This document shows, one piece after another, positions 1-64,000 of a DNA stretch of 64,000 nt. Under the pieces are notes generated by a model. It was given only the letters and a program-made list of their open reading frames with translations. It was not told the DNA's origin and made no database searches. Origin of the DNA: Rhina ancylostomus (lineage: Eukaryota); contig JARFYF010000007.1 in NCBI GenBank assembly GCA_030265395.1, positions 32,854,131 to 32,918,130 of the forward strand. Direction: 5' to 3'. Both the position numbers and the translations under genes were made by a program. Positions within the stretch are counted from its first letter, which is position 1. Each line of letters opens with the position of its first letter.

Positions 1-715
1 TGGACAGGTTGAGTGAGTGGGCAAATGCATGGCAGATGCAGTATAATGTGGATAAATGTGAGGTTATCCACTTTGGTAGCAAAAACAGGAAGGCAGATTA
101 TTATCTGAACGGCGATAAACTAGGAAAGGGAGAGCTGCAATGAGATCTGGGTGTCCTTGTACACCAGTCGATGAAAGTAAGCATGCAGGTGCAACAGGCG
201 GTTAAGAAGGCAAATGGTATGTTGGCCTTCAGAGCGAGAGGATTTGAGTACAGGAGCAGGGATGCCTTACTGAAGTTGTACAGGGCCTTGATGAAATCAT
301 ACCTTGACTATCGTCTGCACATATCCTTATGTGAAAAGGGATGTTCTTGCTCAGATTTGCCAGACTGATTTCTGGGATGGCAGGACTGACATGTAAAGAG
401 AGATTGGGGGGATTGGGCTTATGTTCACCAGTGTTGAGAAGAATGAGGAGGGAACTGCATTGAAATGTGCAAGATCCTGACAGGAGTGGACAGAGCAGAT
501 GCAGAAGGATGTTCCCAATGGTGAGAAGTACAGAAACAGCCAAAGAATATAAGGTATTTAGGACTGAGATGAGGAGAAATTTCTTCATCCAGATGATGAT
601 GAACCTGTGGAGCTCTCTACTGCAGAAGACAGTTGAGGCCAAATCTTTAAATGTATAGAAAGGAGAGTTAGATTTAGTCATTACGGCCAAAAACAGCAAG
701 GGATATGGAGAAAAT
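1..715 (+). mobile_element. CR1-clade LINE, C-terminal ORF2 fragment, decayed
   Basis: Translates as DRLSEWANAWQMQYNVDKCEVIHFGSKN, then KKANGMLAF..RGFEYRS and FRTEMRRNFF..NLWSSL. These are typical CR1 ORF2 C-terminal motifs. Frameshifted. Confidence 0.9.
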
Positions 716-1302
716 ATGTGGACTCTAGGCCAGTTAGCCTGACCTCAGTGGTTAGTAAGATTTTAGACTCCATTATTATGAATGAAATTTTGGAGTACTT
801 GGAACTATATGATAAAATAGGATGAAGTCAGCATGGTTTCATTAAGGGGACGTCTTGCCTGACAGAATTCTTGCCTGAGGAGGTAAAAAGCAGACTATAC
901 AAAGGGGAGTTGGTGGACGTTATTTACTTGGATTTTCAGAAGGCCACACACGATACTGCTAAAAAAGACAAGAGCCTGTGGTGTTAGAGGCAAGATACTA
1001 GCATGGATAGAAGATTGACTGACTGGCAGAAGTCAGAGAGTGGGGATAAAGGGGTCCATTTCAGGATGGCTGCTGGTGACCAGTGGAGTTCCACAGGGTT
1101 CAGTGTTGGGACCACAACTTTTCACTTTATACATTAATGATCTGGATAAGGAACTGATGGCATGGTGGCCACGTTTGCAGATGATACCAAGATAGGTGGA
1201 GTCACTGAGGCAGAAGGACTTGGACAGGTTGGGGGAGTGGGCAAAGATGTGGCAGATGGAATACAGTGTAGGGAAATGTTGGGTTATGCACATTGGTAGG
1301 AA
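716..1302 (+). mobile_element. CR1-clade LINE RT-domain fragment
   Basis: Encodes [56 protein letters not shown] and FADDTKIGG (YADD-type catalytic motif). Confidence 0.92.
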
Positions 1303-1739
1303 ATTTGTTATGACAGGGTATAGGATGGTATGATAGAATACGATCAGTGCTCTTTCACAAAGATGATTGTGTGTCATTCACCTGTCTAGTGGGATACTTT
1401 ATTACTTGTGCCTGGCTGCTTGTACCCTCTTTGATGCATTCAAGATTAGGCCTAAACAAAAGTACGATGAGGTCCAGTGCTAGCGTTTTAGCGTAGTAGG
1501 CTATAAACATGCTGAAACATGGTTCTAAAATCATGAACTATTGTGCAGGCATTACAGTGGAGCTTTATTGAGCCATTTAAAATTATTGAAATCTCTTCCT
1601 TTTACCCATCAGCTTCCTTCAGTGAATTTGGTCCATATTTCAACAATTATTTTTGTAATCTCATCATCTTATTGAGATTTGTGTAATGTTCTGGTGGGGG
1701 CTGAGAAATGCAACATTGTTGGAAATGCTGGAATTAGGC

Positions 1740-2010
1740 CTCATCTACTTAGTTAGGTGAAGGTAAAGTGTTTCCCAGCACTGCTTGAAGGTGTTTTTCC
1801 TGTGCCTTGGCCAGCACTTATCTCTCAACCAACCCTGATGAAACACTTTAGACAGTCATGATCTGATTGTCATTTTGGGACCATGCCATGTGCACATTGG
1901 TTGCTGCAATTCTTGAATTATAGTTATAGTTACATTTCCAGTGTGCCCCATTGGATGTAAAATGCTGGAAGGTCCTGAGATCATGAAAGTCATTGTATAA
2001 CACATTGGAT
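1740..2010 (+). mobile_element. DeuSINE (SacSINE1/AmnSINE1-like) relic
   Basis: Degenerate resemblance to the Deu domain and tail: cttggccagcacttatctctcaacc...tgtgcacattggttgctgc...cattggatgtaaaatgc..gtcctgagatcatgaaag. Confidence 0.6.
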
Positions 2011-2428
2011 TTTAGCTGTTCATATTTCCAGTGCATAGCATCCATATTTTTCTATATTAAACTGCCACTTAGCTGGCAGTATTCTACTTATAAAAATCAA
2101 CACAAATCCAATCCCTATAATGAGAAATTATGACTTTAGAATTTGATTAAGCTGTTATATTTTTAAACTTGCAATTTGCTACAAAGTGAAACCATGACAA
2201 AATGTATTGGGTACATTTTTCTTTGAGGAGATGAAGGAAATCAGAGAAGAAATAGTAAAAGGCTAAGCCTGTGGATTTGGACATTGTGTCAGAAGGTTTG
2301 TAGCTACCAATGTGATTTATCATCGTAATACAAGATAAACAATACTTTGAAAGACAACACAGGTTAATTAAGGTCAGGCAGGATGGATAGATAATTACAT
2401 GTCAAGGACATTCACAAACACTCAGTAA

Positions 2429-2473
2429 CAGTGAGAGATTTGATAGCCAGTGAGAGCTTTGATAGCCAGTGAG
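2429..2473. repeat. 19-bp tandem repeat, ~2.4 copies
   Basis: cagtgagagatttgatagc / cagtgagagctttgatagc / cagtgag. Confidence 0.85.
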
Positions 2474-2789
2474 CTGGATGCTGAGGCCCTCCAGCTATCA
2501 AAAACAATCCATGAATAGAGCAGCTATCTGACCTCCAACAGCCCGTACCTCCCAACGGAAGACTGCACCTGCGGCAATGCCGACAATCTCAGGCAATGGA
2601 AGATCTGCCCCTCTGTATCATTCTTTACAATATGCTTTCATATAAGTGGCTATTTGATGATGTAAATCAAACTCAGCATGGCAAGAACATATGATCATGC
2701 AATCTCATGTGCCAGAATTCCAACTCCTGCCGGGTCTCCTTCCTCATTTCACATTCCACACACCTTTCCTTGCGTTTATCACAACCATG

Positions 2790-3090
2790 GCAGGCATGGT
2801 AGTATAGCGGTTGGCATAACACTATTACACCACCAGCATCCTGGGTTCAATTCCGGCCGCTGTCAGTAAGGAGTTTGTACACTCTCCTCATGTCTGCTTG
2901 GGTTTCCACCGGGTGCTCCGGTTTCCTCCCACATTCCAAAGACGTACAGGTTAGGAAGTTGTGGGCATTCTATGTTGGCATCGGAAATGTGGCAACACTT
3001 GTGGGCTGCCCCCCAGAACACTCTATGCAAAAGATGCATTTCACTGTGTGTTTCAATGTCCATGTGACTAATAAAGATATCTTATCTCCA
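2790..3090 (+). mobile_element. tRNA-derived V-SINE (HE1-like) with Rex1-like 3' tail
   Basis: A/B-box head (tggtagtatagcgg...gggttcaattcc), V-domain (gggtttccaccgggtgctccggtttcctcccacattccaaagacg) and tail tttcactg...catgtgactaataaa. Confidence 0.85.
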
Positions 3091-3199
3091 TCTTGCTTCT
3101 TGCTTTTTCTCTATTCCTTAACACATGCAATGTTTGTATAAGTGTCTCCCATCTTCATGTACCCCATCAACAGATATTTTTTAACGTCCTTCCTTTCTG

Positions 3200-3320
3200 C
3201 AAGGTAAGGGGGCTCACAGTTGCAAGGAGTGCAAAGAGACATGGGGGAGTTCCTGATATCATCATCCTCACTCAGAGTGAGATGGAAAACATGATGTCCC
3301 AGGACATGCCAGAAGCATAG
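3200..3320 (+). mobile_element. Possible PIF/Harbinger Myb/SANT-like gene relic
   Basis: With a frameshift reads AHSCKECK(R)HGGVPDIIILTQSE, resembling the AHNxRERxxTGGG..IxxLT tail of Harbinger Myb-like proteins. Confidence 0.35.
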
Positions 3321-3754
3321 AGGAAGCTCATTTTCACACCATTTGAAACCTCTACTGCTAGTATATCAATGATAGAAAAACTAGCTGTAGAGGTATGAAT
3401 GTTCTTGAGGGCAGAATTAGTTAAGTGGTGNNNNNNNNNNNNNNNNNNNNNNNNNNNNNNNNNNNNNNNNNNNNNNNNNNNNNNNNNNNNNNNNNNNNNN
3501 NNNNNNNNNNNNNNNNNNNNNNNNNNNNNNNNNNNNNNNNNNNNNNNNNNNNNNNNNNNNNNNNNNNNNNNNNNNNNNNNNNNNNNNNNNNNNNNNNNNN
3601 NNNNNNNNNNNNNNNNNNNNNNNNNNNNNNNNNNNNNNNNNNNNNNNNNNNNNNNNNNNNNNNNNNNNNNNNNNNNNNNNNNNNNNNNNNNNNNNNNNNN
3701 NNNNNNNNNNNNNNNNNNNNNNNNNNNNNNNNNNNNNNNTCTGAGCCATGACCA

Positions 3755-3930
3755 GAAAAGATGGAGATACTCAGCATATCAGGCAGCATATGTGGCGAAA
3801 GACAATTAACATTTAAGGTCAGTGTATCTGCTCTGATGAAAGATTGTCGACCTGAAACATTAATTCTGTTTTTCTCTCTTTACAGATGCTTCCTGACCTG
3901 TTGAGTGTCTCCAGCTTTTTCTGGTTTATT
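3755..3930. mobile_element. Palindromic Penelope-terminus short element with degenerate hammerhead core
   Basis: Left arm 3755-3820 is the reverse complement of right arm 3848-3925. CTGATGA at 3833 and GAAAC at 3854. Confidence 0.7.
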
Positions 3931-4934
3931 TAACATTTCAGTTTAGAGTGCAAGGCACAGCAGGCAATCTGGTATCATAGGGTTACTTCTGGATGAATTG
4001 TAAACTGCTCCATTAAGTTAAAGTGAAAAAAAACACGCTTTAGATTATCTTCTTGCCTGCAAACTGTTACCAGTCAATTTTTCCTGCAAATAAATTTCAA
4101 GGCAATTAGGAATTTGTAAGGATGAATGAATTGCAAAGATAAATGGCACTTACATACATCTATTATAATATTCCTCTGTGCTAATGTAGTCACAGAGGAT
4201 GTGTCTGAATTATCAGGAGTATTGGCTGTTATGTAAATAGAGTCAATCAAAAACAAGGAATTAGAATGGTTAGCATAGCAACTTCTATCTCTTCAGTTAT
4301 TTACTAATCTTGTGGAGATGTTGGAATACTGATAGTGCATTCTTCAGAAAAGAGAAGTGATTATTTCAGAAACTAAACATTATCAACTGATTTTGATTCT
4401 CATTATAACTAACAGGGGTTAAAAGCATGCCCAGATGAGAGGAGAAGCAGCATGGTCCACTTTGTTGCTTTCAATAGGAGAATAATTTATGTGAACCTAC
4501 CCCATCAATCATTTCCCGACTTACCTCTTTGTGTGTCAGATAGCATTCCTCTGCCAATCTTCATTTGCTCATAATAGTATATGAAAAACCAATTGGTGAA
4601 ACTAATATAATATCTACAAATCCTGAATAAACGCTGTACTAAGATATACAGATGACCGTACACTTAAAACCTACCAGAAATGGGTGAAAATGGAAAAACA
4701 ATGCGAAAGCAGAAATTGTTTATAAAAAGCAGCCATTTGCCCTAAGGCTCTCCCTATTCCTGCCCTGGCTCTGAATTTACATTTTTTGTTTGCTGTGCTA
4801 TCTTTCCCCATGCCCTCTATAAATTCATCTTTTGCATAAAGTGCAATAGTACCACATATTAGAAACACAAGTTATAAAACACTTTGAAATAGCCTGAAAT
4901 TGTGAAGAGTACAATGTACATTTAAGTCTTTTCT

Positions 4935-5292
4935 TTAGAACATAGAACATTACTGCACACTACAGGCCCTTTGGCCCTTGATGTTGTGCCGACATTTTAC
5001 CCTGCTCTAAGTCTAACTAACCCTTCCCTCTCACATACGCCTCCATTTTTCTACCATTCATGTGGCTATCTAAGAGTCTCTTAAATGTCCCTAAAGTATC
5101 TGCCTCCACCACCTCTCCTGGCAGTGCGTTCCACACACCCACCACTCTGTGTAAAAAAAAACTTACCTCCAAGATCTCCCTATATTTTCCTCCATTTTCC
5201 TTAAAATTATGCCCATCATGTTAGCCATTTTCACCCTGGAATAAAGTGAAACTGTCCACTCGATCTATGCATCTTACCATCTTGTACACTTG
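4935..5292 (-). mobile_element. CR1 LINE 3' end
   Basis: The reverse strand has FFTQS..VWNALP..VVEADT..FKRLLD and the (ttctatg)n tail (tagaacatagaac on +). Confidence 0.85.
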
Positions 5293-5975
5293 CTTTATCA
5301 CATTTTGAAATTTCTGATTATTCAAGGTTCAAGGAGGATATTGGCTCACTTTATGATTAAAAAAGGCTTCCATTATGTAGTTGATAACTACACAGTGAAG
5401 GCAAATGTTGATTAATATTCAGATGGTGCACCTGAATCAACGTGTTTAAGAGAATATAAATTACTTTGGAAACATTAATGAACATTCAGATCTGTTGAGC
5501 TGAGGAGGTTTCTAATAATGTGAACCCAGCATGATGTGTTTGCTAAGAATATACTGTCAGGTGAGGTGTGATGGGCCTGCAGATATATCCTGGAACAGGC
5601 AGGAGGTCAGAGATGCTATTTTTCTACTTGCTGCGGATATTCAGATACCTATATAACCAGTGAGACACAATTGGACACTTCTCACTAATGTACATTTCAC
5701 TCTACCAACTGAAACACTGGAAAAGTGCATATGAGAGACTGTGCAAAACTACTCTATCAACAAATATTTGAGCCATGCCCCTTATTGAACCATCCTGCCT
5801 GGTGACAAGGCAGCAGGAAAGAAGGAAGGAGGAAGAATAGATAGAAGGCAGGAAAGTACTTGTTGAACATATTTCCAATTTGTCTTTGTCAAACCAACTC
5901 TTTCCAATGTGTTGGATTCTTTTTCTGTCATGTGAAGCTCTTGTGTTTGAGTAACTAACCTGGTGTTCAATCGAT

Positions 5976-6140
5976 GAAAAATTAAAATAACTGCCAATGC
6001 TGGAAATCTGAAATGAAAAAAAAAGAGAAACAAGAGATAATGTTTCAGGGTTACAGAAGGTGTCTGACCTGAAACATTAACTCTGTTTCCCTCTCCACAG
6101 ATGCTGCTTGACCTGCAGAGGGTTTCCTGCATGTTTATTC
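5976..6140. mobile_element. Palindromic Penelope-terminus short element
   Basis: Reverse arm actgccaatgctggaaatctgaaat...tgtttcagg, then forward arm gacctgaaacattaactctgtttccctctccacagatgctgcttgacctgc. Confidence 0.65.
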
Positions 6141-6484
6141 AGTGCTCAATCCAAGTGCTTATCCATGGTAAGAACAAGCTAGAAAGATGACAGCTAAGTA
6201 TCACCACCAGACCCAAGAACCAAACTGGTTCTTGGTCTCTATGAGAACAGGGCAGGATAGATTGAGGCTCACTTTGGGATGTTAAAGAAATCCTAGGAAG
6301 CACTGTTGGCTGTTCAAGATGGCAACCAATTCCTCAGGTATATACTCCCTGAGGGAAGAAAATCGTCTTAATATCTAGCAGGGCTCACCCCTTGTGTCAA
6401 TTGTTAATGATACTGCTGGTGCTCCCTCACTTGTTCATTTAAAATAATTGAGTCTATGTTAATTCTTCATCATCTTATAAGGAT

Positions 6485-6543
6485 GAAATGTCGGCACATC
6501 ATTGTGGGCCGAGGGGCCTGTACTGTGCTGTAATGTTCTATGC
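6485..6543 (+). mobile_element. CR1 3' tail fragment
   Basis: gtcggcacatcattgtgggccgaggggcctgtactgtgctgtaatgttctatg. Confidence 0.75.
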
Positions 6544-8794
6544 AACCCCAAATCAAATAACTCCTAGGTTTAAACTTTTCTAATTTAGAGAGATCAAGCT
6601 ATTTGATGTTAACTGGATTACTGGAAATGTTGGACCTGTGGCCCTTCATAGGCTTTCCAGGCTGCCATTAGTGGATATATCAGCTTAACACAGTATCCTA
6701 AAGGAAGTCGGGCCTAGGACATGGGCAAACTAGTCTTCTTCATTTTACAGTGAATTGTTCTGTAAATCCACCTTTGCACCCTAACATGCTAGATTTGACA
6801 TAAGTGGGATCTGAGATTTGTGCTGCTGCCTTGGCCAGTGTGAGTTTGAATTTTAATCAAAATGCCTGGCATGTTCTAGGTAACTTGGTTAAGATCACAA
6901 AGCCCCTTGTGAGTAATTAACTTGTAGTTTATTGCACCTTGAGGTGATTATTTTAAAGTTAATACGAAAGGAGACTAATGATTCTGCAAGGAGATACTCA
7001 GAAACATTTAAGATCCCTCTCCTGTTTTGATGATCCAATTGATAGTGCACACCTGACTGGATTTCTTAAAAGTGGAGATAATTACAAGAACCTTAAAACA
7101 AACATTTGACGGATAATACTCTCCAGCAACTTCTCTGCATTTAAATTAAAATCTGTTCTTTAACTTTAAATAAACCAGAATTATGTAAATTTTATTCTTC
7201 TGCATGCATTTAAATGTATGCATTTCCATACAGACTTATTCACATTCATTTGCCTTCCTTGAAGAGTACTTCTTTAGCTTTCAGTTCTTTTCTGGTCCTG
7301 GAATGAATGCCATCTAATTCAAATCATGTAATAGAGGATGCTGGTAGAATTGATTGATCTGCAGCTAAATTATTCCTTGCAGATTAATGTCACGTACACT
7401 CAAAGGAAATAAAAAAAAGAAAATGCTGCAAACTCTCATGAGGGATTTGTCATATATGTGCAGTAACCATCTAATCATCTTTTCATTTCACAAAACACAG
7501 GAATACAAGGTGATATTATAGAATCTGGCCCAATTATGGTGTGTATTCATAACCTTTCATTATACCTTTCTACTTTTCATAATACACATCCTGCAAATAT
7601 GGTGAAATGAAAAAGCATTGTAATCATTGGCAGGCAAGTTGAATAACTGGAACACTCTTCACTTTCATGGTAGCTCATGTGAAAGCATCCTTGCAATCCT
7701 AGTTGGTGTGTATCCCAACTAATCAACAAATAATAAGGAATTTTTAATGCTGGCATTATAAAATAGTTTGAACTTGGACTTTTGTTTTTCTTGTCTTTAC
7801 ACATCATTGGTGTTCTTATTCTTCATTTGCAAGTAACTCCCCTTCTTATGATTGTCCTTATTATCCCTGTGGAGGATGGGGAGCAGTGGATGAAGGGAGG
7901 CAGGGTTGTATTGATTCTCTTTCCCCCAGAGGAGGTTCATCAACTGGAATTCTGTCTTTGTCTAAATTTCCCAACTACAGGCTTACATTAAATACAACTT
8001 CCTTTATGAACACTTTAATAATTGTGGAGCATTATCGTTTACTTCTATTTCTCTGGCCACAACATTATGTACTAACTAATTTATACACCTTTGGATTGCG
8101 AACTACTGATGGTCCTGAGTCAACTGTGAGGGTTCAGTTCCTGTGACAGGCCTTCTTTACACATCTATTTACAACTGTTTACAACCTAGAATGCTCCAAT
8201 GTGTCAACATATCTCTAAATAATTGTAGAATCTCCCTTGATCCCTGTTCCAAACATGATTCAGATTTGTTGCATTTTATGTAGAGAGCATTAAATGTTCC
8301 AGGTTGGCAGTGGCTATTGACCTCCACAAATATCCATACAGTGTCTTTGAAATCACTGCATACCAACGTTATATTTTAGGGATGATACTAATTGGGCCAA
8401 GCACTTAAATATTCTAAGGTTTTTGACTGACTGTTTCCATGTTTCTCAGAAAAAGTGTTATCTACTGTTAGTTAGATTTGTCCTTGCACCTTTAGGTTTC
8501 TCCATTTATTTGCATGGCAATGTGCTAAGAGTGTGAGCTAAAAAAAATATCATTGAAGGAAGCAGAGCATCTGGGACCTGAGTGAGCAAAGAGAGTAACT
8601 CCGTGTCTCCTTAGCCAATCAGAATGAAGGATAATGAAGCAAACAGTCCAAGAAGTGGAAAGTGTATGTAAATTATAATATGTGAATTCAATGTCAAAGT
8701 AGGATTAAAAGAGGAATAAAGTAAGGAAAAGCAATAAAAATTATTTTAAAGTTGAGATTTTATAACATTTCTTACAACTATTTTTCATATTTCC

Positions 8795-9082
8795 TTACAA
8801 CATAGGAGGAGCCTGTTTAGATCATGAAGTCAATGCTTGCTCAGAGCAATCCCATCAATACCATTTCGCCACTTCTTTCTGTGTAATCCATTCTCTCTCA
8901 GATGCCTATTAATTTCCTTCTGAATGCCCTACACTATCCCATTTACAGTAACCAATTGTTGTATCCCACTTATCCCATTTACAGTAACCTACCAACCAGC
9001 TCATCCTTGGGATGTGGGGTAAACTGGAGCACCCAGGGAAAACCACTTGGACACAAGAAGAACACGGAAACTCCACACAGTA
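8795..9082 (-). mobile_element. V-SINE, truncated, with internal ~20-bp duplication
   Basis: Reverse V-domain gggatgtggggtaaactggagcacccagggaaaacc. The string tatcccatttacagtaacc occurs twice. Confidence 0.75.
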
Positions 9083-9609
9083 ATATCTGGAGGAATATGT
9101 CTCCTCATATGTAAGTCAGCTTCAGTACCCAAGATGTTGATTGACAGTAATTAACACTGATCACATCATTAAATGAGCAATTAGATTTGAAATAATAAGA
9201 TTTAACCTAATGTGGTGTGTCTAGGTCATAGCTATCATGCAGAATCCACACAATTCAATGTATTTCAGTGATGAAGCAAAAAGACAGATAAACCTTTCAC
9301 AAAGTTAGCAGCATGTGGAGAGCAACTAATGGATATGATATTTGTAGTTAACAGTGTAAATACACTCTCCTGAAGTTGCTTTGCCATTTGTACAAAAAAT
9401 AATTAGCAGAATTAATGAGCAGAATTAGCCATGTGCTTATTTTGAGAACGATGTCTGGCACTGAATTACCATTTCAAGGAGAATTTAATGAGAAAAGACC
9501 ATTTACCCTCTCTGGTTAGATCTGTATTCCATTAGGTCAAAATTGATCCATACTCGACTCCTTGACTCCTGTGCCTGGGACTGTTATTCTTCGTTGTTGT
9601 GCCTGGGAC

Positions 9610-10030
9610 GGTTATTCTTTGTCATTCTCCAGCCCATTTCTCTCGACTCCTTTTACTTTCCTTTGATCCATATGTCTTATTACTCCAGATTAATAAATAT
9701 CTCTCAAAACAGAATTGGTCCAGTGGCAACATCCTGGGGAGGTGCTTCCAGACTTCCACAACCATGTGAATGCAAGAAATGCCTCTTGATTTTATCCTGG
9801 TTGGGTGAGCCACAGTTTAAGATATCCCTTGGTCTGGATACTCTTAACAGATGAAAAGATTTCTCTGTTTCTCCTCCATCAAGTCCTTTAATTATTTGAG
9901 ACACTTTGATTAATTCATCCTTTAGCCTTATAAGCACAAGGGAATACAAACCATGTTTTGGCAACTTAAACCCGTAAATCTGAGTGCACTTTTGGGGAAC
10001 CTGCAGTGTATTCCTTCTAAGAGCATTGCA
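9610..10030 (-). mobile_element. Old CR1 LINE 3' fragment
   Basis: Minus-strand ORF GLYSL..IRLKDELIKVSQIIKGLD and MVVEVWKHLP are CR1 C-terminal motifs. Confidence 0.7.
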
Positions 10031-10482
10031 TCAGCATGGAACTTGTGCTTAGGGTGAGCTGGAACAAATAGTGAACGAGGGGTTTTGAGAAGGGAGGGGA
10101 GGAGAGGACAAAACAAGCCTCATCCACAAAATAGCTGAAAAAAACAGAACAGCCAACTAAGCCACACCCTCTGGTTTAAGGACATCAGAAACATTCAGAA
10201 ACAATTAAATACCTTGTAAATTACTAAAATATTAAAATTCATCAGTAATGTTGAATGAAGAAGCAAAAAAGCACTTTTTTACATGATTAAATATATACGT
10301 AAAATTCAATAAATACCAACATCTAGGATAGTCCATTGCAGCCAATTCCCTTTGTTGAAATGAGTGGGGAAGCTAAACCTTCAGTTCAAGCTGATTCATC
10401 CCTGCAAAATGTGAGGTACGTTGCAACTTTGAGCTCTCCTGCTGCATTCCAGGAGGAGTCTGACATCAGAAGCTGCAGTTGG

Positions 10483-10790
10483 GAGTCATAGAGTCAGACA
10501 GCTTGGAAACAAGCCCTTCAGCACAATGAGTTTGTGCTGATTTTCAAGCATCCATTTACACTAATCCTATACTAATCCCAATTTATTCCCCCAATGCTCT
10601 CCTCAATATCTCCCCCAGATTCTACCATTTACCTGTGCACAATGGGCCACTTATAGTGGCCAATTAACTTACCAGCCTGCAAGTCTTTGGAATGTGGGAG
10701 GAAACTGGAGCAACAAGGGGAAACCCACACAGTCACAGAGAGAACATGCAAACTCCACACAGACAGCACCCGAGGTCAGGATTGAAATCA
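10483..10790 (-). mobile_element. V-SINE with CR1-type tail
   Basis: tctttggaatgtgggaggaaactggagca...aaactccacacagacagcacccgaggtcaggattgaa (reverse V-domain and B box). Tail gagtcatagagtc. Confidence 0.85.
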
Positions 10791-10879
10791 TTGAAAATCC
10801 TGGAGGAATAGTTCTATTCACAGTATTACCTGGGTGAGGGAAGTAAGGGTGTGTTGAATGCCCTGTGGAAATATTGCTT

Positions 10880-11330
10880 CACAACAGGTTTTAATAATTG
10901 CTGTATAACACTAATCTGCACACTATGTAGTATTATTTAACACAATATGAAACTTTTTAACAAACACTGTATAACATTAGTTAATAAACACTATTACTTT
11001 TTAATAACTACTGTTTAACACTGAATGATAGTATTTAGTACACACCATTCAAGGCAGTTTTATCAAATGATGCAATGCTATTTATCAAACACAGTTGCAC
11101 CATTTCATTATAGAATGCAAAATCAGTTAATACCAACACTATTTATCTTAGTATAACACTGTTAAACACCAACACTATTTACTTCCTACTTTTTATCTAA
11201 TGTTATGAATATTAGTGAACAAATTCTGTGTAACATTATTCATCAACAGTGCAATATTGTGTACCATAATTTAACAAATATTTTAAAATAGTATAAATTA
11301 TTATTGTCTGACAGTAACAAATGTATACAT
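10880..11330. repeat. AT-rich degenerate tandem/low-complexity tract
   Basis: Recurring (t)aacact(g/a)t and tgtataacac words in very AT-rich sequence. Confidence 0.45.
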
Positions 11331-13354
11331 TATGATTTCTGATTTTTGCCTCTGCTATTTTTATGAACTGTCATCATGATTATCAAAATTTGCAGTGCAC
11401 TTTGTGGTAAGAAGTTAAACATTAGAACATCAGGTCAAGGTCTAAATCAATTGACAAAAAAGAGTGCAATACACTTATTTATATTATTGACATATAAGTA
11501 TCTCTTAGTCTTTCTGAGTAATTGAATTGACATCAATGACATGGGACACACTGACAGTTAGCACTTATATTGACAATTTTCATTGGTACAAAGTGAACCT
11601 GAAGCTAATGGAATTGCCAAGTGAAATTAAGACATTAAGTGTTATATAAAAATTTCAAATAACCCCAAATAACTTTAAAGCAGCGATCTAAGATGTTTTA
11701 TGTTGAACTCATAAAGCTTTGATAAAGAAAGGACAAGTTAAAAATTAAGGAGTGAGCTGCACATACCTCAGTGTTTGATGTCCACTCATGGTAGCTGAAG
11801 TATGCTAATATTATGTTGTCAGGAAGTGACTGTGATAATCCGATGCCAAGGTTCAGCTAATAATTATAATCTATCCATCTTTCATTATGACTCAAAATAC
11901 TTCCTAGCAACTGTTCACATACATTCATTCGTACTTCTGCAGCTCTCCTGGATTTCACTATTTTATCTCTTGTTCTTTCCATAATCGGTAGGAATATAAC
12001 AAAGCAAGGATGAAAATTGTGCATTTAACAGAGTATGGTAATTATATGACCACGAGATTTACTTTATGTAACATATGTTTCAAATTACATTGAAAGCTTT
12101 TTTGCTAGGTTCTCTCAAAGAGAAATTGCATTATCAAAGTTTAACATGTACCTGCAATGCCATTCATACTGGTGCACAAGGAATTGGTTGTAATCTTGGA
12201 TGCAAAAACAATAGCTGACAACAGCATGAAGTCATCGTAAAAGATAAGGCCATTTTGGGTGGAAATAGTTCAGGGCTGAGTCGACTAAATGTGAGGTCGC
12301 CTAGCTTTTGAAAATTCTGCTGCGGTAGCCAGCAGCTCTATTTGCATTGACAGATAAAGAAAGCCAATATACTGATACCTGGCATAATTTCCTCTCCCAA
12401 ATCTTTAATGATCACAACCATTGGCGGACTGTTGTTTAGTGGATAAAAATAATTATTAGGTTCTGTTTCACCTCCCCTCTGCAACCTTCCTATCCTCACC
12501 ACTTCTTTTCCTTTCACCTCTCATTTCTGTAACCCATTCCCCTCCCTGCACTCTCTCTCAGCTCCCTCCACCATCCACCCCACATGTTTCTCCCTTCAGA
12601 TTTGGACTTTCTATGTGGAATTCATTGGAGCTACCTGAACTGAACAACATTTCAAGTTATTTAATTGGAGTAATTTATAGCTCACTTCTGTGACAATGAC
12701 TGTGCATTGTGTATTCCCGCAATCCTTCATTTTGAGTTACCAGTTGGAGTTGGAACAGTAACCATGGGTGACCATAAATCATAGCCATTACTAAAGGAAA
12801 TTTGGGACTAATAACTCCAGCTAGAAGATAGTTTTGTTCAAGATGTAATGATCAACAATGTCACCAAAGAATTCCTTTAAAGTTAATTATCATCAATTTG
12901 AAGAATGGTTTTATAGATAAAGAATGTTTCCCATCATAATCTTTGTCTTCACATCTGTTTTTTTAATGCTTGTCAGCTCATAATTAACATTAATCCCTCA
13001 CTGGATCTCTCTCACCGGCTCAAGGACCAATCTAAGCAAGTGACATGGCTGTGAAAAGAGAGGCACAAACCGCTGGGGGTCATTCACACCTGTTAGTTTG
13101 GCTTTCTTTGTCTCCACATGAGCAAGGTTCTTGACATCACACTTTGGCATTTTCTACTGGTTGTTGTTGATAGTGTGCTTCTTTCAGAAGGGAAAGAAAA
13201 GGAAATAACTCTCTCATTATTCATNNNNNNNNNNNNNNNNNNNNNNNNNNNNNNNNNNNNNNNNNNNNNNNNNNNNNNNNNNNNNNNNNNNNNNNNNNNN
13301 NNNNNNNNNNNNNNNNNNNNNNNNNNNNNNNNNNNNNNNNNNNNNNNNNNNNNN

Positions 13355-13493
13355 CAGGCAGCATCTGTGGAGGGAAATGGACAGTCGACGTTATGGTTCA
13401 AGACCCTGCATCAGGACTATGACTTTGAGTCCCGATGAAGAGTCCTGACCTGAAATGTCGACTGTTTATTTTCCTCCATGGATGCTGCCTGAC
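13355..13493. mobile_element. Head-to-head palindromic Penelope-terminus element with two degenerate minimal hammerhead ribozyme motifs
   Basis: Arms 13355-13418 and 13428-13491 are inverted. + arm: AGTC-CCGATGA-AGAGTCCTGACCT-GAAAT-GTC-GACT. - arm: AGTC-CTGATGC-AGGGTCTTGAACC-ATAAC-GTC-GACT. Confidence 0.75.
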
Positions 13494-13496
13494 AGG

Positions 13497-13912
13497 CTGG
13501 TAAATTGGTTTGTTATTGTCACATGTACCAAGGTGCAGTGAAAAACTTTGATTTGCATGCCATCCATACAGATCAATTCATTACAACAGTATATTGAGGT
13601 AGTACAAGAATAACAGAATGCAGAATAAAGTTTTACAGTTACAGAGAAAGTGCAGTGCAGGCAGACAATAAGGTGCAAGGTCATAACGAGGTAGATTGTG
13701 AGGTCAAGGGTCCATCTTATCGTACTAGGAAATCATCCATAGTTTTATAACAAAATAGAAGCTGTTCTTGAGCCTGGTGGTACGTGCTATCTGGCTTTTG
13801 TATCTTCCCTATGGGAGAGGGCCGAAGAAAGAATGCCGGGATGGGAGACGTCAGCTGATTATGTCGGCTGCTTTCCGGAAGCAGCGGGAGGTGTAGACGG
13901 GAGTCCATGGAA
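13497..13912 (-). mobile_element. Rex1/Babar LINE 3' end
   Basis: The reverse strand encodes RTTRLKNSFY-like residues and has a 3' UTR ending tttcactgcaccttggtacatgtgacaataa. Confidence 0.8.
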
Positions 13913-14057
13913 GGGAATTCCCAATTAAGAAAATAAGGGGCAAATGGATGGGAAGAGGGAAGGAGGAGGGGAAGGGGAGAGGGGAGGGTTGGAGATCGAA
14001 TGAGAAGGGGAGGGCAGAGAGACGGAGCTAACAGATGTGGGGAGTGAACACTTCACA

Positions 14058-14190
14058 GAGACGCAAGACTGCAGGTGCTGGAATCTGGAGCACTGGTGAA
14101 GGCAAAAGGATGGTCAATGTTTCGGGTCAAGACCCTGCGTCAGGACTCAGAGTGCAGAGGGAAGATAACCGGTGTATGGAAGTGAGAGGG
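14058..14190 (-). mobile_element. Penelope-terminus short element with hammerhead-like motif
   Basis: The reverse strand reads AGTC-CTGACGC-A-GGGT(CTTG)ACCC-GAAAC-ATT-GACC, followed by ccagattccagcacctgcagtc. Confidence 0.7.
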
Positions 14191-15034
14191 AGAAGGGTCA
14201 CACAGGTCGGCACTGGAGTCAGAGGCTGCACCAGAGGGCACAATGCACCAAAGGGTTTCCCCAGAATAGTTGCTCACTCCGCCAGCCTGTCCACCAATCA
14301 CTCTGGTGCATGGCTGATCTGTCCAGGGAGGGTGAGCCCCAGCCCCAGTCCTCGTTCAGAGCATCATGTAAATAGGAACCTCCCGGAGCACACTCTATTC
14401 AGCAAGATCAGGGCCAGTCCTGTGTCTCCTCCGAGAAATCCCTCAACCTCAGCCTTCAACATACAGAGCGCCCTCTCAGAATTCCTGTGCGATCTTCATC
14501 ACCGGTCTCACTGATAGACTCCCCCACGTCCACTGAGTCCACACCAACCATAAACAACCCAATTATACCAATCCCACGNNNNNNNNNNNNNNNNNNNNNN
14601 NNNNNNNNNNNNNNNNNNNNNNNNNNNNNNNNNNNNNNNNNNNNNNNNNNNNNNNNNNNNNNNNNNNNNNNNNNNNNNTGCTTTAATGTTGAAGTTACTA
14701 AAAATAATGCTGGCAATTTTGAATTTTGCTGCTTGGGATTTCTCTTGATATTTTAAACACATTTAATTTGTATTTAATAATATGCAATTATTGTGGCTCT
14801 GGGCTCTCCCCAACTTTGGTCATAACCAAACATTGTACTGTTGTATCACAAGGGAATCATCCAGGTGCTGAAGTTATGGAATAAAAGGTCACTTTAACTT
14901 GATAATGATACTTTGCACCAGGTGAGTTATAAGAAAATGTTTAAAAACATTTTAAACTCATCATTCTCACATCAGTCAAATATGAATGGTTGATATGCTT
15001 CTGTGAAAGGTGCAAAGTGAAATAGGAGTGATTA

Positions 15035-15135
15035 AAAATAAAAACAGAAAACGCTGGAGATTCTTAAAATGTCAGGCAGTGTCCGTGGACAGAGAAACAG
15101 AGCTAATGCTTCAGGTGGAAGACCATTTTCATGGA
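15035..15135 (-). mobile_element. Penelope-terminus short element (old)
   Basis: aaacagaaaacgctggaga...gtcaggcagtgtccgtggacagagaaacagagctaatgcttcagg. Confidence 0.6.
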
Positions 15136-15715
15136 AGATTAATCCTGAATACAATTTCAAGTTAAACTATAATAAGGGAACATTTGCAAAGACAGGTAAA
15201 GGGCTAAATTCTGAAAACAGGTTTTCATACAGTGCTTAATTGTCTTCTGTGGGAGAATGGATATTTGATCAGATTGGTACAGTAGGTTTAGTGATTACCT
15301 TGGGTCTTGTATACCTTTACCTTTGTGAGGTACTTGAAGGATTAAGTAGCCACTTACAAACAGAAAATGAGAAAAGTTTAGAATTTTAATCTAATTGGCA
15401 GGAAACACAAGGATAAACTTAGTAAAGCTATGATATTGTTGTGGCATGCCAATGAGATTCCACAGAAAACTACCAGTTGAGGTGGGCCGCCTATTTTTAA
15501 TTATTAAGATTTTTGGGTTCTGGCATCACTGGCAAGGCCAGCATTTATTGCCCTTCTCTAATTAGACTTGAGAAGTTGGTGGTGGATCACCACATTCATC
15601 TGCTGCAGTCTTTCTGATGAAGGTAATACCACAATACTTTTGGGAAGGGCGCTCCAGGATGTAGACCCAGCCACAGTGAAGGACCAGTGATTTATTCTCA
15701 AGTCAGGATGGTACA

Positions 15716-16000
15716 TAGCAGATAGGAGTAGATAAGATTATGAGAGGCATAGATAAGTTGAAATCTTTTTCCCATGTTAGGGGTATCAAAACCAAGAAGG
15801 CATAGCATTAAGGTAAGAGGATGGAGTTTTATAGGGGATCTAAGGGACAATTTTTTTAACGTAAAGAGTAGATGATATTGAGAATGCACTGCCAGAGGAG
15901 GTGGGGGAATCAGAAACAATTATTATGTTTAAGAGGCATTTATTCAGGCACTTAAATAGACAAAGCATAGTAGGATATAATGTAATCCTAAAGTGGGCAG
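15716..16000 (+). mobile_element. CR1 3' fragment nested in older LINE
   Basis: Encodes IGVDKIMRGID..LFPM..SKPRRHSIKVRG, then NALPE and MFKRHL. Confidence 0.75.
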
Positions 16001-16004
16001 ATGA

Positions 16005-16160
16005 AACACCCCTGTCACTCCTGTCTCTATCAATAGTGCTGAGGTGGAGATGATTGAGAGTTTCAAATTCCTAGGTGTAAATATCACCAATGACTTGACC
16101 TGATCCAGCCACATGGATGCTATGGCTAAGAAAGCACACCAGAGCCTCTCCTTCCTCAGT
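16005..16160 (+). mobile_element. Rex1/Babar fragment
   Basis: PVSINSAEVEMIESFKFLGVNITNDLT*SSHMDAMAKKAHQSLSFL. Confidence 0.8.
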
Positions 16161-17119
16161 AAATGGTGGAAGGGACTTGGAGTGTCAAGAGGTGAGTCAC
16201 ATGCTGCAGGATACTTAGCCTCTGATGGCTCTTATAGTCTGTATATGCCGGGTCCAGTTGAGTTTCTAGTCAATGGTAACCTATGGATGTTGATGGTGGG
16301 GTCTCAGTGTTAGTAATGCCATTGGATGTCAAGGGGAGGTGGTAGGACATTCCCTTGTTGGAGATGGTCATTGCCTGGCACTTTTGGCCCTTGAATGTTT
16401 CTTGCCACTTATCAGCCCATGCCTGAATGTTGTCTAGGTCTTGCTGCATACAGGTATGGACTGCTTCATTTATTGAGGGATTGCAAATAAGAATGAACAT
16501 TGTGCCAGCAACAGTAAACATCTTTGGTCCTGACTGAAGACACATGCAGATCAACACCTTTGCCCACATGGTTAGTAAAAAGCACAGGCTTGAAGCCTGG
16601 ACAGATCTGTCTTCTTCCTTTTAAGTCACCATCACTTGCTGCTTCTCATTGGGATTTCGGATTCATCCAGCATATTTCCTTCAGTAAATGGTGACGTTGT
16701 CCTCTTATCTTTCTCTCATATCTGAATCCTTTTGGCCTTAAGAATGTACTGCTGACTATATCAGGTGTTATAATTCAAAATCATTATTGTCGTAGAACTC
16801 TCATAAACATGTAACTTCTTCCGAACAAATGATCTCATTGAGATTGCACAGAGATCAACATTTATATAAACTGGAGATTAAAATAGCCATTTCTCCATCC
16901 TTTGAGCTGCTGCACGTTTAATCATTTCAAGACTCAATCTGAACAGAATTTCAGCAGAAAACCTAAAATAATTATTGATCCTGAACTTGTGAAAACCTTC
17001 AACATGACATCTGCAACTAAACTGATTACCTTTCCTCGGCAATATTCTACAGATAATATTTATGGTCAGATGAGGATTTTAAATTTTATGTTAACATTCA
17101 AAGCTCATAAATCATGTTA

Positions 17120-18790
17120 AGTTGAGTTTATTGTCAGATGCACAAGTACAAGTGTGCACAGGTGCAATGAAAAATGTACTTGCCACAGCATCCCAGGCAA
17201 ATTGCATCATATCAGCAGTATTCACAAAAAAAAACATAAATTGAACATAAATTATACATGATTTTTACAAGAAAGAATACAATTAGAACAAAAAAACAAA
17301 GTCCATTTTAGTGCAGTGATNNNNNNNNNNNNNNNNNNNNNNNNNNNNNNNNNNNNNNNNNNNNNNNNNNNNNNNTTCAAGAACCGAATGGTTGAAGGGA
17401 AGTAGCTGCTCTTGAACCTGGTGGTGTGGGACTTCAGGCTTCTGTACCTCCTACCTGATGGTAGCTGTGAAAAAATAGAATGGCCCAGACAGTGGGCATC
17501 CTTGATGATAGACGTTGCCTTCTTGAGGCAGCACCTCCTGTACATACTACCGATGTTAGGGAGGGATGTGCCCGTGATGTATTGGGCAGAGTCCACTACT
17601 CTCTGCAGCTTCTTATGTTCCTGTGCATTCGAATTGCTGTACCAAACCATGATGCAAGCAGTTAGAATACTTTCTCTAGTACATCTGTAGAAGTTTGTTA
17701 CAGTGTTCAGTGACAAGCTGAACCTCCTTAATCTCCTAAGGAAGTAAAAATGCTGGCACACTTTCCTTATGGTTGCATCTATGTGCTGGGCCCACAACAG
17801 GTTATCCAGTATGTTGACGTCCAGGAATTCAAAGCTGCTGACTCTCTCCACCACCAATCCCCCAACATAGACTGGTGCATGTTTGCCCTCCTTCCCTTCC
17901 TGAAGTCAATAGTCAGTTCTTTAGTTTTGCTGACATTGAGTGAGAGGTTGTTGTTGCGGCACCACTCAACAGGTGTCTTATCTCACTCCAGTAAACTGAC
18001 TCATCACCACCTGTGATTTGTCCAATAACAGTAGTGCTGTCAATGAATTTGAAGCTGGCATTGGAGGTGTGCTTAGCCACACAGTCATATGTGTATAGAG
18101 AGTAGAGCAGGGGGGCTAAGCACGCAGCCTTGAGGTGCACCTGTGTTGATGGTCAGCGAGGTGGAGATGTTGTTGCCAATCCTCACTGATTGAGGTCTGC
18201 CAATGAGGAAGTCAAATATCCAGTTGCAGAGGGAGGTACAGGGACCCAGATCTTGGAGCTNNNNNNNNNNNNNNNNNNNNNNNNNNNNNNNNNNNNNNNN
18301 NNNNNNNNNNNNNNNNNNNNNNNNNNNNNNNNNNNNNNNNNNNNNNNNNNNNNNNNNNNNNNNNNNNNNNNNNNNNNNNNNNNNNNNNNNNNNNNNNNNN
18401 NNNNNNNNNNNNNNNNNNAAGCGGATCCAGGTCACCTCTGAGGCGGGAGTTGATTCAGTCATAACCAACCTCTTGAAGCACTTCATTACAGTTGATTAAG
18501 CATTACTGGACAGTACTCATTGAGGCAGGTCACCACGTTCTTCTTGGGCACTGGTACAATGGATGCCTTTTGAGGCAGGTGGGAACTTCAGACCGCAGAA
18601 GTGAGAGGTTGAATATGTCCATAAATACTCCAGCCAGTTGGTCTGCACAGATCGTTAGTACTCAGCTATGTACGTGGTCTGGACCAGATGCCTTTTGTGG
18701 ATTCACCCTCTTGAAGAATGCCTGGATGTTGGCCTCAGAGACTGAAATTATAGGGTCATCAGGAGATGTGGGGGCTTGTGTGGATGTGTC
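17120..18790 (-). mobile_element. Rex1/Babar LINE, 5'-truncated (RT and 3' UTR), with gaps
   Basis: Minus ORFs give [53 protein letters not shown] and FLRRLRRF..TNFYRCT.ESIL...LPSGRRYRSL...TTRFKSSYFP. The 3' UTR ends gacaataaac. Confidence 0.92.
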
Positions 18791-18849
18791 TTATGCCTTT
18801 TGCATATACTTGGAGCAAATATGTTCTTCTCTAAATTTTTTCTTTTAAT

Positions 18850-19087
18850 TTTACTTACAGTGTGGTAACAGGCCCTTCCGGCCCAACAGGTCCGTGCTGC
18901 CCATTTTAAACCCCAAATTAACCTACCTGTACGTCATTAGAATGTGGGGGGGGAACCGGAGCACCCCGAGGAAACCCACGCAGACATGGGACAATGTACA
19001 AACTCCTTACAGACAACGACGGGAATCGAACTCCGATCACTGCCGCTGTAATAGCGTTGCGCTAACTGCTATACTATCGTGCTGCCC
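18850..19087 (-). mobile_element. V-SINE (relatively young, CpG-retaining)
   Basis: Reverse tRNA head (gggcagcacgatagtatagcagttagcgc...gttcgattccc) and V-domain (gggtttcctcggggtgctccggtt). Confidence 0.85.
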
Positions 19088-21339
19088 ACTACGCTACCGT
19101 TGCTTTATAGTCATTTTCCATTGAGCTAGTCTTAAAAGGATTTCTTTAAACAAATATATTTGGGTTCTTGCTTACTGATTAAGGAAGTACCTTTGAGGTA
19201 CAATTCAGGTCACATCTCTTTGGAGAATCCAGATCAACTTAAAAGATTATTTTAATAGTCCAGGCTCCTCTCCCGTAAACAGTTAAAGGATTTTTGCAGT
19301 GTTTAATTAATAGAGGCAGACATGTATTAAAGGCAATCATTGCCATTATTATCTTTCAGCTTGACTTCTTCCTCACATAGCCAATGTACTGATATCCAAA
19401 TTGTTCACAAAATATTGTACAAACTTAACCTGGGTCAGAATTTTTGAAGTTAGTTGTTGCCAGAGGTCACCATCGAGATAAAGAAAGCAATAATAAGCCG
19501 ATACTGAACTCGGATAGTATCATCTTTGTCACAAGACATACACATTTTTCAGATTTGGCTCTAGAAAATTCTCACAGTTTCTAAATCCTTTCAACTACTC
19601 TTAGTCTCTCCACCCACCCCCCAGACACAGGTACTTAGAAACTTGACATGACCTTGCCCAAGTAAACATGCTGTCATAAGTTACAGCAACTCGGAATACT
19701 CCTCTTGTTCCAGGCATGTGGAGCCAAATACCCAACATGTGGAGCATTCACCCAGCAATGGACTGCATGGACCAGCAATGAGCAAATCACTATTACAATA
19801 AATTGAATATCTTTCATTGTTGGTTTAATGCCAAACCTGCATCAATAGGTTCAGCTTTTTATATTTTATTTTTTATTCTCTGAATATTGTGATACAACTG
19901 ACCTTTAATGTCTGCCTGATAAGGAAGAGCTGTCCTTCTTCAACTGTCTTACTTTTAGATGTTTCGCCATGTCCTTTCAGAGTGTATTAAAGTTCATCCA
20001 CAATATGTCAAATAGTAATTCTATATAAAAAGAAATGAAAGAGATGCATTTATATGGCACCTTTCATAACCCTTTCAGAAAAGCTCATATTCTCTAGGTT
20101 ATGGATATAATCTCAGATTTCTGGCTTTTCTTTTGGGCTTCTTTTCATTCTGCCTAATAAAGGAAAATAACTAGTGGATGAAAATGGGATTTGTTTTACC
20201 TGCTTTTGCAAAGAACTCTGCAAACTATTTTTCAGAAGTGTGTGTGTATAATTGTACTCCATGATGCAATTCTTTCAGGTTCTGGAAATATTCAGTCACT
20301 TTCTCTTTGATGAATCTCAATGTAATTTATGGAAAATCATTTGTTTTGTGTGAGATGTAGCAGAGAAATAATTTTCTCCATACTAGTGTTGCAAAAGGTT
20401 CAACCCAATTCAAGAATAATCCTCTAATATATAATATATGGACTGCACAAAAACATTTGAGAACTTCTTGAATCAACTTAAAATAGAACATGAATATTTT
20501 ACTTTGGAAGTAGTTAACAGAAAAAAAAATTTTTTTATTAGTTTAAATCTGTCAATGTTAATAAAGTATGACCTGGACTTGACTTTGTGGAATCATGGTG
20601 TATGCTATCTAAAAATTCAAAATATGCAGAATTGGTAAGCTAATTAGATGTTCCTTGTAACAGTTTGTTAGTTGATATTTTTTTTCATCAGCATCCTGTG
20701 AACGCACTGAGTTAAAACTATACTGGAATATTCAAATTTGCAATAATTGGTCCCAAGATTCCCCTTAATGCCTGAACTGTCAATTGGCAACAAAATTTAC
20801 CGACACACAGAAAAAGAAATCCTTGTGTGTTACCATTGGAGGATACAAAATGCAAACAGTGCCATTTTCTTTTAATAAGCTCAGCTTGTAGTCACTGCAT
20901 TTATTAATACAGCCTGCAGATTTACTGCTGTGATGATGTGTGCATTGATTGTGCAGGCCACAAGTATGCAGAGCAGACAGAGTGTTGAGTCATTCCCAAT
21001 GCCGATTTGATGCCAGTTCTGCCAAATTGGGCTGCAATGATCCAGGTAATGCCATGTGTTAATCAAGTACAAGGTGTTTATGAGTAGGAAGAACTCTTCC
21101 CACCTGTACTATTTAAAGGGATCTAGGTGACTTGTTAGTGATTGACTATGAGTGGATTATGTTAGAGAAAACTGCAGTGATCCTTCATCATTGCTTTGAT
21201 TAAATCCTGAAACTCCTTATCCAAGAACACAGAGAGAGGACCTTCACTAGCAATTCAAGAAGGTGGCTCTCCATCACTTGCTAAGATCCTGAAACAAAAA
21301 GCAAATGAATATCTTCACATCCTTAGTATAAGACTGCGT

Positions 21340-21544
21340 ATGTGCAGAAGTTCTTTGATGGTCAATGCCTGACATGTGAGAGCTTTTACAGCAAATTCTT
21401 CTTGTCGGCAGCTGGCTATTCTGTGACAAGTGAATTACTCCTGACTCCTCAAAAATTTCCACCCACATGAAATATGTCAGTAATGTGGTGCAATGCTCTT
21501 TATTTACCTTGCTGAGTGCAGCTCCAACACTCAAGGAACTTGAT
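21340..21544 (+). mobile_element. Old CR1-clade fragment, left half of element split by Tx1
   Basis: Encodes LLTPQ...LSAAPTLKELD. The reading continues at 23649 as DGIQD.KAA. Confidence 0.6.
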
Positions 21545-23648
21545 TTTTTTAAATTTCAAAAATAAACTTTATTCATCATAAATATATATACACAAAGGAA
21601 GAAACAGTGCAAAACAACTTTTACATTCATGGTTGTTACATTCAGTAAACTTTTTTAAAGAAAGACAAACAAACAACATAGTACCATGCCACACATGTGA
21701 CCCCCTGGGGTGACGTGCCCTGTGTTCGAGGGGCTTCCCCACCGAACTCCACCCCTCCATGTGTGGTAGCAGAAGGAGCCCGGACTGTGATCCTTCCCCA
21801 CAGCGCCTTAGCATTGGCTGCACCCAGCTTCNNNNNNNNNNNNNNNNNNNNNNNNNNNNNNNNNNNNNNNNNNNNNNNNNNNNNNNNNNNNNNNNNNNNN
21901 NNNNNNNNNNNNNNNNNNNNNNNNNNNNNNNGCCCCTCAGCACGTACTCCTGAAGTCTGGATTGTGCCAGTCTGCAGCATTCCCTTACAGGCATCTCACT
22001 GTGCTGGAAGACCAACAAGTTCTGGGCAGACCAAAGGACATCTTTCACTGAGTTGATGACCTTCCACTTGATGTCTGTCTTGTTGTGTATCCTCGGGAAC
22101 AGCCTGTAGTTCAAAGAGTCCTCTGTTACGCAGCTGCTGGAGATGAACCAGGACATAGACCCTTTCATCCATCTCCACACCCTCCTTGCAAATCCACAGT
22201 CTACAAAGAGGTGGGTGACCGTCTCTTCCCCACCGCAGTTGTCCCCAAGACAGCATACATTGGGGGTGATTTGTCATCTGTACAGGACATCTTGGAGCTT
22301 GTTGGTGAGATCTGGCGATGAGGCATTCTGGCAGATGGTTTGGACAGTCTGCTCAGGGAACACCGCACTGTATCCATACCGTCCCTGTCCCACAGTATCT
22401 GCAGGGCAATCTGCGCTGACCACTGGCTGATGAACTTGTGGTCAAAGGTGTTTACTTGGAAGTATTCTCCCACAAAGGACAGGTAGTGTGGCAATGTCCA
22501 GCTGACTAGGATATTGTGCAGTAATGGGACCAGGCCTATCTTCTGCAACACCAGAGACAGGTAGAACCTTAGCACATAGTGACACATGGTGCCCACGTAC
22601 TTTGGATCCATACACCACCTGATACAGCTACACACAAAGGTGGTTATCAGGATGAGATCGCAGAGGCCCTTGCAGGGAATTCTCTGCCCACAGAAGCAGT
22701 GGAGGCTACCTCATTAAGGATATTTAAGACACAGTTAGATAGATTTTTGCATAGTAGGGGAATTAAGGGTTATGTGGAAAAGGCTGGTAGGTAGAGCTGA
22801 GTCCACGGCCAGATCAGCCATGATCTTATTGAATGGTGGAGCAGGCTCGACGGGCCAGATGGCCGACTCCTGNNNNNNNNNNNNNNNNNNNNNNNNNNNN
22901 NNNNNNNNNNNNNNNNNNNNNNNNNNNNNNNNNNNNNNNNNNNNNNNNNNNNNNNNNNNNNNNNNNNNNNNNNNNNNNNNNNNNNNNNNNNNNNNNNNNN
23001 NNNNNNNNNNNNNNNNNNNNNNNNNNNNNNNNNNNNNNNNNNNNNNNNNNNNNNNNNNNNNNNNNNNNNNNNNNNNNNNNNNNNNNNNNNNNNNNNNNNN
23101 NNNNNNNNNNNNNNNNNNNNNNNNNNNNNNNNNNNNNNNNNNNNNNNNNNNNNNNNNNNNNNNNNNNNNNNNNNNNNNNNNNNNNNNNNNNNNNNNNNNN
23201 NNNNNNNNNNNNNNNNNNNNNNNNNNNNNNNNNNNNNNNNNNNNNNNNNNNNNNNNNNNNNNNNNNNNNNNNNNNNNNNNNNNNNNNNNNNNNNNNNNNN
23301 NNNNNNNNNNNNNNNNNNNNNCAGTCCCACAGAGCTGAGTACAACTCTGCCAATAAGCCTTCACTTCTGGGAGTTTTGCTCATGCTAAGGGAACAGATGG
23401 AGCCAGTCAATTTCTCCAGGGATGATGGCTGATCCAGGCTCTCCTGCTAGCTGTCGTCTAGCACCTCCATGATAGAAGACAGGAAATTTTGGAAGGCTGT
23501 GCTGTCTGTGGTCTTACTGTCATACAGACCAGCATAAAAGGATCTGCAGATCCTCAGTATGCCTGTCTGTGAGGATGTTACAGAGCCGTCCTCTTTCTTA
23601 AGGCTGTGGATCACAGAACTCCCCCTTTTGGAAGAAGATGTGTGGAGT
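21545..23648 (-). mobile_element. Tx1-clade (L1-like) non-LTR retrotransposon, 5'-truncated ORF2, gapped
   Basis: Minus ORFs give LKKEDGSVTSSQ..ILRICRSFYAGLY, SKTP.SEGL.AELYSALWD and INSVKDVLWSAQNLLVFQHSE..ECCRLA.SRLQEYVLR..KLGAANAKALWG. The 3' end has AATAAA and an A-tail. Confidence 0.85.
22650..22872 (+). mobile_element. Young CR1 3' end nested inside Tx1
   Basis: NSLPTEAVEATSLRIFKTQLDRFL..RGIKGY, then the conserved 3' UTR agatcagccatgatcttattgaatggtggagcaggctcgacgggccagatggccgactcctg. Confidence 0.88.
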
Positions 23649-23760
23649 TTGATGGCATTCAGGATAATAAAGCAGCTTGCCTGTATAATCCTGTATCTGG
23701 AACTCTGAACATTGCCTCCCTCTGACACATGCACATCATAGCAGCAATGTGTACCACCGA
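23649..23760 (+). mobile_element. Old CR1-clade fragment, right half
   Basis: DGIQD.KAA.L...TLNIASL...I.AAMCT continues the fragment that ends at 21544. Confidence 0.55.
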
Positions 23761-24149
23761 AGAGTTAAAACTTTCCCCATTTTAAATTCACATTTTCACA
23801 TCTTCCAACAATTCGAATATTAGAAACTCTTAAGTCCTCTCATTAGATTTTACACCCCCACATAGATTGCTGGGAATTGCGGATATCATTGATGAAAAGG
23901 AAATGATTTTCAGTTGTAAGTTCAGATCAATTGATCTGTTGCGTGTCTGCAACTGGTTTGCCTCTTCCCTTAGAACAGGTCAGAGAATTCTTATCACTGG
24001 AAAAATCTTGAGCTTTGCAAGCAGACACCAGTGGAATAAGTGCTATGGTGGTTTCAAGAAGGCGTCGGGTACAGTCCCCACCAAAAACTATGACAGTGTG
24101 TCATGGTGGAATCCGCAGAGAGCAGCAGATAGGAAAGCAATGGAAGGGC

Positions 24150-24800
24150 CAAGGTCACAGGAGGTATGTGACAGTGTTAACAGAGACTCTACCTCCTGGA
24201 CCTACCTGTAGTATAATATGTCCACAGGTTAGGTTGAAATGAAAGGCAGTCATGGAATCTGCAAACTTAATTAATAAATGCTGCTCCCATTGCCTGTCTG
24301 TGTGAGCATCACCTCTTTCCTCATTATTCAGTTTCCTTTCTGTGCCTGCTGGAGACAAAGTCAGTCTAAATGGATATGGCAAGTGGACTCTTCTCTGGAG
24401 TGTTGATTTATATCAACTTCCACTTTGACAATTTCCAGAATGAGCTGGCACCTGCATTCATCTTTCCAGCTGGATTCTCAATGTCAACCGTTGCCACATG
24501 TGATAATCCGTGAACCTTCAGTTCAGCTGGAGCTTCGCCAACCAAACAGGATTCCACTTAATCAATGTGCCACAAATGTTCAACCACAAGTATGTTTGCC
24601 TAATTCCTCTAGGCTTTTACACTCAGGCAGTCCAAACTTGCCATTGTTTTGATCCAGGGATCAGGATAAAACTGCTGTTGGAAGATATGGAAAGCCCAGC
24701 AATCAGGTACAGGCCCACCTCAATGAGAGCCACATATCCAGCTGGTGCCATTGAGCAGTGTGAGGAGACACTCTAAGTACCTGGACACATCCCGTTCAGT
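24150..24800 (+). mobile_element. Decayed PIF/Harbinger (HARBI1-like DDE) transposase relic
   Basis: Colinear degenerate motifs: LNGY-ASGLF (~LNFYASGSF), PHVIIREP (~THVAIRAP), FANQTGFHLINV (~FVNRKGFHSINVQ), LLLED (~LLGD) and NESH..AIEQ. Many frameshifts. Confidence 0.6.
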
Positions 24801-25582
24801 AGCAAAAAAAAATGGTGAAAGATAACCAAAGGCCTCATCAGGGCTGTTCTGATGAGCAGAACGTTGTATTTGAGATGGAGCAGATTGAAGATAAGCTACC
24901 CATAAACAGACCAGCCATCTCTACAGTGGGTTCCTCAGCTACCTTTAATGGGGGAAAAAAATGAAATGAAGTGCAACACCATCAAGTCTCTCTTGTGCAC
25001 AAAACAGTCTTTCAAGCTCACAACCACCAGAGATTCCTGCCATATATTAACATTTATCTTCACACAGTGCAAAGAAGAATACAGCTGCTCAGAGCTGGCC
25101 GTGCCACCAGAATCTGCTCATGGAATCACCCATGAAAACCTAACTGCCTGTTTAATTGGATCTACCAATGTGTGAGTGTCTGCATCAATGAACGGGGCTG
25201 TGTGTCCTCTCTCAGGAGGAATGAGGTGACCTCCTGAGGAATTCTCCTTATTGTTGTCCTGTAATTAGACTACTCCATGTGCAGACTCTTGCTTATTGTG
25301 AATCCAGCCTAAGCAGCCCCAGTCTCCTGTATATACGTTTCAGTATTAACTCTTTAAATTGTGCATCCTAGAGATTATGTCATTGGAATGTATCATGCCC
25401 AGTGTCACAAAAATTCAAAAAGAAAAGAAAACATTTATTTATTCCCTTGGTTTGCTACACTCACTCCCAACACCCCCTCACCCCACTTTCCCCCAACAAC
25501 TCAAACTTGCCTTATCATAGATCTTATCAGAGAATTATAGAGATCCATTCATGTCTACATCTTTCATGTTCATGTTTGTCAT

Positions 25583-25650
25583 GAAGTCACACAGCATGGA
25601 AACAGGCCCTTTGGCCCAACTCATCCATGCTTACTATGTTCCCTAGCCAG
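25583..25650 (-). mobile_element. CR1/SINE 3' tail fragment
   Basis: cacagcatggaaacaggccctttggcccaactcatccatg. Confidence 0.65.
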
Positions 25651-25884
25651 CTTATTACTGTCCTAGAGTATTAAGGATTTGCCTAATTCAGACAAAAGAT
25701 TGTATAGCAAAAGTTCTTGTCACTTCATGCACATGGTTATTATTTATTCCCTCAAAAATCTGTAAATCAGCCTCACCAAGAATCAACCATTGACAAAAAG
25801 AGAGATAACTGGCAGAAAGCATTTTGTTGATTAGTGGGAGCCAGGCGAAATTTGAGAGTAGTGAGGCCAATTGCCTTCAGATTT

Positions 25885-26010
25885 TAGAGTCGTAGACTCA
25901 GAAACATGGAATTGTACAGCACAGAAACGGGGCCCTTCAGTCTACCATGACCATGCTGACCCTTTTACCCATCTTCACTAATCCTAGTTGCCCACATTAG
26001 GTCTGTTTCC
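25885..26010 (-). mobile_element. CR1 3' tail fragment
   Basis: gtacagcacagaaacggggcccttcagtctaccatgaccatgctgacc...actaatcc. Confidence 0.65.
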
Positions 26011-27437
26011 TGCAATAGCTAGCTTTTGTCTTATATCTACTTTATCAGTTACTTCAATTATTTGCTGCCAGAACAATTGAGGTTGACTGACAACTAACAT
26101 ACTTTTCAAAATATGCAGAAAACTAATCGGACTGACGTGATATCTTTCAGCCACGGTTATCAATTATTTACATGCCAATATGAATAAGAAGGGATTACGA
26201 ACTCTAACAAAGGGAGAATTTGGAATGAGAAAAAGTTATTTAGTTTATCATGTTCAGTAGTTTCAATGCTGTGTAGACTGTTTGGATCATCAAAGAGTGC
26301 CCTGACCTGGTCTCCTCAGCGAGGCAAATAACCATGGGCAGATTTGGAAGAAGGGAACTCAACAGAACCTTTCCTTGACCTCCGAAGGTAATCAAGTGAA
26401 AAAGCAGAATTCTTTCTAATCTCCAGTTTTGCTTAAGGCTGCTCCATTTTATGTATTCATAGACTCTAGTTCTGCAATCACTAAGTTAAGTAACTTGGTA
26501 ACATTTGCATTATTCAGAACTTCAATTATTTAAATACCTGGACCATGTCACATATCATTTCCCTATTTCCTAATCATTTATCCACATAATTTTAAATTTT
26601 GAATAACTGTACTGTGTAAATGTACCAATGCTAATTAAGCGAAATTTCACCTTGAGGGGACGTTTTAGTGAAAAGGATGGTTTGAATACAAAACAGGATT
26701 TCTTATTTTGCATTTTTCACATCCAGAGGAGGAGTTTCATTCAGTGGAGTCTTAATTCAACCATGTTCTTTTGACAGTTGGTAAGTGAAAATGTACAACT
26801 TAAAATGAATCATGGTTATATGAGTGGTACCTGCTTCCAGGAGTGTGAGAAGTACTAAAATATTTACACATATCCAGGCAGATTCTGACAATGATGGTTA
26901 AAGAGAAACTTAAATTCAGATTCTACAAAGAAATAGTTAAATGTTCAGATCCCCTGTTACCAGCAAAGAATATCTTAACTCATTCCCTCCCTCACTGGGC
27001 TGTCAGGAAAGTTTGAGGAATTTGCTTCTAAAGGCCTTCAAAAAAAGCAGGAATATTTCCTTTCCCCCGGACATCCAGAAAAAGTTGGAAATATTCCTTT
27101 CTCACTAGCCTGCCAGGAAATGCCTACTGCTTTATAAAGTGCCAATATATGTAATGAGTCTTTACTTACTAAACTGGTAAGAAACTCAGCAACAGTCCTT
27201 GCTTGCTTGGATAATACAGTGCAAAATTCCTGCTTACTAGAATGCCAGGAAATGTAACAAATAGCCTGTTTCGTAAACGGTAAATTGCTGGGAGACACTG
27301 TTATTTTCATTTCTCCTTACACTGCAAGGAAATTTGGAATTTCTAAGGTATTCAGGGTATTCGTATAGCTGTATACATTGCTATGATTGGCTCTAATGGG
27401 ATCATGTAATGCATAGCATAATGCCATCAAATAGCAT

Positions 27438-27770
27438 GGAGTCATACAGCATGAAAACAGGCCTTTCAGTCCACTAAGTCTTCTCCAATCAAGTACTCAT
27501 TTGCACTAATTCTACACTACTCCCAATTTATTCTCTCCTCCATTCCCATCAACTCTCTACCATGCACCTCTTCACTTGGGGAAATTTATAATGGGCAATT
27601 AACCTACCAATCTGCATATCCTTGGGATATGGGAGGAAAATAGAGCATCCAAGGAAATCATATGCATTCACAGGGAGAATAAACAAACTCCATATAATGC
27701 CAGATGTCAGAGTTGCACTTGGGCCACTAGAGCTGTGTGGCAGCAGTTCTACTAGCACTGCCGCAGTGCC
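27438..27770 (-). mobile_element. V-SINE, near full length
   Basis: Reverse head (ggcactgcggcagtgctagtagaactgctgccacacagctc), V-domain and CR1-type tail (ggagtcatacagcatgaaaacaggcc). Confidence 0.82.
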
Positions 27771-28439
27771 AGCCATATGGCCACATGGCTACCTTGAGGA
27801 ACTGCCATTCCAGTATGGGTTCTGTCTAGAATGTGCATACTGCAGTTGATAGTGAATCAGTTCCTTAATAAACTAAGTCTGTTTGTTTGAGTAACTGTGG
27901 CGGCCTAAATATACTCCCAAGATGAGCACCAGCCAAGTAAAGAAACGCTCAGTACACATCAGATGCATTCCCCACTTCGATGAACTGAGAACTAAGAAAA
28001 TAGCAGGTTAATGAAATTAAGAGAAAATCTGACTCCCTTCAATCTGGCAGATGGTTTTGTGCATTTTTTGACGTGGCCTACAAATTAGTATTGCATAAAT
28101 TAGTATCGCTACCTTCTGAAAAGGGCAGAAATTTCTGAACTCGAAATGCAAATTGGTAAAAACATTTTCTATTTCTATGTTCCAGTATAATTAATTTCAG
28201 AAAATGCAACAGTAATATAATAGCCCTTCCCTTATCAAATTATTGATTTTTTTTCCCCTCTCTGCTCCACCTGAAGGGATATCAAATGAAACTCTGTAAG
28301 GGGCCTCAGGCTGGATCTGTGGTTGAGCCTATTTCTGTCAGTCATTAATTCTACCCTCACCAGGTGAACTGGCTGTTCATTTGTCTTGAAGTGAAAAGTT
28401 CCAGCTCTGCAAACAGTCCCTCTCAGTGTCATGTGCCCC

Positions 28440-28620
28440 TTACAGAATAAGTATTCTGATGATGAGTACTGCTGTTCATCATCATTAGATCAAAATCGTG
28501 GACATCCCTAGGTAGCAGCACCTGTGGGACTACCTTCACTGGACAGCTGAAGCAGTTCAAGTAGGCAGATCACCAACTCCTCAGGGGTAATTAAACCACA
28601 CCTCCTATAAATAAACTGAA
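28440..28620 (+). mobile_element. Old CR1 3' fragment
   Basis: tcaaaatcgtggacatcccta...agcagttcaagtaggcagatcaccaactcctcagggg. Confidence 0.55.
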
Positions 28621-28749
28621 AAAAATAACATGTTAGATTTTTCGACTTCAGATTGTTTGAGACAGTAAATTATGACCTCTATGCTTCACACTCCAAACTG
28701 AACAGCAAAAGAGCTGCAAATCTGCATTGCTGAAATGGGATCTGGAGCA

Positions 28750-29290
28750 GGTACAACAGACACGCAGAGAGCATGAGCAGCATCCAGACCTAATGATACA
28801 ACCCTGGAGTTACAACTGGCTGAGGCAGGAGAAGGAGGCACTTACTTTCACCCAGCAGTTGTCACCAAGAAGATGGTTGGTGGTTGCTCAGGAGGTGAGC
28901 ATCAAATGCACCAGCTCCTGTCTTGGGGTTGCAATGGGAATGGCAATTTGTTGTGCTAACCATATCAGGAAAAGTGAGATACTTGCTGATTCACCTACTT
29001 CTTGACACTTAGTCTCAACATCCTCTCCTGACAAACCCTATTGCATCATTCCTCAAATTTCATTGCCACTGAGCCTTCACCTTCTTTATGCTGCTTCACC
29101 TCCCTGTTCATCTGCTCAGTGTTACCTCACACCCCTTCCTAATGCAATGTAATGCATCTGTCAGTCACTTTCGCCGAATACATTGCATCTATTGAGTGAA
29201 TGCCTAACCTTTAGCTCCCACAGGTCAGTTTGCTTGTAAGAGAAGACAACGAAAAATGCAAATGAAAGGGAGAATTCTGCAATCTCTGAG
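28750..29290 (+). mobile_element. Harbinger Myb/SANT-like gene relic
   Basis: AASRPNDTTLELQLAE (~APRFSDAALE.L..E), then WLVVAQEVS (~W.EVA.EVS), and later EKTTKNANERE (~EK.AHN.RER). Confidence 0.4.
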
Positions 29291-30019
29291 AGGTCAGCCA
29301 GAGATGTGAATACAGGTGCCTTCTCATCCTGCTAACTCTTATCAAAGGATAAGCATTGATAGTTCCCAGGTCTGACTGGGAGCTCCTGCTTTAGCACTAG
29401 AGACAAAACAATTGGGGGTGTTCGTATCTTTTATTGCCTCTGGTGGTGCATGGCTCCCAAATCAAGCAAATGGTAAATCTAGAAGACCACAGATGTTTGT
29501 GGGCACCTGACCTGGCAAATGTTGGCACTGCTCTTCAGAAAACTCAAGGAAGAAGAGCCTTCTACATTCTGTTATGTGGCTAGTGGCTTCTGTGAGGTCA
29601 GCCCCCCTTTCTATGGCTGCGTTGATCCCATCGCAGTAGGTCATTGCTGCTTGATGTTGATGGTCGACTGCCTCTGAAGTACTGTTAACATGTAAGGTGC
29701 ACTGCCTATTACTAACCTTATCAAGTTGAAAGTCTCAAACATCTTGATGCATTTGAATCAATGCAAGGGAATAGAAATTCTTCTTGGGCGGCGGTCCATT
29801 GAATGAAATGGGATTAGATATAAGGTACTGGATATAATTAGCAGCCAACCAATATCACCTATGTTGCACTGCTCCCCAGGATAAATTTCCACACCAAGAA
29901 CTCTTGGCAAATCACTTGTTAGCAAGAATTGTACAAGCTGTAACAACTGATTTTTCTTTATTTAGTTGAAGCAATGACAATTTTAACTATTTCCTTGCAT
30001 TGTCTGATTCTCAATATCA

Positions 30020-30660
30020 AGTAGTCCAGCACAGAAGGAGAACATTCAGCCGATTAAGTCTGTGATATCCCTTAAGAGTATCTATCCAGTTGGACAATTT
30101 TCCCACCCTTCCTCATGTATCTGAACTATTACTCACCCTCAAGTATTTACCTAATTCCTATCTGAAGGCTTCAATTGAATCTGTCTCCACCCCTTCGCCA
30201 GGTAGTCCATTCCCCAACCTGGCTACTCACTGTATTAAAAAAAGTTTTGTCCCATGAAACTGTTTCTTTTATTAATCATGTTCTGTACTCTCCTGTTAGT
30301 GACCTTTAGCCCTTTAAAACAGCTTTTTTTTTACTATATCTAGGCCCCAACATAAACATCTCCAACAAATTTTCTCATAATCTTCTCTGCTCTAAGGATG
30401 ACAACCTATATTCCACAGTTTCTCCACATAAGTAAACATTTCTGTAACTGTACTAGTAAAACTCTTCTGTATATTTCCAAAATCTTAATATTCGTGTTTA
30501 AATTATGTTGTCCAAAATGGGAGTCAATACTCCTGCTGGGGCTGACCAGTGTTTATGTTGGTTAAACATGTTGTCTTTGCTATTGGACTTGATGTCTCTG
30601 CCTTGTATCCTATATGCTGTTTTAACTGGGTTGGAAACCCGTCTTGTCCACTTCACCACT
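30020..30660 (-). mobile_element. Old CR1 3' region
   Basis: Tail cagcacagaaggagaacattcagcc, then aagtatttacctaattcc and tcttctctgctctaagga. Degenerate CR1 C-terminus on the minus strand. Confidence 0.6.
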
Positions 30661-31255
30661 AATCCCTCAACTTCTGGGGGTTAAAATTCATCATCAAATG
30701 TTAGCAAGCTGTCAAGATCAGAATGTTACTAGCCAAGGCTTTGTTGGTTATGGGTGGAGGAGTGGTGGGAGGAGGTGGTGCTGGGCTATTTTTGCTTGTG
30801 GTTAAATTAAACACTTTTGCTCAAGGGTAGTTACGTGATTTTTAAATATAAACAATCCTCAGTGCAGCCTTTGGATACTTCTTTTGATTCCCCCTTACCC
30901 TCCTGTGCCAATGGTCTGTAACCAAGTCACTTTGCCAGTATAGACTGGTGTAGAGACTACCACTGGTGACCTCTGAAGGACCCAAGGAAGAAAAATTTCA
31001 GAAGATCAAACAACTCACTTATAACTGATAAATGTACAGATTCTACAGCAATTCCAATGATCACCAAGTTTGAAGTGAAATTATCAAGGACATAGAANNN
31101 NNNNNNNNNNNNNNNNNNNNNNNNNNNNNNNNNNNNNNNNNNNNNNNNNNNNNNNNNNNNNNNNNNNNNNNNNNNNNNNNNNNNNNNNNNNNNNNNNAAG
31201 ACATTTCTTTCCAGAATGATAGTCTCTGCATCATTTGACCCTGCTAATTGCTTAG

Positions 31256-31427
31256 ATAAGAGTGCTTTTCTTGTCTTTGAAATAGAAAATTTAATCTCAG
31301 TGGGAAAATGACTCCAGTAGATTAGTTTTACACAGATATTTGATCTCTTCAATGTATTAGAGTGCTAAATTGAAGTGATAAAGATATACTTTAATTTGGG
31401 TAGCATGTGTTTATGCTTGCAACATCA
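31256..31427 (+). repeat. Left arm of ~170-bp inverted repeat (partner 33563-33735)
   Basis: Manual alignment to the reverse complement of 33563-33735 gives about 10 differences in ~167 bp. Confidence 0.92.
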
Positions 31428-33324
31428 TGTTAGGCACTTACTGTTAGATAATTTACTCATCTCAGTAAAAACATTGTGCAAACTAAGGATTATCTTGGAG
31501 GAAAAAAATAGACTCATCTCCTCAAATCCCTCCTCATTTCTAATACAAAATTGTCTTTTTGTGGCCTTTTCATGGATCCCCTAAAATGGCTTTGATCCCT
31601 TGCTTTATACACTAATTATACAATGCCCAATTATTTATCTCTGACCATTCATCCTTCTTTGCCTGTGTACTCCTTGATGAAATCATCTCCATGCACTGGA
31701 GTCCAGTTCCATGATCTTCATTTGTTGATGTCCAGTTCTCTATCTCTATCATTTACTGTACTATATGATATCATTCTATGATGTACATTTTAAACTTGCC
31801 ATTGTTCCAGAATATTTTAAACCAATTTGGAATCATATTGTAAGTTATATCATGGGCTATATTTTATGTCATCTACTTTATTCTATAGAAGACCAAGAAA
31901 ATCATGAAAATTGGCCAATAGGATTCAATGTGAGATCGGGTGGGCAGCCTGGTTTACTTTCATAACATGCACAGCAGGATCAGGTGCAAGATGGCTGGAA
32001 CTGAAGAACCATAGATTTCAGTCAATTCAACAGCACTTCCAGCTTCCACACATCTCACAATCAACTGCCAAATGCTGGTGTACAGCTAAAGCGAGGACTC
32101 CTTGTGCAACGGTTTTAGTTTTAGATCCTTAGGCAGCTTGTGATATTCCATTGGTGTAAATATGCTGGCTTGACCTGAGAACCCATCTGAGTGTCTAGAC
32201 TAAGGCAGGAACCTGGATCTGAATGAATTGTTTTGTTTTTATTCATAGCTGGTGGGGAGTGGTTCATGGAGGAAAGAGAACATTGCCACTGGTGAGAAGA
32301 GTTCTGAAGGTGCTCTCTAACTTGCTGATGGATTTGCCATGAATGACACTTCACTTGAACCCACTAGCTTAGGATTTGAATTTTTGTGGTATGACCCCAG
32401 CATAAATGACAGGTCACATACCCACAGCCCAGACTGTTTGTACCCAGCAATGTTTGTTGACCTGCTAACATTTCATAAATTTGTCTAGAGTCTAATAGAC
32501 CTTGAAGCTTCTCCCAACCGCGATAACTTTGGCAAAAAATTGATGGAAACCCTGGATTAACACATAAACAGGGTTCCCCTCGATCATCCATAGAATTGGA
32601 AAATTCACAGAGGAAATTCCTGGCCAGTGTATTTACCTTTGTCCCAAACTAAAGTACCTGGATAAAGATTCTCTCTTTAACCCCTGGATCTTTTTGTGCA
32701 TATTTTGATATTTTATGGGCACAGATGCACATGGTATGGAAGTGGGTTAATGCAATTGAAGTCAAGGGATCTATCTATGTAAAAACACAAGTATAACTGA
32801 AGGCCAAGGAGGGTCGAGGCAGGGGAAAGGCAAGGGCCAACTAGTCAACCCTTCAGATTCACTGGAGACCCAGGGTAATAATTATTAGTGGTATGCCAAA
32901 AAGGAACAGATGTATCGATCTGCCAAAAGATGCATGTGTATCTCTCCCGCAGGCTACAGGATCAAGAAGTCTGGATTAGCCCTTCCACTAATCACTAAGG
33001 AAGAAAAACCCATTTATTAAAAATAATTATCCTGATTTGAGCTGTTGTTCAGTGACTCATTGGATCTTTGGGAGTTTGGGGGAGGAGAGGTAGTGGTCAT
33101 TCCTTCTACCCATCACCGGAGGATGAGTTTCAACTAGATGGGGACTATTGATGGCCAACTGTTCCTCCTTTGCTTGCCTGCTCCATGAAAAGGATTAAGG
33201 TAACTCCAGTCACTGGCAAGTAAAGATGTAGAGAAACCAAAGGTATGGATATTAGGGCAAATTTCTCAAAATTAGATACTTCCCATTCACTGTTCTCCAG
33301 AAGCTCACCATCCATATTCTAAGC

Positions 33325-33512
33325 AAAAAAAAACAGGTGGTTAGAAGAACTCAGTGGGTCAGGCAGCATCCATGGAGGCAGAGAGATAGTCAATGTTTTG
33401 GACTGAGACCCTGCATCCAGTCCCACCTCCCTTGCACCAATGATCCTTGCTCCTTCACATTTCCTTCCTTTAAAGTAATTCCAGATTTCCAGCATTCACT
33501 CTGCTTTCCTCT
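33325..33512. mobile_element. Penelope-terminus short element (inverted pieces)
   Basis: Minus-oriented agaactcagtgggtcaggcagcatccatggagg...gagaccctgcatc and plus-oriented ccagatttccagcat. Confidence 0.65.
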
Positions 33513-33562
33513 TAATTTCAGGTAATTGTTTTGATTCCTCCAAAAGGGCTTTTTGGCCTTTT

Positions 33563-33735
33563 TGATGTTGCAAGCATAAACATATGCCACCCAAATTAAA
33601 GTATATCTTTATCGCTTCAATCTAATACTCTAATACATTGAAGAGATCAAATTTCTGTGTAAAACTAATCTACTGGAGTCATTTTTCCCACTGAGATTAA
33701 ATTTTCTATTTCAAAGACAAGAATATCACTGTTAT
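33563..33735 (-). repeat. Right arm of ~170-bp inverted repeat
   Basis: tgatgttgcaagcataaac...tcaaagacaagaatatcact is the reverse complement of 31261-31427. Confidence 0.92.
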
Positions 33736-33779
33736 TGACATCTTCTTTCACCTTACACCATCAATTAAGTTTGTCAATT

Positions 33780-33945
33780 AATCTCGTGTCTTATTACAGA
33801 CTTTTCCCTTCCCCATCTTAATATCTCTTTTATCTACAACTTTCCCAGCTCTGATGAAATGTCATTGTAAATGTAAACTCTATTTTTCACTCTCTTACAG
33901 ATGCTGCCTGACCTGCTGAGTATTTCCAGCATTTTCAATTTTTAA
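33780..33945 (+). mobile_element. Penelope-terminus short element
   Basis: cccagctCTGATGAaatgtc...cagatgctgcctgacctgctgagtatttccagcattttc. Confidence 0.7.
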
Positions 33946-34289
33946 ACTCACTTTATGTTGCTCATTGCACTCCTTGAAGCCTTTCACAAGCCCACACAAA
34001 TGTTGGAGCAGGAAGGATAAATGTTCTGCTGTCCTATTCAGAGACATCTGAAGAATATTGTGTGAGAAGGCTCTGTTGGTTGTTGGTAACAGATTCTCTT
34101 TTTAGGTGGGACTCTAGAATAACGTTGCTGCTGCTGGTGGTGCCTTCACTCATCTCCTATCCTTAAAAACCACAAAAGTGCATGGACAACTACTGTGCAA
34201 ATGCATCTGACTTGAGGATCTATAAACAAAGTTTCACCTGCAAGCTTTGCAGGTATGTAACTTTCAAAGTTTCTCTGGCATTCTGTTTG

Positions 34290-34602
34290 CTATGGCTGTG
34301 ATGTGGGACAGCTAGAAGACCTGCTGCCTCACAGCTCCAGTGATACACATTCAGTACTGACTTCCAATGCTGCCAATGTATAGTTTGCCTTGTTACCGGT
34401 GCTCTGCTTTGTTCCCACATACCAAAGATGTGTGGGTTGGTAGGCTAATTGCCCCTAATGTGTAGAATCTGCAGAGATTAGGGGACGTGGAGACAATAAA
34501 ATGGGATGAGAGTGAGAAGAGTGTTAATGGGTGATGCTTGTTGTTTTGGACTCGGAGGACCAAAGGACCTGATTCTGTGTTGAATGACACTATGACTCTA
34601 TA
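34290..34602 (+). mobile_element. V-SINE, degenerate
   Basis: Head gctgcctcacagctccag, V-domain ggtgctctgctttgttcccacataccaaagatgtgtgggttggtagg, CR1-type tail ...tatgactcta. Confidence 0.7.
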
Positions 34603-35714
34603 ATAAATGGTTATCATATTATAATGACAGATTTACAACTTGGCACCAAGTAAAAATCTCCCCACTAACTCAATTTAGGATCAAGAGCAATGAACACCAG
34701 TAAAAAATAATGGCACTGATTGGAATTAAAATCAATTAATAAATTTGATTAAATCTTATTGAGGTCTGTTATTTAAATAGTTCCAGAATACTAGCACTAA
34801 TAAATTCTCCCTTACAACTGCAAAATAATGCTGAGAGAGCATTTTCCCAAATTCTCCCCTTCCCCCCCCCCCCCCACCCTTTNNNNNNNNNNNNNNNNNN
34901 NNNNNNNNNNNNNNNNNNNNNNNNNNNNNNNNNNNNNNNNNNNNNNNNNNNNNNNNNNNNNNNNNNNNNNNNNNNNNNNNNNNNNNNNNNNNNNNNNNNN
35001 NNNNNNNNNNNNNNNNNNNNNNNNNNNNNNNNNNNNNNNNNNNNNCTATTGATTGTTCTGTGCCACATATTGCTTTATCTAATATATTCTCAGAAAAAAT
35101 GGGAAAGGTAATTTGGAGAAATGCCTGTAAAATACTTGAGAATTTCAAAATTGTAGCAAAATATTCAACAGCTTCTGGATAGAGTTTCCTGAGGGGGTAC
35201 AACTAATTGTATGAATAGCTCTATTTGAGGGAGAAACATCAAAGAGTAAGGCATTAAATAGTCCACAAACCATAGAACCCAGTCAAATTCAGAAAGTTCC
35301 AAAATACAGAAAAGCTCTAAAACCAATTATAGATCTACTGATGATGCTGTTATAATATTGGAGCCCTCTGAATGCTTGAGCCTCATTCAACAGACACAGA
35401 AATAGGCTTTCAGAAGCCCTTCTGCATTTATGACACTATGTTTGAATGTCAGTGGCCTGGATTTTCCACTGATCTGTCCGTCACCAACTTTCTCACCTCG
35501 CACTGGCCTGCACTTGATGGGTGAGGTCCCATGCAGGCAACATATTTCCTGTTAAACTGACAGGCTCTTCCACTGAATTGATTTGTGAGGCAGTTAAGAC
35601 TTCATCCCAAGCTGAACAGTTGTTAAAAGGACATTCATAAACATCAAAAACTGTTAAAATAATTTGTTCTTCTTAAATACCAGGGAACTATTAAATACAA
35701 TTAAATACAATTAA

Positions 35715-36910
35715 ATAGAGTCATAGAATTATATAGCTTGGAAACCGGCCCTTTGGCCCAACTTGTCTATGCCAACCAAGTTGCCTATTTGAGTTAGTCC
35801 CATTTGCCTGAATTTGGCCCATATACCTCTAAACCTCCCCTATCCATGTACCTGTCCAAACACCTTTTAAACATTGTAATTGTACCCAGCAGTACCACTT
35901 CCTCTGGNNNNNNNNNNNNNNNNNNNNNNNNNNNNNNNNNNNNNNNNNNNNNNNNNNNNNNNNNNNNNNNNNNNNNNNNNNNNNNNNNNNNNNNNNNNNN
36001 NNNNNNNTAAACATTGTAATTGTACCCAGCAGTACCACTTCCTCTGGCAGCTTGTTCCATACACCCACCACCTTCTGAGTGAAAAAGTTGCTCATCACAT
36101 CTTAAAAATTTTCCCCTATCACCTGCAATATATGCCCTCTAGTTTTAGACTCTCCTAGCTTGGGAAAAAGACCATGACCACTCACCCCATCTATGCCCCT
36201 CATGATTTTATATCCCTCAGCCTTCTACACTCCAGGGGCAAAAACCCAGCCAATCCAGTCTCTCCTTATAATTCAAGCCCCCCAGTCCCAGTACCATCTT
36301 TGTGAATCTTTTCTGCACCCTTTCCAGCTTAATGACATCATTCCAGTGGCAAGGTGACCAGAACTGCATACAAACATCCAAGTGTGCTCTCACCAATGTC
36401 TTGTACAGTTGTGACATGATGTCCCAACTTTTGTACTCGATGCCTGACTGATGAAGGCAAATGTGCCAATTGCCTTCTTCACCACTCTGTCAACCTATGT
36501 TGCCATTTTCAGGGAGCTATAACTTGAACCCCTAGGTTCCTCTGTTTACAACACTCCCCAGGGCCTTGCCATTTACTGTGTAAGTCTGGCCCTAGTTTAA
36601 CTTACCAAAATGCAACATTTCACACTTGTCTGAGTTAAATTCCGTCTGCTATTCCTCGGCCCACTCTCCCAGTTGATCTAGATCCTATTGTAATCTTAGA
36701 TAACTTTCTTCAATGTAGACCATACCACCAACTTTGCCGTCATCTGCAAACTCACTAATAATGCCAACTACATTCTATCCAAATCATTAATATAGGTGCC
36801 GATCCCTCCGGCACACTGCTGGTTACAGGCCTCCAATCTGAGAAACAAGCTTCTACTACTGCCCTCCGACTCCATCCACACAGTAATATTGTATCCAGCT
36901 TACCCTGGAT
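35715..36910 (-). mobile_element. CR1 LINE, 5'-truncated (RT C-terminus to 3' tail)
   Basis: The minus strand encodes KFADDGKVG, QLYKTLVRAHL..QFWSP....KLERVQKRFT and FFTQKVVGVWNKLPEEVV...FKRCLDRYM. Tail tatgactcta. Confidence 0.9.
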
Positions 36911-38382
36911 CTCAAATTAAAAGAAGTACATAAACAGCAAATTGACCTTCTTTCTGCGGCTGATTTTCCCCATTGAACTGTTTGGTTTTGCTAGACGTTG
37001 GGTAATTTTCCCATCCGAGATGCTGGGAGATCTGTAGAAGTCTGTGGATTCCAGGAGTTGAATTATGCAGCGCAGTCATCCTGTTAGTGGGCATTAGCTG
37101 TGTGGATGTTCAGGATTTCCTCCTTCACACTAGAGTACTTCTGCACAGCCAGAGGAATGTTTTTTTAAAATCAGAAGACTTACCTAAGTTATGTAATATT
37201 TAAAATATCGAAGTTGCTGTTGTAATTTGCTTGATGAAATTGACAGCAAGTTCTGGCTTCTGTCTAAGCACAGTGAACTTAAATCTCCATAAACACCTGT
37301 AAATGGTAACTTTCTCCTCCACAGGGGGTGTTTTTGCAGCCTTTATCAATGCAATCAGCAGAGAATCATCAATTTAATGTGAATTTGAACATTTTACACA
37401 CTACTCACTGAAAATATTGAAAATATTATTCTGAACAGAATGTAGGTAACTTTCTGGAAGTGTTTTAAACATCATCATTGTTGTAAAAACCATCTGACTC
37501 AGAAAGACTAATGTTGTTTATGTAGAATCTAATTCCTTCAGAGTAATTAGTTCAAAATGCCATGGATGCCAAAATAATAAAAAATAATAGAAGTTTGTTT
37601 GTGACATTCCATCTTCTGCCTTAATTTATTTCACTTTCTGTAAAACGATTAATGTTATAATAAAAATTGAGAGCTTCTTATTTTTTGGTTTGCTATCTTT
37701 TTAGGTCAACAACAAGCAGTGGCACTTTGTCACTGACTGGAAAATAGAAATCATTAATTTTTTTGCTCACACTGAAGCAAGCATTATTGCAGAGAAAAAT
37801 TAAGGATATTGCAGTTCTGAGTTCCTTTTAGAGCCTACTAAAGTAAATATTATCAACAGATATCATTATCTAGCTGTGCTAGATCTAGAACTGATGCGAT
37901 TATCCCCAAGTAATGAATTAAACTTTAAAGGAAAGCTGAAAGAGAATGTGAGTACAAGTCATGGTAGAATTGTTATGTGGCACTTCCTTTGAAACATTAA
38001 ATTGTGACTTCGGCATGGGTTTGTGACAACTTAGCAGAAGTGTTAAACTGTCATGTGAAAACACTGATAAATGTTTATAGAGATATCCAGTCTGGAAATA
38101 TAATTGAATAATGATGCTTTAATACTGATAACATAGAAATTAACATTGAAAGCACTGTTGTACACTACACTGGTGATAGCATGTTCTGTGCACAATATAT
38201 TAGGTATGTGCACTTTGTTTTATTATTTGACAATCTGATAATTAGGAGTAATGTCAATGGCTTTAAGAGAAATATAAAAATATAATTAGAGCAGCATTGC
38301 AAACTTCAGGTTATATTCGGATTAATGTTGGGCAAAAGAATATCATTTGTACTTCATCCACCTCCAACAGATTCTCAATTCA

Positions 38383-39190
38383 TAATAGAGAACATAGAAC
38401 AGTACAACACAGGAACAGGCCCTTCAGCACACGATGTTGTGCCGAACTAATTAAATTAGTAATCAAATGCCCAACTAAACTAATCCCTTCTCCTACCAGG
38501 ATGCTGCCTGGATTAGAGGGCATGTGCTACAAGGAGAGGTTGAACAAACTTGAGTTGTTTTCTCCCGAGTGGCGGAGGCTGAGGGGAGACCTGATAGAGG
38601 TTTATAAGATTATGAGAGGCAGAGATAGAGTAGGCAGCCGGTATCTCTTTCCCAGGGTTGAAATGTCTAATTCCAGAGGGCATGAATTTAAGGTGAGAGG
38701 AGGTAAGTTCAAAGGAGATGTGTGGGGCAGGTCTTAACCCTCCAGAACCCTCCAAAATCATGTGCCTATCTAAGAGCCTCTTGAATCCCTCTATTGTATT
38801 TGCCTCCACCACCACCACACCAGGCAGCGCATTCCAGGCAGCCACCACTCTCTGTGTGAAAAAACCACGCCGCCGATCTTCGTATTATCTGCAAATTTAC
38901 TAACCCACACATCTACCTTTTTCACCTAGGTCATTTATATGTATCACAAACAGCAGAGGTCTCAGTACAGATCCCTGTGGAACACCACTAGTCACAGACC
39001 TCCAGACAGGGTAGGAGACCGCTACCCTCTGTCTTCTATAGGCAAGCCAGTTCTGAATCCAATCGGCCAATTCACCGTGGATCTCAGGCATCTTAATCTT
39101 CTGGATGAGCCTCCCATGAGGGAAGTTGTCAAATGCCTTACTAAAATCCATGTAGACAACATCCACCACGCTACCTTCATCAATCACCAA
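38383..39190 (-). mobile_element. CR1 LINE, internally rearranged (38497-38730 inverted)
   Basis: Minus strand: VDVVYMDFSKAFD..PHGRL...SGVPQGSVL, then FFTQRVVAAWNALP, then the tail. Plus-strand block: RMLPGLEG..Y.ERL..L.LFS..RRLRGDLIEVYKIMRG. Confidence 0.9.
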
Positions 39191-39849
39191 TCACTTTCAT
39201 ATAATGATGGGATTGTCAGACTATTCTGGTGTTGAATCAGAACCATAAATATTTTCCATTTTCAAATTGCAGGCAAGTGAGTTGAAGATATCAAAAATAT
39301 TTCTACAGTGTCATATAACTTGTAGTTGTGAGAACGACTTGACTATTTACTAACAGAGGCAGATATACAGAAGTTTACTGAGGTAAGTTCAATTAAATAT
39401 TCCTTGGGGAGTTCTGGCATAGCCAGAGTTTAGACTCCGTGTAACTCCTTAGCTTTACCCCTCCCATCGTCCCACTAACCACCACTGCACCCTTCCCACC
39501 TCCACCAACACCTTCCGTACAACACGTGTAACTTTAAAAATATTCTATATAGTTGGTTATAAGTCACTTTGCCCCCAATTTCCACCATAAATCTTTCACC
39601 ATTGCTCACCACAGTATCAGTCCATCTTGAATAAGTCCATCATGAGTAAGTTTGGACAAAACCTATAAAGTTGATTCACAGAATTCAGGTTGTTTGGGAA
39701 TGTGCAACTTAGCCCAACGGACCTACTTTGGTGTTAGGGATGGTTGGAAGGTGGTTAAGTGTAGTTGTTGATGTCCCTTCTGATAGCTTTGCAGATGAAA
39801 GTGAGAACACAGCCTTGTTTGCTGGGAGTCCTGGGTTGCCACCCTCATT

Positions 39850-42260
39850 TCTTCAGGTGGGTCCTTATGGCCTGTTGTTGTCCTGACATAATCTAAGTTA
39901 TTACAAGGTGACTGTGGCTTTGAGGCTGCTGCTTTGTTAAGTACAGATTTGTGAAATTAACTCTTCTCTGGGTTGTAGCATTTATCTGCTGAAACTCACC
40001 AGACTGGGTTGAAGAGGCCCTTGGAATATATGGTTATGCTGTACTGCAGCTCCTGAATCTGTTCATTTCCTCACATTGGTGACAAGTATGTGAGACAATA
40101 GAACATGAGATAGGGTGAGTTTGATAAGACTGTAAGTAAAAGTGGAAAATCTAGATATGTGCAAAAAGGAGCTTGGATAAAATGATGTAAAATAGCAGGC
40201 TACACACAAACTGAATGTATCAGGAGGATCAGAGATTATGAAAAGCTTTTGTACTGACTTGGTACACATGAACTGTTCTTCCTTATCAACAGTATTGGGG
40301 AGATAGTGAGAGTTGTGGAAGTGACACTTGAAGCCATTTGAGAGTGATGTAAGGTCAGCCTTGTGGTGGAAATAAGCCTAAATACTTGGGCCTTGTTGGT
40401 TAATCTACTCATATCTAGCAGTGTGCTCTGTGCACTGTTCAAGTGTACAAAGGAATTTTAATCTACTGAAAATTATAAATTTGGAAACCAGAATCAAAAG
40501 TCCAAGGAAATAATAAGTTGCTTCATTATTGAGAAGGAACGTGTCCCATCATGGTAACTTCAACATATTTCGAGACCCTGAACTACAAGATCAATTTGTG
40601 TGTGGCCTTACCAACAAGCATGTTCAGGCTAAGTTCTTATATAAGGACATGTAAAATTGCTCCTGCTGTGTTGGAAAACGCAAGGAAATTCCATTTGGTG
40701 CAGAACATAGATATGTGTATGTGCATGCTGTGAGTAGAATAATGTGCAGTAATGGCAGTGTTGCCTTCATTGGCCTGGGAAGTCTTGGCAGGAGAACCTG
40801 TTTTTGTTATCAGAGCAGACTTTCGGCTCTCAGTTGTGCCATTCAGATAGCTCTGTTTTCTGTATTACAAAGTAGGATACATGGAGCTGGTCTGAAAAAA
40901 GGCAGACAGATGCAGCAAGTACAGGCAATGGTGGTCCACAAGAATTCAGATGGCAGGAAAACAGGATTATGAAGCAGGCACAAAGGACAGCTCCGCACAT
41001 CATTGAGATAGAGACAAAGAAGAATGCACCCTAAATGAGATTTATGCCACAAGTAGTGGCCAAGAGACAAAAAGCAGCAACTCTAAGACTCGTGTGAAGG
41101 AGAACAGCCAGAACACAGAGAAGAGCATAGATACTGCTGTAGATTGATTAGTACTGGGAAGACTTATGTGTAGTGAATGATTCAGCAGTATTCTATTAAC
41201 CAACACCAGTATAATCCAATGCACGTGGTCAGGTAGAATACTGAAAACATTGGCAGGATGACATAATTTTTTCACAAATTTGAAGAAGTTGAGTTGGCAA
41301 TTATTGTGTTAGGCCATGTGTGTTGTCTCTGTTACTAGGCAAAGACGGGATCACAGTACTTGAACTTGAATCAAGTATTCATTCTTCATGTGGTGCACCG
41401 GTATTGGGGAAAAAACTCAAACCTTCCCACTTGGCACTCAGGGACATGGGTGCAACACACCCACTCAGTGGAGTGCCATAGCCTGATGTATTGCAGATCT
41501 TTTCTGGACAAATAGAGACAATTGGTACTGCAAACAAGGGGGCACTTTGTAAAGGAAGACATAGATGGTTAAACTAATGATAGCTGGAGAGGAAGCAGAG
41601 GAGCAGAATATAGGATGCAAACAGAAAAGGCAGAAACAAAATAATCATGTTATCTTGCTATTTTTTGGAAGTCCAGAACTTGGAAAGAAGTTTGATGAAC
41701 TGAATGACTTCTTCAATCTGAAGCATCTTCCAGTTATTGACATCTAAACTTAGCCTAATAAGAAATTGGTTGCATAGACTTTGAAGCTGTGGAAAAACTG
41801 GAAAGGACATTGAAGCTGAAGGGGGTCAGTCAGCTGTGCAGTCAAATTTGGGGATCAATAAGGGAATCAATACAGGTAACAAAAGTCAAAGGACCTTTAG
41901 AACATGGTCAATAATCTTCCAACTTAAAGAACGTCAAAGATATTTTGAAAATCAAATTGGAGTGTCCTAGGCCTAATTTGTAGACACATCTGCACCACAT
42001 CAGTATCGCAGTAGTGTCATCATAAACACACATGGCATGAAGTCAGGTTATTTTGTGGGAAAACTTTGATGCCAAATTCCTCTTGTGCAGGTTCAGGAAA
42101 TTCCAGGACAATAATTTCTACCACTGTTGTGTAATAGGATAATCAGTCTTTTCAACAGAATACGGATTCATGGCCCTTTAGCTGTAGGATAGTAAAAGGG
42201 TAATGGAAGTCAAAAAGACCATTTGGTTTACAGGAACTCAACAACAACCATCAGCATCAG
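39850..42260 (+). mobile_element. Heavily decayed Gypsy/Ty3 LTR retrotransposon (LTR end, PBS, gag, start of pol)
   Basis: ...ctcaCA then PBS-like TGGTGACAAG (40077). Gag motif LQDQFVCGL (40583-40609). Pol-like remnants LER..EAEGV...SNLGS (~41800) and IINTHG (~42020). Left boundary uncertain. Confidence 0.55.
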
Positions 42261-42289
42261 TCCACTACTGGTCTTTCCAGGATGACCTA

Positions 42290-43475
42290 CTGAGGACACA
42301 GCCTTGTGGAACACCAGTGTTGAGAATAATCGTTCTGGATGTGTTGCTGCCTATCTTNNNNNNNNNNNNNNNNNNNNNNNNNNNNNNNNNNNNNNNNNNN
42401 NNNNNNNNNNNNNNNNNNNNNNNNNNNNNNNNNNNNNNNNNNNNNNNNNNNNNNNNNGAGATGAGTGTAGGGCCAGGGAGATGGTGTCCACTGTAGACCT
42501 GTTTCAGCGGTAGGCAAATTGCAGTGGGTTGAGGTTATCTGGGGGGCTGAAGCTGATGTGTGCCATGACTAGCCTCTTGAAGCACTTCATGATGGTGGAT
42601 GTCAGAGCCACTGGGCGGTAGTCATTACAGAATGTTACCTTGTTTTTCTTAGGTACCAGGCTGATAGTGGTCTTCTTAAAGCAGCTGGAACATCAGATTG
42701 AAGCAGGGAGAGGTTAAATATGTCTGAAAATATCCCCGCCAGCTGATCAGCACAATATATGAGCACATGGCCAGGGACACCATCCAGGCCAGATACTTTC
42801 CTCAGATTCACTCTCTGGAACACTGATCTTACGTCCTTGACAGTGACCACAGGTTCAGTTGCATTGCAGGCTGTCATGGTGGGTGGTGACAATCCACTCC
42901 CCTTCTGTTCAAATCACGCATAGAATGTGTTAAGCTCATCAGGAAGGGATGCACTGTTGTTGACTATGCTGCCTGACTTCATTTTGTAGGCTTGCCACAC
43001 TGACGGCTTGTCTGGAACTCTATTTTGAACTGGTATTGTCTCTTGGCATTCCTGGTATCTTTTTGGAGGACGTATCTTGATTTCTTGTAGAGGTCAGGGT
43101 CACCTGATTGGAATGCTGCAGTCCTTGACTTCGGTAAGGAGCGGATCTCCCGGTTCATCCATAGTTTCCGGTTTGGGAACACTCGTGTTGTCCTCTTTGG
43201 TAGACAGTCCTAAATACACTTGCTGATAAAATCCGTGATGGTAGTGACATACTCATCTAGGCTGGCAGCTGAGTCTTTGAACATGAACCAATCCACTGAC
43301 TCAAAATGGTCGCGTAGAAGCTCAACTATTTCCTCAGACCAGCACTGGACAACTCTCTGTACTGGATCCTCCCGTTTCAGTTTCTGTTTGTGTGCAGGGA
43401 GGAGGAGTGCAGCCTGGTGGTCAGATTTACCAAAGTGAAGGCGATAGGTGGTCGGAAGGCATCTTTGATGGTTGT
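42290..43475 (-). mobile_element. Rex1/Babar LINE fragment (end of endonuclease through RT)
   Basis: [72 protein letters not shown] and TIILNTGVPQGCV. Confidence 0.9.
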
Positions 43476-43695
43476 CTAGCAATGCTCAATGGAGGGGAAG
43501 CTGGTTTGTGTGATGGACTGGGCTGCATTCACAACTCTCAACAATTTCTTGAGGTCTTGGGCAGATCAGTTGCCCTACCAAGCTGGATAGGATAGGATGT
43601 TTTCAACTGTGCAACTGTAAAAATGGTAAGAGTCATCAAGGACATACTGACGCCTCTATTTCCTTAGCCTTCTGAGGAAGTAGAGACATTGATGT
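43476..43695 (-). mobile_element. Rex1/Babar C-terminal fragment (separate copy)
   Basis: Minus strand: LYFLRRLRK, TLTIFYSCTVENIL and RVVNAAQSITQTSFPSIE. Confidence 0.75.
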
Positions 43696-43696
43696 A

Positions 43697-43825
43697 GGAC
43701 TGAGGTGGAGAGAAATTTCTTTACTCAGTGGGTGGCGAACCTGTGGAATTCTCTACCACAGAGGGCTGTACAGGCCACATCATTGATTAGAAGATAGATT
43801 TTTAGACACAAAAGCAACAAGGAAC
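43697..43825 (+). mobile_element. CR1 3' fragment
   Basis: RTEVERNFFTQWVANLWNSLPQRAV. Confidence 0.8.
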
Positions 43826-44339
43826 CTAGAATGAANNNNNNNNNNNNNNNNNNNNNNNNNNNNNNNNNNNNNNNNNNNNNNNNNNNNNNNNNNNNNNNNN
43901 NNNNNNNNNNNNNNNNNNNNNNNNNNNNNNNNNNNAAGGAACCTAGAATGAATGCAGGAACATGGCATTGTAGGGATGTTTGCTCATGCTACTTGGGAGA
44001 GTTTAACCTAATTTGGCAGGGGTTGGGGAATTCACTAACAGCATGTCCAGTATGTAATAAGCAATGATTTACCCATTGTATAGATGATCATTGTTGCAGT
44101 ACAGGATATGGGTGGTCCCCAGTAGTGAGGAAGTCTGTGGAGTTCAGCACAGTGGCTGTGGAGCACCTGGTGGTGGGACCTGTGAGGGACTTGTGGCGCC
44201 TGGCTAAGGTGGCTTCTAGGATGAGCAGGAGATGGCCTGGAAATGGCTGTAAACAGCAAAAGTTGGAAGGACAGCTCCATCTGTAGAAAATGGGAGTGAC
44301 TGGTGATGGAAATGTGGGGAAAGAGCTGGGGTGCAGACA

Positions 44340-44520
44340 GGGGGATTATGGATTGGAAAGTTGGAGAGGTAGAGGGAGTTGGTGGGGAGAGAGAGAGAGA
44401 AAGGAGAGAGAATGGAAGGCAGAAGGTTGAGTAGTGGGAAGGGACGATCTGGTGGAGAGGGAATAGAGGGGAGAGGGGAATATGAAGATAGTGGAAAGAA
44501 GGGAGAGGGAGGGAAGGATA
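44340..44520. repeat. Purine-rich (GA) low-complexity tract
   Basis: Strongly G/A-biased, with (ga)n runs. Confidence 0.7.
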
Positions 44521-45527
44521 TTGGTAGTTGTTTCTAACATGTATCCTCTATTCAGCCTGAACCTATCTGAGCCGGGTCAAAAACTTGGCCAAATTCACAG
44601 AGCAGCACAAACCAAAGCTCTTCTAAAAAAGTTATTAAAGCTGAGCGAATGCCAGAAATAAAATATATCATTACAAACACTAATAGGGAGAAGGCATGTT
44701 ATAGAAAATCACTGAAGATATGATGTAAAATACTACAAACTGTTGTACTCTATTAAGACTTCTGTATTCTGTACCAATCATAATTTAACCCTTATCTGTA
44801 AATTATGACATCTGTTCCTTTATCTTCTCTCTGTCTCTGACCCCTATTTGATCAACCCTGTCCATAGTTTTATTGTAAGCTGTTCTTTATATTTAAATAT
44901 TGTTTACTTTTTAACTCTAGATGATGTTGTACGTAATTCACCTTGACAGTTACTCAGAATGAAACAGTTCTATTTACTGTTTCCTGCATGTTATCAAAGG
45001 TTGTCCTGAACCCTGCTTACTTTGCAATCCAAAATCACACTCTTGATTATTTGATTATGCAAGCTGTTCCTTTGATTGTACCATTTTCATCTTGTTTTTA
45101 TGCTACAGGGCCATGAACTGTCCAATGCATGAATATTTGATGTCCAACTATTAGCACAATAAAGATGCTTTGATGGGAGAAGATTCGAGCTTATCAGCAT
45201 TCTCAAAGTTACTTTTCATGTTGGTGATATTTCTAATGTTTAGTACTTCTAAAGACTGTTCAGATTAGGAGCAGGCACATTGGAGTCATCTTGTTATTTA
45301 CACAATGACTTGTAACTTTTGGTGACATTACCACAGCATGGGTTCAGGAAACAATGGGGAAAATAAAGAAAAAAAGCTTGTGTTTCTAAAACTCCAAGAT
45401 TTTCCCTCAGCTAACAGCCTGTTTGAGAAGTTCAGCCCTAAAACTCTGGGTTCTGCATAGCATTCTGGGGTAGTTTTCAGTCAGTTTTGATTACTCTGTG
45501 TTAAGCATTTTTAACGTATCTGACTGC

Positions 45528-45840
45528 AAGAGAGAGAAGGGGAAGGAGTGGAAAAAGGGTGGGGGAGAAGCAGAGGGAAGGCAGACAGAGGACATAGGTG
45601 AGAAGAGGGAGAAAGAGAGAGAGTAGGATGAAGGAGGAGTGAGGGGAAGGGAAAGGGAAGGAGGGAAGAGGAAAGGAGTGGGTGGATTAGGGAAGCAGAG
45701 ATGGATGGTGGGGGAAGGGAGGGAGAGTGAGAATGGAGGGTGTTGAGGAAGGGAATTAGGAGTAGAGGTGAAAGAGAGGGAGGGGATACTAAAGGAAGGA
45801 GGGTGCTAGGAGAAGGGAAATGTTTGAGAGAGGGGTGAAC
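45528..45840. repeat. Purine-rich (GA) low-complexity tract
   Basis: ~310 bp of gggaa/gagg words. Confidence 0.75.
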
Positions 45841-45894
45841 AATAAACCATAGTGAAAGAGTGATGGTACTGTATCTGTCTCAGTGTGCTAGAAT

Positions 45895-45988
45895 ATTGAT
45901 ATTGGTATTGCTTTATTATTGTCACTTGTACCGAGGTACAGTGAAAAACTTGTCTTGCATATGGATTGTACAGGTCAATTCATTACAC
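45895..45988 (-). mobile_element. Rex1/Babar 3' end (continues into gap)
   Basis: ttattattgtcacttgtaccgaggtacagtgaaaaacttg, similar to the tail at 13510. Confidence 0.75.
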
Positions 45989-46874
45989 NNNNNNNNNNNN
46001 NNNNNNNNNNNNNNNNNNNNNNNNNNNNNNNNNNNNNNNNNNNNNNNNNNNNNNNNNNNNNNNNNNNNNNNNNNNNNNNNNNNNNNNNNNNNNNNNNNNN
46101 NNNNNNNNNNNNNNNNNNNNNNNNNNNNNNNNNNNNNNNNNNNNNNNNNNNNNNNNNNNNNNNNNNNNNNNNNNNNNNNNNNNNNNNNNNNNNNNNNNNN
46201 NNNNNNNNNNNNNNNNNNNNNNNNNNNNNNNNNNNNNNNNNNNNNNNNNNNNNNNNNNNNNNNNNNNNNNNNNNNNNNNNNNNNNNNNNNNNNNNNNNNN
46301 NNNNNNNNNNNNNNNNNNNNNNNNNNNNNNNNNNNNNNNNNNNNNNNNNNNNNNNNNNNNNNNNNNNNNNNNNNNNNNNNNNNNNNNNNNNNNNNNNNNN
46401 NNNNNNNNNNNNNNNNNNNNNNNNNNNNNNNNNNNNNNNNNNNNNNNNNNNNNNNNNNNNNNNNNNNNNNNNNNNNNNNNNNNNNNNNNNNNNNNNNNNN
46501 NNNNNNNNNNNNNNNNNNNNNNNNNNNNNNNNNNNNNNNNNNNNNNNNNNNNNNNNNNNNNNNNNNNNNNNNNNNNNNNNNNNNNNNNNNNNNNNNNNNN
46601 NNNNNNNNNNNNNNNNNNNNNNNNNNNNNNNNNNNNNNNNNNNNNNNNNNNNNNNNNNNNNNNNNNNNNNNNNNNNNNNNNNNNNNNNNNNNNNNNNNNN
46701 NNNNNNNNNNNNNNNNNNNNNNNNNNNNNNNNNNNNNNNNNNNNNNNNNNNNNNNNNNNCACCACAAGAATGAGTTAGTCAGAAGTCTCACTGAATGCCC
46801 CTGTGGGAATTAAGTTACACCTCATGACCTCTGGCTCACTTTAATTGGAATCAGCATGGTGTATGGAGGTGAGG

Positions 46875-47192
46875 GCTAGTCACAACCCAGTGGTATGAGC
46901 AGTGAATTTTCCAATTTCAGATAACACTTCCCTCCTGTGTTTCCCCCCCATCCCTTCTCTCTCCTTCCAATCCACCTCCAGTCCTCCCAGATTTGTTCTT
47001 TCTCCCAACCCCACCCCCATCACCCATTTTGATCCCCCTCACCCTCCTGGTTCCAACCACCTACTAGCTACATATTTTATCCACTGGATCTCTCCTCCCC
47101 AGTCTGGTTCCATCTGCTTACCTCTCTCCAAATGGCTCCCATTACCACCGTCCTTACTTATCAGATTCCAGCATTGGCAGCCCTTTGTCAGA
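46875..47192 (+). mobile_element. Penelope-like element ORF end and 3' UTR
   Basis: QPSGMSSEFSNFR* (~LQPxGMNIEFSNF) followed by a C/T-rich UTR ending ttatcagattccagcatt. Confidence 0.6.
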
Positions 47193-47234
47193 TTAGGTGC
47201 TCCTCAAAAATTTGTGACAAATGGTATGCAACTT

Positions 47235-47400
47235 AGAACACGTTTAAGAGACTCTTAGATAAGCACAAGAATATGCAGGGAATGGATGTATATGGACCAT
47301 GTGCAGGCAGAAGGCATTAGGTGTCATTAGCTTAATTAGTTCAGCACATCATGGGCTGTAGACCTTGTTCCTATGCTACACTGTTCTATATTCTATGTTA
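47235..47400 (+). mobile_element. CR1 3' end
   Basis: TFKRLLDKH..MQG, then tail ctgttctatattctatgtt. Confidence 0.8.
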
Positions 47401-47850
47401 CAGCAGGCACCACAATGCACAGTGGAAATATCACCAATGTTGACTCTGCAAAACCCTTCAGCTCAATTTGCAGGATGAGTCCCCTTTCCCAGGCCATCAT
47501 CCCCGGCACTGAGGTAATCACACTCAACCAGGTGCAGGAACAAGCCACACTGTCCATGTCCCCAGCAGTGGAATCACTAAACAACACTGTCACAGAAAGT
47601 TTTCCAGGAAACAGTTCAATGATGTCAACGTCACTTTGAAGAAAGGCAGCATCCTCGCTGATTCATGAGAATCCCTGGCCTGTGACCATACAATAGAGAG
47701 GTGTACCTCCGGTCTTAACTAAACAATAGGAGAATGAGGAGGCCAATTGCAAGCAGCAGAAAAAGCCCGCCTGCCCCTTTGAGCTCCACATGCTCACCTG
47801 TAGATCCCACTTTGGTCTCATCAGTCACTTCAGAATCCACAGAAATAAAA
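47400..47850 (+). mobile_element. RTE-clade LINE 3' fragment
   Basis: LSQAIIPGTE..ITLNQ, RKQFND....LKKGSI.ADS*ESLACDH and CRSHFGLISH.RIH (RTE C-terminal motif). Confidence 0.7.
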
Positions 47851-47887
47851 CAGAGATAACTTTGACCATACTACAGCCCATTCTTGA

Positions 47888-48200
47888 CCATGGTAGTTTG
47901 GCTGTTAGTGCTGCGGTCTCACAGTTCCAGGGACTCCCCTCCCTGCGCCCCCCACATCCCATTTATGTACAGAGTTACGTTCTTTGTGACTGTGTGGGTT
48001 TCCTCCGGGTGCTCTGGTTTCCTCCAATGGCCCAAACGCATGTGTGTAGGTCAAGTGGCTATTGTAAATTAACCCTCAGTGCAGGGTAATGGCAAAAAGA
48101 ATCAAAGGGAAGCTGGTAGGCGGAGTGAGAGAGAATAAGTTGCAGGGGTACAGGGAAATAAGAAGGAAGAATAGACAAATTACCTCCTTCTGAGTTGCTT
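47888..48200 (+). mobile_element. V-SINE
   Basis: Head catggtagtttggctgttagtgctgcggtctcacag. V-domain gtgggtttcctccgggtgctctggtttcctcc. Confidence 0.8.
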
Positions 48201-48344
48201 TAAGCATTAGTTTTGATATGATCTCGAGGAACTTGCTAAGAAAACAAGACGAGAACAAGCTATTCACAGTTTCTCATTAATATTTAGGGTCTTATGCTAT
48301 GTAAATAGTTGCTGATTCCAAAAGGTACAATTCCAATCTTTGTA

Positions 48345-48455
48345 AGAGCCTTCGTCTGGTGAAGGGCCTTCAATCTGAAGCTTCAACCTGATGACATCTG
48401 CAGGAATAGTTTTTATTTTAGATTTCCAGCATCTGCTGTTTATTTGATTTTCATC
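48345..48455 (+). mobile_element. Penelope-terminus short element (degenerate)
   Basis: ctggtgaagggcc...tttagatttccagcatctgctg. Confidence 0.5.
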
Positions 48456-49479
48456 ATTCATCAAGTTCTGCATTTGATGATCACACATCCGCTCACATCC
48501 TCCCAATATGAGCTTCATATATTTTCAACAAAAACCAGCATTCCCACTGGTCTGCATAGACTGATTTAAGAAGACGCACAATCTGATTAAAAAAATATAT
48601 GAAATCTCTTCCAGTTTTCAGGTGACACAGTGTCTGATGAGCTTATCTTTTGTCAAGCTTCCCTGTTCAAGCTTGTTTATTGCAACAACTTAAAAAAGTA
48701 AAACCATTTCCTGTAATTATACTTATTTAGATCTGAGTTAAACACATTTCATTTTTCTCCTTAATTTGCACAGCATTGTTTACACCAGTTAGATAAGAGA
48801 CCTTATCTAACTGAATCGAAATTGAATTATGACAAGAAGCTGTTGCAGGCATGTGCTTTATTATGCAAAGTATCTTCACTCTGCACACCCAAAAATTGTC
48901 CAGCAATGGACAAGTGACACCTCCAGTACCCCCTGTGGTTACTAAATGCTAAACATCCAAATTAAACTGATAACAATACATGGCTCACAAGCAGGGCTGT
49001 ATTATTCATTTTCCAGTGACCTACTTGTCAATTTCAGGTCAACTAACCAATGGCAATCTCTGCTTACTGGAACTGGTTTAGAAATGGGATTGTCAGTAAA
49101 TGCTTTACTGCACCATCACATAAACAACTTTAAAAATAAAATTAACTGGTGTTTTATAGTATATGTAATTGTCTCATGGGTCTAAAATGTACGTAGCAAA
49201 TTCAATAAAACAATTTTAAATTTAGGTCTCCAACTGATTCAAAATCCAATTGTCCTGTGTCAGCTCTCTGCACTGAAACCTATTAGGTACCAAAATGCAG
49301 CTAAACAAGATAAATGAGTACTGAGTCAAGTTTCTGCCTCAGCAAAACAACTAGAGTGCTCATAGCTGGCTATAATGCAACCCACAGAGGAGTAAGTTTG
49401 ACTGCAGTTCCAATATCCAGATTACAGCAATGAGGAAAATGTTAATTTTCAGTGCTAAATCTGGAAAAAATATCCATTC

Positions 49480-49960
49480 ATTTCAAATGATTGCCCCAAG
49501 TAGGACTAACACGAGTGCAAAGTGATACTCTTTGGCAGAAAGAATAAGGAGAGGCAATATAGACCAAGTGGCATAGTTCTAAAGGGTGTTGCTAGAACAG
49601 GGAAACCTGGGCATACATGTGCATTTTAACCTTCAAAGCTGCAGAGCCACAATAAAGGGAAGTTGCTCCAATGACCAAAGGCTCAGACTTAAAATTTTGG
49701 CCAAAGGATACATGGGAATGTGAGGAATTACTTTTTTTTTACCCAGAGCGAAGTTCAGATCTGGAATTTACGGCGTATAAGGATAGTGGAATCAAAATTA
49801 ATCAGTGCCTTTGAAAGGGAATTGGACAGGCACCTGAGAGAGAATAATTTTCAGGGCTAATGGGAAAGAGAGAGTTTTATAGGATTGTTCTGCTAGCAGC
49901 TGTCATGGTCTTGATGGGCTGAATAGTCTCCTTCTATGCTGATATGATTCTATCATTCAA
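49480..49960 (+). mobile_element. Old CR1 3' region
   Basis: tttttacccagag...tggaat, tttgaaagggaattggacagg and gatgggctgaatagtctccttctatgct. Confidence 0.65.
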
Positions 49961-50561
49961 TACATCTGGTAAAGTACATCAAACTTATGGTGCACCACTC
50001 CATATTTCAAGCTGAGTAATTCATAATGGAATGTGGGTATGTGCAAGGTGCCGATGGTGTCTCACCCATTGGATGCATGATTATGAATCGGGGGGATGGG
50101 GCGCACGACCAAGGAGATTCTTTCCGAGTTGTGCTTCTGTCTTGCTCTCAGTAGCTTAGTAGCTTAATTTCCCTGCCTGGTATAATTTCTGTGTTGTAAG
50201 TTTTTATTGTTTCTGCTGGTTTGATCCACATTTATTTTGTTACTGAGTTTTGGAGAGTTAAAACAATAAAGTAACTTGCAATAAAAAAGCAAGCTTCCTT
50301 GATTCAATGATAGGATGCTGGAAATATTGCTGCACAAAGTGAAGGCAAAGGAAGTCATTTCAACTGAAACTCACTTTGGCAAACTGGCAAAGGCAGTGGC
50401 AAGGGGAGGGTTTAGTACCTTGTCGTAGTTTTACTAGAATCAGTAGCATGATTCAAAGAATGTCAATGAAATCACCAAAAGAGGCAGGACTGAATTCAAC
50501 TTGAGGTGTTTATGTGAAACTTAATGCCTTCCTGATGATTTACAGTGGAAATAACACAAGT

Positions 50562-50940
50562 AAAATGAGGAATAGGCCATTCAGCCCCTCTGTCATTCAA
50601 TAAGATCATCACCAATCTTCTGTCTCAACACTGTTTAACCCCTTTATCCCTTAATCCATTTAATACACAAAAAGCTCTGCTGTGAAATACTGAGCAACTC
50701 AGGTAGAAAATTCCAATGATTACTTCCATCTGGGTGATGCCATTTCTTCTCATATCAGTCCTGAATGGCCAGCTACTTAATTTGAGAGCCTAGCCTCTGG
50801 TTCTAGACATTCCAGCGAGGGGTAATATCATTCTCACATTTACCATGTCAACCTCTGTAAGATCTTTGTATTTTTCAGTTGGATTACTTCTCAGTCTTCT
50901 AAATTATGGAAGATTTTAACCCAGTCTATTTAACCAATAT
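50562..50940 (-). mobile_element. Old CR1 3' region
   Basis: ggaataggccattcagcccctc..cattcaataagatcat and tttcttctcatatcagtcctgaatggcc. Confidence 0.7.
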
Positions 50941-51139
50941 ATGCTCCTCATCATGACAGCTGGGGGACAAATTGGCTATCTCCTAAAAACAAGTGTGGAT
51001 ATGTGGTATGGAATTTAGCTACACCCTGTCTACTCTTTGGAGGACGTCTGTCAGTAATGTTGCTCCAGAATATGGATGAAATGTAGAAAGAAGGTTAATA
51101 GTCTGTGATAAGTAGTAAAAATGGGCGGAAAGTTTAAAC

Positions 51140-51350
51140 AAAAAAGCAAAATCAAGAACTGCAAATGCTGTTCTGAAAAGGAAAACAGACATCCCACACA
51201 TTCTCTCCACCCCTACATCTTCTATGCAACTGGAAACATTTGATCTCTAACTTTTCTTAGTTTTGTTAAAAGATCATTGACCTGAAATATTAATCTTTTT
51301 TTCTCTCCACAGACGTTGTCTCATTTAATGGGTATTTTTCACATTTTTAA
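51140..51350. mobile_element. Penelope-terminus short element, inverted arms, old
   Basis: Minus-oriented aactgcaaatgctg...aaaacaga and plus-oriented gatcattgacctgaaatattaa...tctctccacagacg. Confidence 0.5.
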
Positions 51351-51569
51351 AATTTTTGTGTCAAGATAAATTAACTAATTTTCAAATTGCTGATCATTCT
51401 AATTGTGTTACTACCTTCCTACACTGCTCAATTCACTGCACTACTAATGATATACCTCTGATAATCGCATTAATCGGGATTCAATCCTATAATTCATATG
51501 TGTTACTCCATACTTACATAACTGGCATTATTGCAAGCCCTAACTGATAAACTGACAAAAATTCTACCA

Positions 51570-51800
51570 TTGAAAATCAAAAACTGCAGATGCTGGAAAT
51601 TTGAAATAAACACAGAAAATGCTGGGAAAAAGCAGGTGGTCCTGCAGCATCTGTGGAGAAAGGAATAAAGTTAACATTTCACGTCAATAATCTTTCATCA
51701 AAACTGGGTAAGAAAGAAAACAAGGATACTGCAAATTGCAGAGAAGGACGGGGTAGAGGGAACAAAAGGAACGTCTGTGATCGAGTGGAGACAAAAGTTT
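51570..51800 (-). mobile_element. Penelope-terminus short element
   Basis: aactgcagatgctggaaatttgaaataaacacagaaaatgctgg...gcagcatctgtggag. The reverse core reads agtt-ttgatga-aagattattgacgt-gaaat-gtt-aact. Confidence 0.7.
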
Positions 51801-52722
51801 TTTCCTCTTTCCATCAATTTAATCATGTCATTAGCAGCATACCACAGGGCATTCACTTCCATCTTTTTTTAGAGACATTTGCAGGCAACAGGATCAAAAT
51901 CTAGAAGAAGTCTGCTTGCATATTTTGGCTCCCATGGAGGAGACTGTATTGGACTATCACATGGAACTCTGAGCATGTCTTTGCATATGAGCCACCAAGT
52001 TTTGAATTTCTGCAGAAAAGGCAAGTCCTAAAATTGCTGACCTGTGTTTGCCTTGTCTATGCTCTAAAACAGGGAGAGCAGGAATTTGCTGTAATTCTCA
52101 GTCATTTTCACTGGCAAATCTGTCAGGTGAATCTTTATCAGGCTAATCTTAACACAGGCATAGACAATCCATTTGTTTGAATGAGAAGATTGGCTGCAAG
52201 GGAACATGATAAGTATTTGGTAATTTCTAGATATTTGAACTAATTAAGTTTAATTAAATTTTTAAGTAGTTAAAGGTGTTTATAAGTATCTTCAGTATTT
52301 TTGCTTTTTATTCAAGTTATAATTATTTCCTCATTGTCTCTAAATCAGGTGCATGCAGAAACATGCAATTTTTTTCTCAGACTTGTTAGCCACCTAAACC
52401 CAGAAACATGACCTTATTGGCAGTCAGCTGTTTTGTTGGATGGGGTTNNNNNNNNNNNNNNNNNNNNNNNNNNNNNNNNNNNNNNNNNNNNNNNNNNNNN
52501 NNNNNNNNNNNNNNNNNNNNNNNNNNNNNNNNNNNNNNNNNNNNNNNNNNNNNNNNNNNNNNNNNNNNNNNNNNNNNNNNNNNNNNNNNNNNNNNNNNNN
52601 NNNNNNNNNNNNNNNNNNNNNNNNNNNNNNNNNNNNNNNNNNNNNNNNNNNNNNNNNNNNNNNNNNNNNNNNNNNNNNNNNNNNNNNNNNNNNNNNNNNN
52701 NNNNNNNNNNNNNNNNNNNNNN

Positions 52723-54010
52723 TCAGCTAAGACCTGGATCTGCTTAAATTTTCCTACCACCACAACAGGTCAACAGCAGATGCAATTTCTCTGGCTCTTC
52801 ACTCTGCTCTGGATTATCTGGACAACAGGATGCTGTTCATTGACTACAGCCCGGTGTTCAACACCTTCATCCCATCCAAACTCATAAAGCTTCAAGACCT
52901 GGGACTCTGTACCTCCCTCTGCAACTGGATACTCGACTTCCTCATCGGCAGACTTTAATCAGTGGGGACTGGTAACGACATTTCCTCCTCGCTGACCATC
53001 AACACAGGTGCACTTCAAGGCTGCGTGCTTAACCCCCTGCTCTTCTCTCTGTACACATATAACTGTGTTTAAACACAGCTTCAATGCCATATACAAATGC
53101 CCCAATGACATCACTGTTATTGGATGAATCACAGGTGGCGATGAGTCAGCTTATCGAAGCGAGATAGGATACCTGGTTGAGTGGTGCGGCAACAACAGCC
53201 TCTCGCTCATCATCAGTAAAACCAAAAAGCTGATTGTTGACTGCAGGAAAGAGAAGGAACAAGCACCAGTCTACATTTGGGGGATCACGGTGGAGAGAGT
53301 CAGCAGCTTTAAATTCCTGGGCGTTAACATGTTGGATGACCTGTCCTGGGCCCAGCACATAGATGCAATCACAAGGAAGGTGTGCCAGTGTCTTTACTTT
53401 CTTAGGAGGTTAAGGAAGTTCGGCCTGTCACCGAACACTCTAACAAACTTCTACAGATGTACTGTTGAAAGTATCCTGACTGATTGCATCATGGCCTGGT
53501 ACAGCAATTTGAATGTGCAGGTAGGTAAGAAGCTGTAGAGAGTAGTGGACTCTGCCCAATACATCACGGGCACATCCCTCCCCACCAGGAGACACTGCCT
53601 CAGGAAGGCAACATCCATTACCAAAGGTCCCCACCATCTGGGCCGTGCTATCTTCTTGCAACTACCATTGGGCAGGAGGTACAGAAGCCTGACGTCCCAC
53701 ACCACTGGGTTCAAGACAGCTACTTTCCTTCAACCATTTGGTTCTTGAACCAACCAGCACTGCATTAATCATTACAGTTTAGCAACACTATAGCTACTTT
53801 GATCACTTTGCACTAAAATGGACTTTTTTTATGTTCTAATTGTGTACTTGTAGTTGTGTTCTTTCTTGTAAAAATTGTGTTTAGTTTATATTTTCCTTGT
53901 GAATGCCGCTTATATGATGCTATATGCCAGTGTTGCTGTTGCAAGTAAGTTTTCATTGCACTTGTGCAAACATATACTCATGCATATGACAATAAACATA
54001 TGACTTTGAC
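52723..54010 (+). mobile_element. Rex1/Babar LINE (RT to 3' UTR), same subfamily as 17120-18790
   Basis: [24 protein letters not shown] and ERVSSFKFLGVN..DDLSWAQHIDAITRKVCQCLYFLRRLRKFGLSPNTLTNFYRCTVESILT. The UTR ends gacaataaac. Confidence 0.92.
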
Positions 54011-54759
54011 ATTTGCAGTCTATTATTGTCCAGTAGAAACAGTCTTGGGTGTGTCTCTGTCTGCCAACCTTGCTATCACTATCTATTACATCAATTACAC
54101 CAATACCACTGTACTTATCAATGGAAAGATCTATAACTTCAGTGAATAGAAATGAGAAGCAGAAATGTTTCAGAAAATATCAATTGTTTTCCAGCTGGAA
54201 CCTTCAAATAGCACATAACATAAGTCTGTGGTTTACAGTCTTTGAGGCACATGGGAGGTGATTAGCTGAGCCTGCAGATTGTCTTAGATGAGAAGGCAAA
54301 CAATATTCATGGTCTTACCCAGGTAGCTGAATCTAGAGGGGCATCCACAGCTCAGCCATTAGCTGTTACTGGCTGTAGGTCTCTTGAATGCCTTCACTGT
54401 GATGTGCCTTTTAATGGTCTCAACACTCCTGCTTTCAGCTGGAAACTTTCTCAGTATTACTTTGTGTGTTTCACTAATGTGAGAATACTTCAAAATTGCT
54501 CCTTTAGGTATTAAATTAATTTAAACTTGTTTTCTGATTTAACTCTGCAACAATGGAATGCTCCACAAAAGATCCCTAACAAGATCATCAGTAGAAATTG
54601 TAGGTTTTGTTGCTTTACGCTAACATTTTCTGATCATTTTTAGAGCCCAGCATTGCATTCTTCAAAGATAAAACATCCTTTGATGCATTCTCCTGAAATT
54701 ACAGCTCTTTTTCTTCATGTCTATTTAAAGATTTAAGAATATTGCATCAATAGCAACAT

Positions 54760-54870
54760 AGTACAGGTGCTAGAAATCTGAAATAGAAACAGAATACTGA
54801 AAATATTCAGTGTCTGCTGGAAGATGAACAGAGTTAATGTTAAAAGCCAATGACCTTTCATCAAAGGACA
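54760..54870 (-). mobile_element. Penelope-terminus short element (old)
   Basis: caggtgctagaaatctgaaatagaaacagaa...cagagttaatg...tgacctttcatca. Confidence 0.55.
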
Positions 54871-56394
54871 TAGGATCTTCATGCAATGAGATGGGTTATT
54901 GCTTTTAACTTGCAGAAAAAAAACCTGTTAATTTTTGTTCTTGTTCTCACTTGTGAGCTGTGATGATTTACAGTTTTGACAAAGCAAAACTACATTATCA
55001 CACTGCAGCTGCAAAATCTTTCTCTAATTAATTCTTCTACACAATCATCTAGTTTTAGTCCCCTGAATTATGCAATTAATTTAGTTCAAAGCCACACATA
55101 TATAAGTCTTACAGAATTTTTTTAAGCTCGGTTATTAACATTTTCTTTCGTTTGTTCCTTGACCAAAGGGTACACTGGCAAAACTGCATTTTGTGGCCAT
55201 CCCTGTGAGATTTTCTCAGAATGGGTACCAATTGTGACCTTTATCAGTTATATTCACATCTCAAGGACAAATCTGTAAAAAAAAATTTTGTAACAATAAA
55301 CTTTCATTACCCTACAATTAATTTCAGTAACATTTTCATTTAGAAGGTATGACAACAATAGGAGAGAACAGACAGTTAAGACTAATGGTGTGAGAAAATT
55401 AACAGAGTCTAGTATTAGAAAAATCCTTTTAAGCTCATTGTGAAGCACAGGGACCAGGTACAATGTGTTTTGTGCATATTGAACTCAATAGGCTGAACCA
55501 GCCAGACTTGACATCACGGCTCTCATTATGTATGCACAGTAAGGTCTCAGCCACGAGTGGATCTGCCCGTGGGAGCTCACTGTCAGCAGGAATTGGAAAG
55601 TAGCATATTGCTAAAGCTCTTAAGACCTCAGCTGTAATAGAGCTGCAACAAATCAAAACACAGGTCAAAAGTCACTCAGCCCACTCAGTTCATGTTAAGG
55701 TTTACCGTTCACGTGATTAAATAGTATGAAACATATGTACCCTGCCACACATATTCCAATATCCCTTCTACCCTGCTCTCTTCATCAATTCACTCCTTCC
55801 TTGAATGTTGACATGGGTCTGGTTAGTACCAGCCAAGGTTTCAGGTGGGAAACTGTCCCAGGACTTGATTTGTTGCCTTCTGTGATTTTCACATTTAAAT
55901 TCTATCATCTATCTGGTAGAAAGTCAGCAGGAAGTGTGAAAACCATACAGCAGGTAAGGTCATTGGTGTGTTCATTTCTGAGGACTCTCATGGGAGAAGC
56001 TCACTTTCAGTTTTTTCTCAATCTGTTTCTTTTTGTATTTGTCCTAAGGATGTTTGGCAGAGCTGCTGAAGCTAATATTGTGTCCAAGTAGCTATCCTTC
56101 AATTATACTTTTTGTTCACTCAGTTGGGAACAGAATAAAAGGATGTGGACAACAGTGGAAAAGCAGAGATAAATGTGCATGACCCTTCATGGATTTTGGG
56201 GAATTAATCTGTATAAAATAAATTTCCATTCTTTTTAGTTTTGTTACAGTCTCTGTGATGGAAATTGCACCAGATGGCACAATTAGATTACTGTCCCCCA
56301 TTTGAAACTCAGCCCATGGAGATATCTGAAATTAGTCCCTATTAGTTTGTACACCAGATTGTGCGGGTACTTAGTAGTGAGTGTATTGTCTAAA

Positions 56395-56915
56395 CAAGAA
56401 CATAAGATCAAAAGGAATGGAAACAGGAAAAAACCATTCAGTCCCTTGCACTTGATTCTATTTCATGGCTGAACTCCCTCACTGTCGCTTTCTGGAGCTA
56501 ATCCTATTTCCCTTGATCCCCTTCACATTCAACACTCAATGACTGAGCCTCCACAGCCCAATGAATAGAGATTCCAAAGGTTCACCACCCTCCAGGTGAA
56601 GAAATTTCTTCATCTCCTAGTCCTGAATGACTGACAACTTACTTTGAGTACTGAACACTGGGGGAACATCAACCCTGTATCCAGCCTGTAAGCCTCTCAG
56701 GAATTTTGTATGTTTAGTGAAATTGCCTCTCATTCTACTAAATTCAAGAGAATATTGGTGCTGTTGGTTAATCTCGCCTCTTTGGAAAAATGCCCCATCC
56801 CAGGAATCAATTTGATGAATATTTGCTCTACTCCCTCTATTGTTCTATTGAAAGTAAATCCTTCCTTAGATACAGAGTCCAGACACATACAAACTGTTCC
56901 ATGTGCAGGCTTACC
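56395..56915 (-). mobile_element. Old CR1 3' region
   Basis: Tail aagaacataaga and ggtgaagaaatttcttcatctc. Minus ORF IEGVEQIFIKLIPGM (~IEGVQRRFTRLIPGM). Confidence 0.72.
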
Positions 56916-56949
56916 AGAGTCTCTGCACCCAACCAATGCTGGGACTGAG

Positions 56950-57100
56950 TCATCAGGGCCCAGCTAGTGTCAAGCCTGTGCCCTCAGGACCCAGCTAGTG
57001 TCACAGGCCCAGCCAGTGTTAGGCCCCTCAGGACCCTGCTGGTATCCAGTCTGCGTCCTTGGGGCTCAGCAGGTGTTAGGCCTGAGTCCTTGTGGCTCAG
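56950..57100. repeat. Short degenerate GC-rich tandem repeat
   Basis: Recurring cccagc(t/c)agtgt, ctcaggaccc and gtgttaggcc words. Confidence 0.55.
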
Positions 57101-57544
57101 GCAGCATTGGACCTGAGTTTTCTCATGCTGAAGGTACCTACCAATATACTTGTCATTTGTGCTGCATCACTAGTTCTCTTTCAGCGGTCAATGAAGAGAG
57201 TGAGAAAAACTATAAGTATTTCTTATAATTATGAATCTCTGGAAAATAAATCCTTAAGATTTTCTCATATTCTAATCTTAACTTGCTCTGTTTAGTTAAA
57301 GATGCTGTTTTGAAGTTCTCCTATCAAAGTGCAGCTATTAATGATTTACTGCTTATAGGTTCTGCTGCCTGTTATTAAAGGAAGTTCCTAACCTAAGTTT
57401 TGGTCATCTAAGAAACCACTGGCGAGGCAGCACATCTCTGTCAAAAAAAACCTGATTAGGCCTGTCCCTAAGGACTGAAGGATCAAGTTGGGCCAAGTCT
57501 GAGCTTCTGGCCCTGTGTCCCAATCCAGAACCACCTCCAGCTCT

Positions 57545-58070
57545 GGTACAATAGAGGTGACAAATGGATGGACAAGGTGCTGTACTGGTGGGTACAGGTC
57601 TGTTACTATAAACATTAGTATACAGTAATGTTGGTTAGAGATCTGTTGCTATGTCACACTAGAGTGCAATGCTGGTGGGCACAGGACTCTTGTTGTATCA
57701 TACTATCATCAAGGTAGAGTGTTGGTAATTACAGGTATATCACTATGTAACATCATGGTCCAGTGCCGATAGGTACAGGTCTGTCACCATTTCACAACTG
57801 GGTGCAGTACTGCTGGGTGCAGAAATGCCACTGTATTTTAGAGTACATTAGAGTACAGTACTAGTGCATAGTCTTTGTCACCATATAACACCAGATTAAA
57901 GTATTGATGGGTAGACTCTGTCACTGGTTAACATTAGAATACAGAATCAGTGGTTGAATGTGTTTCACTGTATAATACTGGGGTACAGTAAAGGCAAATG
58001 TACAACTTTCCCTGCAGAACATTAGTGTTAAGTACTAGCGAATCTGGGTCTGTTGCTGTGATAAAGTGTG
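57545..58070. repeat. Degenerate ~41-42 bp minisatellite (~12 units)
   Basis: Units resemble gggtacagtactggtgggtacaggtctgtcactgtataacact. Confidence 0.75.
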
Positions 58071-59377
58071 GTGGAGGCACAAATGCTGCTAGTAGTAATT
58101 ACTCTTAAAAATTTATTACAGGCAAATGGCTGTAACATTCACCGACTTATGATGTAAAATTTTACTTTTGTTAGAGTCATACATGCACGTATGTGAACCT
58201 GAGGGATTCACAAAATAAATCTGGAACTACAATGGTTATTGGGAGTAAAGAGGAATGAAATGTGCTCAGCTCCTAACCTTAGAAATGTTTGCTCCCTGAT
58301 GGGAAGGTGTGAAGATTCAGATTTTGAAAAAAAAACTCTCAGCTCTCATTTCATTAAATGTTCAAAGTTCAGGTGAGCACCTTCCCACCTGAGTCAGATC
58401 CCCAGCAAATCTGGATATGTTACATTTTGTATTTTTATCTGATATGTATTTAAAATATTAGTGAAGAATGTATGCTTTAAGTTGCTCAGTGTGAAAGCAC
58501 ACTGTTTGGGGTACCTGTTGTTTTCTTTGGCCTTTGTCATGTACAGAAGTGTTGAATTCATGTCAGTATCTCAGGAATGGTATTAAAACTTCCACCAGTA
58601 CTCTGTCAGCATATGTCTAATTTTTCACTGTATTGCAGCGGTTTAAAATGATTAATGTGGATGTGTCCCAGTTTGATTTCTAAAAGTGACTGATTACTTT
58701 AGCAAGAGACTGCTTAGCCAATAGCATTGTCATTAGCTGATATAAAGTCCAAGCCTTTCTCAAGTACCCATCACAGAAGAGAGATAGTCATTTACAAAGA
58801 CTTGTTTCAATTAGATTACTGTGGGTTCCCTACAAAGCTGCCAACTGTTTAACCAGACATGAGTGTACATTGTCAAACATTTGCAGCTGGCAGCCTATGG
58901 AAATCTGAGGCAGGACTCACCAGGGTGGAAGTTACATAGCTTCCCCCGATTGCTATCATGACATTGACAGGGGATTGATGGAACGTACAGGGAAATGGCA
59001 GAAGCAAACACTTCTGGTTGTTTAAACAATTTGCCCAAAGTTTCCTCGTATGTTCCTTGGTGAGATACAGGAGAATTCCTGTGGTAGTCCAGGCAGTAGG
59101 TTCTTAGAATCATCTGTCTTGGAGCTGTGATGGGTTGGGTGGAGGTGCACTAATAATCTCTGGAATAGCACATTAATAGTTTGGAAAAGATGTGCTACAA
59201 TTAGGAATTGTCAGAGGACAAGGGCCGAATTGAAATTTGTAATCACACAAAATTAATTAAAACTTTCAAAAGATGGTGTTAAGTAAAAATAGAATGCAAG
59301 ATGTTGAACTTCTATTGAAAGCTCTTCAACTTGAAAAATTAACCCTTTTGTTCCCGTCATCTAATCAAATATGCTTT

Positions 59378-59445
59378 TAGATTTTTAGATATTCATGGAA
59401 TAAAGGGATATGAAGTCAATGCAGACAATTGGCACTGAGGACTAG
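59378..59445 (+). mobile_element. CR1 3' fragment
   Basis: tagatttttagatattcatggaataaagggatatg. Confidence 0.5.
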
Positions 59446-61284
59446 ACTAGTGGGGTCAGGGTAACACAGGGTATCTTTTGGGGTTGCAGTGGGCTAGACT
59501 AGTGGGATTTGGAGTCAGGACAGCACAGGATGTCTAATGGGGGGCCAGAGCAGTTGGGTCAGGGCAGCGCAGAGTATCTCCTTGTGTTAAGTGGCCAGCT
59601 GCAGTGAAATGAGCAGCGTTGACAGTGGAAAGGTCCAACACTACCACCACCCCACCCTTCTCTCCCTTACTGCCCTCACACTGGCTACCAAAACCTACTG
59701 CTTAAATCGAGCAATTGATATTAACATTCACAATCACTCTGGCAAAAATTTAAAAAATAAAATAATTTAAATAATTTTAAAGTTAAAAGAATAAACTAAC
59801 AATTAAAAATGAATTGACTGGGTCACCTGTTGTTTTCTGGAGCCCTACTTATGCACTGAAGTGTGGAATCCATGTCCAGGGAATGATATTAAACTAATTA
59901 AATCAAAAAGCTCGACTTACCTTTCTCTCAGCAGCCTATTTCTCCCATTCGTTTGTATGGGCCAGTTGCACTCATGCCAGATTAACCTGGCGTAGGTTCA
60001 GCAGGTGGATTTCTCTGTGAAAATCAGTTGGATTACACTCCCCTATTGGACACAATGAGGCAGCTATCCTGGCGGTGCACTTGTCCATGCCTGGCTCTCC
60101 ACTGAGAGGAAGGCTGTGCTCCAACCTCTGCTGGGAATTGCCCAGGAATGGACATGTCCACTGGCAAATCCAATGTGGATCTCAGTGCAAATTTTTCCTC
60201 AATGTTTATGAACAAATAAATAATTTGAAAGAACTAACATGATTAAATACAAAATTTTAAATCAAGAATTATATGATTAACTTTTTTCAAAAACAATTAA
60301 GAATATTGAACAATTTTTGAAAAATGCAACATAGTGTCTCTTCTCCACTGTTTCAAATAAACAGATCTAACCTTACGCAGGACCTGAGGGCAGATTCCCC
60401 ATTGGTGTCCAGCAGCAGAGTAGAGCTGGAAAATGACAGTAACTTAAAGCCTCTTTGTGTAAAACATTAACATGGTGCATAGAACTGAGGACAAAATCCA
60501 CCAAAGTCCAATTTGTATATCCATACAATCATTAACTGAGTAGTAAAATTAGGAAACATAAGAATTTAGCTGCTAAGGGTTGTTCACTATTACTTATATT
60601 AAGCATCACAGATAAAATATTTGGAGGTAAAACTTAAGGGTCATCATCACCATTTCAGAAGAGGACTAGCAGAGGATCATGAGAAAGAGAGTTATTGCTT
60701 GCATCTTAACCACTTCTCTGGCCATGGAACACCTGCAGAGGTTACAAATTTATGAAGCAGAGTAAATACTATATGTGATTGGGAAATAATAAACAATCAT
60801 AGTCCCAGCACAGAACCTAACATTCAGTAGTAATTCCAAAAACTTGAATGAGCCCTTCCCCAGTCAGTGTTCCTGTCTGTTCAACAAATAAAGAGAAAAG
60901 TCATTGTGATTGATGCCAGAATCCAGGATTTGTGCTCACAGCAAATGAGACCTTGCACCAGGATAGTGCTCTGTAAAATTACCCCTAGCATGTATATTTT
61001 GTGATAACCATTGAATCATTTTAATAAACTAAGAAATTGGAATATCAATGTATCATTGCCTGTAGTGGTAAAAAGCTGACAAATCACTGAGAAGGTTTAT
61101 ACCATCACTGACATAGAAAGCTTGCCTGCATATTAACTGTGATTAGAAATGTTAAAAAAGTGGAATATTTAGAACTATATCCTTGATAGTTGAGGAAATA
61201 GAAGCTGCTGTTGCTGTCTTCACCACAGTTGTGGAATGTGAACTTGCCAATGAAACAGTCACAAAACATGAAAGGTGAGACAAA

Positions 61285-61560
61285 ATGCAAGATATCAACA
61301 TCAAACAAATTTTTATCTCCCTTCCCCCTTCAGCATTCCACAGGAACCTTCTCTGCAACACCCTGGTCTACTCTTCAATCACCTTTAAACTATCTTCCCT
61401 CCCCAGAACATGTTCCCTTGCAAGTGCAGGAGATGCAATACCTCTCATTTGCCTGCCACCCTTCCCACCATCCAAGGCCACAAAACACTGATGAAGCAAT
61501 GTACTTGTACCTCTTTTAATTTAATACACTGAATCCACTGCTAACGATGTAGTTGCCTAT
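61285..61560 (+). mobile_element. Penelope-like element ORF relic (Cys-rich linker / start of GIY-YIG endonuclease)
   Basis: QDINIKQIFISLPPSAFHRN.L.NTLVYSS (~QxDPTTKHIFPSPPLSAFRRD.SL.D.LV.S), FPCKCRRCNT and TCTSFNLIH*IHC*RC (~TCTSxNLIYCIRCSRC). Confidence 0.7.
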
Positions 61561-61699
61561 AGCCTTCTGCTGTGCACTGGCACATTTAGTCTTATGTGAT
61601 ACTGAATTTTCAGGTGGCGGTCTGACAACCCAAACATTAGCAGTTGGAGCTGTGACGAAATAAAGCACCAGTACAGGTGCTGATGGATTTGTTCGCTGG

Positions 61700-61850
61700 T
61701 ATATCTCTAACTTTTTCCAGTTTTCTTAATAGGGCATTTGCCTAAAATGTTAACTCTGGTTCTCTTGGCAGAGATGCTGCTGACCTGCTGAAAATTTTCA
61801 GGGCTTCCTGGTTCCATTTCAGAACTCCAGAAGTGTTTTTCTTTTCTATG
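61700..61850 (+). mobile_element. Penelope-terminus short element (old)
   Basis: aaatgttaactctggttctc...agatgctgctgacctgctga. Confidence 0.55.
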
Positions 61851-63199
61851 GAAATGATGTGTGTCTTAGAAAATAGGCCAGCATTTCAATCATCCAACAA
61901 CTTATGAATCTGGTAAAGCAGTTTATGTTTTGGAATGATATGCTGCACTATGTTAATTAAAATGTACATTGTTATTTGATGTATTGTGCATCTCATATTG
62001 CCTATGGTGGTGTGTTTAGTGAATTGATGAATCTCTAGTGCATCTGTTCTTTGTGGGACCTCATTATTTCATTACGTTTGATTTGAAGAAAGTTACAATA
62101 CTGGAATGGTCGATAAATAGTTGTAAACACAACTGTGTGTATCAAATTAAATTAGATATTCATTACTTACAAAAAATTCTGATTTCCTGCCTGTAATTGA
62201 ATAAAAGAGTAAAATATGTGCCAATGTTGGAATTATCTATAGCTGCTGCAGGGGGTTCAGATTTACTCTGGATCAATAAAGCTACTTCTCAGTTACAAGT
62301 CCATTGTTCAACACTGCTGCAACTAAGGGACTTTTACTAGTGTGCAACTCATTGCTTGGAATATCCACTCTCAAGTAACAGCTTTTCCTCAGCATCACCA
62401 AATCCACCTCAGCTCTAACCAAGTGGAAGTTGAAGACTACTTTTAATTTTTATTGCCATTACTTTTTATATGAAGGAAGAGTTAGCTCCCTCATTAGCTT
62501 TGCTGCAAACAGACTTTTATTGTGGTATTGAGCCATGCAGGATTCCTGCTGGGTTCCAGGTTGGACTGCTAATCAGCACTGAAGTTAATTGTAACGAGAA
62601 TCACAGCAAGACTGATAAGGTGGGCCAGTCCCTGGGCTGGGACCTTGGAAGATGGACAATCCTTCAATACAGTTCTTTGGGGAGGGTAGAACTTCATGCT
62701 GAAGTCCTAGAGGCAGCTGGGACTAGGGAGAGACACATTGCAGAAGGTCAGTCATTAACCCAGGATTATAAATTCAAATGAAAGATCTGTTGAGGAGCAG
62801 CAATATACCACAATGCAACTTCCTTCCACCCTGGCTAGGAAGCAGACCACTAACTCCCTGCATTATCACCAAGGTAAGCACTGGGGAAACAAATACTGTT
62901 GAGAACAAAGTACACATGAGCAAAGGAATAAATCGACTGCACTTAAACTGAAGTGTTTTAGATCAGCCATATTAATATTGACCTACTGAGATTGTAATGA
63001 GGGCAGAGAGAATCCTATCAGATCCTGTTAAAATCTGGCCACTGTTACAAGGCCATAATGACTAGTTGTGCTGGGATTTATGCCTTAAATGAAGTTCTGT
63101 CAATCACATATTGCTGCAACTTTCTGCCTGGTCATGCATCATCCTCAGCAATTCTTCCCTTTTCCACTGAGGCAGATTCACCTTCCATTGATCTGTCTG

Positions 63200-63940
63200 C
63201 ATGGTTCCCCTCTGGCAGTGTTATGTAGATGCATATCTTCTGTCAAAATACCACTTAAGGCATGAGCCTCAAATATCATCACTCTGCTTCTATTTCAATG
63301 AGACTGTTGCTCACAGTGACAACAAAGGGCTGTCCCGGTCACTGAGGGGCCATGCATCGATTCTGTGTCTGTGCCTTCAAGTGGTTGTAGCAGTGCGGAT
63401 GATTGGAAGGTGGAAGCAGTAACTGCTGTGTGGGAGGGGGCAGGGGATTTGTTGCCTATTAACCATTCAATAGTTTAGTTTAAAATCCATACGTCTGTAG
63501 GCAAGCTAAAACTCAGACTGACGTCACTGCCTGCAAGCACACAATAGCTGCTGTCTCAGGATGCTTGATTTATGTAGAACTACGCACACACAGTAACCAG
63601 AATATAAAAGGAATTGAAAAAAAAAGTCTTTTCTGCCTTGTATGAGTTGATCCCAATTGACACAATGAAGTGTTTTCGGAAAAACAGCTTGATGATGTAC
63701 ACACTGATCCTTAACCTCAGATCGTTCCAGCTCAAGGTGACCTTTTTTTTGGGCTTTATCTGGCTGTGTTGATTGCTTGGTTAGAACAGCCGACATCTCC
63801 ACAAGGCTCCAGTCTCATGTGAGCACGGTATCCTGGCAAGTGAATGCAAGCAGGTGTCTCACATCGGGGTATGGGCATCAGAGTTGGTGCCCAATGCCCT
63901 GGAAGTGGGGTAAGGCAACAGATGTCTCAAACATTGGGGG
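63200..63940 (+). mobile_element. Possible second decayed PIF/Harbinger transposase relic
   Basis: F.ETV...LQVVVAV (~F.KETV..LKVTAAL) and HVS-RYPG at ~63816-63840 (~HVCARYPGS). Very degenerate. Confidence 0.3.
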
Positions 63941-64000
63941 GGGGCAAGAGGAGGGCAAAATGAAACAGAGTGTTTCTTCCTCTGAATGGTAAATAATTTG

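What the first reader, a model, noticed from the sequence alone, without database searches (positions are those of the whole stretch)
13355..13493. Head-to-head palindromic element carrying a minimal hammerhead ribozyme motif on each strand
Seen: two ~64-bp arms in inverted orientation around a 9-bp spacer. Each arm reads outward, and together they give the consensus AGTC-CTGATG(A/C)-AGGGTCTTGACCC-GAAAC-GTC-GACT. This is type I hammerhead topology: stem I AGTC/GACT, CUGANGA core, stem II GGGT/ACCC, GAAA, a palindromic ACGU stem III and a GUC cleavage triplet. Established: Penelope-like elements carry such minimal hammerheads in their terminal repeats, these are thought to cleave as dimers, and the elements often form inverted partial repeats. 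Inference: this is a non-autonomous, MITE- or retrozyme-like Penelope derivative that carries a ribozyme on both strands. Both arms here have core mutations (U4C in one; A9C and GAAA>ATAA in the other), so this copy is probably inactive.
Basis: partly seen in the sequence, partly recalled or inferred. Interest (0 to 1): 0.7.

Follow-up and report, generated by a model that had tools for sequence, protein, structure and literature searches.

The report
Head-to-head Penelope retroelement end stubs
This short DNA palindrome is two decayed copies of the ribozyme-bearing end of a very common Penelope-type jumping gene, likely joined head to head as it inserted; it is ordinary, though its many siblings suggest that the element's RNA starts at the ribozyme's first base.

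Summary
The inverted repeat is real: 64-nt arms, 78% complementary, 9-nt spacer. The family consensus is a textbook minimal type I hammerhead; both arms here are core-mutated. The arm is the 3' end (pLTR) of a Penelope-like element: walking upstream reaches a reverse transcriptase, a Cys-rich linker and a GIY-YIG-like domain. A 1.21 Mb sample held 218 arms and 28 tight head-to-head pairs against 1 tail-to-tail, about 50,000 pairs per genome. It is not a MITE or retrozyme family: junctions differ from copy to copy, flanking duplications vary in length, and usually one arm alone carries the Penelope 'tail' (21 of 23 selected, 17 of 24 random). Each palindrome is likely built afresh at insertion, an architecture already published. 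One modest addition: arms tend to stop at the ribozyme's first base, behind a TATA-like/initiator-like signal, and G is the commonest non-parental base before it (667 of 1465), which suggests a capped RNA start; one control was not clean. This copy has no detectable duplication or tail. The scan noted the same pattern 168 times in 30 or more genomes, this one included.

The parts
13355..13418 (-). Left arm: 5'-truncated end (pLTR) of a Penelope-like element, 'CC' subtype, starting at hammerhead position 1; visible part only
   Evidence: L001 shows it continuing to about model position 97, no tail
13383..13418 (-). Left minimal hammerhead motif (stem I, core with A9C, stem II with one mismatch, GAAA>ATAA, GUC triplet; predicted cut after 13387)
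   Evidence: sequence
13419..13427 (.). 9-nt junction, not parental upstream sequence; ends in TG before the right arm, as do 19 of 30 sampled copies with G at -1
13428..13493 (+). Right arm: same element end, 'TT' subtype, model positions 1-66, no tail
13428..13463 (+). Right minimal hammerhead motif (U4C, stem II mismatch, ACGU decayed to AUGU; predicted cut after 13459)
   Evidence: sequence
13498..13916 (-). Unrelated high-copy LINE 3' end abutting the right arm (the Rex1/Babar label is recalled, not from a call)
   Evidence: 82 blastn hits in the random sample; 1 of 3 translated stretches of related copies passes the PF09004 cut-off

Best explanation
The palindrome is two 5'-truncated copies of the hammerhead-bearing end of an abundant Penelope-like retrotransposon family lying head to head, likely made in one insertion event and likely inactive as a ribozyme. 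Shown: the arm is the 3' end of an element with RT and a GIY-YIG-like domain; head-to-head pairs are far commoner than chance; in siblings one arm is long (tail) and one short, the pair is flanked by a duplication, and the junction is unique to each copy. Inferred: the enzyme cuts both target strands and primes reverse transcription on each from two start sites about 30-35 nt apart; both cDNAs run to the RNA's 5' end at or near the first base of hammerhead stem I, and end-joining with microhomology and short templated inserts seals them together. The palindrome would then be a by-product, not a replicating unit, and the ribozyme motif is inherited cargo that has decayed neutrally. For this copy the one-event origin rests on family statistics only.
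For: Parent: RVT_1 E 2e-7 above cut-off; GIY-YIG E 0.026, below cut-off; 11 of 30 RT-region loci have a same-strand arm starting 1.06-1.39 kb downstream (read from its list). Orientation: 28 head-to-head, 1 tail-to-tail, 0 direct pairs within 60 bp among 218 arms in 1.21 Mb. One tail: 21 of 23 assessable selected loci, 3 of 26 unassessable; 17 of 24 random pairs, 4 of 28 dropped at edges; 9 of 12 assessable exact palindromes, none with two, 3 of 15 unassessable. Duplications of 12 bp or more: 8 of 26 against 1 of 650 mismatched pairs; 7 of 24 against 2 of 552. Paired arms are more alike than unpaired: 0.82 against 0.77, p 4e-4. 5' ends: 29 of 68 at -3..+6. Base before the arm start, whole genome: C (parental) 6467, G 667, T 436, A 362; 30 of 30 sampled G copies lack parental upstream DNA. 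PMC11167929 shows a Penelope-like enzyme cutting and extending both strands from two internal start sites that define the tail.
Against: This copy has no tail, no shared 9-mer between its flanks, and arms of different subtypes, one of 2 discordant among 19 classifiable pairs. The tail rule is looser in the random set: 4 with none and 3 with two of 24. The G excess was not significant in the small sample (6 of 13, p 0.09), and the control at +1 also had G on top (G 50, T 36, C 14 of the first 100 of 1412 matches, hand count), which A>G transitions or a general junction bias could explain. T at -2 in 19 of 30 is not explained by a cap. The 5'-end peak is inflated by subfamilies whose upstream DNA does not match the model. 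No RNA evidence, and no full-length intact parent was recovered.
Confidence: 0.78

Rival explanations
1. Fold-back or self-priming: one cDNA (or an antisense template) primes on itself and is copied back, giving the inverted arm in one event without priming on the second target strand.
For: Proposed for head-to-head Penelope junctions in PMC3846280 (passage). Paired arms are more alike than unpaired and share rare variants, 0.42 against 0.10 per pair. Spacers often hold short bits templated from the arm ends.
Against: Gives no ready reason for two fixed outer ends with the tail on one side. It predicts identical arms at birth, yet 2 of 19 pairs differ at a two-base subtype marker and 5 of 50 differ at core position 4 (hand count); decay or gene conversion could account for these.
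Confidence: 0.1
2. One reading: the palindrome is a non-autonomous MITE- or retrozyme-like unit that is copied whole and uses a ribozyme on each strand.
For: High copy number with flanking duplications. One junction recurs 17 times in the genome.
Against: All 50 listed of 74 exact palindromes have different spacers. The 17 recurrent-junction loci differ in which side bears the tail, include several subfamilies, and at least one is not a palindrome (by eye). The window's junction is not repeated exactly. No tandem arrays: 0 direct pairs within 60 bp. Only 2 of 80 arms keep an intact motif.
Confidence: 0.05
3. This particular copy is two independent insertions that happen to abut, or one inserted into the other.
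For: No duplication, no tail, discordant subtypes, 81% identity at non-CpG sites.
Against: Chance adjacency should give tail-to-tail and direct pairs as often: 28 against 1 and 0. Both arms start exactly at position 1. The flanks are disturbed by a LINE and a microsatellite, which can hide a duplication.
Confidence: 0.05
4. Sub-rival for why arms stop at stem I: the upstream signals are a branch point, pyrimidine tract and CAG splice acceptor, and the templates were spliced RNAs.
For: The sequence fits a 3' splice site, and older subfamilies show CTAAC before the tract. In D. virilis the intron ends at the 5' end of helix I (PMC4209133).
Against: Most stopped copies keep the AG and often the C before it. 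No conserved upstream exon is seen. A search for the joined form with the one candidate donor found 5 matches, none spliced. In 5 of the 8 solo copies with a duplication of 11 bp or more it is not adjacent to the arm start or only 4 of 8 abut it, so capture of a few bases is not excluded.
Confidence: 0.15

Closest known systems
Inverted-pLTR insertions of endonuclease-bearing Penelope-like elements (Adineta vaga Pen2/Pen2a, PMC3846280, passages; general scheme in PMC8557442, passages; D. virilis Penelope, PMC2377424, passages)
   Same: Head-to-head inverted 5'-truncated copy, 30-40 bp tail on one end only, duplication of about 9-17 bp, microhomology at junctions.
   Different: Here both arms are often only about 100 and 135 nt with no ORF between them, at about 50,000 pairs per genome, and the inner ends cluster at hammerhead stem I.
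Minimal hammerheads of metazoan Penelope-like elements (PMC4209133, parts 1-2 of 4 read)
   Same: Short helix I, unpaired base before stem II, G10.1-C11.1, palindromic 15.2-16.2; the paper reports dual motifs 100-700 bp apart on opposite strands in Schistosoma and ascribes most single motifs to truncated elements.
   Different: The two motifs here are 9 bp apart; stem II has 4 bp; subfamilies carry U4A (22 of 80) or A9C (18 of 80). The parts read do not mention cartilaginous fish.
Anolis Poseidon PAc in vitro (PMC11167929, parts 1-2 of 4 read)
   Same: Both strands cut and extended; two internal RT start sites match the tail; ribozyme cleavage not needed for insertion, which fits arms that span the cut site uncut.
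   Different: The PAc ORF starts inside the hammerhead; the parent here has a Cys-rich RT-EN linker described for Neptune/Nematis. The parts read do not derive palindromes from the result.
Non-LTR retrozymes (bioRxiv 10.64898/2026.07.22.740005, part 1 of 5 and passages)
   Same: ORF-less, type I hammerhead, derived from pLTRs.
   Different: Defined as head-to-tail tandem repeats; this is inverted and not tandem.

Membership tests
EN+ Penelope-like element (truncated derivative) | Arm is contiguous with an RT-coding ORF in longer copies | tested here: met
   RVT_1 E 2e-7 above cut-off in L122, whose arm lies 1.17 kb downstream on the same strand; 2 of 4 stretches hit RVT_1, 1 above cut-off
EN+ Penelope-like element (truncated derivative) | GIY-YIG endonuclease C-terminal to RT | tested here: inconclusive
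   PF01541 at E 0.026 and 0.16, both below cut-off, in 2 of 4 decayed stretches; position and a YIGET motif fit
EN+ Penelope-like element (truncated derivative) | Inverted 5'-truncated copy next to the 5' end | tested here: met
   28 head-to-head against 1 tail-to-tail; long versions in L095, L114, L116, L131
EN+ Penelope-like element (truncated derivative) | 30-40 bp tail on one end (family level) | tested here: met
   21 of 23, 17 of 24 and 9 of 12
EN+ Penelope-like element (truncated derivative) | Tail and target duplication in this copy | tested here: inconclusive
   Neither found; flanks are disturbed by a LINE and a microsatellite
Neptune/Nematis clade | Zn-finger-like linker between RT and EN | tested here: met
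   C-x4-C-x2-C motif in translations of L102, L104, L148; feature taken from PMC8557442
Neptune/Nematis clade | Placement in an RT tree | not tested
   No reference Penelope-like proteins were fetched
Minimal type I hammerhead | Core, stems I and II, palindromic stem III in the family consensus | tested here: met
   80.6% of cells paired against 20-43% for slid controls
Minimal type I hammerhead | Intact core in this copy | tested here: not met
   U4C; A9C plus GAAA>ATAA; stem II 3 of 4 pairs in both arms
Minimal type I hammerhead | Covariation in the stems | tested here: inconclusive
   Score 0.203 against 0.209 shuffled, 357 of 500 shuffles as high; a C-G to U-A swap in stem I in 8 of 80
Minimal type I hammerhead | Self-cleavage as a dimer | not testable with these tools
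   Needs an in vitro assay
MITE | Matching terminal inverted ends, uniform interior, fixed short duplication, transposase partner (definition recalled) | tested here: not met
   Outer ends differ by the tail; spacers unique; duplications 9-17 bp; partner is an RT
Non-LTR retrozyme | Head-to-tail tandem units each with a hammerhead | tested here: not met
   0 direct pairs within 60 bp and 7 within 300 bp among 218 arms
Non-LTR retrozyme | Circular RNA intermediate | not testable with these tools
   No RNA holder listed

The most novel reading that the evidence does not exclude
These palindromes are the fossil record of a missing step in Penelope transposition: the element's capped RNA begins at the first base of its hammerhead, driven by a TATA-plus-initiator promoter kept across divergent subfamilies, and a dimeric enzyme makes two short run-off cDNAs, one on each cut strand and sometimes from two different RNAs, which are then end-joined. 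Tens of thousands of junctions would map the start site and the joining rules without any RNA.
Probability: 0.4. Interest if true: 0.5.

Novelty: new member of a known kind. Interest (0 to 1): 0.25.

Why it matters
As a single locus it does not matter: a dead stub among about 50,000. As a family it gives a large natural data set on how Penelope-like elements form inverted ends, which the papers read describe as unresolved. If the RNA start at stem I holds, it links promoter, ribozyme and the two priming sites in one model and can be tested with 5' mapping and the existing in vitro system.

Tried and rejected
Rfam scan of 12000-15000: no hammerhead match up to E 10. Sequencing runs: no RNA holder listed; this is no evidence on expression. 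Contigs of two runs laid on 13355-14570 were swamped by repeat copies and no listed piece bridged the palindrome, so its presence in the second organism is unknown. Covariation was not above shuffles. The cap-G test in the random sample was inconclusive and the +1 control was not clean. The search for a spliced form found 5 matches, all ordinary upstream DNA of other subfamilies. A recurrent junction was followed as a sign of whole-unit copying and did not hold up. One literature search was swamped by hammerhead sharks. The 26 loci are the best 30 listed of 40 scored among 1713 candidates and are biased toward the window's layout, so random stretches were used as the check. No RT tree, no structure prediction, no paper supplements were read; supplements of PMC4209133 and of the 2026 preprint may list this family. 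A 2017 paper on dimeric cleavage is recalled only and was not held.

Full report
Observation. The inverted repeat is at 13355-13418 and 13428-13491: 64 nt, 78% complementary, 9 nt apart. The + strand folds into one long hairpin, z -14.1. Read outward from the centre, each arm begins with a type I hammerhead layout. Rfam has no match for it up to E 10. A DNA search of the own genome gave 1713 candidates, 40 scored, 30 loci returned, 26 distinct. The consensus of their 52 arms has an intact core, stem I, stem II, the unpaired base before stem II and the palindromic ACGU/GUC end, the features that PMC4209133 lists for minimal hammerheads (parts 1-2 of 4 read). The window's arms each differ from the consensus at 8 positions, including U4C on the right, A9C and GAAA>ATAA on the left, and a stem II mismatch in both. 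A9C is shared by 18 of 80 arms and U4A by 22 of 80, so these are subfamily states. Only 2 of 80 arms (77 random, 3 from the window) keep core, triplet and both stems. Pairing beats slid controls but covariation does not beat shuffles.

Parent element. Copies that extend upstream lead through about 340 nt of pyrimidine-rich DNA into a coding region. Its translations show a YIGET motif with a weak GIY-YIG match (E 0.026, below cut-off), a C-x4-C-x2-C linker and, further up, a reverse transcriptase (RVT_1, E 2e-7). L122 holds RT and arm on one strand, 1.17 kb apart. The arm is therefore the end repeat of an endonuclease-bearing Penelope-like element. The linker points to Neptune or Nematis (PMC8557442, passages); no tree was built. 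No intact full-length copy was recovered. The host looks like a cartilaginous fish; that comes from my recall and from scan notes, not from a call of mine.

Abundance and geometry. In 140 stretches taken at round coordinates (1,209,353 non-N bases) there were 218 arm hits, about 4 x 10^5 per genome by extrapolation. Neighbouring arms within 60 bp were head-to-head 28 times, tail-to-tail once and direct never: about 5 x 10^4 tight palindromes. Exactly one arm bears the 32-nt tail in 21 of 23 assessable selected loci, 17 of 24 random pairs (4 none, 3 both) and 9 of 12 exact palindromes. Direct repeats of 12 bp or more flank 8 of 26 and 7 of 24, against 1 of 650 and 2 of 552 mismatched controls. 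Paired arms are more alike than unpaired ones and agree in subtype in 17 of 19 classifiable pairs. The same layout occurs with long arms reaching into the ORF (L095, L114, L116, L131), so the short palindrome is one end of a continuum.

Not a copied unit. A whole-genome pattern for two perfect arm starts found 74 palindromes; the 50 listed all have different spacers, many with short bits templated from the arm ends (by eye). The window's junction pattern matches itself and one variant only. One junction seen twice in the random sample occurs 17 times in the genome, with mixed tail sides and subfamilies. The defining features of MITEs and of tandem retrozymes were tested and not met. Each strand of the palindrome carries one sense motif paired to its near-complement, so it would not supply a dimer partner in cis (inference).

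Where the arms stop. Of 68 usable 5' ends, 29 fall at -3..+6 (74 scored, 6 dropped at edges or N). This is inflated by subfamilies with other upstream DNA. Among arms at least 84% like the main consensus, 15 of 26 that reach +8 stop between -8 and +8 (hand count, one edge row dropped). Ends do not pile up at the predicted cut site (+32), which fits the report that cleavage is not needed for insertion (PMC11167929). Upstream, several subfamilies have an A/T-rich box near -31 in C-rich DNA and an initiator-like context with the first A of stem I at +1 (promoter consensus recalled). Across the genome the base before the exact arm start is C 6467, G 667, T 436, A 362: G is 45.5% of non-parental bases against 25% by composition, p 3e-22 even against one third, and all 30 sampled G copies lack parental upstream DNA (18 head-to-head, 12 solo). 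An extra G marks a copied cap in L1 insertions (PMC11702581, passage). Against this: the small-sample test was not significant, the control at +1 also has G on top (hand count of 100 of 1412), T at -2 in 19 of 30 is unexplained, and the same upstream signals read as a splice acceptor, as in D. virilis, although no spliced copy was found. D. virilis Penelope is reported to use a TATA-less internal promoter with its start upstream of an intron (PMC2377424, passages), so the arrangement is not general. I put the RNA-start reading at about even odds; an earlier scan note gave me that lead.

Mechanism. Shown: origin, orientation bias, one-sided tail, duplications, unique junctions, clustering of ends. 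Inferred: the enzyme cuts both strands and extends both from two internal start sites, as shown in vitro for the anole element; the two short cDNAs run off near +1 and are end-joined. Fold-back self-priming (PMC3846280, passage) remains a rival.

This copy. It has no tail, no shared 9-mer between its flanks, and arms of different subtypes. The right arm stops at 13493 beside a LINE 3' end (13498-13916) and the left runs into a microsatellite (L001). One-event origin is inferred from the 28 to 1 orientation bias and from both arms starting at position 1. The subtype mismatch may reflect two RNA templates, gene conversion or decay.

Known or new. Inverted pLTRs with a one-sided tail and a duplication (PMC3846280, PMC8557442) and dual opposite-strand minimal hammerheads (PMC4209133) are published. 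Six full-text searches listed no paper on an RNA start at stem I or on double priming as the source of these short palindromes; the library lacks most subscription papers and Repbase/Dfam, and no supplements were read. The scan has 168 notes with these words in at least 30 genomes and 6 in this genome. Verdict: real, ordinary, a new member of a known kind; interest 0.25.

Noticed in passing
window 3753-3943: Older head-to-head pair of the same kind, from a more diverged subfamily.
   Followed up: partly
window about 5995-6135: Degenerate inverted pair of the older subfamily with a deleted left arm.
   Followed up: partly
window 14058-14205, minus strand: Solo arm with tail, an internal deletion and about 55 nt of parental-like upstream DNA; core has A9C.
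   Followed up: partly
window 15043-15124, 33293-33418, 33850-33935, 51581-51700: Further solo arm copies of several ages; 10 arm hits in the window in all.
   Followed up: no
window 13498-13916 and 45893-45988: 3' ends of an abundant LINE; translated relatives match PF09004 (ALKBH8_N), a domain I recall from Rex1/Babar elements.
   Followed up: partly
random sample, e.g. L046, L154, L192, L194: Projected junction overlaps of 22-24 nt recur in 6 of 28 tight pairs, where the start of one arm meets the GGTC of the partner's stem II: a likely microhomology hot spot.
   Followed up: partly
L265-L294: T precedes the non-parental G in 19 of 30 copies; unexplained (non-templated addition, CpG decay or templated insert).
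   Followed up: partly
alignment A1: Whole subfamilies carry non-canonical hammerhead cores: U4A in 22 of 80 and A9C in 18 of 80 arms. Whether they cleave is open.
   Followed up: no
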